Shown: in pieces, positions 1 to 44,770 of the stretch
Position numbering within the stretch: position 1 is the first letter of the stretch
Layout: every line of letters starts with the position of its first letter
Source of the DNA: Methanobacteriota archaeon
GTDB taxonomy: Archaea; Thermoplasmatota; Thermoplasmata; Methanomassiliicoccales; UBA472
Direction: 5' to 3'
Assembly (NCBI GenBank): GCA_029560215.1
Contig: JAKPZB010000068.1
Span: forward strand, 1 to 44,770
DNA: 44,770 bases
Notes under the pieces: generated by a model
What the model saw: only the letters and a program-made list of their open reading frames with translations
Told to the model about the DNA's origin: nothing
Database searches by the model: none
Made by a program: the position numbers and the translations under genes

Positions 1-2
1 TC

Positions 3-194
3 ACCGACTTCCTGGTGTTCTATCTCGGATATCTCGTGGGCGCCATCATCTGGGGGACGACGTACTCGGCGCTCATCGGCTACGGAAAACGCTACATCAC
101 GCCCAAGCTGTTCCGCATCCTGAGCGTGATCTGCGCCCTGGTCCTGCTGTACTTCGCTCTGAACCTGCTGTACAGCACTTTCCTCAGTGGGTGA
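3..194 (+). CDS. C-terminal fragment of a multi-pass membrane protein with a LysE/RhtB-exporter-like tail (5' end lies outside the window)
   Basis: The frame is open from the window edge to TGA at 192-194. The translation is hydrophobic (..FLVFYLGYLVGAIIWG..ILSVICALVLLYFALNLLY..) and the codons are GC3-rich. The pattern resembles the C-terminus of the LysE-type protein at 11839-12459. It is missing from the ORF track because no start codon lies in the window. Confidence 0.4.
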   Translation, partial: TDFLVFYLGYLVGAIIWGTTYSALIGYGKRYITPKLFRILSVICALVLLYFALNLLYSTFLSG

Positions 195-1866
195 AGTAGG
201 CCAGCATCTTCGGTGCTACCTTCTCGACCTTGACGAAGCCGAAGCGCTCGAACTGCACGACCTTGCCTTCCTCGTCCGCAGGCATTGACTCCACGAACCC
301 GTCCTTCCTTTCCCCCGTGGGCATGATGACGGTCGCGGGAGTGCAGTTGTCCGGTACCCAGTGAATGATGCGGTACCCTTCCTTGAGGACGGAGAGATCG
401 TTGCCCTGGTAAAGCGCCTTTCCAGAGCGGAACTCCACGTTGCCGAGGTCCTTCAAGCGGACCTTGCCCGCCTCCATGGCGGCGTTCAGGTCCTTCTCCA
501 CCACGTGGATGATTATCGGCGAACTCAGCTGGAACTCCCTGTTCCCGAGCTCCGGATGGTCGGGATGCCGGGGGGCCTTGGCGTGCAATTCGTTCACACC
601 GCATATCTGCAGCGGCACCGGGTCCCACACGAAGAAGTAGCGGTTGGCGGTCTTGTCGACGATCGCCTTGTTGTAAGCGTAGATGTTGTCCCAGGAGAAC
701 TCCACGTCCGTCTCCTTTATTCCGCAGTCCACCCAGTAGTTGCGAATCGCCTCCGGCCGGAAGCCTCTCTTGGCCAACGCCCGCACCGTTCCCAGCCGCA
801 CGTCGTCCCAGCCCGAGTACTCCCCGGTCCTGATGCCCTTGCCGACGGTGGAGGTCTTGAGAATGGCGTCGGGGACCGAGACCAGGCCGTAATGGGTGTA
901 GTGCGGAACCTTCCAGCCGAAGTATTGGAACAGGTACGCCTGGCGCTGCGTGTTGTTGAGGTGGTCCTTTCCCCTGAGGACATGGGTCAGACCCAGGAAA
1001 TGATCGTCGATGGCCACGCTGAAGTTCATCATCGGGTAGAGGCAGTACTTGTCGCCCTTCAGCGGGTGCGGGGTGGACTTGACGATGCGCAGTCCGACGA
1101 AGTCCCTTATCGCCGGATTGGGATGGTTCAGGTCGGTCTTGACCACGAATATCGCCGTCTCCTCCTCGTAATCGCCGGCCAGCATCTTCTCGAACTTGTC
1201 CATGGTCGTGGCGATATCCTCGTCATGATGGGGGCAGGGCTGTCCCTTCTCCTTCTTGGCGCGCCAGTCCTCGGCCGGACAGGTGCATACATACGCCTTT
1301 CCCATGTTGATGAGCTGCCTGGCGATATCATAGTAAAGCTCGAAGCGGTCCGATTGGACCACCGTCTCATTTACCTTCACGCCTAACCATTCCAGATCCT
1401 CCGGGATCATGTCATAGGCGTTCGGGTCGATCTTGTCCGGGTTGGTGTCCTCCATGCGGTTGATGAACTTCCCGTCGTAGTTGCGGCAGTAATCGTCGTT
1501 GAGGATGGCCACGCGAGTGTGGCCGAGGTGCAGCGGTCCGGACGGTCCGGGGGCGAAGCGCATGACCACCTTTCCTCTTTCCATGCCGGGAAGCTCCGGC
1601 AGGCCGACCCGGCGCTCGGTCTTCTCCCTCTTGAGCATCGAGGCGTCGATGGACTCCAGCTGCCTGTGCTGGACCTCCGGCGCCAACGCGTTGATCTCCT
1701 CGACGATGGAAGCGATGAGCGGCAGCACCTCCTTCACGCGGGAGCGCAGCTCGGGCGATTCGGCCAGCACCTTGCCCTGCACGGCCTTGGGGTTGGCCTT
1801 GCCTGAATAGAGCACAGCGTTCTGCAGGGCGTATTTCCGAATGGTCGCTTCCAGGTCCTCGGGCAT
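184..1866 (-). CDS. gltX: Glutamyl-tRNA synthetase, archaeal/eukaryal type
   Basis: 560-aa ORF with the class I HIGH-type motif PSGPLHLGHTRVAILN. Length and overall layout are typical of archaeal GluRS. ATG start. Confidence 0.93.
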   Translation of the reverse strand: MPEDLEATIRKYALQNAVLYSGKANPKAVQGKVLAESPELRSRVKEVLPLIASIVEEINALAPEVQHRQLESIDASMLKREKTERRVGLPELPGMERGKVVMRFAPGPSGPLHLGHTRVAILNDDYCRNYDGKFINRMEDTNPDKIDPNAYDMIPEDLEWLGVKVNETVVQSDRFELYYDIARQLINMGKAYVCTCPAEDWRAKKEKGQPCPHHDEDIATTMDKFEKMLAGDYEEETAIFVVKTDLNHPNPAIRDFVGLRIVKSTPHPLKGDKYCLYPMMNFSVAIDDHFLGLTHVLRGKDHLNNTQRQAYLFQYFGWKVPHYTHYGLVSVPDAILKTSTVGKGIRTGEYSGWDDVRLGTVRALAKRGFRPEAIRNYWVDCGIKETDVEFSWDNIYAYNKAIVDKTANRYFFVWDPVPLQICGVNELHAKAPRHPDHPELGNREFQLSSPIIIHVVEKDLNAAMEAGKVRLKDLGNVEFRSGKALYQGNDLSVLKEGYRIIHWVPDNCTPATVIMPTGERKDGFVESMPADEEGKVVQFERFGFVKVEKVAPKMLAYFTH

Positions 1867-1951
1867 CGTTCGGCGATATCCCCCTCCGGCTTTTTAAGTT
1901 ATGTAGCGGCAGGAGGAAATCGGTTATATGCTGGGACGATAATTATCGCTC

Positions 1952-3220
1952 ATGGCCGTCCAAAGCCACCTGGACCGAATGAAGGGCGTCAAGGTCATCG
2001 AGAGCAAGGTGCCGATAGAGATCGAGCCGACCCGGGCGCTCATGGCCGATCAGCGTTCGCCAGTTCTCTTCACGAACCTCAATGGAATGAGGGCCGCCGG
2101 GAACCTGTGGAGCGAGAGGGAGCGCATCACTGACGCCCTCGGACTACCGAAGGATGGACTGACCCAGGCGCTGATGCAGGCCCTGGCCTGCCCGAGGCCG
2201 GTGGAGGAGGTCAAGAAAGCCAGGTTCGAGGAGATCGTGGAGGAGAAGTTCGATCTCCGGAAGCTGCCCATCCCGAAGTACTACCCGCAGGACGGCGGCC
2301 AATACGTCACGGCCGGTGTGGCCATAGCCGAGTTCGGAGGGAAGCTCAACGTCTCCTTCCACCGCCTGATGGTCATCGGCAGGAACAAGTTCGCCATCCG
2401 GCTGGTGCCCCGGCACCTATTTACCATGCATAAATTGGCCATGGAGAAGGGCCAGGACCTCAAGGTGGCGTTCGTTATCGGCACCTGTCCGTCAGTGCTT
2501 CTGGCCGGGGCGACGTCCGCCGATTACGAGTTCAACGAGCTGGAGATGGCCTCCGCCCTGCGCTACATAGGCCTCAAGGAAGGGCTGAAGGTGCGGCGGA
2601 CGAAGTACGGCATACCGGTGCCGGCGGACGCCGATTACGTTCTCGAAGGACGTTTGACATCTGAAACTCACGACGAGGGTCCGTTCGTGGACATCACTGG
2701 AACGTACGATACGGTGAGGAAGCAGCCGGTGTTCGAGGTCGATCGCCTCTACCGCCGCCAGGACGCGGTCTTCCAGTTGGTTCTGTCAGGAGGGATCGAG
2801 CACTATCTGCTCATGGGCCTCCCGCGTGAGCCGGTGATCTTCCGGACGGTGCGGCAGGCCGTCCCGCGGGTGCACGCTGTGCGGTTGACGGAAGGGAGCT
2901 GCTGCTGGCTTCACGGCGTCGTCTCGATAACCAAGAACAAGGAGGGGGACGCCATGAACGCCGCTATGGCCGCATTCACCGGGCATCCGTCCATGAAGCA
3001 GGTCATCATCGTGGACAAGGACGTGGACATCTTCGACGATAAGGCGGTGGAATGGGCGGTGGCCACGCGTTTCCAGGCATCCCGCGGGCTGCTGGTGGTG
3101 AACAACGCCGCCGGTTCCTCGCTCGATCCGTCCACCGAAGGCACGACATCCAAGATCGCCATCGACGCAACGATGCCGTTAGGTGACCAGGGACTGTTCC
3201 GCAAGGCCAAGCTGGACTGA
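1952..3220 (+). CDS. UbiD-family (prFMN-dependent) decarboxylase; possibly the archaeal mevalonate-pathway anhydromevalonate-phosphate decarboxylase
   Basis: 422-aa ORF with UbiD-like blocks (VSFHRLMVIGRNKFAIRLVPRHL, GPFVDITGTYD, AIDAT). The specific substrate is inference only. Confidence 0.8.
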   Translation: MAVQSHLDRMKGVKVIESKVPIEIEPTRALMADQRSPVLFTNLNGMRAAGNLWSERERITDALGLPKDGLTQALMQALACPRPVEEVKKARFEEIVEEKFDLRKLPIPKYYPQDGGQYVTAGVAIAEFGGKLNVSFHRLMVIGRNKFAIRLVPRHLFTMHKLAMEKGQDLKVAFVIGTCPSVLLAGATSADYEFNELEMASALRYIGLKEGLKVRRTKYGIPVPADADYVLEGRLTSETHDEGPFVDITGTYDTVRKQPVFEVDRLYRRQDAVFQLVLSGGIEHYLLMGLPREPVIFRTVRQAVPRVHAVRLTEGSCCWLHGVVSITKNKEGDAMNAAMAAFTGHPSMKQVIIVDKDVDIFDDKAVEWAVATRFQASRGLLVVNNAAGSSLDPSTEGTTSKIAIDATMPLGDQGLFRKAKLD

Positions 3221-3289
3221 TGCGCCGTAACTAGCCAGCAAATCATTATTAAATCAAAGTACGTTTTCTATCAAAACGGAGGATTCCCC

Positions 3290-3934
3290 TTGAGATGCAA
3301 CAATTGTGGATTGGACTACATTGCGGACAACGCCGCTAACTGCCCGAGGTGCAACGCGCCCCTGGGGCAGCAGATGTACCAGCAGCCCCCGCAGCAGTAT
3401 CAGCAGCCGCAGGGATATCAGGACCAGCAGCCTCCCCAGCAGTACGGGGACCAGCAGTACCAGCAACAGCCTCAGCCGCAGTACCAGCAGCCCCCGCAGG
3501 GCGGTTACTACGCCCCGCCGCAGGGCGGCTACTACCAGCAGCCGCCGATGCCCCCGAAGCGGGTTCCGACGGTCAAGAAGGTCGACCTTACCGAGATATT
3601 GATGATCATCTCTGGGGTGTTCCTGCTGGACGGGGCTTTCGGCAATTTGTCCTGGATAGGCACAGGCGTTCCTGCTGGAATAGTCATCCTCGGCATCGTC
3701 TGCCTGGTAGGCGCGCTCCTGCTGTTCGTGGACGTCATGATGCCCGCCCTGCTGAAGCAGCTCGGTGAGATCAAGGACCTGCTAGTTCTCGTTCTCGCTC
3801 TGGTGTTCATCGTATGGGGTCTGATCGCCGCCTTCGCCGACACCTTCAATTACGGTGTCTACGGACCGGAGATCTTCACCGGCGGCTTCGCGCTGCTCGC
3901 CGCCGGCGCGCTGCGCATGGGCATACTGAAGTGA
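3290..3934 (+). CDS. Membrane protein with an N-terminal zinc ribbon and a Gln/Pro/Tyr-rich linker
   Basis: TTG start with GGAGG 7 nt upstream. Contains CNNCG..x..CPRC, then about 60 aa of a Q/P/Y low-complexity tract, then about 4 predicted TM helices. Confidence 0.7.
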   Translation: MRCNNCGLDYIADNAANCPRCNAPLGQQMYQQPPQQYQQPQGYQDQQPPQQYGDQQYQQQPQPQYQQPPQGGYYAPPQGGYYQQPPMPPKRVPTVKKVDLTEILMIISGVFLLDGAFGNLSWIGTGVPAGIVILGIVCLVGALLLFVDVMMPALLKQLGEIKDLLVLVLALVFIVWGLIAAFADTFNYGVYGPEIFTGGFALLAAGALRMGILK

Positions 3935-3985
3935 ATACGCAATCCCGTCCAGTATCCGTAAACCTCTTCCATAACCCTTCTTTTC

Positions 3986-4594
3986 TCAATCGCCTAGGAC
4001 CGCGCCGGTCAGATCCGTCAGGATGAGAAAGAGAAAGGCCATGTTGCTCGATATCAGGTGGGCCAGCCTCCATCTCTTCACATTTCGGAACATCCCTATC
4101 CCCGTGAGAACGCTGGTCGTAGCGAGAGCCATGGTGATCAGGCCCATGACGCCGTGGATGGTATGGAATATCTTCCCCCGGTCAGAATAGTAGGCGAACG
4201 TCCAAAGGATGAAGGTCACCGCGAACAAGCTCCAGCAGGCGACGCTGGCGTATCGGTGAAGCATTCTCGGAAGTCCCAGGGGGGCCAGCGATCTCAGTTT
4301 CTTGAAGGACGAGTTCCCGATCCCCGTGACCGCCGCCACCAGGCCTAGGAACGTGGCGAGGGCGAAAAGGGGCGCGTGAAAGCTCCCCTCGTCATCCTCG
4401 CTCTCGCCTATGTCGAGGTCCGCGAACGGGATGGATGTCGGTCCTATTGACGGTTCGGCATGCGCCGGCGGCAGCGATACAAAAACAAATGCGGTTGCGA
4501 ACAAAAGAAGTGAAATGACCGCCCACACCCGATTCTTCACGGGTGGTGAAGGGGACGAGGATGCTCTAATCTTTTCCGTGAAGGCGAATTTCAC
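3986..4594 (-). CDS. Hypothetical His-rich multi-pass membrane protein
   Basis: 202-aa ORF. Its GTG start overlaps the purA stop (GTGA). It has an N-terminal TM/signal-like segment plus about 4 TM helices with conserved-looking His residues. No family recognised. Confidence 0.5.
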   Translation of the reverse strand: MKFAFTEKIRASSSPSPPVKNRVWAVISLLLFATAFVFVSLPPAHAEPSIGPTSIPFADLDIGESEDDEGSFHAPLFALATFLGLVAAVTGIGNSSFKKLRSLAPLGLPRMLHRYASVACWSLFAVTFILWTFAYYSDRGKIFHTIHGVMGLITMALATTSVLTGIGMFRNVKRWRLAHLISSNMAFLFLILTDLTGAVLGD

Positions 4595-5898
4595 CGCCGA
4601 ATGGTCTCCTCGCGCCCTTTTCCTATGCTAATGATCCTCGCCGGGACCTTGGAACGCTTCTCGATGTAGCCGATGTACTGGCGCATCTCCTTCGGCAGAG
4701 CGTCGAATCCGCCGCGGACGATCTCCATGGTCTCCTCCTCCTTCCAGCCGGACCAGCCGTCCAGCTCCTCGTAGACCGGCTTGGCCCGTTCCAGCATCTT
4801 GAAGTTGCCCGGAAAGTGGTAAACTTTCTTGCCGTCGATCTCGTAAGCGACCGCGACCTTCACCGTCTTCAGGCCGTTCATGACGTCCAACTTGGTCACC
4901 GCGAACTGGGTGAGGCCGTTCAAACGGGCGGCGTGCTCCACTACCAGCAGGTCAAGCCATCCGCAGCGCCGGGCGCGTCCGGTGGTGGTCCCGAACTCCC
5001 CCCCGACGTTCATCAGCATCTCGCCGGTGGCGTCCTTGAGCTCTGTCGGGAACGGACCGGCGCCCACGCGCGTCGTGTACGCCTTCAGCACGCCCATTAT
5101 CTCGTCCACCCGCTTCGGGCCGACGCCGGAGCCGGTGCAAATGGCGCCGGCAACGCAGTTGGACGAAGTGACGAAAGGATAGGTGCCGTGGTCGATGTCC
5201 AGCATGGTGCCCTGCGCGCCTTCGAACAGCACGTTCTTGCCCTGGTCCAGAGCGTCGTTGACCAGGACCGACGTATCGGTTATGTACTTCTCGTACTTCC
5301 GGCCGTAGGCCAGCAGCTCCTTGAAAAGCTCTTCCTTGTTCTGCGCCAGCCGCACGCCCAGTATGTCCATGACCTTGAGCTTCATGGGCATGACGGTGTC
5401 CAGGCGCTCCTCGAGAAGTTCAGGGTCCAGCAGGTCGCCCATGCGTATGCCGGACCTGGCGATCTTGTCCGAGTAGCAGGGTCCGATGCCCTTTCCGGTG
5501 GTCCCCACGGTCTTGCTTCCGCGGAGGCGTTCCTCGGCGCCGTCCAAAAGCCGGTGCCAGTTGAGTATGACGTTGGCGCGGTCGGATATTTTGAGCCCCT
5601 CTACGTTCTTGCCCCGGGACTCCAGCTCGGCGATCTCCCGGTCCAGGGAGATCAGGTCGACGATCACGCCGTTGCCTATGACATTGATGACGCCCTTACG
5701 GACGATGCCCGACGGAAGGATATGAAGGGCGAAGACCTCCTCGCCCACCTTGATGGTGTGGCCGGCGTTGGAGCCGCCCTGGTAACGGACGACCATATCG
5801 GCGCGTCCCGCTTCGTAATCAGTGATCTTGCCCTTGCCCTCGTCTCCCCACTGGGCCCCGATGACCGCTATGCTCGGCAATCTCTCACCGTCTCGCAA
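4591..5898 (-). CDS. purA: Adenylosuccinate synthetase
   Basis: P-loop GAQWGDEGKGK near the N-terminus, GTTGKGIGP and TTRVGAGPFPTE blocks, 435 aa. Confidence 0.95.
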   Translation of the reverse strand: MRDGERLPSIAVIGAQWGDEGKGKITDYEAGRADMVVRYQGGSNAGHTIKVGEEVFALHILPSGIVRKGVINVIGNGVIVDLISLDREIAELESRGKNVEGLKISDRANVILNWHRLLDGAEERLRGSKTVGTTGKGIGPCYSDKIARSGIRMGDLLDPELLEERLDTVMPMKLKVMDILGVRLAQNKEELFKELLAYGRKYEKYITDTSVLVNDALDQGKNVLFEGAQGTMLDIDHGTYPFVTSSNCVAGAICTGSGVGPKRVDEIMGVLKAYTTRVGAGPFPTELKDATGEMLMNVGGEFGTTTGRARRCGWLDLLVVEHAARLNGLTQFAVTKLDVMNGLKTVKVAVAYEIDGKKVYHFPGNFKMLERAKPVYEELDGWSGWKEEETMEIVRGGFDALPKEMRQYIGYIEKRSKVPARIISIGKGREETIRR

Positions 5899-5925
5899 AA
5901 TGAGCCAATGTAGATAAAGCCTTGT

Positions 5926-7011
5926 TCATCGGCAGGTCGAACGGAACGCTTCCAGCACTTCCTCCAGCGGACGGTCGGTGCGGAAGCCGGTCGGCGAGAA
6001 GTTGGTCCGGGAGACCTTGCCGATGGCGAGCATGCCCTCCATCAGCTCCTCGCGTCCAGGCGGGGAAAGCTTGAGCATGGCGGCGATCTCGTTCGTCTCG
6101 TAGTAGAACGGAACGTCCAGCTCCTCCTTCCATATCTCGAAGTGCTGGCGGACCCGTTCCGGGCATTCCAGTCCCTCCGGCACCGCCGCGGCGGAGATCG
6201 CCTCACGGTCGAATAGCGGGCCCAGCCACATCGGCCCCATCTTTCCCTCTCCGACCTTGCGCTCCCCGGTCGCCCGGTCGTAGGACATCATGCCCAATTG
6301 TTCCAACGAAGCGTCGGCGGCCCCGGCGCCGTCCCTGGTCCTCAGGAACAGGCGGAAGTAATGGTCGGCGTAATAGCACAGCAGGGGCGTCACCCCCTTG
6401 TCCTCCTGGGCGGCCATTCGGACGATGGTCCCGATCATGATGCGCAGGCCGCTCTCGTGCAGGAAGGGATTCCTCTGGCTGTTGGCCATGTACCGCCGCC
6501 GGCATTTGCCGGGATGGGTGCCGGATAAAGAGGCGGTATCGGTGGCCGTCACCGCCAATATCCCTTTCCTGGCCATGCCCTGCAGCGCGGACGGAACGAA
6601 AGGTATGGGCGTTCCGAAGGGATCGAGATCGATGTAATCGAAGACCTCCTCGGCCAGAAGGCAGCGCAGGTCGGCGTTGCTCGCCTCGGCGTTCTCCAGC
6701 GAGTTCAGTTCGATGTTCCTCTGGATGTGGTCGCAGGCCAATGGTTCCTTGTCGTTTATTATGAATCGGTAATCGCCCGGGGCCTCGTTGCAGACGCGTA
6801 TCCCGCGGGCGCCGGTGGCGGCCATGGCGTCCAGGCATTTCCTCGGTCGAATGACGGAATGGAACAATGCGACGGAAATATCCCGGTTGAAGGCCATCTG
6901 CCGATTGAAGAACACTCTGCCCTCAATCTTGCCGGGCCCCCTCTCGGATATGAGCGAGGGAACCAGCAGCTGGGTGCTCCCCTCCCTGATCACAGTGCCG
7001 TCCAAGTTCAC
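5926..7011 (-). CDS. trm1: tRNA (guanine26-N2)-dimethyltransferase Trm1
   Basis: FFNRQMAFNRDISV, DAMAATGARGIRV, IDLDPFGTPIPF and VTATDTA blocks typical of Trm1. Confidence 0.9.
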   Translation of the reverse strand: MNLDGTVIREGSTQLLVPSLISERGPGKIEGRVFFNRQMAFNRDISVALFHSVIRPRKCLDAMAATGARGIRVCNEAPGDYRFIINDKEPLACDHIQRNIELNSLENAEASNADLRCLLAEEVFDYIDLDPFGTPIPFVPSALQGMARKGILAVTATDTASLSGTHPGKCRRRYMANSQRNPFLHESGLRIMIGTIVRMAAQEDKGVTPLLCYYADHYFRLFLRTRDGAGAADASLEQLGMMSYDRATGERKVGEGKMGPMWLGPLFDREAISAAAVPEGLECPERVRQHFEIWKEELDVPFYYETNEIAAMLKLSPPGREELMEGMLAIGKVSRTNFSPTGFRTDRPLEEVLEAFRSTCR

Positions 7012-7550
7012 AAAAGCTCGCCCTTCATCAGCTTCATTATCTTGTAGGGCAAAAGGTTTCTGTTGATGGGGGTGACCTCCAGGATCCGGACGTCGTCCCG
7101 TCTGCGGATGTCCTGCAGCAAGGGATTTCTGGACTTCTTGTGCAAGGTCAGCAGCATCGGCTTCTCGGTCTTCAGCGCTTCCTTGACCGCGTCCCGGAAC
7201 TTGTCGCTCTCCACCTCGATCTTTCCGACCTCGTCGATGACGATGATGTCGGCCTTCTCGCAGGCGTTCACTAAAGCTTGGACCCCTATCTCCTGTAGGA
7301 CGTCGAGATCAACGCCCATCTTGCCCACCATGAACTTGCTGTGGATGTCCGTGGCGGCCAGAACCCCGCGCTTCTTGGTCATCCAGTCCATGACATAGAG
7401 GCCGCTGCGCTTCTTGTCGTCCAGGATCGGCTCGGTGATCATGCCGCCCACGGTATGCCCTTCCTCCTCGAGCATCTTGATGACCTGGATAAGGGTGTTG
7501 GTCTTGCCCGCGCTAGGAAGCCCTGTGATGCCGATCTTGATGTTGTTCAT
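7008..7550 (-). CDS. Nucleoside-triphosphatase, THEP1/MJ1559-like P-loop NTPase
   Basis: Walker A ITGLPSAGKT and Walker B IIVIDEVGKIE. Start taken at the ATG of MNNIKIGITG (7550). The 40-codon upstream extension in the ORF track is not supported. Confidence 0.8.
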   Translation of the reverse strand: MNNIKIGITGLPSAGKTNTLIQVIKMLEEEGHTVGGMITEPILDDKKRSGLYVMDWMTKKRGVLAATDIHSKFMVGKMGVDLDVLQEIGVQALVNACEKADIIVIDEVGKIEVESDKFRDAVKEALKTEKPMLLTLHKKSRNPLLQDIRRRDDVRILEVTPINRNLLPYKIMKLMKGELL

Positions 7551-7568
7551 CCGATTCCCCGGTGTCCA

Positions 7569-7590
7569 TGCATCGAATGGGCTCGATGCA
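7569..7590. promoter_or_regulatory. Perfect 8-bp inverted repeat TGCATCGA-N6-TCGATGCA in the leader/promoter region of the NTPase gene
   Basis: Read directly from the sequence. It lies 19-40 nt upstream of the 7550 start on the minus strand. Confidence 0.3.
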
Positions 7591-7691
7591 GTAGAAGACC
7601 TATATGGCAATCCAAGCTTAATATCCTTTCCCGAGGAACGGAACGCTGGGTTGGCCTTGGTAACCTTCAATAAAAATAATAATGGACGTAT

Positions 7692-8105
7692 TTATCGGCT
7701 CTCCACCGACCGGACGTACATGAGCGGATAGCGCAGGTCCTCCTTGAAGTCCATGGCCGCCACCACGGTGGTGCCGCCAACGGAGATGGTCAGCTCCACG
7801 TTGAGCAGGTTTCCGGTCAGGGTCTGATAATCGAACTCGTCCTTCTTCTTGCGGAGAGCCTCGCGGGATATGCGTACCTTGACGTCCTTGACGAAAGGCT
7901 GGACCCGGACCCCGTCCTCGATCGCCCTCTCCAATATCTCCACGTTGGCCGCGGCCACCGGCGTGCCGACGAACTGGTGATAGATGGTTCCCAATTTGAT
8001 ACCGGCCTCGAACACCGCCCTTTCCCGTTCGCTGCAGTTGAAGTAGTTGGCAGCGAGCTCCTCGCGCTTGCTCGTCATTTCGCTCGGTGGTGATAAGGGT
8101 GGCAT
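7692..8105 (-). CDS. mptD: Archaeal dihydroneopterin aldolase, MptD/DUF381-like
   Basis: ERERAVFEAGIKLGTIYHQFVGTPV block recalled from the MptD family. Start set at the ATG of MPPLS (8105); MTSKREE at 8078 is an alternative. The longer track ORF overlaps the divergent ydbS-like gene. Confidence 0.6.
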   Translation of the reverse strand: MPPLSPPSEMTSKREELAANYFNCSERERAVFEAGIKLGTIYHQFVGTPVAAANVEILERAIEDGVRVQPFVKDVKVRISREALRKKKDEFDYQTLTGNLLNVELTISVGGTTVVAAMDFKEDLRYPLMYVRSVESR

Positions 8106-8196
8106 GATAGATAATCCTGTCCTGGCCTGCTCCGTACTCCTAGGAACTGCGAAAAGGTAATACGCCAGACCGCATTTCCCGCACCGGGGCGAAGAC

Positions 8197-8709
8197 ATGT
8201 TGGAGAACCTAAGGGAAAGGCTCAGGATGGACAACGAGCCGAAGGAGAGCATTGATCCCCGGGCAAGGAAGGTCTGGATGATCGGCGGGGCCATAGGTTC
8301 GGCGATAGTTCTGATGATCGTTGTCGGTTTCTTCTTCCTGGTCACCATCGGTTACGGAGCTCCGGATTGGGTGGGCTGGACCGCCATCGCCCTGGGCGTC
8401 GCCTACGTCCCCTGGGGCGTATTTCTCAGCCCCTGGCTACGGATGCGCTTCTGGCGCTACGAGCTCCGGGAGAACGAGATGGAGATACAGCACGGGATAT
8501 TCGTGATCAAGAGGCACCTCATCCCCATGGTCCGCGTTCAGTACGTGGATACCGAGCACGGTCCGCTGATGCGCTATTTCGGTCTAACCACCCTTTCGAT
8601 ATCCACCGCCGCCACCAAGTTCGCCATCCCCGCCCTGCCCAAGCAGAGGGCGGAGGAGCTGCGGGGCGAGATAGCCACCCTGGCCCGGGTCAGTGAGGAA
8701 GATGTCTGA
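8197..8709 (+). CDS. YdbS-like membrane protein with a bacterial PH (bPH_2) domain
   Basis: Two TM helices are followed by a single bPH_2-like module (RYELRENEMEIQHGIFVIKRHLIPMVRVQYVD). It overlaps the next gene. Confidence 0.75.
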   Translation: MLENLRERLRMDNEPKESIDPRARKVWMIGGAIGSAIVLMIVVGFFFLVTIGYGAPDWVGWTAIALGVAYVPWGVFLSPWLRMRFWRYELRENEMEIQHGIFVIKRHLIPMVRVQYVDTEHGPLMRYFGLTTLSISTAATKFAIPALPKQRAEELRGEIATLARVSEEDV

Positions 8710-10129
8710 CCTTCGCCGCCAGCATCCCCTGCTCATACTGCTCGATACCGGGCGGGGGCTGATATCCAACCTCAGCTTCGCCCTCATCATAGCCATATCC
8801 CTGCCAGACGACATGTTCGGAGGGTTCATCGGCAATGCTATCGTAGCCTTGCTGGCCATGTTCGGTCTCTCCGCGTTGTTCAATGTCCTGCGCTGGTACT
8901 TCTTCCTCTATCGGTACGAGGAGGGGATGGTCCACATCCGTCAGGGCGTGCTCTTCAAACGGGAGAGGACCATCAAACGTGATCGCGTCCAGTCGATGAA
9001 CACCAACGCCAACGTGCTCCAGCAAGCGTTCGGGCTGGTCACCTTGCAGATCAAGACCGCCGGGGTCAGCGTGGACGCCGAGGTGAACCTGCGGGCCGTA
9101 TCAAAAAAAGAGGCGGAGAGCATCAAGGAGCATCTGTACGCCAAGGAAGCGCGTTCCGAGACCGAGCCGGTGGAGGTGCCCAAGGCATCCCGCTTCCTGC
9201 AGGGCCGGGACATCTGGCTGGCGGCGCTGACCTCCGGTCGGTTCATGGTCCTGTTCTCCGTCGTCGCGGTCGTCTACGCCCAGGTCTACGAGTACATTCC
9301 GCAGAGCTATCTGGACCAGGCGGTGGAGAGCCTCTCCACCATCCCGCTGATGGTCGGAATAGGCATCGCCCTGGGGCTGTTCCTGCTCACCTGGGCCCTG
9401 TCGGCCATAGTCTTCGTCATCCAGTTCGCTAATTTTTCTGTGCGTCGCTTCGAGGACCGCCTGGAGATAAGCTGGGGCGTGTTGAAGAAGAACCACGTCA
9501 CGGTGAAGCTGCACCGTCTGCAGGCCGTAATGGTCTATCAGGGGGTCCTGCGTCAGCCGTTCGGCCTCTGTACCATGATGGTGGAGGTGGCTGGTGGCGG
9601 GTCCAAGGAGCAGGAGAGGGTGTCCCTGCTGCATCCGCTCATCCGCAGGAAGGAGGTCGAGGGCTTCCTGAGGGATATCCTGCCGGAGTACCATCTGCCC
9701 TCATGTTCGGTGGTCCTGCCGAAGCGGGCGCTGCGCCGTTACCTGTTCCGCTCCACGGTGCCGGTGGCGTTGCTCACTGGTGCTATCATGATTGCTTTCT
9801 ACTTCTGGGGCGTTCCTTATTCCTGGGTCCCGCTCCTTTTGCTGGCGCCAGCTTTGCTTCTCGGTCTCTCCAGGCACCGCAACGGCTCCATATCCGTGGA
9901 AGGGGACCAGCTCTCCCTCCGCTTCCGCAACGTCAGTTTAGTCCAGGTACTGATCAAGCGATCGCACATCCAGTCCTTGTCGCTCATAGCGAACCCTTTC
10001 CAACGGCTTGCTGGGCTGCGCACCGCGCAGGCCTCCTTCCTCTCCTCCCCGGCCGGGAAGAGCTACTCGCTCAAGGACCTGGAGGCAGAGGACGCCCAGG
10101 CGGTTCGGGACTGGTATTCCCGGAACTAG
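8702..10129 (+). CDS. YdbT-like membrane protein with repeated bPH_2 domains
   Basis: Three repeated TM-pair plus PH-like modules. The ATG at 8702 overlaps the ydbS-like stop by 8 nt (ATGTCTGA); the track start at 8693 is GTG. Confidence 0.75.
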   Translation: MSDLRRQHPLLILLDTGRGLISNLSFALIIAISLPDDMFGGFIGNAIVALLAMFGLSALFNVLRWYFFLYRYEEGMVHIRQGVLFKRERTIKRDRVQSMNTNANVLQQAFGLVTLQIKTAGVSVDAEVNLRAVSKKEAESIKEHLYAKEARSETEPVEVPKASRFLQGRDIWLAALTSGRFMVLFSVVAVVYAQVYEYIPQSYLDQAVESLSTIPLMVGIGIALGLFLLTWALSAIVFVIQFANFSVRRFEDRLEISWGVLKKNHVTVKLHRLQAVMVYQGVLRQPFGLCTMMVEVAGGGSKEQERVSLLHPLIRRKEVEGFLRDILPEYHLPSCSVVLPKRALRRYLFRSTVPVALLTGAIMIAFYFWGVPYSWVPLLLLAPALLLGLSRHRNGSISVEGDQLSLRFRNVSLVQVLIKRSHIQSLSLIANPFQRLAGLRTAQASFLSSPAGKSYSLKDLEAEDAQAVRDWYSRN

Positions 10130-10216
10130 GCTCCCGGCGAATTGGTTCGAGGTTCAGGATACGGGGACCAAAATCATTATCCACCTAAAGCAACGATAGT
10201 CTGGTCAGGTGTCACA

Positions 10217-10828
10217 ATGGAGCAAGCCAAGAGATACGAGCTGCCGAAGCTCGCCTACGGATACAAGGACCTCGCCCCCTTCCTGAGCGAGGAGCAGTTG
10301 ACCGTCCACCACACCAAGCACCACGCGGCGTACGTGAACGCCGCGAACGCCATACTGGACAAGCTGGACAAGGCCCGGGCGGAGAACGCCGACCTGGACC
10401 TGAAGGCCTTGGACAAGGACCTCTCCTTCCAGATCGGCGGGCACTACCTGCACTCGGTGTACTGGGAGACGCTTTGCCCCCTCGGAAAGGGAGGGGAGCC
10501 CTCCGGCAAGCTGAAGGCCGAGCTGGAGAAGGAGTTCGGTTCCATCGACCGCTTCAAGAAGGAGTTCACCGCCGCGGCCGCTTCCGCCGAGGGGTCCGGC
10601 TGGGCCGTCCTGGTGTACTGCATGGCGCTTCACAAGCCGATCATCTTACAGGTGGAGAAGCACAACGTGAACGTGATCCCCGGCTTCCGGGTGCTGATGT
10701 CCCTGGACGTCTGGGAGCACGCGTACTACATAGACTACAAGAACCTGCGGCCAAAGTACATCGAGGCCTTCTGGAACCAGGTCAACTGGGACGCCGTGGG
10801 CAAGAAGCTGGACGCCATCCTGAAGTGA
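10217..10828 (+). CDS. sod: Fe/Mn superoxide dismutase
   Basis: [30 protein letters not shown] and the DVWEHAYY metal-ligand motif. Start at MEQAK. Confidence 0.92.
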
Positions 10829-10835
10829 AACGTCA

Positions 10836-10856
10836 AAGGCTGATACGCCCAGCCTT
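10836..10856 (+). terminator. Hairpin AAGGCTG-N7-CAGCCTT just after the sod stop, followed by a T-rich tract
   Basis: 7-bp perfect stem read from the sequence. Archaeal termination normally relies on oligo-T, so its role is uncertain. Confidence 0.3.
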
Positions 10857-10886
10857 CAATCCTTTCCCATTTCCTGCTGGGCCAAG

Positions 10887-10898
10887 TAAATATTTATA
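10887..10898 (+). promoter_or_regulatory. TATA-box-like element TAAATATTTATA upstream of nadA
   Basis: Centred about 30 nt upstream of the nadA ATG, which implies a leaderless or very short-leader mRNA. Confidence 0.35.
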
Positions 10899-10922
10899 CG
10901 GATTTCGGCATGAGTTGGCGAA

Positions 10923-11831
10923 ATGAACGCCGCGGAGCGTATCCAGGAGCTCAAGGCGCAGCGCAAGGCGGTCATCCTGGCCCATAACTACCAGTCACCG
11001 GAGGTGCAGGACGTGGCCGATTACGTGGGCGATTCCCTCGGCCTTTCCCAGAAGGCGGCCAGCACCGACGCCGAGGTCATCATATTCTGCGGGGTGGACT
11101 TCATGGCCGAGAGCGCCAAGATACTTTCCCCGGACAAGAAGGTCGTCCTGCCGGAATCGGACGCCATGTGCCCCATGTCGGCCATGTGCACCGACCTGGA
11201 GCTCGCCCCGGTCAAAGAGAAATATCCCGAGGCGGCCATCGTCGCTTACGTCAACACCTCCGCGGCCGTGAAAGCGCTGGCGGACGTGTGCTGCACCTCC
11301 GCCAACGCCGTCAGGGTCGTGGGCAAGATGCCGCAGAAGCGCATAATATTCGTACCGGACCGGAACCTTGGAGCGTACGTGCAGAGGTTCCACCCGGATA
11401 AGGAGATACTGCTCTGGCCCGGTTTCTGCCCCACCCATCACGACATCGACGTTCAGCAGCTGAACGAGATCAAGAGGAAGCACCCCAAGGCCAAGCTGAT
11501 GGTGCATCCGGAATGCACGCCCGAGGTCATCGACCTCGCCGATCACGTCTCCTCCACCGAAGGGATGATAAAGTACGCCAAGACCTCCGACGCGCAGGAG
11601 TTCATCGTCGGCACCGAGGTGGACATGACCTACCGCCTGGGGAAGGAGGCGCCCGGCAAGACCTTCATTCCCGTTCCGACCGCCGTCTGCCCGAACATGA
11701 AGCGCACCACGATATCGTCGCTCATCAAGGCCCTGGAGACGCTCTCCCCGGAGATCACCCTCTCCCCGGAGATAATCGAGGCGGCCAGGAGACCCCTGGA
11801 GAGGATGATGGAGATAGGGCGCGGGGATTAG
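10923..11831 (+). CDS. nadA: Quinolinate synthase
   Basis: 302 aa. ILAHNYQ, FCGVDFMAESAKIL, HPEC and VCPNMK blocks typical of NadA. Confidence 0.93.
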   Translation: MNAAERIQELKAQRKAVILAHNYQSPEVQDVADYVGDSLGLSQKAASTDAEVIIFCGVDFMAESAKILSPDKKVVLPESDAMCPMSAMCTDLELAPVKEKYPEAAIVAYVNTSAAVKALADVCCTSANAVRVVGKMPQKRIIFVPDRNLGAYVQRFHPDKEILLWPGFCPTHHDIDVQQLNEIKRKHPKAKLMVHPECTPEVIDLADHVSSTEGMIKYAKTSDAQEFIVGTEVDMTYRLGKEAPGKTFIPVPTAVCPNMKRTTISSLIKALETLSPEITLSPEIIEAARRPLERMMEIGRGD

Positions 11832-11838
11832 TCCTTTT

Positions 11839-12459
11839 TTATAACAGGGTCTGCAGGGCGTCGAACACGAACAGAAGCGCGAACACTATCATCAGGACCC
11901 CGGAGCCGGCGATCACCCGCTGATGCCAGGTGCTGCTCCATTTCCCCTTGGTACCGAATATGGTCATTCCGACGAAGCCTTCCCAAAGGAAGTCGCAGGT
12001 GATGTGCACCAGGGCGAAGAAGGGCAGCATCCACCATCCGAAGGTGACGGCGGTCGCCGTGAGCGCGGCGCCGACCGTCGCCCACCAGAGAAGCCAACCG
12101 GGGTTGAAGGCGGTGGTCGTCACACCAGCCCAGAAGGGGCTCTGCTGCCTGGTGTCGCAGCTGGTGACGACCTCCTTGTGCGTCCGTATGATGTCGTAAC
12201 CCATGTACATCAGTATCACCCCTCCCAGCAGTCCGATGGCGCCCAGCACCATGTCGTTCCTCAGGAAGACGCTCAGCCCCAGGAATATGGCGGCTATGGT
12301 CGGGACCTCGACCAGGGCGTGGCCCAGGGCTATCTTCCAGCCGGACCAGCGGTCATGGAAGCCGCAGGCGATGGTCACGGCGAAGACGGGGCCGGGCATC
12401 AGCACCCCGGAAAGGGATATCACGGCCACGGAGCCCAGGAAGAGAAGCGCGGAGTCCAT
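11839..12459 (-). CDS. LysE/RhtB-family amino-acid exporter
   Basis: 206 aa with about 6 TM helices. The N-terminal pattern LSGVLMPGPVFAVTI is typical of LysE-type translocators. Confidence 0.8.
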   Translation of the reverse strand: MDSALLFLGSVAVISLSGVLMPGPVFAVTIACGFHDRWSGWKIALGHALVEVPTIAAIFLGLSVFLRNDMVLGAIGLLGGVILMYMGYDIIRTHKEVVTSCDTRQQSPFWAGVTTTAFNPGWLLWWATVGAALTATAVTFGWWMLPFFALVHITCDFLWEGFVGMTIFGTKGKWSSTWHQRVIAGSGVLMIVFALLFVFDALQTLL

Positions 12460-12468
12460 GTGCTCAGC

Positions 12469-13104
12469 TCACAGGTACCAGTCGACGGTCAGGTTGATGT
12501 AATCGTCGGGGGCCATGTCCCGCAGCGTGCCGCTCTCCACCTCGATGATGGATACGCTGTGGATGCGGGAGTTCATGATCTCGTCCATGCTCACCGGGGG
12601 GCTCTTGTAGTAGAGGTCGCAATAATGCTTGACCAGCCAGGCCTCCTTCTCGTCCCGGTCCCGCGGCGGGCGGGTGAAGAAGGGCATCACCGGCATCACG
12701 TAGTGCGGCGGAGCGGCCAGGGAGAACTTGTGGCAGTGATTGCTGTACCGGGCGATCTTGGAAGCGATCCTCGCCCGGATGTAATCCATGGGGTCCAGGG
12801 CGTGGGCCGGCGGGACGTAGCCGGTCTCCACCTCCACGATCATGACCCCGTCGCCCTTTCTAGCGTAGACGTCGCAGCTCAGCCCGGCGTCGATCATGTG
12901 CTCCAGATCGACCTCGTAGCCGTCCTGCACCAGGTACTTGGCCACGATCATCTCCAGGACCGAGTGGTTGATCTTGAGCAGGTTCTTCTCCTTGAGGTCG
13001 ACGAGCCGCTGCTCCAGTTTGCGGAGGGCCTCCTCGCACGGCGGATCGCAGCCGGCGACCAGCTTGTTCATCAGCGATTCCAGGTCCTGAGCGAACTTGT
13101 CCAA
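12469..13104 (-). CDS. Hypothetical protein; weak resemblance to the restriction-endonuclease-like (PD-(D/E)xK) fold
   Basis: 211-aa GC3-rich ORF lying 9 nt upstream of the LysE gene. The segment E..YLVQDGYEVDLE..CDVYARKGDGVMIVEVETG resembles a nuclease core, but the canonical Lys is absent. Confidence 0.55.
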   Translation of the reverse strand: MDKFAQDLESLMNKLVAGCDPPCEEALRKLEQRLVDLKEKNLLKINHSVLEMIVAKYLVQDGYEVDLEHMIDAGLSCDVYARKGDGVMIVEVETGYVPPAHALDPMDYIRARIASKIARYSNHCHKFSLAAPPHYVMPVMPFFTRPPRDRDEKEAWLVKHYCDLYYKSPPVSMDEIMNSRIHSVSIIEVESGTLRDMAPDDYINLTVDWYL

Positions 13105-13141
13105 AAGGATGCCTCTGTTCCGGTAAACACGAACCTAATCC

Positions 13142-13381
13142 TTACTTTTTATGCTCCTTGCAGACCACCAGGGTGAGGGTGGAGCGAACCCCCGGCAGGT
13201 CCCGGATGGCGATGATGGCCGCGCTCATCTCGTCCTCCGAAGGGGCCTGCACCTTGACCAGTATGTCGTACACCCCGTACACCATGTAGCATTCCTTGAC
13301 GGAAGGCATCTGGCAGAAGGCCTCCATCACCCGCCCCTCGGCGCCGATGTCGGTGGTGATCGCCACGATGGCGCTGTTCAT
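13142..13381 (-). CDS. Stand-alone Lrp/AsnC ligand-binding (RAM) domain protein
   Basis: 79 aa. The VKECYMVYGVYDILVKVQAPSEDEM...IRDLPGVRST pattern matches the AsnC C-terminal domain. There is no HTH. Confidence 0.75.
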   Translation of the reverse strand: MNSAIVAITTDIGAEGRVMEAFCQMPSVKECYMVYGVYDILVKVQAPSEDEMSAAIIAIRDLPGVRSTLTLVVCKEHKK

Positions 13382-13457
13382 GATTACGCTATTGGGCTAG
13401 CCTGAAAATAAGGTTACCGCCGTCTGATGAAGAAGGTCGACGGCAATGACACAGCTC

Positions 13458-13616
13458 TCACTCCTCCGCGGAGGGGGAGAACACGTCGGTCACGGTCCCG
13501 GTCTCGCAGGATACGCTGAAGCCGTATCCCTCGGAGGTTATCTCGTGAGCTACGCGAAGGGAGTAGGGCACTCCCACGTAGTTGTTCTTCGCCTCTTCCA
13601 AAGCCATCTGATCCAT
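13458..13616 (-). CDS. Unannotated small ORF (52 aa), hypothetical
   Basis: ATG preceded by AAAAGAGGTATTAG (SD GAGGT at good spacing). Codons are GC3-rich. Translation: MDQMALEEAKNNYVGVPYSLRVAHEITSEGYGFSVSCETGTVTDVFSPSAEE. It falls below the ORF-track length cutoff. Confidence 0.4.
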   Translation of the reverse strand: MDQMALEEAKNNYVGVPYSLRVAHEITSEGYGFSVSCETGTVTDVFSPSAEE

Positions 13617-13785
13617 CTAATACCTCTTTTTCGGGAATTGGTGATTATTGCGGAACAGCACATAACCGTGATGTTCGGCAATCTGCAAGGTTAACAGGAC
13701 TATGTCTAATTTTGGACAATAATCAAGGGAGCAAACGTTTAATTCGTGTCAGGGAGTAACCGCACACGTCATTGGACCACTTATC

Positions 13786-13853
13786 GGATCGATGAAGAGA
13801 AGAGGGTCAGCTGATCTTCGCGGAAATGATGAACCCTATGAGTGCAGAGATCC
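13786..13853 (+). ncRNA. Candidate C/D-box sRNA (2'-O-methylation guide)
   Basis: Terminal stem GGATC/GATCC. C box ATGAAGA (13792-98), a 12-nt guide, D' box CTGA (13811-14), an 11-nt spacer, perfect C' box ATGATGA (13826-32), a 12-nt guide, D box CAGA (13845-48). The two deviations from consensus fall on the positions that pair with each other (the U.U position) in a k-turn. Confidence 0.5.
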
Positions 13854-13864
13854 CGGTCCAGGAC

Positions 13865-14380
13865 TCACTCCAGGCGGCGGACCGAGATGTGCAGGCCGGG
13901 GGAGCGGTCGCAATCACCGTAGCATTTGCCGGCGGTGATGCGCACCACCTGCGAATCGTCGGGGATGAGGATGTTGGTAATGCCGTCGAGAACCGCCCGC
14001 ACCAGCTTGTCCAGGTCCGGGCGCTTGGTGTTCTGCTTCCAGCGCTTGGGCGTGCTCTTCGGCCGGGTGAAGACGAACTCCATGGTCACCTCGTAACCGA
14101 GGCGGCGGTCCTCCGAGAAGTAGCTCTGCGGACGTAGTTCGTTCTCATGCTGCGCTTCGGTCGCAATGCGGTTGCGCCAGGCTTCCGTGTTGGCGTTGGT
14201 GTGTGTCGTCACCACCCGCTCCAGCTTCTTGATGTAGAACGCTTTAGTCGAGCCCTGCGGCACCGGTTCGCCGGCGACGAAGAACTCGATGACGTCCGGA
14301 TCGAACTCCTCGTAGGTCATGAAGTCCACCGGTCCCGCCTCGTGCTCCTCAGCGTCCGCTGCTTGATCATTCACGTGCAT
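13865..14380 (-). CDS. rusA: RusA-family Holliday-junction resolvase (phage/bacterial type)
   Basis: The KRPDLDKLVRAVLDGITNILIPDDSQVVRI block matches the RusA catalytic signature (E. coli RusA: [29 protein letters not shown]). It carries an acidic N-terminal extension; MTYEEF at 14320 is an alternative start. Confidence 0.8.
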   Translation of the reverse strand: MHVNDQAADAEEHEAGPVDFMTYEEFDPDVIEFFVAGEPVPQGSTKAFYIKKLERVVTTHTNANTEAWRNRIATEAQHENELRPQSYFSEDRRLGYEVTMEFVFTRPKSTPKRWKQNTKRPDLDKLVRAVLDGITNILIPDDSQVVRITAGKCYGDCDRSPGLHISVRRLE

Positions 14381-14435
14381 CCCAGAGGGGATATGAATAC
14401 TCCAGGTAATATAATTTTACCTGTTGAACGCAGGC

Positions 14436-15746
14436 TCAAGGCACCAGCCGGTTGCGGTCCCTGGGGAACAGAATCGTTTCCCGGATGTTGCTCAGGCCGA
14501 GCATCTTCTGCACCATCCTCTCGACGCCCAATCCCCATCCCCCGTGCGCCGGCATGCCGTAGGCGAAGGCGTTCAGGTAGAACTCGAACGATTTCGGGTC
14601 CAGCTGCATCTTCTCCATCCTCTGCACCAGGCGGTCGTAGCGGTGCTCCCGCTGCCCGCCGGAGGATATCTCCTGGCCTTTGTAGTCCAGGTCGAAGGAG
14701 TAGGAGTAGGGCGTACCCTCCTTCTCCATGATGTAGAACGGCTTGGCGGCCTCTGGGTATTCGGCTATCCAGTACATCTCGTATCCGTCCTGGACCATCA
14801 GTTCGCCCAGAAGCTTCTCCCCCTCCGTGCCCAGGTCCTCTCCCAGCTCGATCTTGAAGCCGGCTCCCTGCACCATGCCGACCGCCTTCTCGTAGGAGAC
14901 CACCGGATAGGGCGCTTTAGGAACGGCGACGTCGCAGCCCAGGGCCCGCAAGGCCCAGTCGCCGCGCTCCTTGACCTCGGCGATGACGAACTGGGTGCAT
15001 CCTTCGATCATGGCCATGACGTCCCGCTGCGAGTCGATGTGGGCCATCTCCCCGTCGAAGGAGATGAACTCGGAGACGTGGCGGGCGGTGTCGGACGGTT
15101 CGGCGCGGAACGCCGGACCGATCTCGAACACCCGGTCCAGGCCGGTGGACATGAGCATCTGCTTGTAGAGCTGAGGCGATTGAGCGAGATAGGCCTGCTT
15201 TCCGAAGTAGTCCACCTTGAACAGGGTGGAGCCGCCCTCGGCGCCGGACGCCACCAGCTTCGGCGTGAACACCTCGACGAAGCCGTTGTCGGCCAGGTAC
15301 TCGTCGATGAGCCGCATGGTCAGCGACTTGATCTCGAAGACCGCGCGAACCTCCGGCTTCCGGAGGTCCATGTAGCGGTGGTTGAACCTGGTCTCCGTTT
15401 CCACGTCCACCTTGTCCACCACGCCCATGGGCAGCGGGGTCTGGGCCGCTCCGGTGACGATCAGCGAGGAGGGTATGATCTCGTACCCCGCCTTCACCTG
15501 GGCGCTCGGCTTCACGGTGCCGGTGACGCGAACCACGGATTCCCTGGCCAACGACGTGATGGCCTGCATGACCTCCGGGGCGATCTTCTTCTTGGGAGCG
15601 GTCACCTGGACCACGCCATAGCGGTCCCGCAGGATCAGGAAGGAGATGCCGCCGAGGTTGCGCACCTCCTGCGCCCAGCCCTCCACGGTCACTTCCTTCT
15701 CGTACTCGTTGGCGGTAATGGAACGGGAATCGTAAAGCATGCTCAC
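14436..15746 (-). CDS. aspS: Aspartyl-tRNA synthetase, archaeal type
   Basis: 436 aa with an N-terminal OB anticodon-binding domain. Class II motifs are present (FRAE, GGSTLF, and the GLGVERM motif 3 region). Confidence 0.95.
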   Translation of the reverse strand: MSMLYDSRSITANEYEKEVTVEGWAQEVRNLGGISFLILRDRYGVVQVTAPKKKIAPEVMQAITSLARESVVRVTGTVKPSAQVKAGYEIIPSSLIVTGAAQTPLPMGVVDKVDVETETRFNHRYMDLRKPEVRAVFEIKSLTMRLIDEYLADNGFVEVFTPKLVASGAEGGSTLFKVDYFGKQAYLAQSPQLYKQMLMSTGLDRVFEIGPAFRAEPSDTARHVSEFISFDGEMAHIDSQRDVMAMIEGCTQFVIAEVKERGDWALRALGCDVAVPKAPYPVVSYEKAVGMVQGAGFKIELGEDLGTEGEKLLGELMVQDGYEMYWIAEYPEAAKPFYIMEKEGTPYSYSFDLDYKGQEISSGGQREHRYDRLVQRMEKMQLDPKSFEFYLNAFAYGMPAHGGWGLGVERMVQKMLGLSNIRETILFPRDRNRLVP

Positions 15747-15781
15747 TCCTCTGAATGGAACGGCTCGATATCTCCCATTCT

Positions 15782-15791
15782 GCTTATAAGC
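15782..15791. promoter_or_regulatory. Palindromic TATA-like element GCTTATAAGC upstream of aspS
   Basis: It lies 36-45 nt upstream of the aspS ATG, and an SD-like GAGGAG sits in between. A second A/T block (AAAAATTAAAG, about 15835-15845) lies about 30 nt upstream of the ferredoxin gene. Confidence 0.3.
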
Positions 15792-15872
15792 ATTGGCGGT
15801 CCAGGCATCCGTTCGTTCCTATCGGGCGGTAAAGCGAAAAATTAAAGTCGTCCGGGCGGGGTGATGACATGC

Positions 15873-16097
15873 ATGCCCGTTAAAGTCACCATCGACCAGA
15901 ACGAGTGCACCGGATGCGGCATCTGCTACAATGACGAATGCCCGGATTTCTTCATGGAGGGGGACGACGGCAACTCCAACGTGAAACCGCTGTACCAGAA
16001 GGGGGACAAGTCCCTGGGCGAGGCTCCGGACAGCCTAGCCAACTGCGTCAAGAACGCCGAAGCTTCCTGCCCCGCCTCCGCCATAAGCGTGAAATAG
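15873..16097 (+). CDS. Small single-cluster 4Fe-4S/3Fe-4S ferredoxin
   Basis: CTGCGIC...CP and a distal C..CP motif, about 74 aa. ATG at 15864 and GTG at 15861 are alternative starts. Confidence 0.8.
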   Translation: MPVKVTIDQNECTGCGICYNDECPDFFMEGDDGNSNVKPLYQKGDKSLGEAPDSLANCVKNAEASCPASAISVK

Positions 16098-16206
16098 AAC
16101 TGGCTTTCCCCCTTTCGAAGGCCGAAGGTCGTCGTTCAGCGATATTGGTTCATCAAACATTATATATCCCACCAGTAATTCTGAGAATCGAAGGTATGGG
16201 ATTCTA

Positions 16207-17349
16207 ATGTCTCAGAAGGTCACAGTCTCTGTTATCAAAGCTGATGTTGGATCGGTCGCCGGGCACTCCAAGCCGCACCCCAAGATGATGCGCAAGTGCG
16301 AAGAGGTGCTGGTCGAGGGGGTCAAGTCCGGGGTCATCAACGACTTCTACGTCACCAGGGTGGGCGACGACATCAACCTGTTCATGACCCACTACAAGGG
16401 CGAGAACCACAAGGACGTGCACTCCTTGGCCTGGACCGCCTTCCAGAGCGCCGCCAAGCTGGCCAAGGAGATGAAGATGTACGCCGCCGGGCAGGACATT
16501 CTCTCCGACGCATTCAGCGGCAACATCCGCGGCATGGGCCCCGGGGCGGCCGAGGTGGAGTTCACCGAGAGGGGCGCCGAGCCCATGGTGTTCTTCATGG
16601 CCGACAAGACCGAGCCTTCCTCCTACTCCATGCCCCTTTCCCGCATCTTCATGGACCCCTTCACCACCACTGGTCTGGTCATCGACCCGAGGGCCCACGA
16701 GGGATTCCGCTTCGAGATCGTGGACGTCATGGACTCCAAGAAGATCGTGATGTCCGCTCCCGAGGAGACCTATGATATTCTGAGCTTGATCGGCGACACC
16801 ACTCGCTACGCCATCAAGAGGGTCATGAGCAAGGACAAGAACATCGGTACCGCCTGCGTGGTCAGCACCAAGAAGCTGAACATCTGCGCCGGCAAGTACG
16901 TCGGAAAGGACGACCCCGTGGCCGTGGTGCGCTGCCAGAGCGGCCTGCCCGCGGTGGGCGAGGTATTGCAGCCCTTCATGTTCCCCGCCCTGGTCGCTGG
17001 ATGGATGCGCGGTTCGCACTACGGCGCCTGGTATCCCTGCTCGGTGGAGGATTCCGATCCCACCTACTTCGACGGCCCGCCGCGGATCTGCGCCCTGGGC
17101 TTCCAGATCAGCAACGGCCGCTTCCAAGGCCTCGAGGACCCCGACGCCCCGCTGGGCAAGAAGACACCGGTGGACTACTTCGCCGGAAGCGTTTGGGACG
17201 AGGCCAGGAGGAAGGCCGTCCGGGCCAGCATCTACATGCGCCAGCACGGGCCGTTCATGCCCTCTATCCTCGGTCCGGAGGAGATGGAGTATACCACCCG
17301 CCCGGCCGTCCTCGGCAAGCTGAAGGACAGGATGGAGAAGATTGACTGA
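16207..17349 (+). CDS. fbp: Fructose-1,6-bisphosphate aldolase/phosphatase (class V FBPase)
   Basis: N-terminal VSVIKADVGSVAGHSKPHP signature and the 380-aa length typical of the archaeal bifunctional enzyme. Confidence 0.95.
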   Translation: MSQKVTVSVIKADVGSVAGHSKPHPKMMRKCEEVLVEGVKSGVINDFYVTRVGDDINLFMTHYKGENHKDVHSLAWTAFQSAAKLAKEMKMYAAGQDILSDAFSGNIRGMGPGAAEVEFTERGAEPMVFFMADKTEPSSYSMPLSRIFMDPFTTTGLVIDPRAHEGFRFEIVDVMDSKKIVMSAPEETYDILSLIGDTTRYAIKRVMSKDKNIGTACVVSTKKLNICAGKYVGKDDPVAVVRCQSGLPAVGEVLQPFMFPALVAGWMRGSHYGAWYPCSVEDSDPTYFDGPPRICALGFQISNGRFQGLEDPDAPLGKKTPVDYFAGSVWDEARRKAVRASIYMRQHGPFMPSILGPEEMEYTTRPAVLGKLKDRMEKID

Positions 17350-18019
17350 GCTCCGCACCCCGGTCATAATCGTCAACTTCAAGGTCTACTCCGAGGTGGA
17401 GGGGCCTGGAGCAGTTCGACTGGCCAAGGACTGCGAGTCCGTGGCTCTGGTCAAGAAGGCCAGCATCGTCGTCTGTCCCCCGATGGTGGAGCTTTCCAAG
17501 GTGGCCTCCGCGGTCACCATCCCGGTTTTCTCCCAGCATACCGACAACAAGAATCCAGGTTCCATAACCGGCTACGTCTCTCCGCAGAGCGTCAAGGCCG
17601 CGGGAGCGAGAGGAACTCTCATAAACCATGCCGAGCACCGCATGGCTTCGCCGGACATCGCCGCCGCGGTCGAGTCCTGCCGGAAGCTGGGGCTGATCAG
17701 CGTGATCTGCACGGACACCGCCGAGACGTCCGCGGCCATGGCCGCCTTCTCTCCCGATTTCATCGCCGTGGAGCCACCGGAGCTCATCGGCGGGGACATC
17801 TCGGTCACCACCGCCGATCCAGCGATCGTGTCGCGCACCGTGGAGATGGTGCGGGCGGTCGACCCCGAGGTCAAGGTGCTGTGCGGGGCCGGCGTCAAGA
17901 ACGGCAGGGACGTCCGAGCGGCGTTGGACCTGGGCGCCTCGGGAGTTCTTCTGGCCTCTGGCGTGGTCAAGGCCAGGGACGTCAAGGCCGCGCTGCAGGA
18001 CCTGGTCTCCGCCCTCTGA
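17342..18019 (+). CDS. tpiA: Triosephosphate isomerase, archaeal short type
   Basis: IIVNFKVY and LINHAEHR blocks, 225 aa. The TTG start overlaps the fbp stop by 8 nt (coupled gluconeogenic pair). Confidence 0.9.
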   Translation: MTELRTPVIIVNFKVYSEVEGPGAVRLAKDCESVALVKKASIVVCPPMVELSKVASAVTIPVFSQHTDNKNPGSITGYVSPQSVKAAGARGTLINHAEHRMASPDIAAAVESCRKLGLISVICTDTAETSAAMAAFSPDFIAVEPPELIGGDISVTTADPAIVSRTVEMVRAVDPEVKVLCGAGVKNGRDVRAALDLGASGVLLASGVVKARDVKAALQDLVSAL

Positions 18020-18070
18020 AGACTTATTGCATCGCAAAGTCGCTTCTCCCTTGGCGACCGCTCGTTCATC

Positions 18071-20020
18071 GTGCGCGCGGTTCTCTGCTTTACAATCGTA
18101 ATGGTGATCCTGCTGGCGATGCCGATGATGCCCGCGGGGGCTTCAGGCTTCGAGAACGAAGGGGGCGTGATGGTCACACGGGTATGCGCGTCCTACCCGG
18201 GCGAGTTCATCACCCTGACCAATCATGGACCTTCCCGGGACATCGGAGGATGGCGGCTCAGCGACGGTGAGGGAAGCATCGTCATAAACGGCTCCCTGGT
18301 CCTTCCCGCCGGCGGAAGCTTCACCTGGTGCGCCCCTGGCTCCTTCTTCCCCGAGCTATATCCGGAGGAAATGCGAGCGTCGAACGGCGATCCCTCGGTG
18401 GTCTCCAAAGGAAATATGAAGTTGGCCGACGCCGGCGACCAGGTTTACCTTTTCGATGCGAACGGCACGCTGCGGGACCTGGTCTGCTACGGCAACGTGG
18501 AACCGCAGCCTCCCTGGACCGGTCCGCCGGCAACCCTCAAGAAAGGCAGCGTCCTGGTCAGGACCGCCGGCGGGAACGGTCCGGAGAACTGGGAGATGGC
18601 CGTTCCCGGGCTGTTCTCGGTCTCCTCTCCGCCGATCCCGGCCCAGGTCGTTCCGCTGCTCTACCCCGACGACGCCTTGCCCGAGCTTATCAGGCAGATC
18701 GACCTTTCGCGTAACAGCATCGAACTGGCCTGCTATCTGGTGGAGAACTGGACCTTGGCCAGGCATCTGGCCGGAGCCTCCGCCCGCGGGGTGAAGGTGA
18801 CGGTCCTGCTGGAAGGAAGGCCGGTCGGCGGCGTATCCGTTAACGGGGCGGCCATAGCCTATCACCTGCAGGATTCGGGGGCGGAGGTCTGGACCATGCG
18901 TTCGGCCGATTCCTTCCGGCGCTACGACTATCTGCACGCCAAATACGTCGTCTTCGATCGGGAGCGCCTGTTCGTGGCCTCGGAGAACATGGCCGATTCC
19001 AGCTTCGGCAGCAACCGCGGCTGGGCGGTACTGGTCGAAAGCGCGCGGATATGCTCCTACGCCGAGGACGTTTTCCGAAGGGACCTCGCCGCCCAGGGGG
19101 TCGACGTGTTTCCCCTGAACACCAGTCTGGCCAGGGCCGAGGGGGGTCCCGGTCGGCTGCTCGGGGTGATGCCTCCCGCTCCCGCGGCATATCCCGCGAA
19201 CGCCTCGCTGCTGACCTCGCCCTACGGCCTGCAGGACGAGCTCGTGAAGGTCATCTCCGGAGCTCAGGAGCGCGTGCTGGTCCAGCAGATGCGCATCGAA
19301 GAGGATTGGCTGGACGGTTCGCCGGTAATTTCCGCTCTGCTCTCGGCGGCCGAGCGGGGCGTGAAGGTGCGGGTCCAGCTCGATTCGGGCCTCGGCACCG
19401 AAGAGGGGAACTCCCTGGTCGCGGAAACGCTCGAGCAGCGGGCGAGGGAGGAACGTTGGGACCTGGAGTGCCGCCTGACCGGCGACCTCTCCCCGTTCGG
19501 AAGGCTGCACAACAAGGGGGTGATCGTCGACGACACGGTGGTGGTGGGGAGCGCCAACTGGGTGGACGGCTCGATGGAGCGCAACCGGGAGATGGCGGTG
19601 GTGCTCCGCTCGGCGGAACTGGCCGATATCTTCGTTCAATGGTTCGAGGAGGATTGGAAAGGCGACGCCTCGCCTCCGGTCATCGTCCTGCCGTGGCATT
19701 ACACGGAAGCCATCGCCGGCGAACCGGTCGTCCTGGACGCCACCGGGTGTTACGACGGCTCCGGGGTGGCGAACGTCACCTGGGACCTGGATGGTGATGG
19801 CCTCGCGGACCTCTGGGGTCCGATGCAGGTGATGACCCTGAGGGAGGGGCAGCATAACATCACCCTGCGGGTGGAGGACTCGCTGGGCAATGTTGCCTCG
19901 GACCACATCATCGTATACGTGAAAGCGTCCTCGACGGCAACGGTCCCCTGGCTTCTTTACGCGCCTTTACCCCTGATCTTTTCGTTCATCCTGCTCAGGA
20001 GGTGGAGCAGAAGGCTTTAG
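18071..20020 (+). CDS. Secreted, membrane-anchored PLD-superfamily enzyme with lamin-tail, 2x HKD and PKD domains
   Basis: GTG start and a signal peptide (..LLAMPMMPAGASG). Lamin-tail-like segment: ITLTNHGPSRDIGGWRLSDGEGS. HKD motifs: HAKYVVFDRERLFVASEN and HNKGVIVDDTVVVGSAN. PKD-like segment: VTWDLDGDG..ITLRVEDSLGN. C-terminal TM followed by RRWSRRL. Confidence 0.8.
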   Translation: MRAVLCFTIVMVILLAMPMMPAGASGFENEGGVMVTRVCASYPGEFITLTNHGPSRDIGGWRLSDGEGSIVINGSLVLPAGGSFTWCAPGSFFPELYPEEMRASNGDPSVVSKGNMKLADAGDQVYLFDANGTLRDLVCYGNVEPQPPWTGPPATLKKGSVLVRTAGGNGPENWEMAVPGLFSVSSPPIPAQVVPLLYPDDALPELIRQIDLSRNSIELACYLVENWTLARHLAGASARGVKVTVLLEGRPVGGVSVNGAAIAYHLQDSGAEVWTMRSADSFRRYDYLHAKYVVFDRERLFVASENMADSSFGSNRGWAVLVESARICSYAEDVFRRDLAAQGVDVFPLNTSLARAEGGPGRLLGVMPPAPAAYPANASLLTSPYGLQDELVKVISGAQERVLVQQMRIEEDWLDGSPVISALLSAAERGVKVRVQLDSGLGTEEGNSLVAETLEQRAREERWDLECRLTGDLSPFGRLHNKGVIVDDTVVVGSANWVDGSMERNREMAVVLRSAELADIFVQWFEEDWKGDASPPVIVLPWHYTEAIAGEPVVLDATGCYDGSGVANVTWDLDGDGLADLWGPMQVMTLREGQHNITLRVEDSLGNVASDHIIVYVKASSTATVPWLLYAPLPLIFSFILLRRWSRRL

Positions 20021-20044
20021 TTAGGCGAACGGGATTCGGCGGCG

Positions 20045-20479
20045 TTGCAATTACGTCACTACCAGAACCGGGACCTGGCCGACGTTTGGCAGGTCGCCTC
20101 GGAATCGCTCCGAGAGCGGTACGACCCCACCATCTTCACCCAGCTGGTGCCCTTCTGGCCTGACGGTCTATTGGTCATCGAGGACCTGGGAAGGGTGGTG
20201 GCCTTCGTCTTCGGGATCATGAGCGGGCCGCAACAGGCCCGGGTGCTCATGCTGGCGGTGGACCGCGGCTACCGGGGCGCCGGGCTCGGAACGCTCCTTA
20301 CGCAGGAGTTCTTCCGGGAGTGCGGTAATAAGGGCATCAGGCAGGTCTCCCTGGAGGTCAGGGCCAGCAACGTCGGGGCGCAGCGCTTCTATCAGCGTTT
20401 GGGCTTCTTCGCGGTCCGTCGCGTCTCCGGGTACTACTCGGACGGGGAGGACGGGATCCTCCTGCTCCGCTACCTCTAG
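20045..20479 (+). CDS. rimI: GNAT N-acetyltransferase, RimI-like
   Basis: 144 aa with the acetyl-CoA motif VDRGYRGAGLGTLL. TTG start. Confidence 0.75.
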   Translation: MQLRHYQNRDLADVWQVASESLRERYDPTIFTQLVPFWPDGLLVIEDLGRVVAFVFGIMSGPQQARVLMLAVDRGYRGAGLGTLLTQEFFRECGNKGIRQVSLEVRASNVGAQRFYQRLGFFAVRRVSGYYSDGEDGILLLRYL

Positions 20480-21987
20480 TGGAACATGGAGTCCTTGGTC
20501 TCGTTCCAGAAGTAATAGGGCGATTTCTCCTTCTGCGCCGAGGATATGTCCGTTCCCAGGCCCTTGGTGTAGGAACCATAGCGGTCCTTGATCTGCTCCT
20601 CGGCGCTCTTGCTCCGCTCCACCGCCTTGGCGATGTGCGCCGCCGTGATCATGGGAGCGTTCTCCACCATGGCCAGGTCACCCGCGGCGCGGATCAGCCC
20701 GCCCAGCTCCCTCAGCCGGAGCGTCAGGGCGTTGTTGATGTTGTCGACCTTGACCGCCCTGGCCCTGGCCTCCTTGATTATCGCCTCGATGGCCGAGGCG
20801 TCGGCGTGAGGTATCCGCCCGTCGGAGACGATCTCCTGGGCGATGAACTGGACCAGCCGGCCGCGGTTCTCCTCGGTGTCGGGCATGGCGGTGTTGACCA
20901 GCACCTCGTAGCCGTTGCCGCAGACGCGGGAGCGCAGCGGCGACAGAACCTGCTCAAGGTCCTGGATGTTGCAGGCGCCCACGAAAATGAAGTTGCAGGG
21001 CACGTTCTCCACTTTTACTGAGGCTCCGGCGCTCTGCGGGTTGCGGCCGGATATCGGGAAGCGCCTTTCCTGCATGGCGGTCAGGATGAACCTTTGGAGA
21101 TGCCCCAGATGAGGGAGCTCGTCGATGAACAGCACGCCCTCGTGCGCCTCGTGGATGGCTCCCGGGACGACGCGGTCGTACGGCTGCGTTCCCAGCTGGG
21201 CGTGACCTCCGTACGGGTCGTGACGAACGTCGCCAAGAAGCTCGGTCTCCGAGGATCCGGTGGCCAGGACGAACGGGTTGCGGTCCAGGCGCACGATGAC
21301 CTTGCGGGGGGATTGCTTCTCCCAGTCCCTGCGCTTCTCCAGGGCGTCCTGGTCCAGCAGCCGGATCATCTCGCCGCATCTTTCGAAGACCACCACCTCC
21401 TCCTTCCCGAAGCGGGTGCGGGTGGTGGTCACTCGTTCCTTACCGGCCGTTCCGGTGAGACCGGCGGCGTTCATCTGTTCGAAAAGGCCGCTCATCAGAT
21501 CCCCGAACGGATTGTTGGCGGCGACGTCCGCGCCCTTGCCCTTCTGGCACTTGGGGCAGATACGTTCCTTTGGAGAGGAATAGGCGCCGCAGTTGCGGCA
21601 CCGGTAGCCCAAGCGCTCGGTGACGTTCACCGGAGCGTTCTTGGGCTCGATGAGCTCGCCCTCGGCGAACTCCTTGGTCTTTGACTCGGAACTGACCTCG
21701 TCCGCGTTCTTCACTTCTACCAGAGGTCGCTCCGGGTTCTCCGGGTTGTGCACCACTCGGATCTCCTGAGTGGGGCGGGAAAGGTGCAACGCCAGGGCCT
21801 GCGCGATCATGGACTTGCCCGTTCCGGGCGGTCCCACCAGCAGCAGGTGCCGGCGTTGCTTGGCGGCTATGCGGGCCAGGGTCACGGCCTCCTCCTGGCC
21901 GATCACCCGGAGAAGGGGATCGGCGGGTATGGAGACCTGGGCGGTGCTCTCCAAGCTCCGCCAATCCACCCTGTCCGCGCCGCTCAT
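20476..21987 (-). CDS. LonB-like AAA+ ATPase module without TM hairpin or protease domain, with a zinc-ribbon insertion
   Basis: VIGQEEAV..LLLVGPPGTGKSM (Walker A), NPENPERP, GVLFIDELPHL (Walker B) and the lid LTLRLRELGGLIRAAGDLA, all LonB-like. CRNCG..x..CPKC is inserted between Walker A and B. The ORF ends right after the AAA+ lid. It starts 3 nt downstream of dnaG. Confidence 0.75.
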   Translation of the reverse strand: MSGADRVDWRSLESTAQVSIPADPLLRVIGQEEAVTLARIAAKQRRHLLLVGPPGTGKSMIAQALALHLSRPTQEIRVVHNPENPERPLVEVKNADEVSSESKTKEFAEGELIEPKNAPVNVTERLGYRCRNCGAYSSPKERICPKCQKGKGADVAANNPFGDLMSGLFEQMNAAGLTGTAGKERVTTTRTRFGKEEVVVFERCGEMIRLLDQDALEKRRDWEKQSPRKVIVRLDRNPFVLATGSSETELLGDVRHDPYGGHAQLGTQPYDRVVPGAIHEAHEGVLFIDELPHLGHLQRFILTAMQERRFPISGRNPQSAGASVKVENVPCNFIFVGACNIQDLEQVLSPLRSRVCGNGYEVLVNTAMPDTEENRGRLVQFIAQEIVSDGRIPHADASAIEAIIKEARARAVKVDNINNALTLRLRELGGLIRAAGDLAMVENAPMITAAHIAKAVERSKSAEEQIKDRYGSYTKGLGTDISSAQKEKSPYYFWNETKDSMFH

Positions 21988-21989
21988 GT

Positions 21990-23495
21990 TCAGTTCAGGT
22001 CGTCCTTGGACCAGACGTCGGTCCCGGCCGGCTGCTTGGTGATGTTGCCCATCTTAGTGCCGACTATGGTACCGATCTTCAGGTCGGAGGCCAGGTCCAG
22101 TATCCTCTGGGTTATGATGCCGTCGAAGACGACCGCGGACACCGGGTCCTTCTCCTCCTTCAGGGTGTTGACCAGCTCCTTCACCGTCACTTCCTTCATG
22201 ATCCCGCCCATGGCGTCGATGATGCGGGCCTTGGAGGTAGAGGACAGATCGTTTATCATGCCCTTGAACTTCTCCTGCGCGCCGGAGAGCTGCTTGCGGG
22301 AAACGGGCTTCCGCTCCTCGAGCTCCTTCTCCTCCACGGGGGGTCGTTCCTGCCGGTCGGCCCGGGGCTCGCGCTCCTGGCGCGGCTCCCTCTCCTGGCG
22401 GGGCTCCTCGCGTTCCCTCCGCTCCTGGCGAGGCTCGCGCTCGCGGCGCTCCTGCCTCTCCTGGCGCGGCTCCCTCGGTTCCCTCTCCTGGCGGGGCTCC
22501 TCGCGCTCCCGGCGTTCCAGGCGGGGTTCGTGCTCGGCCTTCGGCTCCTCTTCCTTTTCCTTCTCGCGGTCCGCCTTCTCGGCCTTCTCGAAGCGTTCCA
22601 GCTTCTCGGCCTTGTTGACGCTGGGCTCCAGTCTCTTCTCCTTGTCCTTGCCCTCTCCGACATCCAGGTTGAACATCTCGATGAACTGGTCGCCGGGGAT
22701 CTTGTTCCGCAGGCACTTCATGATCTGCTTCTGGGTGAGCTCTTCCACCTCGTGGGCGCGCGGGGCGCGGGCAACGAAGTCGACCTCGGCCACCTGGAAC
22801 AGCTCGCGCAGGATCAGTTCCCCGCCGCGATCGCCGTCGACGAAGGCGGTGATGACCCGCTCCTTGCTGAGGTCCATGATGGTCTTGGGAACGTTGGTTC
22901 CCTCCACGGCGATAGCGTTCTTGATGCCCGACTTGAGCAGGTTCAGCACGTCGGAGCGGCCCTCCACCACGATGATGGCGTCGGACTCGGCGACGTTCGG
23001 TCCTGCCGGCAGGCGGTCCTTGCCGTAGTAGGTTATCTCTTCCACCTGGACGGACTGGCGCACGCTCTCGGTGAGGTCGATCCCGGAGGTCTTGGACTGC
23101 TTTATGAGCTCGGTCAAAAGCTCCCTGGCCCTCTCGATGATCTTCTCGCGCTTGACGACGCGCACGTCCTCGATGGACTCCACGTTGATCTTGGCCTTGC
23201 ACGGGCCCACCCGGTCGATGGTCTCCAGCGCGGAAGCCAGGATGACGGTCTCCACTTGGTCTAAGCTAGATGGTATCAGTATCTGTCCTTCGGACTTGCC
23301 CTGCCGGGAGTGGACGTCCACCTCGATCCTGCCGATCCTGCCGCTCTTCTGCAGGTCCCTCAGGTCGAGCTCGTCGCCCAACAATCCCTCGGTCTGCCCG
23401 AATATCGCTCCCACCACGTCCGGTTTTTCGACAATGCCGTCAGCGTTAAGCTTGGCCTTGACCAGATACTTGGTGGTGCTTGGGTCAATGTTCAT
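21990..23495 (-). CDS. dnaG: Archaeal DnaG-type primase (TOPRIM) with a charged repeat insertion
   Basis: N-terminal YLVKAKLNADGIVEKPDVVGAIFGQTEGLLG signature and TOPRIM IIVVEGRSD..FVDGDRGG. SD GAGGTGAT lies upstream of the ATG. Confidence 0.9.
   Translation of the reverse strand: MNIDPSTTKYLVKAKLNADGIVEKPDVVGAIFGQTEGLLGDELDLRDLQKSGRIGRIEVDVHSRQGKSEGQILIPSSLDQVETVILASALETIDRVGPCKAKINVESIEDVRVVKREKIIERARELLTELIKQSKTSGIDLTESVRQSVQVEEITYYGKDRLPAGPNVAESDAIIVVEGRSDVLNLLKSGIKNAIAVEGTNVPKTIMDLSKERVITAFVDGDRGGELILRELFQVAEVDFVARAPRAHEVEELTQKQIMKCLRNKIPGDQFIEMFNLDVGEGKDKEKRLEPSVNKAEKLERFEKAEKADREKEKEEEPKAEHEPRLERREREEPRQEREPREPRQERQERREREPRQERREREEPRQEREPRQEREPRADRQERPPVEEKELEERKPVSRKQLSGAQEKFKGMINDLSSTSKARIIDAMGGIMKEVTVKELVNTLKEEKDPVSAVVFDGIITQRILDLASDLKIGTIVGTKMGNITKQPAGTDVWSKDDLN
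22341..22520 (-). repeat. In-frame imperfect tandem repeat (about 18-nt units) encoding (E/R)EPRQER-type repeats inside dnaG
   Basis: Peptide ERREREEPRQEREPREPRQERQERREREPRQERREREEPRQEREPRQEREPRADRQER. The nucleotide motif ctcctggcg(n)ggctc recurs. Confidence 0.75.
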
Positions 23496-23769
23496 CTTAT
23501 CACCTCTGTCGAGCTGGAAAAGGAGAATGGCTTTCGCACACCAAGGTCCACTATGCCCATCAAGACCAATGTCCTGACGAACCTGAACGGGTTTTCCATC
23601 CGTTACCCGGCCGTAGCTGGCCGCGCGATGAAAGGGTGATAGTGATCATGTGATATAGGAAAGCCCGGCTCATTTTCCAGGCTTTGATTGACAGTACCTT
23701 AAAAATTCATGACCTTTATATACTTTATGTCTCGACGAACGCTCGGTGAGAAATCTGGCGTCGGGGCCG

Positions 23770-23979
23770 TCAGCCGCCCGAGGCCACCTTGACGATCCGC
23801 AGCTGGTCTCCGTTGAGCAGGGGGGAGTCCACCGGCACCGGGGTCTTGCCGCGGACCACGATGTGCGCGTCCGGGTACAGGCCCAGGGAATCGAGCATCG
23901 CCTCCACCGTGGAACCTTCCGGAAGGCGCATCTCCTTGGCCTTTCGATCGACCTCCACCGTAAGCACGATATCGCTCAT
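23770..23979 (-). CDS. ThiS/MoaD-fold ubiquitin-like small modifier (SAMP-like) ending in Gly-Gly
   Basis: 69 aa. The C-terminus ..LNGDQLRIVKVASGG lies directly before the stop. Start taken at the ATG of MSDIV; the track start at 23997 is TTG. Confidence 0.75.
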   Translation of the reverse strand: MSDIVLTVEVDRKAKEMRLPEGSTVEAMLDSLGLYPDAHIVVRGKTPVPVDSPLLNGDQLRIVKVASGG

Positions 23980-24069
23980 CGGCACGTTCAAGCGCAACGG
24001 TCAATTAATCCTTTTTGTTCCAAAAGGACATCCTTTCCTGAATCGCCCGTTCCATTCAAAATCGTCAAG

Positions 24070-24079
24070 TTTGAAATAT
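24070..24079 (+). promoter_or_regulatory. TATA-like box TTTGAAATAT for the tRNA-Ser gene
   Basis: Centred about 27 nt upstream of tRNA position 1, the canonical archaeal spacing. Confidence 0.4.
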
Positions 24080-24101
24080 GAGCAGGGAAATGCCCATGCA
24101 A

Positions 24102-24208
24102 GCCAAGGTAGCCTAGTCCGGAAAGGCGGTAGCCTCGAATCGGCCACAGGCCGAAGGGACAGCTACTGACTTCACGTCTCGGGAGTTCAAATCTCCTCCT
24201 TGGCGCCA
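24102..24208 (+). tRNA. tRNA-Ser (anticodon CGA) with a 21-nt intron at the canonical 37/38 site (24140-24160) and an encoded CCA
   Basis: Folded by hand. Acceptor GCCAAGG/CCTTGGC, D stem GCCT/AGGC, anticodon stem GTAGC/GCTAC, loop CT-CGA-A|intron|A. A 14-nt variable arm marks a type II tRNA. T arm GGGAG-TTCAAAT-CTCCT, discriminator G, CCA. Confidence 0.85.
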
Positions 24209-24212
24209 CTTT

Positions 24213-24767
24213 TCACACGATGCCTTTGAAGAACCCTGGTCCGAGGAGCCGTTCCTGAATGTCGTTGGCGAAGGCCTCGGCCACCTGATAATAGCTCTTC
24301 CCGAACTCCCTCTCCATGAACCTCTCGTACTGCACGTGGACCTTGGCGTCGGTCTCCAGCTGCAGCAGGTTCTCGATGACCGGGAAGACCTGGTTCTCCT
24401 CCTCGCAGATGTGCACCGTCATATGTTCGACGAGCTTGCGCGCCTCCCTTTCCGCCTTGGGCACGTCGTCATCTTCCAGGGCTTTAAGCGCGCTCCTCAT
24501 CATCCGCCGGGCCTGGGCGTGCTCCTTCTTCAGCCTGGCAAACGTTTCCGCCACCTTGGGGCACTCCTCGGCCGCCGCGGGAAAGAGGAACCTCTCCTCC
24601 TTGGCATGATGGAACCTATCCAAGAATTGCTCGAGGAAGGCCATCGCCTCTTGGAACTCGGCGGGATGCCTTTCCGCCCGGTGGGAGCGGAGCAGCTCTC
24701 CCACCACGTCCAGGACCTGACGGACGATACCGTGGTCGTATTGAAGGAGGGTCACCGAGATCCTCAT
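24213..24767 (-). CDS. Hemerythrin-like (HHE cation-binding) domain protein
   Basis: 184 aa with paired His/Glu motifs (FHHAKEERFLFP, KKEHAQ, HMTVHICEEENQVFP). Confidence 0.8.
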   Translation of the reverse strand: MRISVTLLQYDHGIVRQVLDVVGELLRSHRAERHPAEFQEAMAFLEQFLDRFHHAKEERFLFPAAAEECPKVAETFARLKKEHAQARRMMRSALKALEDDDVPKAEREARKLVEHMTVHICEEENQVFPVIENLLQLETDAKVHVQYERFMEREFGKSYYQVAEAFANDIQERLLGPGFFKGIV

Positions 24768-24808
24768 GCTGGAAACTAGGGACGCACACCTTATTATTGA
24801 TTTGGCCC

Positions 24809-25591
24809 TCAGCGGGCGCCGTACCCTTCCAGGTCCAGGGCCACTTTCCGGTAGCCCAGTTTCTTCAGGGCCTGCGCCACCTTCTCCCGCTCCTGGAACA
24901 GCCTCGGTATCTCCTCGGGGGCCACCTCCACCCTGGCCCAGTACTCGTGGTCCCGCACCCGCAGGTTCTTGAACTTGAACGGAGCGAGGGCCGCCTCGGC
25001 CCGCTCCACCCTTCTCAGGATGGTCGAGGTGATGCGCACGTCGTACGGGACCCTGGTGGCCAGGCAGGTATTGCTCGGCTGGTCCCAGTTCGGAAGTCCC
25101 AGCTCCTTCAGCAGAGCCCGCACCTCCGCCTTGTTGAGCCCCGCGTCGATGAGCGGAGAGCGGATGTTGAGGTCCATGAGGGCCGCCCGTCCCGGACGCA
25201 CCTCCTTCAGGTCGTCGAGGTGACTGCCCTCGAGTATGGTGGAGATGTCCAGCTCACGGGCCTCCTTCTTGATCTTGCTGAAGATGGCGCTCTTGCAGAC
25301 GTAGCAGCGGTCCTCCCAGTTGCGCACGAACTGCCCGTCGTTGACCAGGTCGACCTTGAGGGTGATCAGGTCCACGCCCATCCGCTCGGCCAGATGGACC
25401 GCCCTGCTCTGCTCCTCCGGGAAGAAGATCTCGCCGATGGCCATGAACGCGGTCACCTCCGCTCCGGAATCCAGGGCGGCCTTGAGCAGGAGGGTGCTGT
25501 CCGCCCCGCCCGAGAAGGCCACGGCCACCTTGCCCATGTCCTTGACGCTCTTCACCAGGGTATCGTACTTCGCGCGCGTTCCGGGTTCCAT
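24809..25591 (-). CDS. larE: LarE-like ATP-dependent sulfur transferase (PP-loop ATP pyrophosphatase)
   Basis: PP-loop AFSGGADST. The length and C-terminal region fit LarE/TIGR00268-type proteins. ATG at 25591; the track start is TTG at 25609. Confidence 0.8.
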   Translation of the reverse strand: MEPGTRAKYDTLVKSVKDMGKVAVAFSGGADSTLLLKAALDSGAEVTAFMAIGEIFFPEEQSRAVHLAERMGVDLITLKVDLVNDGQFVRNWEDRCYVCKSAIFSKIKKEARELDISTILEGSHLDDLKEVRPGRAALMDLNIRSPLIDAGLNKAEVRALLKELGLPNWDQPSNTCLATRVPYDVRITSTILRRVERAEAALAPFKFKNLRVRDHEYWARVEVAPEEIPRLFQEREKVAQALKKLGYRKVALDLEGYGAR

Positions 25592-25685
25592 CAGCCCAAT
25601 AACCAACAAATGCCTATTTCATCTTGCGCTTTAGTACGCGGGCAACTACAAAGCGTAAAATATCCCGGTAATCCTCCGAGGTCCG

Positions 25686-26453
25686 ATGAACGTCCGCGAT
25701 GTCTTGGAATCCTACCGCCAGGGCAAGATCGATCTGCAGAGGGCCGAGCAGCTGCTCCGGATGGACTTCCTTGAACGGGTCGGCGAGCACACGCTCTTCG
25801 ACCACGCCCGCGAAGCTAGAAGAGGTATTCCCGAGGTCATCTGGGGCGAGAACAAGTCCCCCGCCATGGTGGCCGAGATCGTTTCCGCCATCCTCAAGGA
25901 CCGCGACGCGGTCCTGATCTCCAGAGCTTCTCCGGACCACGTAAAGGTCCTTAAGGCCACAGTGGACGAGGAGCACGTTCGGTACATCGAACGCTCCAAG
26001 CTCATAGTGGTGGACCGTCGCAAGGATCGGCCTAAGATCGGCAAGATAGGGATACTCACCGCCGGTTCCTCCGACATTGCGGTGGCGGAAGAGGCCAAGG
26101 CCATGGCCGAGGTCATGGGCTGCGAGGTCCTGACGGAATACGACATCGGGGTGGCGGCATTGCACCGCTTCCTCGATCCTCTCTCGAAGATGCTCGACCA
26201 GGGGGTGGACGCCTTGGTGGTGGTGGCCGGGATGGAAGGGGCGCTTCCCACCGTGGTCTCCGGGCTGGCCGACGTTCCCATAATCGGCGTCCCCACCTCC
26301 GTGGGCTACGGCTACGGCGGGAAGGGCGAGGCGGCCTTGATGGGCATGCTCCAGACCTGCTCCCCCGGCCTGGTCGTGGTCAACATCGACAACGGCATAG
26401 CCGCCGGGGCCACCGCCGCCCTGATCAGCCTGCGTTGCCGGCGGAAGGGGTGA
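25686..26453 (+). CDS. larB: LarB (pyridinium-3,5-biscarboxylic acid mononucleotide synthase, PurE-like)
   Basis: N-terminal LarB-type extension plus a PurE-like half (GILTAGSSDIAVAEEA, VVAGMEGALPTVVSGL, IGVPTSVGYG). Confidence 0.88.
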   Translation: MNVRDVLESYRQGKIDLQRAEQLLRMDFLERVGEHTLFDHAREARRGIPEVIWGENKSPAMVAEIVSAILKDRDAVLISRASPDHVKVLKATVDEEHVRYIERSKLIVVDRRKDRPKIGKIGILTAGSSDIAVAEEAKAMAEVMGCEVLTEYDIGVAALHRFLDPLSKMLDQGVDALVVVAGMEGALPTVVSGLADVPIIGVPTSVGYGYGGKGEAALMGMLQTCSPGLVVVNIDNGIAAGATAALISLRCRRKG

Positions 26454-26508
26454 GCTCCTGGTCATCCGTCAGCTCAGAGCGGACGACGTCCCGTCCGCCC
26501 AGGCGCTG

Positions 26509-27345
26509 ATGGCCGACACCTGGTCCAATCTTCTGAAACGCCAGACCGGCCTGGACCTCGCCTATCCGGTCAGGCAGGCCACCTGGTATACCTCCCGGCT
26601 GAGGCAGGAGCCCCTGGGATGCATATGCGTCGAGGAGGGAGGGAAGCTGATCGCCACCGGTTTCGCCCTGAGCTGCGGGAGCGTCGGCTGGATAGGGCCG
26701 ATGGAGGTCAGCCCGACCTATCAGGGAAAGGGTTACGGCTCCCAACTACTGCTTTCGCTTGAGGCCTACCTCTCGTCCCGGGGGTGCAAGGCGGTGGGCC
26801 TGGAGACCATGAAGGACGTCTCCCGCAACCTGGACTTCTACACCCGGGCCGGATACGCCCCGGAACAGGACATGCTGTTCCTGGAGAAGGACTGGCTGGA
26901 GGGGCAGGACGCCGGACTGCCCTCGGAAGGCAAGGCCGATCTCGCGGAGATCAAAAGGCTGGCCGCCACCATAAATCCGGGTTTCGACCCGTCCTCCGAG
27001 TTCAGCATATACCAGGAGATGGGCATCGGCCGGACCCTGCGGGGGGAGGGAGCCGCCGCCCTTCTTTTGACCGACCCCATCCCCGGTTCCGGGAAAGCCT
27101 ATCTACGAACGGTGCTGACCGAAGGCTACCACCGACTGGACGAGGCGATCGCCCTGGTGCAGGAGGCGGAGCGCGAGGCGCTATGGTCCGGGGCGAGAGC
27201 GATATTCACCATCGTCCCGGCCCAGAGCGAGCTCCTGACCTACCTCATCCGGGGCGGGTACAAGCCCAAGGGGGCGGACGTGCGGATGATGAAGGGCAAG
27301 TTCGCCCGCGGCCACGAATGCTCCATCTTCTCCTGGTCGGGCTAG
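26509..27345 (+). CDS. GNAT-family acetyltransferase with a C-terminal extension domain
   Basis: The acetyl-CoA motif is VSPTYQGKGYGSQLL. The first ATG is at 26509, but the in-frame upstream peptide LLVIRQLRADDVPSAQAL looks like the missing GNAT beta1/alpha1, so the true 5' end is uncertain. Confidence 0.7.
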   Translation: MADTWSNLLKRQTGLDLAYPVRQATWYTSRLRQEPLGCICVEEGGKLIATGFALSCGSVGWIGPMEVSPTYQGKGYGSQLLLSLEAYLSSRGCKAVGLETMKDVSRNLDFYTRAGYAPEQDMLFLEKDWLEGQDAGLPSEGKADLAEIKRLAATINPGFDPSSEFSIYQEMGIGRTLRGEGAAALLLTDPIPGSGKAYLRTVLTEGYHRLDEAIALVQEAEREALWSGARAIFTIVPAQSELLTYLIRGGYKPKGADVRMMKGKFARGHECSIFSWSG

Positions 27346-28190
27346 GGGCTCTTGGGCATTATGACGGCCAGTATCAAATAGGCCAGTATAAGCACGCCCG
27401 AGGTGAGCAGCGCGCCGACCACCCAGAGCACCCGGACCAGGAACGGGTCGGTGTCCAGGAACTCGGCCATTCCGCCGCATACGCCGAAGATTATCTTGTC
27501 CCGGTTCGAACGCGTCATGCGCTTGCCCGGAGCGTAGGGGGCCTGAGGCGGAGCCTGCGTCGGAGGGGCCGGCGGAACGCTGACCGGCGGAGCGGGTGCT
27601 CCGAAGCGCCCCGCCTTCATGATCACCCCGATGTAACCCAGCAGGACGATCAGCAGGAAGATGATATAGAGCACCGAGGCCACCATCTCCCCCATGGCCG
27701 AGATGAACTCATCAGGCTTGGCCGCTCCCCAGATATCGAAGGCGCGGGAGACCACCCAAAGCACGAAGGTCGCGATGATGGCCGTCACCAACGGCGAGAC
27801 CAAGGCGGTTTCTCTTGGATACTTTCTGGTGTAATAGCCAAAGAAGAACCCCAGAAGGAAGACCAGGAAGAACAGCAGCAGGGTGTCGCCCAGGAACCCG
27901 GAGAAGTCGCCGGCGAAGGCCGATTCTCCGGACAGCGCGTCGAATATCTCCATCACCAGCAGGACGAATATCAGGCCCAGGAAGGTCTTGAGCACCGGCC
28001 CCGCTCCCCTGAACGTCCTATCGAAGGGGGTTTGGTTCCAGACCGCCGGGGCTCTCTTGGCCGGTTCGTTCGAAGGCTGCGGCGGGACCACGATCTGTCC
28101 ACCGCATTTCTGACAGAAGGCGGCCTGATCCTCGTTGACCGCTCCGCACTTAGGGCAATAGACCATTTGACATCCCGCCGATGAGAACAT
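27342..28190 (-). CDS. Membrane protein with an N-terminal zinc ribbon, TM helices, a Pro-rich linker and a C-terminal PspC domain
   Basis: CPKCG..x..CQKCG. PspC signature: DKIIFGVCGGMAEFLDTDPFLVRVLWVV plus a terminal TM helix. Confidence 0.7.
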   Translation of the reverse strand: MFSSAGCQMVYCPKCGAVNEDQAAFCQKCGGQIVVPPQPSNEPAKRAPAVWNQTPFDRTFRGAGPVLKTFLGLIFVLLVMEIFDALSGESAFAGDFSGFLGDTLLLFFLVFLLGFFFGYYTRKYPRETALVSPLVTAIIATFVLWVVSRAFDIWGAAKPDEFISAMGEMVASVLYIIFLLIVLLGYIGVIMKAGRFGAPAPPVSVPPAPPTQAPPQAPYAPGKRMTRSNRDKIIFGVCGGMAEFLDTDPFLVRVLWVVGALLTSGVLILAYLILAVIMPKSP

Positions 28191-28207
28191 GTCCCAAGCT
28201 CATAATC

Positions 28208-28224
28208 ATTGCCCTTGGGGCAAT
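28208..28224. promoter_or_regulatory. Palindrome ATTGCCC-TTG-GGGCAAT in a divergent intergenic region
   Basis: Perfect 7-bp arms, located between the 28190 (minus) and 28259 (plus) start codons. Confidence 0.3.
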
Positions 28225-28258
28225 ATCTCAATAATGCCTCAGGTGCATCATCGCCACC

Positions 28259-28633
28259 ATGGCCGATGGCGAAGAGGAAAGGGTGCGTCGAGTTCTGGAG
28301 AGAGCCAAGGAGGAGTACGGCTTCGTGCCGCTGGTCTCGGAGGTCATGTCCGACCGTCCAGACCTCTTCCTGCCCTATTCGGAGATATCCGCCGGGCTGT
28401 TCTTCCGCCCCCGGCACATGGACCGCAAGACGGCGGAGCTGGCGGCGATCACCGCCGGGGCGGCCTTGGGAAGCGAGAACTGCCTCATGGTCCACATTCC
28501 CCAGGCCTTCAAGCTCGGCGTCAGCGAGGAGGCGGTGCTGGAGGCGATGATACTCGGGGCGTTCATGAGCATGAACCGCAGCAACTCCATAGCCTTCCGG
28601 TGTCTGAAGGCGGCGAAAGAGGGAATGAGATGA
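28259..28633 (+). CDS. Carboxymuconolactone decarboxylase (AhpD-like) family protein
   Basis: 124 aa. The LDRKTAELAAITAGAALGSENCLMVH pattern is typical of the CMD family. Confidence 0.7.
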   Translation: MADGEEERVRRVLERAKEEYGFVPLVSEVMSDRPDLFLPYSEISAGLFFRPRHMDRKTAELAAITAGAALGSENCLMVHIPQAFKLGVSEEAVLEAMILGAFMSMNRSNSIAFRCLKAAKEGMR

Positions 28634-29073
28634 AGTGTTCCGTGGGCAGCGCCGGAAGGGTGTTGGTCATCCGTCTGGAGGACGGCGACGTGCTGCACGA
28701 GTGCGTGGAGAGGGCGGCCAAGGAGAACGGCATCGCCAGAGGGGCGGTGCTGGCGTTAGGCGGCGCGGACCAGGGAAGCCGCATGGTCGTCGGTCCCCGG
28801 GACGGCCGCTCGGAGAGGATCGAGCCGATGCTGGCTCAGCTTGCCGGGGAATCCGAACTGGCCGCCGTGGGCACGATATTTCCCGATGAGAACGGCGAAC
28901 CGTCATTGCACATGCACGCCTCGGCCGGAAGGGACGGGAGGAGCGTCACCGGATGCGTTCGCGCGGGCGTCAAGGTCTGGCTGATGCAGGAGGTGGTGGT
29001 CATCGAGATCCTGGGCACCGCTTCCCGGAGGGTCAAGGACCCCCGCACCGGATTCCATCTGCTGGAACCCTGA
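28630..29073 (+). CDS. PPC/DUF296 domain protein
   Basis: The ATG overlaps the previous stop (ATGA). The pattern ..AAVGTIFPDENGEPSLHMHASAGRDGRSVTG..EVVVIEI is typical of PPC domains. The upstream part of track ORF 28189-29073 is an artefact. Confidence 0.7.
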   Translation: MKCSVGSAGRVLVIRLEDGDVLHECVERAAKENGIARGAVLALGGADQGSRMVVGPRDGRSERIEPMLAQLAGESELAAVGTIFPDENGEPSLHMHASAGRDGRSVTGCVRAGVKVWLMQEVVVIEILGTASRRVKDPRTGFHLLEP

Positions 29074-29910
29074 TCAGAAGGCGTTCACGCAGCGTATCCC
29101 CTTTTCGGTGAACTTGCGGCGGACCAGCGATTCCAGCCCGCGATAGTCCTCCGCCCGGTGGGCCTTTTCCAGTCTGTCGGCGATCCCTTCGCCACCAGGC
29201 CTCCTGGCGATGTCGTCGAACATCCCCGGGCGGGGACGGAAGCGGTCCAGCATGACCCATTTTATTCCCGCGGACGAAAGGGCCTCCACCATCTCGTCCA
29301 CGTCCCTCCCGGTGAGCAGCGGCAGGAGCGGCCCGACCAGCGCGTAGGCGTTCAGCCCCTGGTCGGCCATCCTGCTCAGGGCGGCGACCCGTCTTCCGGG
29401 AAGCGGCGCTCCCGGCTCCAGGGTCCTGCTGATGTCGTCGTTCACCGAGGTGACGGTGATGCCCATCTCGCCCTTCAGTTCCTTGTAGAGGTCCAGGTCC
29501 CGGAGGATGAGGTCCGATTTGGTGAGGACGCTCACGGAGAGCCCGTGCGGGACCATCTCCATGAGACAACGTCTGGTGAGCAGCAGGTGCCTCTCCGCCT
29601 CCTGGTAGGGGTCGGTGACCGTGCCCAGGCCGATCATCCCCTTCTTGCCCTTGATCTCCTTGGCCAGTACCTGAGGGATGTCCGTTCTGGCCAGAACGAC
29701 CGTCCACTCCGCCCTCGGCCTCTTGGTCACGTACGGCGCGTAACAGTACAGGCAGTCGTGCGCGCATCCCACGTACGGGTTGAGCGCATAATCGAGCCCG
29801 GGAAGACGGGACGCCGGCAAGGCCACCCTCGTGCGGACCTCGCCTATGCGCGGAACCTGAGGGACCGGCCGGTCGTCGTCCATCAATAGGAACAGGTCAA
29901 GGTTCGACAT
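29074..29910 (-). CDS. Radical SAM protein, SplB/COG1533-like
   Basis: CAHDCLYC (CxxxCxxC). SD GGAGGA lies upstream of the 29910 ATG. It overlaps the Nre gene end by 14 nt. Confidence 0.85.
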   Translation of the reverse strand: MSNLDLFLLMDDDRPVPQVPRIGEVRTRVALPASRLPGLDYALNPYVGCAHDCLYCYAPYVTKRPRAEWTVVLARTDIPQVLAKEIKGKKGMIGLGTVTDPYQEAERHLLLTRRCLMEMVPHGLSVSVLTKSDLILRDLDLYKELKGEMGITVTSVNDDISRTLEPGAPLPGRRVAALSRMADQGLNAYALVGPLLPLLTGRDVDEMVEALSSAGIKWVMLDRFRPRPGMFDDIARRPGGEGIADRLEKAHRAEDYRGLESLVRRKFTEKGIRCVNAF

Positions 29911-31237
29911 AGTCGTCGATCCTCCGCTGATGCTTGAGGTCCTTCAGGACGGCGCTGTGTTCGGTCCAGGTGCTCATCGGGATGTCCATGCGGGTCTGGA
30001 CGTAAGCCAGGGCCTGGTCCAGGGTGCTGAACCTGCGCGGCCTCTGGGTCAGGGCCATCCGCACGTTCTCCCGAACGTTCCAGACCCCCACCGGCAGCAG
30101 GTATCCCGGGTGGGCCTCTCTGAATATGACCGCCCCGGATTGCCGCCGCTCCCTCTGCAGCAGCTCGTTCACCGCCAGCCGCGCGGCGTAGTAGCATCCC
30201 CCGATCTCGGCGTAATCCTTGCGCCCGTCGAAGAACTCGTGCGACGATATGATCTCCACCTGCAGCCCGGCGGGGTTCCACACCGTGTTCGGATACCAGG
30301 CCTCGATGAGCTCGTACCTCCAGGAGGTGGGCGTCAGCATGACGCTCCAACGGTTGTCCAGCTGGTCCCAGTCGTACACCCGGAACTCGTTGATCAGCGG
30401 GAAGGTCTTGGTGGTCTTCAGCAGGTCCTTGCCCAGCAGGTCGTCCACCGCGGTTATGCTCCATCTGGTCGGCACCAGGCGACGGTTCTGCTCGATGCCG
30501 AAGGCCCCGATGCTGAAGGCCTTCTGGATGCGGGATATCAGGACCTCGTTCTTGTACAACCCCTTGACCGCCTCGGCGGCCTTCAGGTCCGTGTCGTAAT
30601 ACGCCTTCTCGATCTTGTGGTCGTACTTGGGATTGGTGATGCTCAGCTTCTCCAGCTTGGCCGAGGGCCCGAAGGGCTGGATGTTATCGTCCAGGACGAT
30701 CCGTCCGGAGGGCTTCTTGGAGAACTTGGCCTCCACGTCCACGGAGTTCACGGACAGAGCGAGCTCCCTGGTGAAGTCCACTATCCGCCCGGCGTTCTGG
30801 AAGTTCTTGACATCAACCAAATGCTTTCCCCGCACCAGACGGAAGCGGAAATCGACTATCTCCTCCATGGACTTGCCCATCCACTGTTCCGGGGTGTCCA
30901 TGATGAGCGTGTCGCCAAGGTCCGGCGGCACCAGCGGTCCGATGTCCACCTTGGGATACCCGTACCGGCCGACGAAGACACCCGGCGGCGAGCTTCCGTG
31001 CAGGTCCTGGGCGTCAATGAGCCTTTTGGTCTTCGTATAGGAGTAGAACTTGATCATCAGGGGGCAGCGGTCCTTACCGCAGAGGTTCTTGGACCCCTTG
31101 CAGATGTGGCACAGGCTGGAGCTGTCCTTGTGCGAAGGAGTGAACGTCTGATCTTCCAACGGCAACGCGGCGAAACCCTGCATTATCGGCCTTTCAACCG
31201 AACTCAGCGTATTTGACCGTTTTCCAGGGACCTTCAA
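29897..31237 (-). CDS. nre: Nre-family archaeal DNA repair protein (COG1602) with a C-terminal PIP-box-like motif
   Basis: N-terminal Cys cluster CHICKGSKNLCGKDRCP, the PPGVFVGRYGYPKVDIGP block, and C-terminal QRRIDDYVEP. The track start is TTG; the first ATG (MQGFAAL) lies 18 codons downstream and is probably the real start. Confidence 0.72.
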   Translation of the reverse strand: MKVPGKRSNTLSSVERPIMQGFAALPLEDQTFTPSHKDSSSLCHICKGSKNLCGKDRCPLMIKFYSYTKTKRLIDAQDLHGSSPPGVFVGRYGYPKVDIGPLVPPDLGDTLIMDTPEQWMGKSMEEIVDFRFRLVRGKHLVDVKNFQNAGRIVDFTRELALSVNSVDVEAKFSKKPSGRIVLDDNIQPFGPSAKLEKLSITNPKYDHKIEKAYYDTDLKAAEAVKGLYKNEVLISRIQKAFSIGAFGIEQNRRLVPTRWSITAVDDLLGKDLLKTTKTFPLINEFRVYDWDQLDNRWSVMLTPTSWRYELIEAWYPNTVWNPAGLQVEIISSHEFFDGRKDYAEIGGCYYAARLAVNELLQRERRQSGAVIFREAHPGYLLPVGVWNVRENVRMALTQRPRRFSTLDQALAYVQTRMDIPMSTWTEHSAVLKDLKHQRRIDDYVEP

Positions 31238-31524
31238 AAGTGAGGTTGCGAAATGATGATGTCCAGCATTCTGCGGTAAACATCCTCATGGACCGCGGCG
31301 CCGTTCTCTATTCCTGGCACGTTAACGGTCACATACTCATCACCGTCGAAGCGCAGGGCCATGATGGTCCATCTATCCGGACCCCCGAGCCGCGGCGCAG
31401 ATATCAGGGACGCCCCGTAGCCGTTGGGGAAGCGGTAGACCCGCTGTTCGCGGCCGCCCTGCATTCCAAGACAGGACTTGCAGTAGCCGACGTCCACCCG
31501 GAACCGCTCGAGTTCCTCGTCCAT
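31234..31524 (-). CDS. Hypothetical 96-aa protein, first gene of the Nre/radical-SAM cluster
   Basis: GC3-rich ORF on the same strand. Its stop abuts the Nre ORF. Contains the VYRFPNGYGASLI..WTIMALRFDGDEY core. No family name recognised. Confidence 0.55.
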   Translation of the reverse strand: MDEELERFRVDVGYCKSCLGMQGGREQRVYRFPNGYGASLISAPRLGGPDRWTIMALRFDGDEYVTVNVPGIENGAAVHEDVYRRMLDIIISQPHF

Positions 31525-31647
31525 GATTCAGGGAGCGGCCCTATAGGACAAATAGCTTGTCCGGTCGGAGAGGGCTACTGTTTTATACTGTGTAGGCATA
31601 CCCGGAGGTGTCAGCATACTGTTTTTAGGGACGCTGAACCCGACAAT

Positions 31648-31670
31648 CTTATATAGAAGCGATAAAATAC
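31648..31670 (+). promoter_or_regulatory. TATA-like elements (CTTATATAGA, GATAAAATA) upstream of the thermosome gene
   Basis: A/T boxes lie 20-43 nt upstream of the ATG at 31691. AAGGAGG sits at 31678-31684. Confidence 0.3.
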
Positions 31671-31690
31671 CGACCGTAAGGAGGCTCATT

Positions 31691-33373
31691 ATGGCTTACG
31701 GAATGGGACAAGGTAATCAGCCTATCATAGTTCTTCGCGAAGGTACTGATAGATCTAGGAACAAGGAAGCGCAATTCAACAACATCGCCGCCGCCCGCGC
31801 GGTCGCTGACTCGGTCAAGTCGACCCTGGGCCCGAAGGGAATGGACAAGATGCTGGTCGATTCCATGGGCGATGTAGTCATCACCAACGACGGTGTGACG
31901 ATCCTGAAGGAGATAGACGTCCAGCACCCGGCTGCCAAGATGGTCGTGGAGATCGCCAAGACCCAGGACACCGAGTGCGGGGACGGCACCACCTCCTCCG
32001 TCATCATCGCCGGCGAGCTGCTGAAGAAGGCCGAGGCTCTGGTCGAGCAGAACATCCACCCGACCATCATCGCCAACGGCTACAAGATGGCCGCCGCTGA
32101 GGCGATCAAGATCCTGGACACCATTGCGGTGTCCGTCACCCCCGACGACACGGAGATGCTGAAGAGGGTCTCCATGACCGCCATGACCGGAAAGAGCGTC
32201 GGCGGACAGGGCGAGTTCCTCTCCGGAATAGCCGTGAAGGCCATTAAGGCCGTCGCGGAGAAGTCCGGCAAGGGCTACACCGTGGACGTCGAGAACATCA
32301 AGGTCGAGAAGAGGACCGGCGGCTCCATAGCCGAGACCGAGATCATCGAGGGTGTCGTGATCGACAAGGAGCGCGTGCACCCCCGCATGGCCACCCAGGT
32401 CAAGAAGGCCAAGATCGCCCTGCTCAGCGTGCCCATGGAGGTCAAGAAGACCGAGGTCGACGCCAAGATCCAGATCCGCGACCCCTCCCAGATGCAGATG
32501 TTCCTCGATCAGGAAGAGGCCGTCCTGAAGAAGATGGTCGACCAGGTTGCCGCCTCCGGTGCCAACGTGGTGTTCTGCCAGAAGGGCATCGACGATCTGG
32601 TGCAGCACTATCTGGCCAAGGCCAGCATATTCGCCGCCCGCCGGCTCAAGGAGTCCGATATGGAGAAGATCGCCAAGGCTACCGGCGGCATCATCGTCGG
32701 CAAGATCGACAACCTGACCAAGAACGACCTGGGAGTCGCCGAGGTGGTAGAGCAGAAGAAGGTCGGCGAGAACGACATGGTATTCATCACCGGCTGCAAG
32801 AACCCCAAGGCCATCAGCGTCATCGTGCGCGGCGGTACCGAGCACGTGGTCGATGAGGTCGAGAGGTCTTTGCACGACGCCCTGCGCGTGGTCGGCGTGG
32901 CCCTCGAGGACGGAAAGATCGTGCCTGGCGCCGGTGCGCCCGAGGTCGAGCTCTCCCTGAGGCTGGCCAACTACGCCTCCACCGTCGGCGGCCGCGAGCA
33001 GCTGGCCATCGAGGCTTTCGCCTCCGCCATGGAGATCATCCCCTGGGCTCTGGCCGAGAACGCCGGACTGGACGCCATCGACATGGTCATCCAACTGAAG
33101 TCCGCTCATGAGAAGAAGGGAGCGGCCGCCAAGAACATGGGCTTGGACCTGGACGCCGGCAAGCCGGTGGACATGCTGAAGGCCAATGTCATCGAGCCCC
33201 TCCGGGTCAAGACCCAGGCCGTCAAGTCCGCGGCCGAGGTCGCCAACATGATCCTGAGGATCGACGACGTCATCGCCTCCAAGAAGGCCCCTCCGGCACC
33301 CCCGGGCGGCATGGACGGCATGGGCGGAATGGGTGGAATGGGCGGCATGGGCGGAATGCCCGGGATGATGTAA
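31691..33373 (+). CDS. ths: Thermosome subunit (group II chaperonin)
   Basis: [15 protein letters not shown] and VPGAGAPE motifs, with a C-terminal GGM-repeat tail ([22 protein letters not shown]). Confidence 0.96.
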
Positions 33374-33500
33374 ACTTCCCGATCGCCTAAACCATTTTCC
33401 CTAAACCCCTTCCAACTTTCTCATTTTGATAATCTATGGCACCATAATATTAATAGCGAGCCGATTAATTCAATCACCAACCAATCTGGTGGGATGTAAC

Positions 33501-34820
33501 ATGAAAAAGATATTTGGCGCATTGTTCAGCGCTCTACTGTTCATGTTCCTCCTTAGCGCCATGGCGGTTCCCGCTTTCGCATCCACTCCGACGGCAGAGG
33601 CCCCGGAATGGAGCGTTGGAGACCGCTGGGCTTTTGGAGCGGACACGGACGTAGGGGCTGAGTTCGACGAGATATTGACCAATCTGACCAACATGCTGGA
33701 GATGGCCGATGAGGTCGACGAAGTGAACGAGATGAGCCTAAGCGGCGGCACCGAGTTCTGGATGCTGTTCGAGGTCACCGAGGTCACCGCCGATGAGTAC
33801 GTGATGGAAATGGACATGGCAACCTCGGTCGCCCTGGACGCGACGGTCTCCATAACTGCCGATCTGCCGGTGGCGGGCACCTATAACTACTCCGACGATC
33901 CGGTCACCGCTCTGATAACCGTTGACGCCGATGTGGGCGTCGACGCCACCCTGGTCGTCAATGTGGAAGTGACCTACGACAAGGACACCATGGCCGTCAA
34001 GACTGTAGCCATCGATGCTACGATCCGCGCCGAGGCGGACTTCGTGGCGAACAACATTCCCCAGTCTGACGATGATTGGATGAACATGACTGAGACCATC
34101 TCGTACGAGGACTACGATGTGCACGGTGAACTGCAGGTCAACTTCGACATGGCCTTGGAGTTCGACCCGGGTCTGAACCTCTACGACTTCCCGTTATCCT
34201 TGGATGAAGTGTGGTGGTCCAACTTCACCGCCACCTTCAGCGGTCACCTGACCGGATTCCTGGACATACAGGGTCTGCCCGAGGAGATGGAGGAGAACAT
34301 ATTCTCCGAGGAGTTCGTCAACCAGACCGGGATCTCCGAGTTCCCGATAGTGTTCGAGGATATCGGTGACATGGGGGCGATCCCCTTCGATAATGGGGTT
34401 ATAGAGGAGTTCGTCACCCCCGAGACCCTGGACATGAGGATGAGGTGCACTGATTACTTCATGGTCAACGACACCTTCCACGGTGAGATCGGCGTGTACG
34501 AGATACAAGTCGGCAGTGGCGACTCTCCGCTCTTCATTTACTACTCGGATGAGGTGGGATTCATGGCCTCCTTTGCCCTGGACACCGAGGAGATGGACCT
34601 GCCAGAGGGTATCGTTACCGCTGACATGACCACCATGGCCGCGGTCGATCCGGACGTCGCCGAGGACAACATCGCGGAAATATCCGATCGTCAAGCCGCG
34701 GTCGATGAGGACAGCGGAATGCTCGGATTCTTCACTGACGCGCCGTACCTGGGCATAATCCTGGTCGCGGTGATCGTAGTGGTCGTGGTGGCCGCGGTGT
34801 TCCTGATCAGGAAGAAGTGA
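33501..34820 (+). CDS. Secreted, very acidic surface protein with a C-terminal TM anchor
   Basis: Signal peptide MKKIFGALFSALLFMFLLSAMAVPAFAS, a D/E/T/V-rich body, and the terminal GIILVAVIVVVVVAAVFLIRKK. Start at MKK; the track extension is not supported. Confidence 0.7.
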   Translation: MKKIFGALFSALLFMFLLSAMAVPAFASTPTAEAPEWSVGDRWAFGADTDVGAEFDEILTNLTNMLEMADEVDEVNEMSLSGGTEFWMLFEVTEVTADEYVMEMDMATSVALDATVSITADLPVAGTYNYSDDPVTALITVDADVGVDATLVVNVEVTYDKDTMAVKTVAIDATIRAEADFVANNIPQSDDDWMNMTETISYEDYDVHGELQVNFDMALEFDPGLNLYDFPLSLDEVWWSNFTATFSGHLTGFLDIQGLPEEMEENIFSEEFVNQTGISEFPIVFEDIGDMGAIPFDNGVIEEFVTPETLDMRMRCTDYFMVNDTFHGEIGVYEIQVGSGDSPLFIYYSDEVGFMASFALDTEEMDLPEGIVTADMTTMAAVDPDVAEDNIAEISDRQAAVDEDSGMLGFFTDAPYLGIILVAVIVVVVVAAVFLIRKK

Positions 34821-34933
34821 GCCTGGAAAACATAACCAAACCCTTTCCCCGATTCCTTTTTCAATCCCGGTTTTGAGCAAGGTATATACGCTATCAGGCT
34901 CTAGTGACGTTCCAGATATCAGGGGGATATCAT

Positions 34934-35398
34934 ATGAAGATCGCATTGGTCTATGATTCTGTCTCGTCCGAAAAGCTCACTGCCAAGGTCGCCGAGGTCA
35001 TCGCCAAGACCTTGAGGGACAAGGGAATGGAGGTCACTTCGGCCCCGGTAGGAGACGCCAAGCACCTGAAGATCGAGGATTTCGACGCTCTGGTGGTCGG
35101 CACTCCGACCATGGCCTGGGCGCCGACCAAACCGGTCAGGGATTTCTTGGACGGACTGGACGCCGGCAAGGTCAAGGGAAAGAAGGCGGCCAGCTTCGAC
35201 ACCCAGATGAATTCCTTCATCAGCGGCAACGCCAACAAGGCCATGGAGGCCAAGCTCAAGAAGCTGGGAATGGTCATCGCCTGCCCGCACCTGCTCGCCT
35301 ATGTGAAGAGCCAAAAGAAGGTCTATCACCTCCTGGACGGGGAGCTGCAGAAGGCGGAGGATTGGGCCAGGGGCCTGGCCGACGCCCTCGGCAAGTGA
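34934..35398 (+). CDS. Flavodoxin-fold protein
   Basis: MKIALVYDSVSS..(beta1-loop) and FDALVVGTPT. SD AGGGGGA lies upstream of the ATG at 34934. Confidence 0.7.
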   Translation: MKIALVYDSVSSEKLTAKVAEVIAKTLRDKGMEVTSAPVGDAKHLKIEDFDALVVGTPTMAWAPTKPVRDFLDGLDAGKVKGKKAASFDTQMNSFISGNANKAMEAKLKKLGMVIACPHLLAYVKSQKKVYHLLDGELQKAEDWARGLADALGK

Positions 35399-35448
35399 CG
35401 TTCGCCCTTCGCAACAACCATTAAGCCCTGCACGCGAATAGATGTTCC

Positions 35449-36831
35449 ATGGTCGTCCGATCCGTCAATCCGCGCACTGGTCAGGTCATAAAGGAATTCG
35501 ATTCCAACGTTCCAGACGATGTCCCAGAAGCTTTGGCCAGAGGCCGCGAGGCTCAGCGGAAGTGGATGCGGGAATGGGATAAGGAGGAACGGATCATTGC
35601 GGTGCTGGAGCTGCGCACCGCCCTGCAGGCGATGAAGGACGACATCATCGCCACCGAGACGCTGGAAGGGGGATTCCCCCAGAAGGACGTGGTCGGCACC
35701 TACAACGGGGTCATCAAGGGCTTCGACCATTACGCCGCGGAGGCCAGAGCGGTCGGCGATTATGACTTCCCGCTCGACCCGGCGGGATGGCCGGACACCA
35801 AGGCCACCATCAACCTGGTGCCGCACGGCGTGATAGCGCACATCGGAATCTGGAACTATCCGTTCTGGCAGTCCATGATAACCCTCATCCCGGCGCTCAT
35901 GGCCGGCAACGCGGTGGTCTTCAAGCCCTCCGAGCTGACCACCATGACCGGGTTGAAGATCAAGGAGGCCTTCGGCCATACAAGCATGCCGCCGGAGCTG
36001 TTCCAGATGCTCATAGGCGGCGCGGACGTGGGAAAGGCCATGGCGGCCGCCCCCTTCGACGCGCTGGTCTTCACCGGAGGCCGGGCGACCGGGCTGGACA
36101 TCACCAGGAACGCTGGCATCAAACCGATGGTCCTGGAGCTCTCCGGTAACGATCCGGGGATCGTCTGCGCGGACGTCAACGTTCAGGAGGCGGCCAGAGG
36201 CGTGGCCAGCGGAGCGTTCTCTCACGGAGGCCAGGTCTGCATACGGGTCAAGCGGCTGTACGTGGTGGAGAGCGTTGCCGAGGCCTTCATCACCGAACTG
36301 CTCAAGGTCGTGGCCAGGATCGATGTGGAGCATCAGATCGGACCGCTCATTCGCGAGGAGGCCAGGGCGAAGGTCCATGAGAAGGTCCACAGGGCCGTGC
36401 ACGCCGGTTGCGAACTGCTGACCGGCGGAGAGAGCTTGCCTGGCCTGGGATACTACTTCGAGCCCACCATTCTTAAGGTCGACGACGACAACCTGGAGAT
36501 AATCAAGGAGGAGACCTTCGGGCCGGTCCTTCCGATCAGGGTGGTCAAGGACGAGGAGGAGGCCATCAGGTTGGCCAACGATAGCGATTACGGGCTCGGC
36601 GCCACGGTCTGGACCTGCGATCCGGACAAGGGGGAGGCGATCGCCAGGCGCCTGGAGGCCGGGAACGTCTGGATAAACGAGCATGGCCGCACCATCAACT
36701 GCGGCGAGCTGTTCCAGGGATGGAAGTGTAGCGGGATCGCCAGCACCAATCGGCGCATCACCCTGTTCATGAAGAAGCGGACCATCGTCAACCACCGCTC
36801 CAGCCAGGCCCGGCCGCACTGGTTCAAGTGA
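35449..36831 (+). CDS. NAD(P)+-dependent aldehyde dehydrogenase
   Basis: FKPSELT, LELSGNDP, GQVCIRVKR (catalytic Cys) and EETFGPV blocks. Confidence 0.9.
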   Translation: MVVRSVNPRTGQVIKEFDSNVPDDVPEALARGREAQRKWMREWDKEERIIAVLELRTALQAMKDDIIATETLEGGFPQKDVVGTYNGVIKGFDHYAAEARAVGDYDFPLDPAGWPDTKATINLVPHGVIAHIGIWNYPFWQSMITLIPALMAGNAVVFKPSELTTMTGLKIKEAFGHTSMPPELFQMLIGGADVGKAMAAAPFDALVFTGGRATGLDITRNAGIKPMVLELSGNDPGIVCADVNVQEAARGVASGAFSHGGQVCIRVKRLYVVESVAEAFITELLKVVARIDVEHQIGPLIREEARAKVHEKVHRAVHAGCELLTGGESLPGLGYYFEPTILKVDDDNLEIIKEETFGPVLPIRVVKDEEEAIRLANDSDYGLGATVWTCDPDKGEAIARRLEAGNVWINEHGRTINCGELFQGWKCSGIASTNRRITLFMKKRTIVNHRSSQARPHWFK

Positions 36832-36882
36832 TCTCTCCCGGACCTCAGAAAACCCTTATTAGGGCGACCCTGATTCCGGTGC

Positions 36883-37842
36883 ATGGTGGGGAACAGCGGG
36901 GAGATGGTTTCGGTTAGTGGCATATACAAGCGGTACAAGGACCTCCCAGTCCTTTTGAACCTCAGCTTTGACATACCGAAGGGCTCCATATTCGGATACA
37001 TCGGGCCGAACGGCTCGGGTAAGACCACCACCATCAAGATCATGACCGGCCTCATCCGCGATTTCCAGGGCGAGGTTAGCATCGAAGGACGGTCGATACG
37101 CAATTGGAGCTCCGAACTGAGCTCCACCATCGGATATCTTCCGCAGCAGACCTCCCTGCAGGAATGGAGGACCGTCGACCAGACCCTGTACACCTTCGGC
37201 CGGCTCTCCGGTCTTCAGGCGAGCGAGGTCGATAAGCGGATCAAAGAGGTCACCGAGATGCTGGGCATCGCCGAATATCGCAAGCGGAAGGTCAGTAAGC
37301 TTTCCGGGGGCACGCTGCAGAAGGTGGGCATGGCCCAGGCCATGCTGCACCGCCCCAAGCTCATGGTGCTGGACGAACCGGTCGCCGGACTGGACCCCGA
37401 AAGCCGCGTGCTCTTCAAGAACCTGTTCCGCCAGCTATCCCGCGAAGGCACCACCATCTTCTTCTCGTCCCACATATTGAGCGATATCGAGGACGTCGCG
37501 GACACCATCGGCATCCTTGGCCAGGGGCGGATGCGCTACATGGGCTCCATGGAGGAGCTGAGGGAGAGGGTGGGAAGGAGCACCGAGGTGAGTCTGGAGA
37601 CGGTCGAACCGATCCCGGACGACAGACTTCTGGAAAGCCTGCCTGGCGTGTCCAAGGTGGAGCGGGTGGCCGACAATCGGTTCCACATAATCCTCCAGGA
37701 AAACGGACAGATCGACACGGTGGTCGACAGCGCCATCAGGGCGGTGCTCGCCCAAGGGTTGCACATCAGGGGAATTCATCCCAACCGGCAATCTCTGGAG
37801 TCGCTATATCTCAGCTATACCGACGGGGAGGGAAGACCATGA
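36883..37842 (+). CDS. ABC transporter ATP-binding protein (ABC-2 exporter type)
   Basis: Walker A GPNGSGKTT, signature LSGGTLQK, Walker B LMVLDEP. ATG at 36904 is an alternative start. Confidence 0.9.
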   Translation: MVGNSGEMVSVSGIYKRYKDLPVLLNLSFDIPKGSIFGYIGPNGSGKTTTIKIMTGLIRDFQGEVSIEGRSIRNWSSELSSTIGYLPQQTSLQEWRTVDQTLYTFGRLSGLQASEVDKRIKEVTEMLGIAEYRKRKVSKLSGGTLQKVGMAQAMLHRPKLMVLDEPVAGLDPESRVLFKNLFRQLSREGTTIFFSSHILSDIEDVADTIGILGQGRMRYMGSMEELRERVGRSTEVSLETVEPIPDDRLLESLPGVSKVERVADNRFHIILQENGQIDTVVDSAIRAVLAQGLHIRGIHPNRQSLESLYLSYTDGEGRP

Positions 37843-38495
37843 GCCTCGCACTCTTATTTAAGGACGAACTGAACGGGTTCTACCGCTCCAAGGTAATGCT
37901 GGCCCTTTGGGTCGGGCTGCCGGCCATGGCGGTGTTGCTCTACTTCCTGGTGGACAACATCGAAGGCATGTCGATAACATTCTTCACTGGAATCATGGTG
38001 TCAAGTATCGGCGGCCTGCTGACCTCCGTGCTCATCGTGGTGAACATACTGAACGAGAAGGAGAAGAAGGTCTACGACCTGTTCCTGATCCGTCCGATCC
38101 GCAGGGAGAATCTGCTGCTGGCCAAGTTCGGCGCGGTGTTCCTGTGCGTGATGGTGGCCTCCTTCATCGCCATCACCCTGGCCGCGGTTCTGGACAGCGC
38201 CACCGAAGGATACGACGTCCAGGAGATACTCTCGTCCATGAAGGACTCCCTTATAATCACCGTTTCCATCATGGCCATCAATTGTTCGGCCGGTGTGCTC
38301 ATCGGGGTGTTCTCGCCCAGCGTGCTGGTGGGAGTGCTCCTGGTGCTATTCGGTTCCAACCAGTTGTCATCGATGGTCCTGTTGCCAATGATCACCGGCT
38401 GGGGAGAGATGTGGATGGTCGGGCTGGCTTCTATCGGAATATCCGCGCTGTTGCTGTTCGGGGCCGCCCTGGTGTTCAGACATAAGGAGTTCTGA
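37839..38495 (+). CDS. ABC-2-type transporter permease
   Basis: 218 aa with about 6 TM helices. The ATGA overlap with the ATPase gene indicates coupling. Confidence 0.7.
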   Translation: MSLALLFKDELNGFYRSKVMLALWVGLPAMAVLLYFLVDNIEGMSITFFTGIMVSSIGGLLTSVLIVVNILNEKEKKVYDLFLIRPIRRENLLLAKFGAVFLCVMVASFIAITLAAVLDSATEGYDVQEILSSMKDSLIITVSIMAINCSAGVLIGVFSPSVLVGVLLVLFGSNQLSSMVLLPMITGWGEMWMVGLASIGISALLLFGAALVFRHKEF

Positions 38496-38497
38496 GA

Positions 38498-39010
38498 TCA
38501 GACCATCTCGGCGGACATGTATCCGTCGATCAATGCGTCGAAGTGAAGTGAGGTGTTCCAGCCCGCCTTGCGGAAGGCGTCCATGAACCCCAGCGCCACC
38601 ACCTTCCGCTTCTTCGGTATCTGCGAGAGCAGGGCCTTAACGTCATCAACGGGGCAACCGAACTTCGGTATGGCCAATCCTCCAAGTATAACGATGACAT
38701 CGGCCTCTCCCGGTTCAAAGGGTTCCTTGCCGATCTGGAATCCAGCCCCGTCGACCCATTTCATAACGCGGCTGCGGTCCCACACCGCCTTAGGACAGAA
38801 ACCGAATCGCATATTGCGGTCCCTCACGGCATAGGCCAGCAGCTGGGCGAACGGAGGGCAGACCGCCTCCGATCCCACGAAAAGTATTGTACTACCATCT
38901 TCCACTTCGACCAATGTCTCCCGGAACAATTTGGTAAGGCCGGAAATGCCCTCCGCTTTGGCCATGATGATGTCGAGCTTGGTCCATCCAGATATTTCTT
39001 TCGAATTCAA
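38498..39010 (-). CDS. Conserved-looking hypothetical protein, family not recognised with confidence
   Basis: 170-aa GC3-rich ORF. The track start is TTG at 39010, directly abutting the AT-rich block; the first ATG (MAKAEG) is at 38965. Confidence 0.55.
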   Translation of the reverse strand: MNSKEISGWTKLDIIMAKAEGISGLTKLFRETLVEVEDGSTILFVGSEAVCPPFAQLLAYAVRDRNMRFGFCPKAVWDRSRVMKWVDGAGFQIGKEPFEPGEADVIVILGGLAIPKFGCPVDDVKALLSQIPKKRKVVALGFMDAFRKAGWNTSLHFDALIDGYMSAEMV

Positions 39011-39339
39011 TTATAAATTATTTGAAAAATATAATATTGCGCCCGGATGAACAATGTTAGTTCATTATAACGTCCAGATCTAAATGATTTATTAATATAA
39101 ATATAATATACTCATATAATATTGATTAAAGATATAATTAATTTAGCCTATATCTAAACTGCATAAAATAATTCAGGACAACTCAATTTCAAATACTTTC
39201 GAGCATTAGTCGAAATCTAATATACATTAATAATTTAAAATGTAATCTAAATCAAATAAAATAATATAGTATTAACATAAACTATACAATTTATCGTCAG
39301 ACAATCGTCGGCTATTATATATGCAATAATACAATTATC

Positions 39340-39354
39340 ATATGATTCAGCGGT
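39340..39354 (+). repeat. Left copy of the 15-nt direct repeat ATATGATTCAGCGGT
   Basis: It ends 4 nt before the first recombinase ATG and is embedded in the imperfect inverted repeat CATATGA-N8-TCAATATG. It matches 41056-41070 at 14 of 15 positions. Confidence 0.6.
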
Positions 39355-39358
39355 CAAT

Positions 39359-40216
39359 ATGTCAGACAATGAGCGACTGAGGGCGGCTATCTATGCCAGG
39401 GTCTCCACCGAGGATCAGGCTCGGGAAGGATACAGCATAGCGGCCCAGCTCAAGCGTCTGCGCTCCTATTGCCTGGCCAGGGGGTGGACCGTCGCCAACG
39501 AATACGTCGACGACGGCTACAGCGGAAGGAGCCCGGAGCGTCCAGAGTACAAGAGGATGATGCACGAAAAAGATCTCTGGGACGTTGTCGTTGTCCTCAA
39601 GATGGACCGTATCCACCGCAACAGCCGCAACTTCGCCATGATGATGGACTTCCTGCGTTCCTGGAACAAGGAGTTCAACTCCACCCAGGAGAACTTCGAT
39701 ACCACCACCGCCATCGGTCGGTTCGTCATGGACACGGTCCAGAGGATCGCCCAGCTGGAGAGCGAGCAGATCGGGGAGAGGGTGAAGGTGGCCATGACCC
39801 AGAAGGCGCTGGAGAAGAAAGGACACCTGGGATGCCCGGAACCTTATGGATACAGATATCAGGATGGCCAGTTGTTGATCGATGAGAACGAGGCGATGGT
39901 GGTGGATATGATATTCCGCATGGCTGGGAATCTTTGCTCCCTGAGCCAGATCGTCGAAGTGCTTAACGATTCACGCGTCCCCACCAAGAACGGAGGGGAA
40001 TGGCAGCGGCCTACCGTGCACGGGATACTGGCCAACCGCATCTATCTCGGCCAGCTGGTATGGGACGGCATCGTTCAAGAGGCCCCTCACCTGAAGATGA
40101 TCGATCCCGAACTTTTCCAGGAGGTCCAAGAGATCTCAGCTCAGAGGATCAAGTCCAGGCGCAGCCCGAAGCGCATACCCGCCAAGTCACTCTTCCGGAG
40201 CGAGGCGCATGCCTAG
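39359..40216 (+). CDS. Serine recombinase, short two-domain form (resolvase catalytic domain plus recombinase domain, no zinc ribbon or coiled coil)
   Basis: IYARVSTEDQ (nucleophile Ser), KMDRIHRNS, E-helix RIAQLESEQIGER, recombinase-domain PYGYRY..W..PTVHGILANRIYLG. 285 aa. Confidence 0.88.
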   Translation: MSDNERLRAAIYARVSTEDQAREGYSIAAQLKRLRSYCLARGWTVANEYVDDGYSGRSPERPEYKRMMHEKDLWDVVVVLKMDRIHRNSRNFAMMMDFLRSWNKEFNSTQENFDTTTAIGRFVMDTVQRIAQLESEQIGERVKVAMTQKALEKKGHLGCPEPYGYRYQDGQLLIDENEAMVVDMIFRMAGNLCSLSQIVEVLNDSRVPTKNGGEWQRPTVHGILANRIYLGQLVWDGIVQEAPHLKMIDPELFQEVQEISAQRIKSRRSPKRIPAKSLFRSEAHA

Positions 40217-41030
40217 GGTGGCCATATATACCCGGGTTTCTACCGAGGACCAGGCCAGGGAAGGTTTTTCTCTGGCCGCTCAGAAACAGCGATTAGAAGC
40301 ATTTTGCGACGCACAGGGCTGGGACATCGCGGATTACTACATCGATGACGGTCATTCCGGCCGGAACATCCGCCGGCCAGCCTATCGCCGGATGATGGAA
40401 GAACGCGATAGATGGGACATCATCCTGGTCATGAAGATGGACCGTATCCACCGCAACTCCAAGAACTTCATGATAATGATGGAGAACCTGGAGAAGTGGG
40501 GCAAGAAGTTCAGCTCAATGAACGAGTCGCTGGACACATCCAACGCCGTCGGCCGCTTCGTGGTGGACATCATCCAGAGGATCGCCCAGCTGGAAAGCGA
40601 ACAGATCGGCGAGCGCACGTACATGGGCATGAGACAGAAGGCCGAATCTGGCCAGGGGCTATTGGGATTCCGTGTTCCTTATGGATATCGGCTCCGGGAA
40701 GGGATGCTTCACGTTGACGACACAGAAGCGGAAGTGGTCCGCTCCATATACAATAGATATCTTTCCGGACAGACCATGGAGATGATCGCCTGGGGGCTGA
40801 ACCGGGACGGGACAACCACCCGGACCGAGGGCGACTGGACGGTATGGTCGATAAGCCGCATCTTGCACAACCCGGTGTATGCCGGATACTTGCGCTGGGA
40901 GGACCTGGTCAATCCCGCGGAGCACGCGTCCATAATAGACGTCGCCACCTTCAACAAGGTTCAGGTCATGATAGCTGGCAAGATAAAGAACAGAACGCAT
41001 GCCGCGGCTAAACTTCTCCCCGAGAAATGA
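40209..41030 (+). CDS. Serine recombinase, paralog of the upstream gene with the same short two-domain architecture
   Basis: IYTRVSTEDQ, KMDRIHRNS, RIAQLESEQIGER, PYGYRL..W..SISRILHNPVYAG. 273 aa. It overlaps the upstream gene by 8 nt. Confidence 0.88.
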   Translation: MPRVAIYTRVSTEDQAREGFSLAAQKQRLEAFCDAQGWDIADYYIDDGHSGRNIRRPAYRRMMEERDRWDIILVMKMDRIHRNSKNFMIMMENLEKWGKKFSSMNESLDTSNAVGRFVVDIIQRIAQLESEQIGERTYMGMRQKAESGQGLLGFRVPYGYRLREGMLHVDDTEAEVVRSIYNRYLSGQTMEMIAWGLNRDGTTTRTEGDWTVWSISRILHNPVYAGYLRWEDLVNPAEHASIIDVATFNKVQVMIAGKIKNRTHAAAKLLPEK

Positions 41031-41055
41031 AAAATCATCCAGATGATAAGAAAGG

Positions 41056-41070
41056 ATATGATTCAGAGGT
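41056..41070 (+). repeat. Right copy of the 15-nt direct repeat ATATGATTCAGAGGT
   Basis: It begins 25 nt after the second recombinase stop and matches 39340-39354 at 14 of 15 positions. Confidence 0.6.
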
Positions 41071-41250
41071 ACTCTCAAAACATATTATTGGGAGGATGTG
41101 AAATAGTTTCAGGATATTTATATTTATTCTAAAATTAGGCCAGTTAAATGGCGGTCAAACCTTTTGATATTTAACGGCCTATAAAAAAATCCATTAACGC
41201 TGGTTAATCGGTAAAGTTTATATTATCTACCCCAACCGATACTTTAAACA

Positions 41251-41267
41251 GGATTGTTGAACAATCC
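41251..41267. promoter_or_regulatory. Perfect palindrome GGATTGTT-G-AACAATCC (candidate operator) just downstream of a TATA-like ACTTTAAA
   Basis: 8-bp perfect arms. TATA-like box at 41241-41248. The palindrome occupies the TATA-to-TSS interval, about 35 nt upstream of the small-ORF ATG. Confidence 0.4.
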
Positions 41268-41301
41268 AAATAGGGACAGTCCGAAGGGAGAGGGGATCAC
41301 A

Positions 41302-41409
41302 ATGGGAGAGATTTCGAAAGATGCTATGATGACATCAGAGATGATGGCATCGCTGGCATCTGAACAATTTACCTCATCCTTCTATTTGTCCACAGAAAAG
41401 GAGAGATAG
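41302..41409 (+). CDS. Possible small ORF (35 aa) immediately upstream of the 6-TM protein gene
   Basis: ATG preceded by GGGAGAGGGGATCACA. Translation: MGEISKDAMMTSEMMASLASEQFTSSFYLSTEKER. The stop lies 2 nt before the next ATG. No homology recognised. Confidence 0.3.
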   Translation: MGEISKDAMMTSEMMASLASEQFTSSFYLSTEKER

Positions 41410-41411
41410 AA

Positions 41412-41996
41412 ATGGCAGAAGAAAGCAACGTACACACAAAAATGGCAATGGCCGAGGTTTTGGGGCTTTACATGATTGCCCTAATCGGTATCTTGGTCGG
41501 TTGCTATGGCCTGGGTGTCTTTGATGGCCTTGGGGTCATCATTGGGATCAGCACTTACCTTGGTTTGGGTCTGCTCCTATGCACTTATGTGGCCTACAGA
41601 AATGAGAACCTGCTGCTGACTGGAATTTTCGGCGTCCTGGCCGTATTCCTGCTCGGCTTCCCGGCAATGGTCAACGGCGCGATGGGGACCCTCGGCGACT
41701 TCGATTCCGCAATGATCTATATGGTCTTTATCGGAGTCCTGCTGCTGGTCATGGGTGTGGTTTCCCTGGCTCAGCCGGTCAAAATGCTGCCCATACTGCT
41801 GATCGTAGCGGCAATCGCGTTCATCCTGCTGGGCCTGTGGTTCCAGAACGACCTGCCGAACGCCACCGAGGACTACCGCATGGTGACTGGAGTCCTCTGG
41901 CTGCTGGTCGGCCTGATCGCTACCTACATGGGTGCCGCAATCAGCCTACTGGTGATGAAGGGCAAGCCGGTCCTTCCGTTGCTCATCAAGGCATAA
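41412..41996 (+). CDS. Six-TM membrane protein; weak resemblance to GPR1/FUN34/YaaH (SatP) acetate/succinate channels
   Basis: 194 aa with 6 hydrophobic helices. Length and the C-terminal ..YMGAAISLLVMKGKPVLPL recall SatP (..YLAMGEVLNEQFGRTVLPIG), but the NPAPLGL motif is absent. Confidence 0.6.
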   Translation: MAEESNVHTKMAMAEVLGLYMIALIGILVGCYGLGVFDGLGVIIGISTYLGLGLLLCTYVAYRNENLLLTGIFGVLAVFLLGFPAMVNGAMGTLGDFDSAMIYMVFIGVLLLVMGVVSLAQPVKMLPILLIVAAIAFILLGLWFQNDLPNATEDYRMVTGVLWLLVGLIATYMGAAISLLVMKGKPVLPLLIKA

Positions 41997-42082
41997 GCAG
42001 GACGAGCATAGAAACGCATCAAACCCTTTTCCAATTCTAATTTTTACATAGCTTCAACAACTCCTATGGCCATGATCTGAAC

Positions 42083-42892
42083 ATGACCGGGGACCGCGCC
42101 CGCTGGTGCTGCGAGGATCTGAACGAGGCGATCGAGCTGGCAGCCAAGCGGAACAAGCAGGGGATAAGATGCATAATCGACCCCTTGGGGGAACTGGCCA
42201 AGGATCCTGTCTCAGCTGATGAGGCGCTCTCCGCAGCGGTCCAGACGATCGAAGCGATTGCCAGCCTTGGTCTGCACGCCTCGATCGCGTTGAAGCCGAC
42301 CGCGCTCGGGGCGGCATACGATCTCGACGAGTGCCTCGCCAGGGCCAAAGAGCTGACGCGCCTGGCCTGGAAGGAAGATATCGCCGTCGAGCTGGATATG
42401 GAAACCCGTAAGTACGTGGACGAGACGCTACGCATGGCCATCGTTCTGAGGGAAGATGGCCAGGGTCCGCTCAGCATCGCCCTCCAGGCGTATCTCTACC
42501 GTACCCCTATGGATGCCAGGCGCATGGACCGTATCGGAGCGAAGGTCCGTCTGGTGAAGGGCGCCTACGCTGGCGACATGGACGACTTCGATGGGATAAT
42601 GACCGCCATGTTGGACAACATTGATCTGCTGGCGAGCATGGGAAGGCCATTCAGCATCGGCACGCACGATCCGCGAGTGATAGAGCGGATCTGGAAGGAC
42701 CGGGGACTGAAGGGCGTGATGGAGGTAGGCATGCTGAAAGGCCTCGGGGACGAGACCAAGGTCAAGCTCGCCGGGAAGGGATGGTCGGTCGCCGAATACA
42801 TTCCCTACGGCAAGGACTCCTACGCTTATGTAACGAGAAGGGAGAACTATCTTCGGAATCTTAGCAACCTGGGGGTCGAACCTTGTCCGTAA
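42083..42892 (+). CDS. Proline dehydrogenase family protein (short form)
   Basis: LQAYLYRT, VRLVKGAY, IGTHD, EVGMLKG and YIPYG..YAYVTRRENY blocks. Confidence 0.85.
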   Translation: MTGDRARWCCEDLNEAIELAAKRNKQGIRCIIDPLGELAKDPVSADEALSAAVQTIEAIASLGLHASIALKPTALGAAYDLDECLARAKELTRLAWKEDIAVELDMETRKYVDETLRMAIVLREDGQGPLSIALQAYLYRTPMDARRMDRIGAKVRLVKGAYAGDMDDFDGIMTAMLDNIDLLASMGRPFSIGTHDPRVIERIWKDRGLKGVMEVGMLKGLGDETKVKLAGKGWSVAEYIPYGKDSYAYVTRRENYLRNLSNLGVEPCP

Positions 42893-42907
42893 AGGGTTCG
42901 ATGCTCC

Positions 42908-42951
42908 TTTTCATGGGTTAAATATAGTAAATTTTTATCAATCCCCTTTTT
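42908..42951 (+). terminator. Cluster of oligo-T runs after the proline dehydrogenase gene
   Basis: TTTT at 42908, TTTTT at 42932 and TTTTT at 42947, the usual archaeal oligo-T terminator type. Confidence 0.4.
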
Positions 42952-43188
42952 CGACGTAAAACCTGGGCTGTAGACCCGATTTCTACGCCTTTCAAGTTGA
43001 TGTTAGGGAGTCCGTCGCATACAAATTTGAACTGGTCTGTACAACAAACTATCAAAATTCATCAAATTAATATGACTAATAATATCATTATTTCTATTTA
43101 TGTTTATATTAGCATTAATGTTATTGAAATTAAAAATATAATTAATAATAGCAAAACTATATACAATAATAATTCTATGGTGTATGTG

Positions 43189-43335
43189 ATGTCCGAAGGC
43201 AAAACAACTATACAATTGACAGAGGCGACACGGGACCGGCTCTACAAATTGAAATTCCGCAGGACCTACGACCAATTTCTGAACGAACTCTGCGATCTTT
43301 ATGAGACCGAGGAGAAAAAGAACCTGGAAAATTGA
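43189..43335 (+). CDS. Small ribbon-helix-helix-like protein (48 aa)
   Basis: MSEGKTTIQLTEATRDRLYKLKFRRTYDQFLNELCDLYE fits a beta-strand/helix/helix CopG/Arc-like pattern. Only this 3' part of track ORF 42997-43335 has normal GC composition. ATG at 43177 is an alternative start. Confidence 0.5.
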   Translation: MSEGKTTIQLTEATRDRLYKLKFRRTYDQFLNELCDLYETEEKKNLEN

Positions 43336-43508
43336 TGGTAGATCCAAACATAACTGTTAATGATAATTAAAATAATGTAGTAAAGCAACATATTAAAAAT
43401 ATGTATGTAAAACATTGACAAAGCGATTTTCATAAAAATTTTCAGCTCTGGTCGGGCGAGAAGGATTTTTAAGTCAGCGGCTCCCATAACAAATCCAGTG
43501 ATCTTCAC

Positions 43509-44039
43509 ATGAAGGCAAGCATAGAGAAAGCGTTGAACGACCAGATAAACGCCGAGCTGTACTCGGCCTATCTGTACAAGTCCATGGAGATGTACCTGCA
43601 CTCGATCGACCTTCCGGGAATGGCCAATTGGATGAAAGTCCAGGTCCAGGAAGAGCTGGCGCATGCCGAGGGACTTATCCAGTTCGTCAACCTTCGCGGC
43701 GGTCGCGTTATGCTGGCGGCCATCGAAGGGCCGAAGAAGGAATGGAAGTCGGCTGCGGAGGTCTTCGCTGACGCCTACGATCACGAGTCCAAGGTGGTCA
43801 CCGTCAAGATCCACAAGTTGGTTGATCTGGCCATAAAAGAGAAGGACCACGCCTTCAACCAGTTCCTGCAGTGGTATGTGGCCGAGCAGGTCGAGGAGGA
43901 GGACAACACCTCCACGTTGCTGAGGAAACTGAAGAAGATCGGTGATCACATGCCCAGCCTGATGCAGGTGGACGCCCAGCTGGCAACTAGGGTCTTCACC
44001 GCGCCAGTGATTCCCGGGACCACTGTAGGCGGACCGTAA
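43509..44039 (+). CDS. ftn: Ferritin (non-heme, Ftn type)
   Basis: LNDQINAELYSAYLY..QEELAHAE di-iron ligand pattern. 176 aa. Confidence 0.92.
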   Translation: MKASIEKALNDQINAELYSAYLYKSMEMYLHSIDLPGMANWMKVQVQEELAHAEGLIQFVNLRGGRVMLAAIEGPKKEWKSAAEVFADAYDHESKVVTVKIHKLVDLAIKEKDHAFNQFLQWYVAEQVEEEDNTSTLLRKLKKIGDHMPSLMQVDAQLATRVFTAPVIPGTTVGGP

Positions 44040-44052
44040 AAAAACTCAAAAG

Positions 44053-44070
44053 GCAGGGGAGGTCCCCTGC
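44053..44070. terminator. Hairpin GCAGGGG-AGGT-CCCCTGC between the convergent ferritin and fasciclin genes
   Basis: 7-bp GC-rich stem with an A-run on the left (a T-run for the minus strand) and T-rich sequence on the right. Confidence 0.4.
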
Positions 44071-44088
44071 GTTATTCTATTAATCAGT

Positions 44089-44541
44089 TTACGGAACCAG
44101 GACCTTGTTCACCACGTGGATGTATCCGTTCTTGCACTTGATGTTGCCGCGGATGATGGTGGCCCCAGCGACCTTCAGAAGCCCCTTGGCGTCAACGGCC
44201 ACTTCCTTCTGGTCGGCAGTGGCGACGGTCGGCTTGGCCGCCAACTGATCGTAGGACAGCGCGCCCTCAACGACGTGGTGGGTGAGCACGGCCTTCAACT
44301 TGGCCTTGTCCTTCAACAACGCTTCCATAGTTCCATCTGGCAGGTCTATGAACGCGGAGTTGTTAGGGACGAACACCGTGAACGGCCCCTTCTTTCCCAG
44401 CAGATCAACCAATCCAGCTTCCTTCAGTGCCGCGACGAGGGTCTTGTAGTCTCCGTCCGCTGCCAAAGTCTCTGCGATGGTCTTCAGGTTAGGGTCAGCG
44501 ACCCAAGATCCCTTCTTTTTGAATATATCGAAGAATCCCAT
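44089..44541 (-). CDS. Fasciclin (FAS1) domain protein without an obvious signal peptide
   Basis: TVFVPNNSAF, LTHHVV and NGYIHVVNKVLVP FAS1 motifs. Start at MGFFDIF (44541). Confidence 0.85.
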   Translation of the reverse strand: MGFFDIFKKKGSWVADPNLKTIAETLAADGDYKTLVAALKEAGLVDLLGKKGPFTVFVPNNSAFIDLPDGTMEALLKDKAKLKAVLTHHVVEGALSYDQLAAKPTVATADQKEVAVDAKGLLKVAGATIIRGNIKCKNGYIHVVNKVLVP

Positions 44542-44770
44542 GAAATCCCTGGGAGCGAATTTGACTTGTATCAATATAAAACCATACTATTAACGCTATA
44601 AAGTTCCCTATTTCCATTTTCTAATATATAAAAAAAATTTCCAGATGTTCGGAGCGTTATCAATAAAACACGAAAGATATTTATAATGAGGAAAAGCGCG
44701 AGCTTTGAAATCCGTTGAAAATAATCTAGTTTAACTAATTGCTTAATAATAATATATGATATAGTTACAA

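Follow-up and report, generated by a model that had tools for sequence, protein, structure and literature searches.

The DNA analyzed, a 44,770-nucleotide stretch of a Methanomassiliicoccales genome assembly (hereafter the window), carries two adjacent serine recombinase genes on its forward strand. Gene A (positions 39359–40216) encodes a protein of 285 residues, recognized by Pfam, AF2 and Foldseek analyses and by its orthologues, whereas gene B (40209–41030) encodes a 273-residue paralogue in which Pfam finds the two-domain layout of A. The B start lies within the last codons of A and the genes share the 8 nt ATGCCTAG (40209–40216). All of these reading frames and positions agree with the initial annotation. 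Pfam searches gave Resolvase (PF00239) matches with E values of 1.7e-33 for A and 8e-36 for B, followed after the E-helix by Recombinase (PF07508) matches (1.6e-16 and 2e-18, respectively). Neither Zn_ribbon_recom (PF13408) nor HTH_7 was matched in A or B even at E ≤ 1. The predicted truncated architecture, Resolvase plus Recombinase with no zinc ribbon, was thus found in both proteins, although the stop codons had been placed about 45 residues past the recombinase domain and actually lie 23 (A) and 17 (B) residues past the Pfam envelope. The AF2 model of A has a helix at residues 118–151, a confident domain at 165–267 and a disordered tail at 268–285. The top Foldseek matches of A were the SPbeta, Bxb1, phiC31 and A118 integrases, the recombinase domain aligning with that of A118 integrase at 2.6 Å rmsd over ~105 residues. 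Both proteins align with positions 84–374 of the 651-position phrog_95 integrase profile and with positions 2–238 of the 542-position CcrB model. These data confirm that A and B are members of the serine recombinase superfamily, having a core of the large serine recombinase (LSR) type without the zinc ribbon and coiled coil. Note that in phage integrases the zinc-ribbon/coiled-coil module is the source of attP x attB selectivity and of directionality.

A and B are 49% identical over 271 residues, as expected from the earlier estimate of roughly half, and the 24-mer and 21-mer nucleotide blocks reported to be shared by the two genes are indeed exact matches. Complete A/B nucleotide identity was seen over KMDRIHRN in 19 of 65 genomes and over QRIAQLESEQ in 11 of the 65. 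As such blocks are identical in many genomes, they are explained by invariant residues plus codon bias, and gene conversion was rejected as an unneeded source of an identity so common across genomes. The catalytic motifs are intact in both proteins, with YxRVS, KMDRIHRN and RIAQLESEQ invariant in 14 family members. Orthologues of A (55) and B (54) retain the serine nucleophile and the DR..R and E-helix motifs, and the nucleophile and the acidic and basic active-site residues vary little or not at all across ~55 orthologues per paralogue. Of 60 scored pairs, 44 have the 8-nt overlap, which on sequence grounds indicates translational coupling of A and B. However, several genomes have A-B gaps of 60–100 nt and in one genome a 2 kb insertion separates the genes; hence tight coupling is not obligatory. 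These insertions and gaps count against the explanation favored below. The proposal of a two-subunit recombinase seems plausible in that the paralogues, their order and the overlap are found order-wide and both proteins have the catalytic residues.

Relatives of the pair are encoded in 471 stretches of species-representative genomes, the best 80 of which are all from Thermoplasmata. Orthologues of A across the order are 53–91% identical, and A followed by B is found in both Methanomassiliicoccaceae and Methanomethylophilaceae loci. The gene order is Nre, radical SAM, thermosome, c1, a gene encoding either an RPA-like OB-fold protein or DUF2124, A, B, proline dehydrogenase and a membrane protein. 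The GC3 values of the pair (0.78 and 0.73) are similar to those of the neighboring genes. A housekeeping neighborhood conserved in this way and a native GC3 both point to long vertical residence, and the pair most likely is an ancient, vertically inherited operon fixed in the chromosome across the methanogenic order Methanomassiliicoccales. The wider family (called here mini-LSRs) numbers over 3,000 clusters when grouped at 90% identity (E ≤ 1e-40). Its members, of ~272–285 residues, have the LSR recombinase domain but not the zinc-ribbon/coiled-coil module. They occupy fixed chromosomal positions in Thermoplasmatota, and outside Methanomassiliicoccales the homologues, from uncultured Thermoplasmatota, are single-copy. 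Among full-length proteins, the closest relatives are phage integrases of ~470–490 residues. Viral contigs gave no relative above 40% identity, two 4–5 kb fragments excepted, and phage and plasmid records gave none at 60% identity. PADLOC gave no match to a defense system, and no tnpB-like gene lies beside the pair. Literature searches turned up no description of the mini-LSR family.

The DNA flanking the pair is AT-rich (GC ~0.22–0.36 versus ~0.6 for the window), and under a mobile-element reading this composition would mark foreign origin. The composition is as described, but further AT-rich intergenic stretches are present in the window (42971–43497 and 44499–44769) and AT-rich flanks are found at all orthologous loci, so AT-richness does not mark an island here. 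A genomic island was rejected on these grounds together with the native GC3 and the conserved synteny. The flanks had also been reported to carry a 15-nt direct repeat bracketing the genes. Its forward-strand copies at 39340–39354 and 41056–41070 are 14/15 identical, and a flank-to-flank direct match of this quality turned up in 2 of 300 composition-preserving shuffles, which is mildly unusual in the window. Conservation of the 15-mer at homologous loci had been named beforehand as a check, and ten relatives of 74–91% protein identity were scanned. The left copy, which lies within a conserved 5' leader (GATTCAGCGGTCA), was found with 0–3 changes at −19/−18 in 7 of the 10, whereas the right copy was missing from all 10 and has a substitution even in a contig (L001) 99.3% identical to the window. 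By this pattern of conservation the left 15-mer appears as a piece of the 5' leader rather than a recombination repeat, and the right 15-mer was judged to be probably a chance or lineage-private match outside the system. The 8-mer GCGGTCAA does occur at both of the places reported, but its right copy is not conserved and is within chance, about one shared 8-mer being expected (our estimate) between flanks of such size. The inverted repeat CATATGA..TCAATATG is likewise not conserved in relatives. Because relatives do not conserve them, the 15-mer, 8-mer and inverted repeats were rejected as recombination sites, and the proposal that the pair acts on these sequences is not supported. In the explanation favored below, the flanking 15-mers and AT-rich DNA have no part.

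Five contigs of 99.3–99.5% identity are collinear with the window, and in all seven metagenome instances of the promoter the site is intact and the recombinase gene comes next. Thus, the structural polymorphism in population data that had been anticipated was not seen, nor were recombinant junctions, in the five near-identical contigs and seven metagenome copies. That no recombination product or polymorphism was seen in these sequences also counts against the explanation favored below. No tRNA or known RNA was found at the borders of the pair, and Rfam matched nothing in the long noncoding stretches at the single-copy loci. The initial annotation had proposed that the pair could be a self-excising element of minimal size, what is left of an integrated element, or a DNA switch. 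On this model it would act on the bracketing repeats, and the AT-rich DNA would mark foreign origin. The near-identity and shuffle statistics of the 15-mers, the AT-rich flanks and the best NCBIfam partial matches (CcrB, CcrA and CcrC) speak for such an element. Against it stand the order-wide synteny with housekeeping neighbors, the native GC3, the presence of AT-rich DNA at all orthologous loci and in other intergenic regions of the window, and the lack of close viral or plasmid relatives. Moreover, the contigs are collinear without observed junctions, and no relative conserves the right 15-mer, the 8-mer or the inverted repeats. We therefore regard the mobile-element proposal as largely refuted and its probability as close to negligible.

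A different sequence feature accompanies the genes. Upstream of A on the forward strand lies a composite box, GTCAGAC-AATC-GTCGGC (39296–39312; b1, 39296–39302 and b2, 39307–39312), a candidate binding, operator or res-like site. Directly 3' of it is the TATA-like element TATTATATAT (39313–39322), which from its agreement with the archaeal TATA consensus we infer to be the promoter of the pair. The third box, GTCAGACAAT (39361–39370, with GTCAGAC at 39361–39367), overlaps the gene A start codon and encodes residues 2–4 (S-D-N). It is 65 bp from b1, about six helical turns, and the boxes are phased in multiples of ~11 bp. The location of the third box at +1/+2 is conserved in the clade of the window, and in other clades its equivalent lies 21–32 nt before the start codon. 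Close relatives also have a conserved block, GCTATTATATATG, at the TATA-like element. The composite consensus, GTCNGAC-N3-5-GTCNG(A/C) just upstream of a TATA-like element, is tightly associated with the genes: 37 of its 39 occurrences in 844 kb (both strands) lie upstream of the first recombinase gene at a distance of no more than 170 nt. Simple boxes are less restricted, with 100 of 167 falling within ±250 nt of the start of that gene. The composite box is unique in the window, there being no second copy in the 39 kb upstream or the 4 kb downstream of the pair, and none was found within ±6 kb in 78 loci. The count of one cluster per locus thus applies to the 6 kb on either side of the genes and, in the window, to the 39 kb upstream. 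The other intergenic regions of the 44.8-kb window contain no GTCNGAC boxes. The boxes track the recombinase genes whether the upstream neighbor is thermosome, DUF2124 or the OB-fold gene. In other Thermoplasmatota the single-copy homologues come with a related palindrome, TGCTAGATAATATCTAGCA; hence the site motif varies along with the protein clade. Viral contigs (IMG/VR) gave one probable chance match to the site and no others. The 16–18 bp core of the candidate site is shorter than the known crossover sites of serine recombinases (26–50 bp), which counts against the explanation favored below. Two other roles for the boxes were considered and rejected. Cassette or integron-like capture was dismissed as the extra boxes found 1 kb upstream in two loci (L026 and L043) lie within aldehyde-dehydrogenase coding sequence. 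A replication origin was dismissed, by consensus comparison only, as the boxes bear no relation to the ORB consensus published for Methanomassiliicoccales, GTTCCAGTGGAAATGG (PMC4153887).

We favor the explanation, with a probability of roughly 0.5, that the pair is a vertically inherited mini-LSR, probably a heteromer, which binds a site embedded in its own promoter and uses it for autoregulation. The gene overlap would set a fixed A:B ratio and the two proteins would act as a hetero-oligomer. By binding the boxes, A/B would repress the promoter from which they are expressed, in the manner of resolvase at res, and the box cluster could double as the A/B recombination site. If there is one cluster genome-wide, the simplest catalytic role would be recombination between the copies on sister or multimeric chromosomes. 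A resolution-type reaction between sister copies of the site is therefore our preferred guess for the catalytic role, though a tentative one to which we give a low probability. The more specific version, a housekeeping hetero-oligomer of minimal LSR-derived subunits that recombines sister res-like sites, for example in resolving chromosome multimers, seems rather unlikely. Such a system would be the first "household" serine recombinase passed on vertically and the first archaeal serine recombinase outside transposons to have a defined role. A point against a resolution role is that XerA/dif already handles dimer resolution in most archaea; XerA is active in Thermoplasma and present in other Thermoplasmata (PMC8371274). 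When Thermoplasma XerA was used as the query, the best 120 matches were all of the Thermoplasmatales type.

Three other functions were weighed against an autoregulating recombinase acting at its own promoter. In one, A and B are a trans-acting invertase or excisionase whose true sites lie elsewhere in the chromosome, such as an invertible promoter or an interrupting element flanked by sites, and the promoter boxes are only an autoregulatory operator. Action at a distance is usual for many chromosomal serine invertases and developmental excisionases, the catalytic residues are conserved and our box search was confined to the locus and its ±6 kb flanks. However, no second composite box was seen either in the longer stretches of the window on each side of the pair or at the 78 loci, and we know of no phase-variation or excision system conserved at the order or class level; distant targets are thus possible but unlikely. 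If instead the proteins were domesticated DNA-binding regulators or architectural proteins that have lost DNA recombination, then the operator-like boxes, with their ~11-bp phasing and overlap with both promoter and start codon, would be accounted for, as would the failure to see recombination products. Invariance or near-invariance of the serine nucleophile and of the acidic and basic residues in both paralogues, ~55 orthologues of each, would be unexpected were catalysis dispensable, and this leaves domestication improbable. Finally, the GTCNGAC boxes could be the operator of another transcription factor, with the sites and role of the recombinase not visible at the locus, as 7-bp palindromes phased at multiples of ~11 bp would also fit small archaeal regulators. 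The boxes, however, accompany the recombinase genes whatever the upstream neighbor, are in no other intergenic region of the window and have a cognate variant with the single-copy homologues of other Thermoplasmatota, all of which make the operator of another factor doubtful.

The known roles of serine recombinases are in mobile elements and local switches. The Methanomassiliicoccales pair consists of coupled paralogues found order-wide with a cognate-looking promoter site. If active, the pair would show how an LSR core works without the directionality-setting domains and would be a natural two-subunit minimal recombinase having a short site. Its activity would further suggest an unrecognized role in chromosome maintenance or regulation within a group to which human-gut methanogens belong. 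Archaeal serine recombinases "were never fully investigated" (PMC8371274).

Comparison with known systems places the proteins nearest the large serine recombinases. The catalytic domain is closest to that of TP901-1 integrase (E 1.1e-34) and the second domain is the PF07508 domain that follows the E-helix. In contrast to those enzymes, which have about 450–700 residues, A and B have 285 and 273, end 17–23 residues past the recombinase domain without zinc ribbon and coiled coil, are carried by no phage or mobile element, and are vertically inherited as two paralogues; neither an attP/attB pair nor an RDF is evident at the locus. CcrA and CcrB of the staphylococcal SCC elements, the best NCBIfam partial matches, resemble the pair in being adjacent paralogous LSR-type genes on the same strand, and by analogy both systems suggest a two-recombinase machine. 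However, A and B score 83–141 bits against cut-offs of 700–900 bits, short of the equivalog level, and align with only the first 240–260 residues of models 442–542 residues in length. Moreover, the host is archaeal and the locus has no SCC-like element, no conserved flanking direct repeats and no mobility.

The arrangement most like that of the boxes is found in the Tn3/γδ resolvases with res (also Sin and β recombinase), in which the gene adjoins a multi-box site overlapping its own promoter; here that site is a candidate. As with res, a single candidate site cluster was seen at the locus, and the site presumably would have no intrinsic directionality module. Unlike these resolvases, the DNA-binding domain of A and B is an LSR recombinase domain rather than a C-terminal HTH, and the proteins are two paralogous subunits that are chromosomal and vertically inherited. 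The box layout, with ~11-bp phasing and a 16–18 bp core, also differs from that of the res subsites. More generally, the small serine recombinases (~180–210 residues) have a C-terminal domain of the HTH_7 type where A and B have PF07508, and the Mpi and YneB resolvase models match A/B only in part, with scores well under the cut-off. Resemblance to XerC/XerD-dif and to archaeal XerA-dif is in function only (order-wide vertical inheritance, paralogous partners and one chromosomal locus). Those enzymes are tyrosine recombinases of unrelated fold and chemistry and dif is not beside xer, and by this analogy a role of A/B in dimer resolution would be speculation.

To our knowledge, the archaeal serine recombinases studied thus far are the IS607-family TnpA proteins, which share with A and B a serine recombinase catalytic domain. 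TnpA proteins have an N-terminal MerR-like HTH, are found with tnpB in a transposon and have no recombinase domain, whereas A and B have neither the HTH nor tnpB. The A/B matches to TnpA are weak and partial (E 2e-9 to 2e-10), restricted to the catalytic domain and scoring 37–40 bits against a cut-off of 110. Foldseek also matched the IS607-family structures 6dgc and 3ilx.

Gene A (39359-40216, + strand, 285 aa) and gene B (40209-41030, + strand, 273 aa), which overlap in ATGCCTAG, encode proteins that are 49% identical. Both were matched by the Pfam Resolvase (PF00239; E values of 1.7e-33 for A and 8e-36 for B) and Recombinase (PF07508; 1.6e-16 and 2e-18) models, and neither matched a zinc ribbon or resolvase-type HTH in Pfam, even at E<=1. 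The initial annotation of the pair as short two-domain serine recombinases that stop before the zinc ribbon was thus correct, except that the proteins end 17-23 aa past the recombinase domain rather than about 45 aa. In the AlphaFold model of A, the catalytic fold is joined by a long E-helix (118-151) and by a second domain modelled with confidence (165-267), and the tail is disordered. Foldseek ranked the SPbeta, Bxb1, phiC31 and A118 serine integrases highest, with the recombinase domain superposing on A118 at 2.6 A, and the closest solved catalytic domain by sequence is that of TP901-1 integrase. On the phage integrase profile phrog_95 (651 positions), A and B cover only positions 84-374.

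The two proteins derive from the large serine recombinase (LSR) lineage of the serine-recombinase superfamily, but lack the zinc-ribbon/coiled-coil module that makes LSRs selective for attP x attB as well as the mobile-element setting typical of those enzymes. Unlike small resolvases and invertases they have no HTH, and unlike IS607 TnpA no MerR-like HTH. Alignment to the CcrB, CcrA and CcrC models extends over only their first 240-260 residues, with scores well short of the cut-offs, and the CcrAB equivalog thresholds are not reached. We class the pair as an LSR core without the directionality module that has been duplicated, coupled and domesticated in an archaeal chromosome. Our literature searches found no description of a short two-domain LSR family, and according to a 2021 review the serine recombinases of archaea are not fully investigated (PMC8371274).

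Among 5.8 billion proteins, 3,289 relatives were found; the 120 best range from 219 to 341 aa and all share the two-domain layout, and those with names come from Methanomassiliicoccales. The top ~40 matches in a representative library of 1.8 billion proteins are, with few exceptions, 250-340 aa long, and below ~270 bits ordinary 460-490-aa LSRs become common. On viral contigs, phages and plasmids no relative exceeds 40% identity, and the relatives there are full-length integrases of ~480 aa; two 4-5 kb fragments are the only exceptions. When one genome per GTDB species was surveyed, 471 stretches encoded a relative and the best 80 were all from Thermoplasmata. Throughout Methanomassiliicoccaceae and Methanomethylophilaceae the loci compared have an A orthologue and, after it, a B orthologue; the duplication therefore predates the order. 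The identical 24-nt and 21-nt coding blocks that had been noticed in A and B are present; they encode invariant motifs, and these blocks match equally well between A and B in many other genomes.

Gene order around the pair is also conserved. Upstream lie Nre, a radical-SAM gene, the thermosome and an unknown 440-460-aa protein, followed at 40 loci by an RPA-like single-OB protein next to the pair, which in the window's clade is replaced by flavodoxin, aldehyde dehydrogenase, ABC transporter and DUF2124 genes. Proline dehydrogenase and a membrane protein lie downstream. Otherwise the window carries core chromosomal genes, among them those for aminoacyl-tRNA synthetases, adenylosuccinate synthetase, NadA, FBPase, TIM and a Toprim-domain protein. 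The pair is neither a mobile element nor the stump of one, as had been suggested earlier; it consists of fixed chromosomal genes that form part of a separate, short-protein offshoot of the LSR lineage. The RPA-like gene of Methanomassiliicoccaceae (L022-L078, 40 loci; e.g. L035 5369-5803) is transcribed divergently from the pair and shares the box-containing intergenic region with it; a few genes further upstream are NreA and a PA0069/Rv2578c-type radical-SAM gene.

The 8-nt overlap is kept in 44/60 scored pairs. The stop codon of A (40214-40216 in the window) is TAG in 38/60, because the overlap with codon 3 of B, an AGR codon for a conserved catalytic Arg, forces TAG. Methanomassiliicoccales decode TAG as pyrrolysine in some genes, and read-through in the window would add ~43 residues to A in a frame different from that of B. 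The motif GGGATGGGA(A/T)C, probably a ribosome-binding sequence, precedes the start codons of both A and B by 8-12 nt and is conserved in many Methanomassiliicoccales (e.g. L031, L055 and L024); the window's clade has GATTCAGCGGTCA at that position. Tight coupling is not universal, since in one Methanomassiliicoccales genome (L047 6840-8923) ~2 kb separates A and B; in this insertion both strands have candidate ORFs, several in all, one of which (- strand) would encode a 290-aa membrane protein. In two high-GC Thermoplasmata (L063 2098-3639 and L065 826-2370) the second recombinase ORF, taken from its earliest possible start, carries a 240-aa N-terminal extension that had no Pfam match; an internal start would yield a ~275-aa protein.

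Upstream of A, conservation in the alignment is confined to the last ~70 nt. The window has a composite box, GTCAGAC-AATC-GTCGGC (39296-39312), directly followed by the TATA-like TATTATATAT (39313-39322), and a third box, GTCAGACAAT (39361-39370), on the start codon of A, 65 bp from the first. Boxes recur upstream of A across the order, flanking the TATA-like element at spacings that are multiples of ~11 bp (11, 22, 32, 54, 65). Simple boxes (GTCNGAC) fell within +-250 nt of the A start in 100 of 167 cases (805 kb), and 37/39 composite boxes (GTCNGAC-N3-5-GTCNG(A/C); 844 kb, both strands) preceded the first recombinase gene by at most 170 nt, with a single one at each such locus; no second composite box was found in the 44.8-kb window. 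The recombinase-linked box cluster overlies the presumed promoter.

Uncultured Thermoplasmatota outside the order have a single ~272-aa gene of the same recombinase family, usually between S8e-SRP19 and TrkA, and more than 3,000 clusters match the short recombinase family at E<=1e-40. Beside the single-copy gene are 1-3 copies of a 19-bp palindrome, TGCTAGATAATATCTAGCA, related to the boxes. The site is more symmetric in this clade than in some pair-bearing genomes, whose asymmetric site combines a strong GTCNGAC with a weaker GTCNG(A/C), a difference that would fit homodimer versus heterodimer binding. Downstream of several single-copy homologues (L081 5692-6086; L089 5831-6301; L086 5903-5956 and 7725; L169-L171) lie 480-870 bp of non-coding DNA with up to three copies of TGCTAGATAATATCTAGCA, in which Rfam found nothing. 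A near-invariant 28-bp palindrome, GGTTACCTTCGG-ACTA-CCGAAGGTAACC (L169 5830, L170 5829, L083 844, L086 6826, L081 5935, L089 6116 and L171 6172), lies ~10 nt past the recombinase stop in four of the seven loci and farther downstream in the other three. There seems to be covariation in its outer stem, and the 4 nt at its centre are found in either orientation. The palindrome may form an RNA hairpin or may be a DNA site of the recombination type. Upstream of the gene in L071 and L077 is a similar palindrome, CTTACGGACTACCGTTAG.

The 15-nt direct repeat (39340-39354 and 41056-41070) is present at 14/15 identity, a match between flanks reached in only 2/300 shuffles, but is not a conserved pair: the right copy is in none of ten relatives with 74-91% identical proteins, and the left copy owes its persistence to lying in the conserved 5' leader. 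The 8-mer is likewise present but not conserved in relatives, nor are the proposed inverted repeats. AT-rich intergenic DNA occurs at every orthologous locus and, in the window, also at 42971-43497 and 44499-44769, and is normal for this genome; GC3 of A (0.78) and B (0.73) is comparable to that of the neighbours.

Nothing in these data points to excision, inversion or integration here. An identical A protein occurs on nine contigs, and the five of these compared with the window by BLAST are collinear at 99.3-99.5% identity, at odds with the structural polymorphism that had been envisaged. A metagenome scan with the promoter half of the site gave seven contigs, all with an intact left box and recombinase gene. 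On viral contigs the site was absent beyond one probable chance match, and neither a tRNA nor an Rfam RNA was found at the borders of the locus. Some loci have additional boxes 1 kb upstream, which fall within coding sequence.

Two active-looking paralogues with a start/stop overlap have been retained vertically order-wide. We propose that A and B form a hetero-oligomer that would bind the boxes and repress its own promoter, much as resolvases do at res, and that the box cluster may double as a recombination site. A resolution-type reaction between sister copies of the site is favored because one cluster was seen at each locus, over +-6 kb around the genes, and the zinc-ribbon/coiled-coil module is missing; we put its probability at only about 0.2. 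Dimer resolution is made weaker as an idea by the presence of XerA/dif in most archaea (PMC8371274; PMC2958812); the best 120 matches to Thermoplasma XerA were all Thermoplasmatales-type. A switch on which the pair acts in trans, elsewhere in the genome, is a similarly tentative reading. Given the related palindrome beside the single-copy homologues, the motif differs between protein clades in the way a cognate site would, and ownership of the boxes by an unrelated regulator seems rather unlikely. A purely DNA-binding role for A and B is improbable; the Ser nucleophile, DR..R and E-helix motifs are kept in both.

Elsewhere in the window, two GTTAA(T)/(A)TTAAC inverted-repeat pairs at 41140-41215 (GGCCAGTTAAAT..ATTTAACGGCC and ATTAAC-GCTG-GTTAAT) lie just upstream of the TATA-like TTTATATTA and a membrane-protein gene (41412-41996) and are conserved in the related loci L010-L015; they look like a separate operator of that gene, unrelated to the GTCNGAC boxes. 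Three ORFs at 11923-14380 have GC3 of 0.53-0.57 versus 0.8-0.9 for their neighbours, the largest having no Pfam match, and adjoin a RusA-like endonuclease gene (13865-14380, - strand); this region may be a remnant of an integrated element. Two lower-GC3 genes (0.54 and 0.64) at 26784-29073, encoding a 466-aa protein without a Pfam match and a PCC-domain protein, may have been horizontally acquired. Within the AT-rich stretch 42971-43497 is a small ORF of low GC3 (42997-43335) that matches DUF7557 and lies upstream of a ferritin-like gene.
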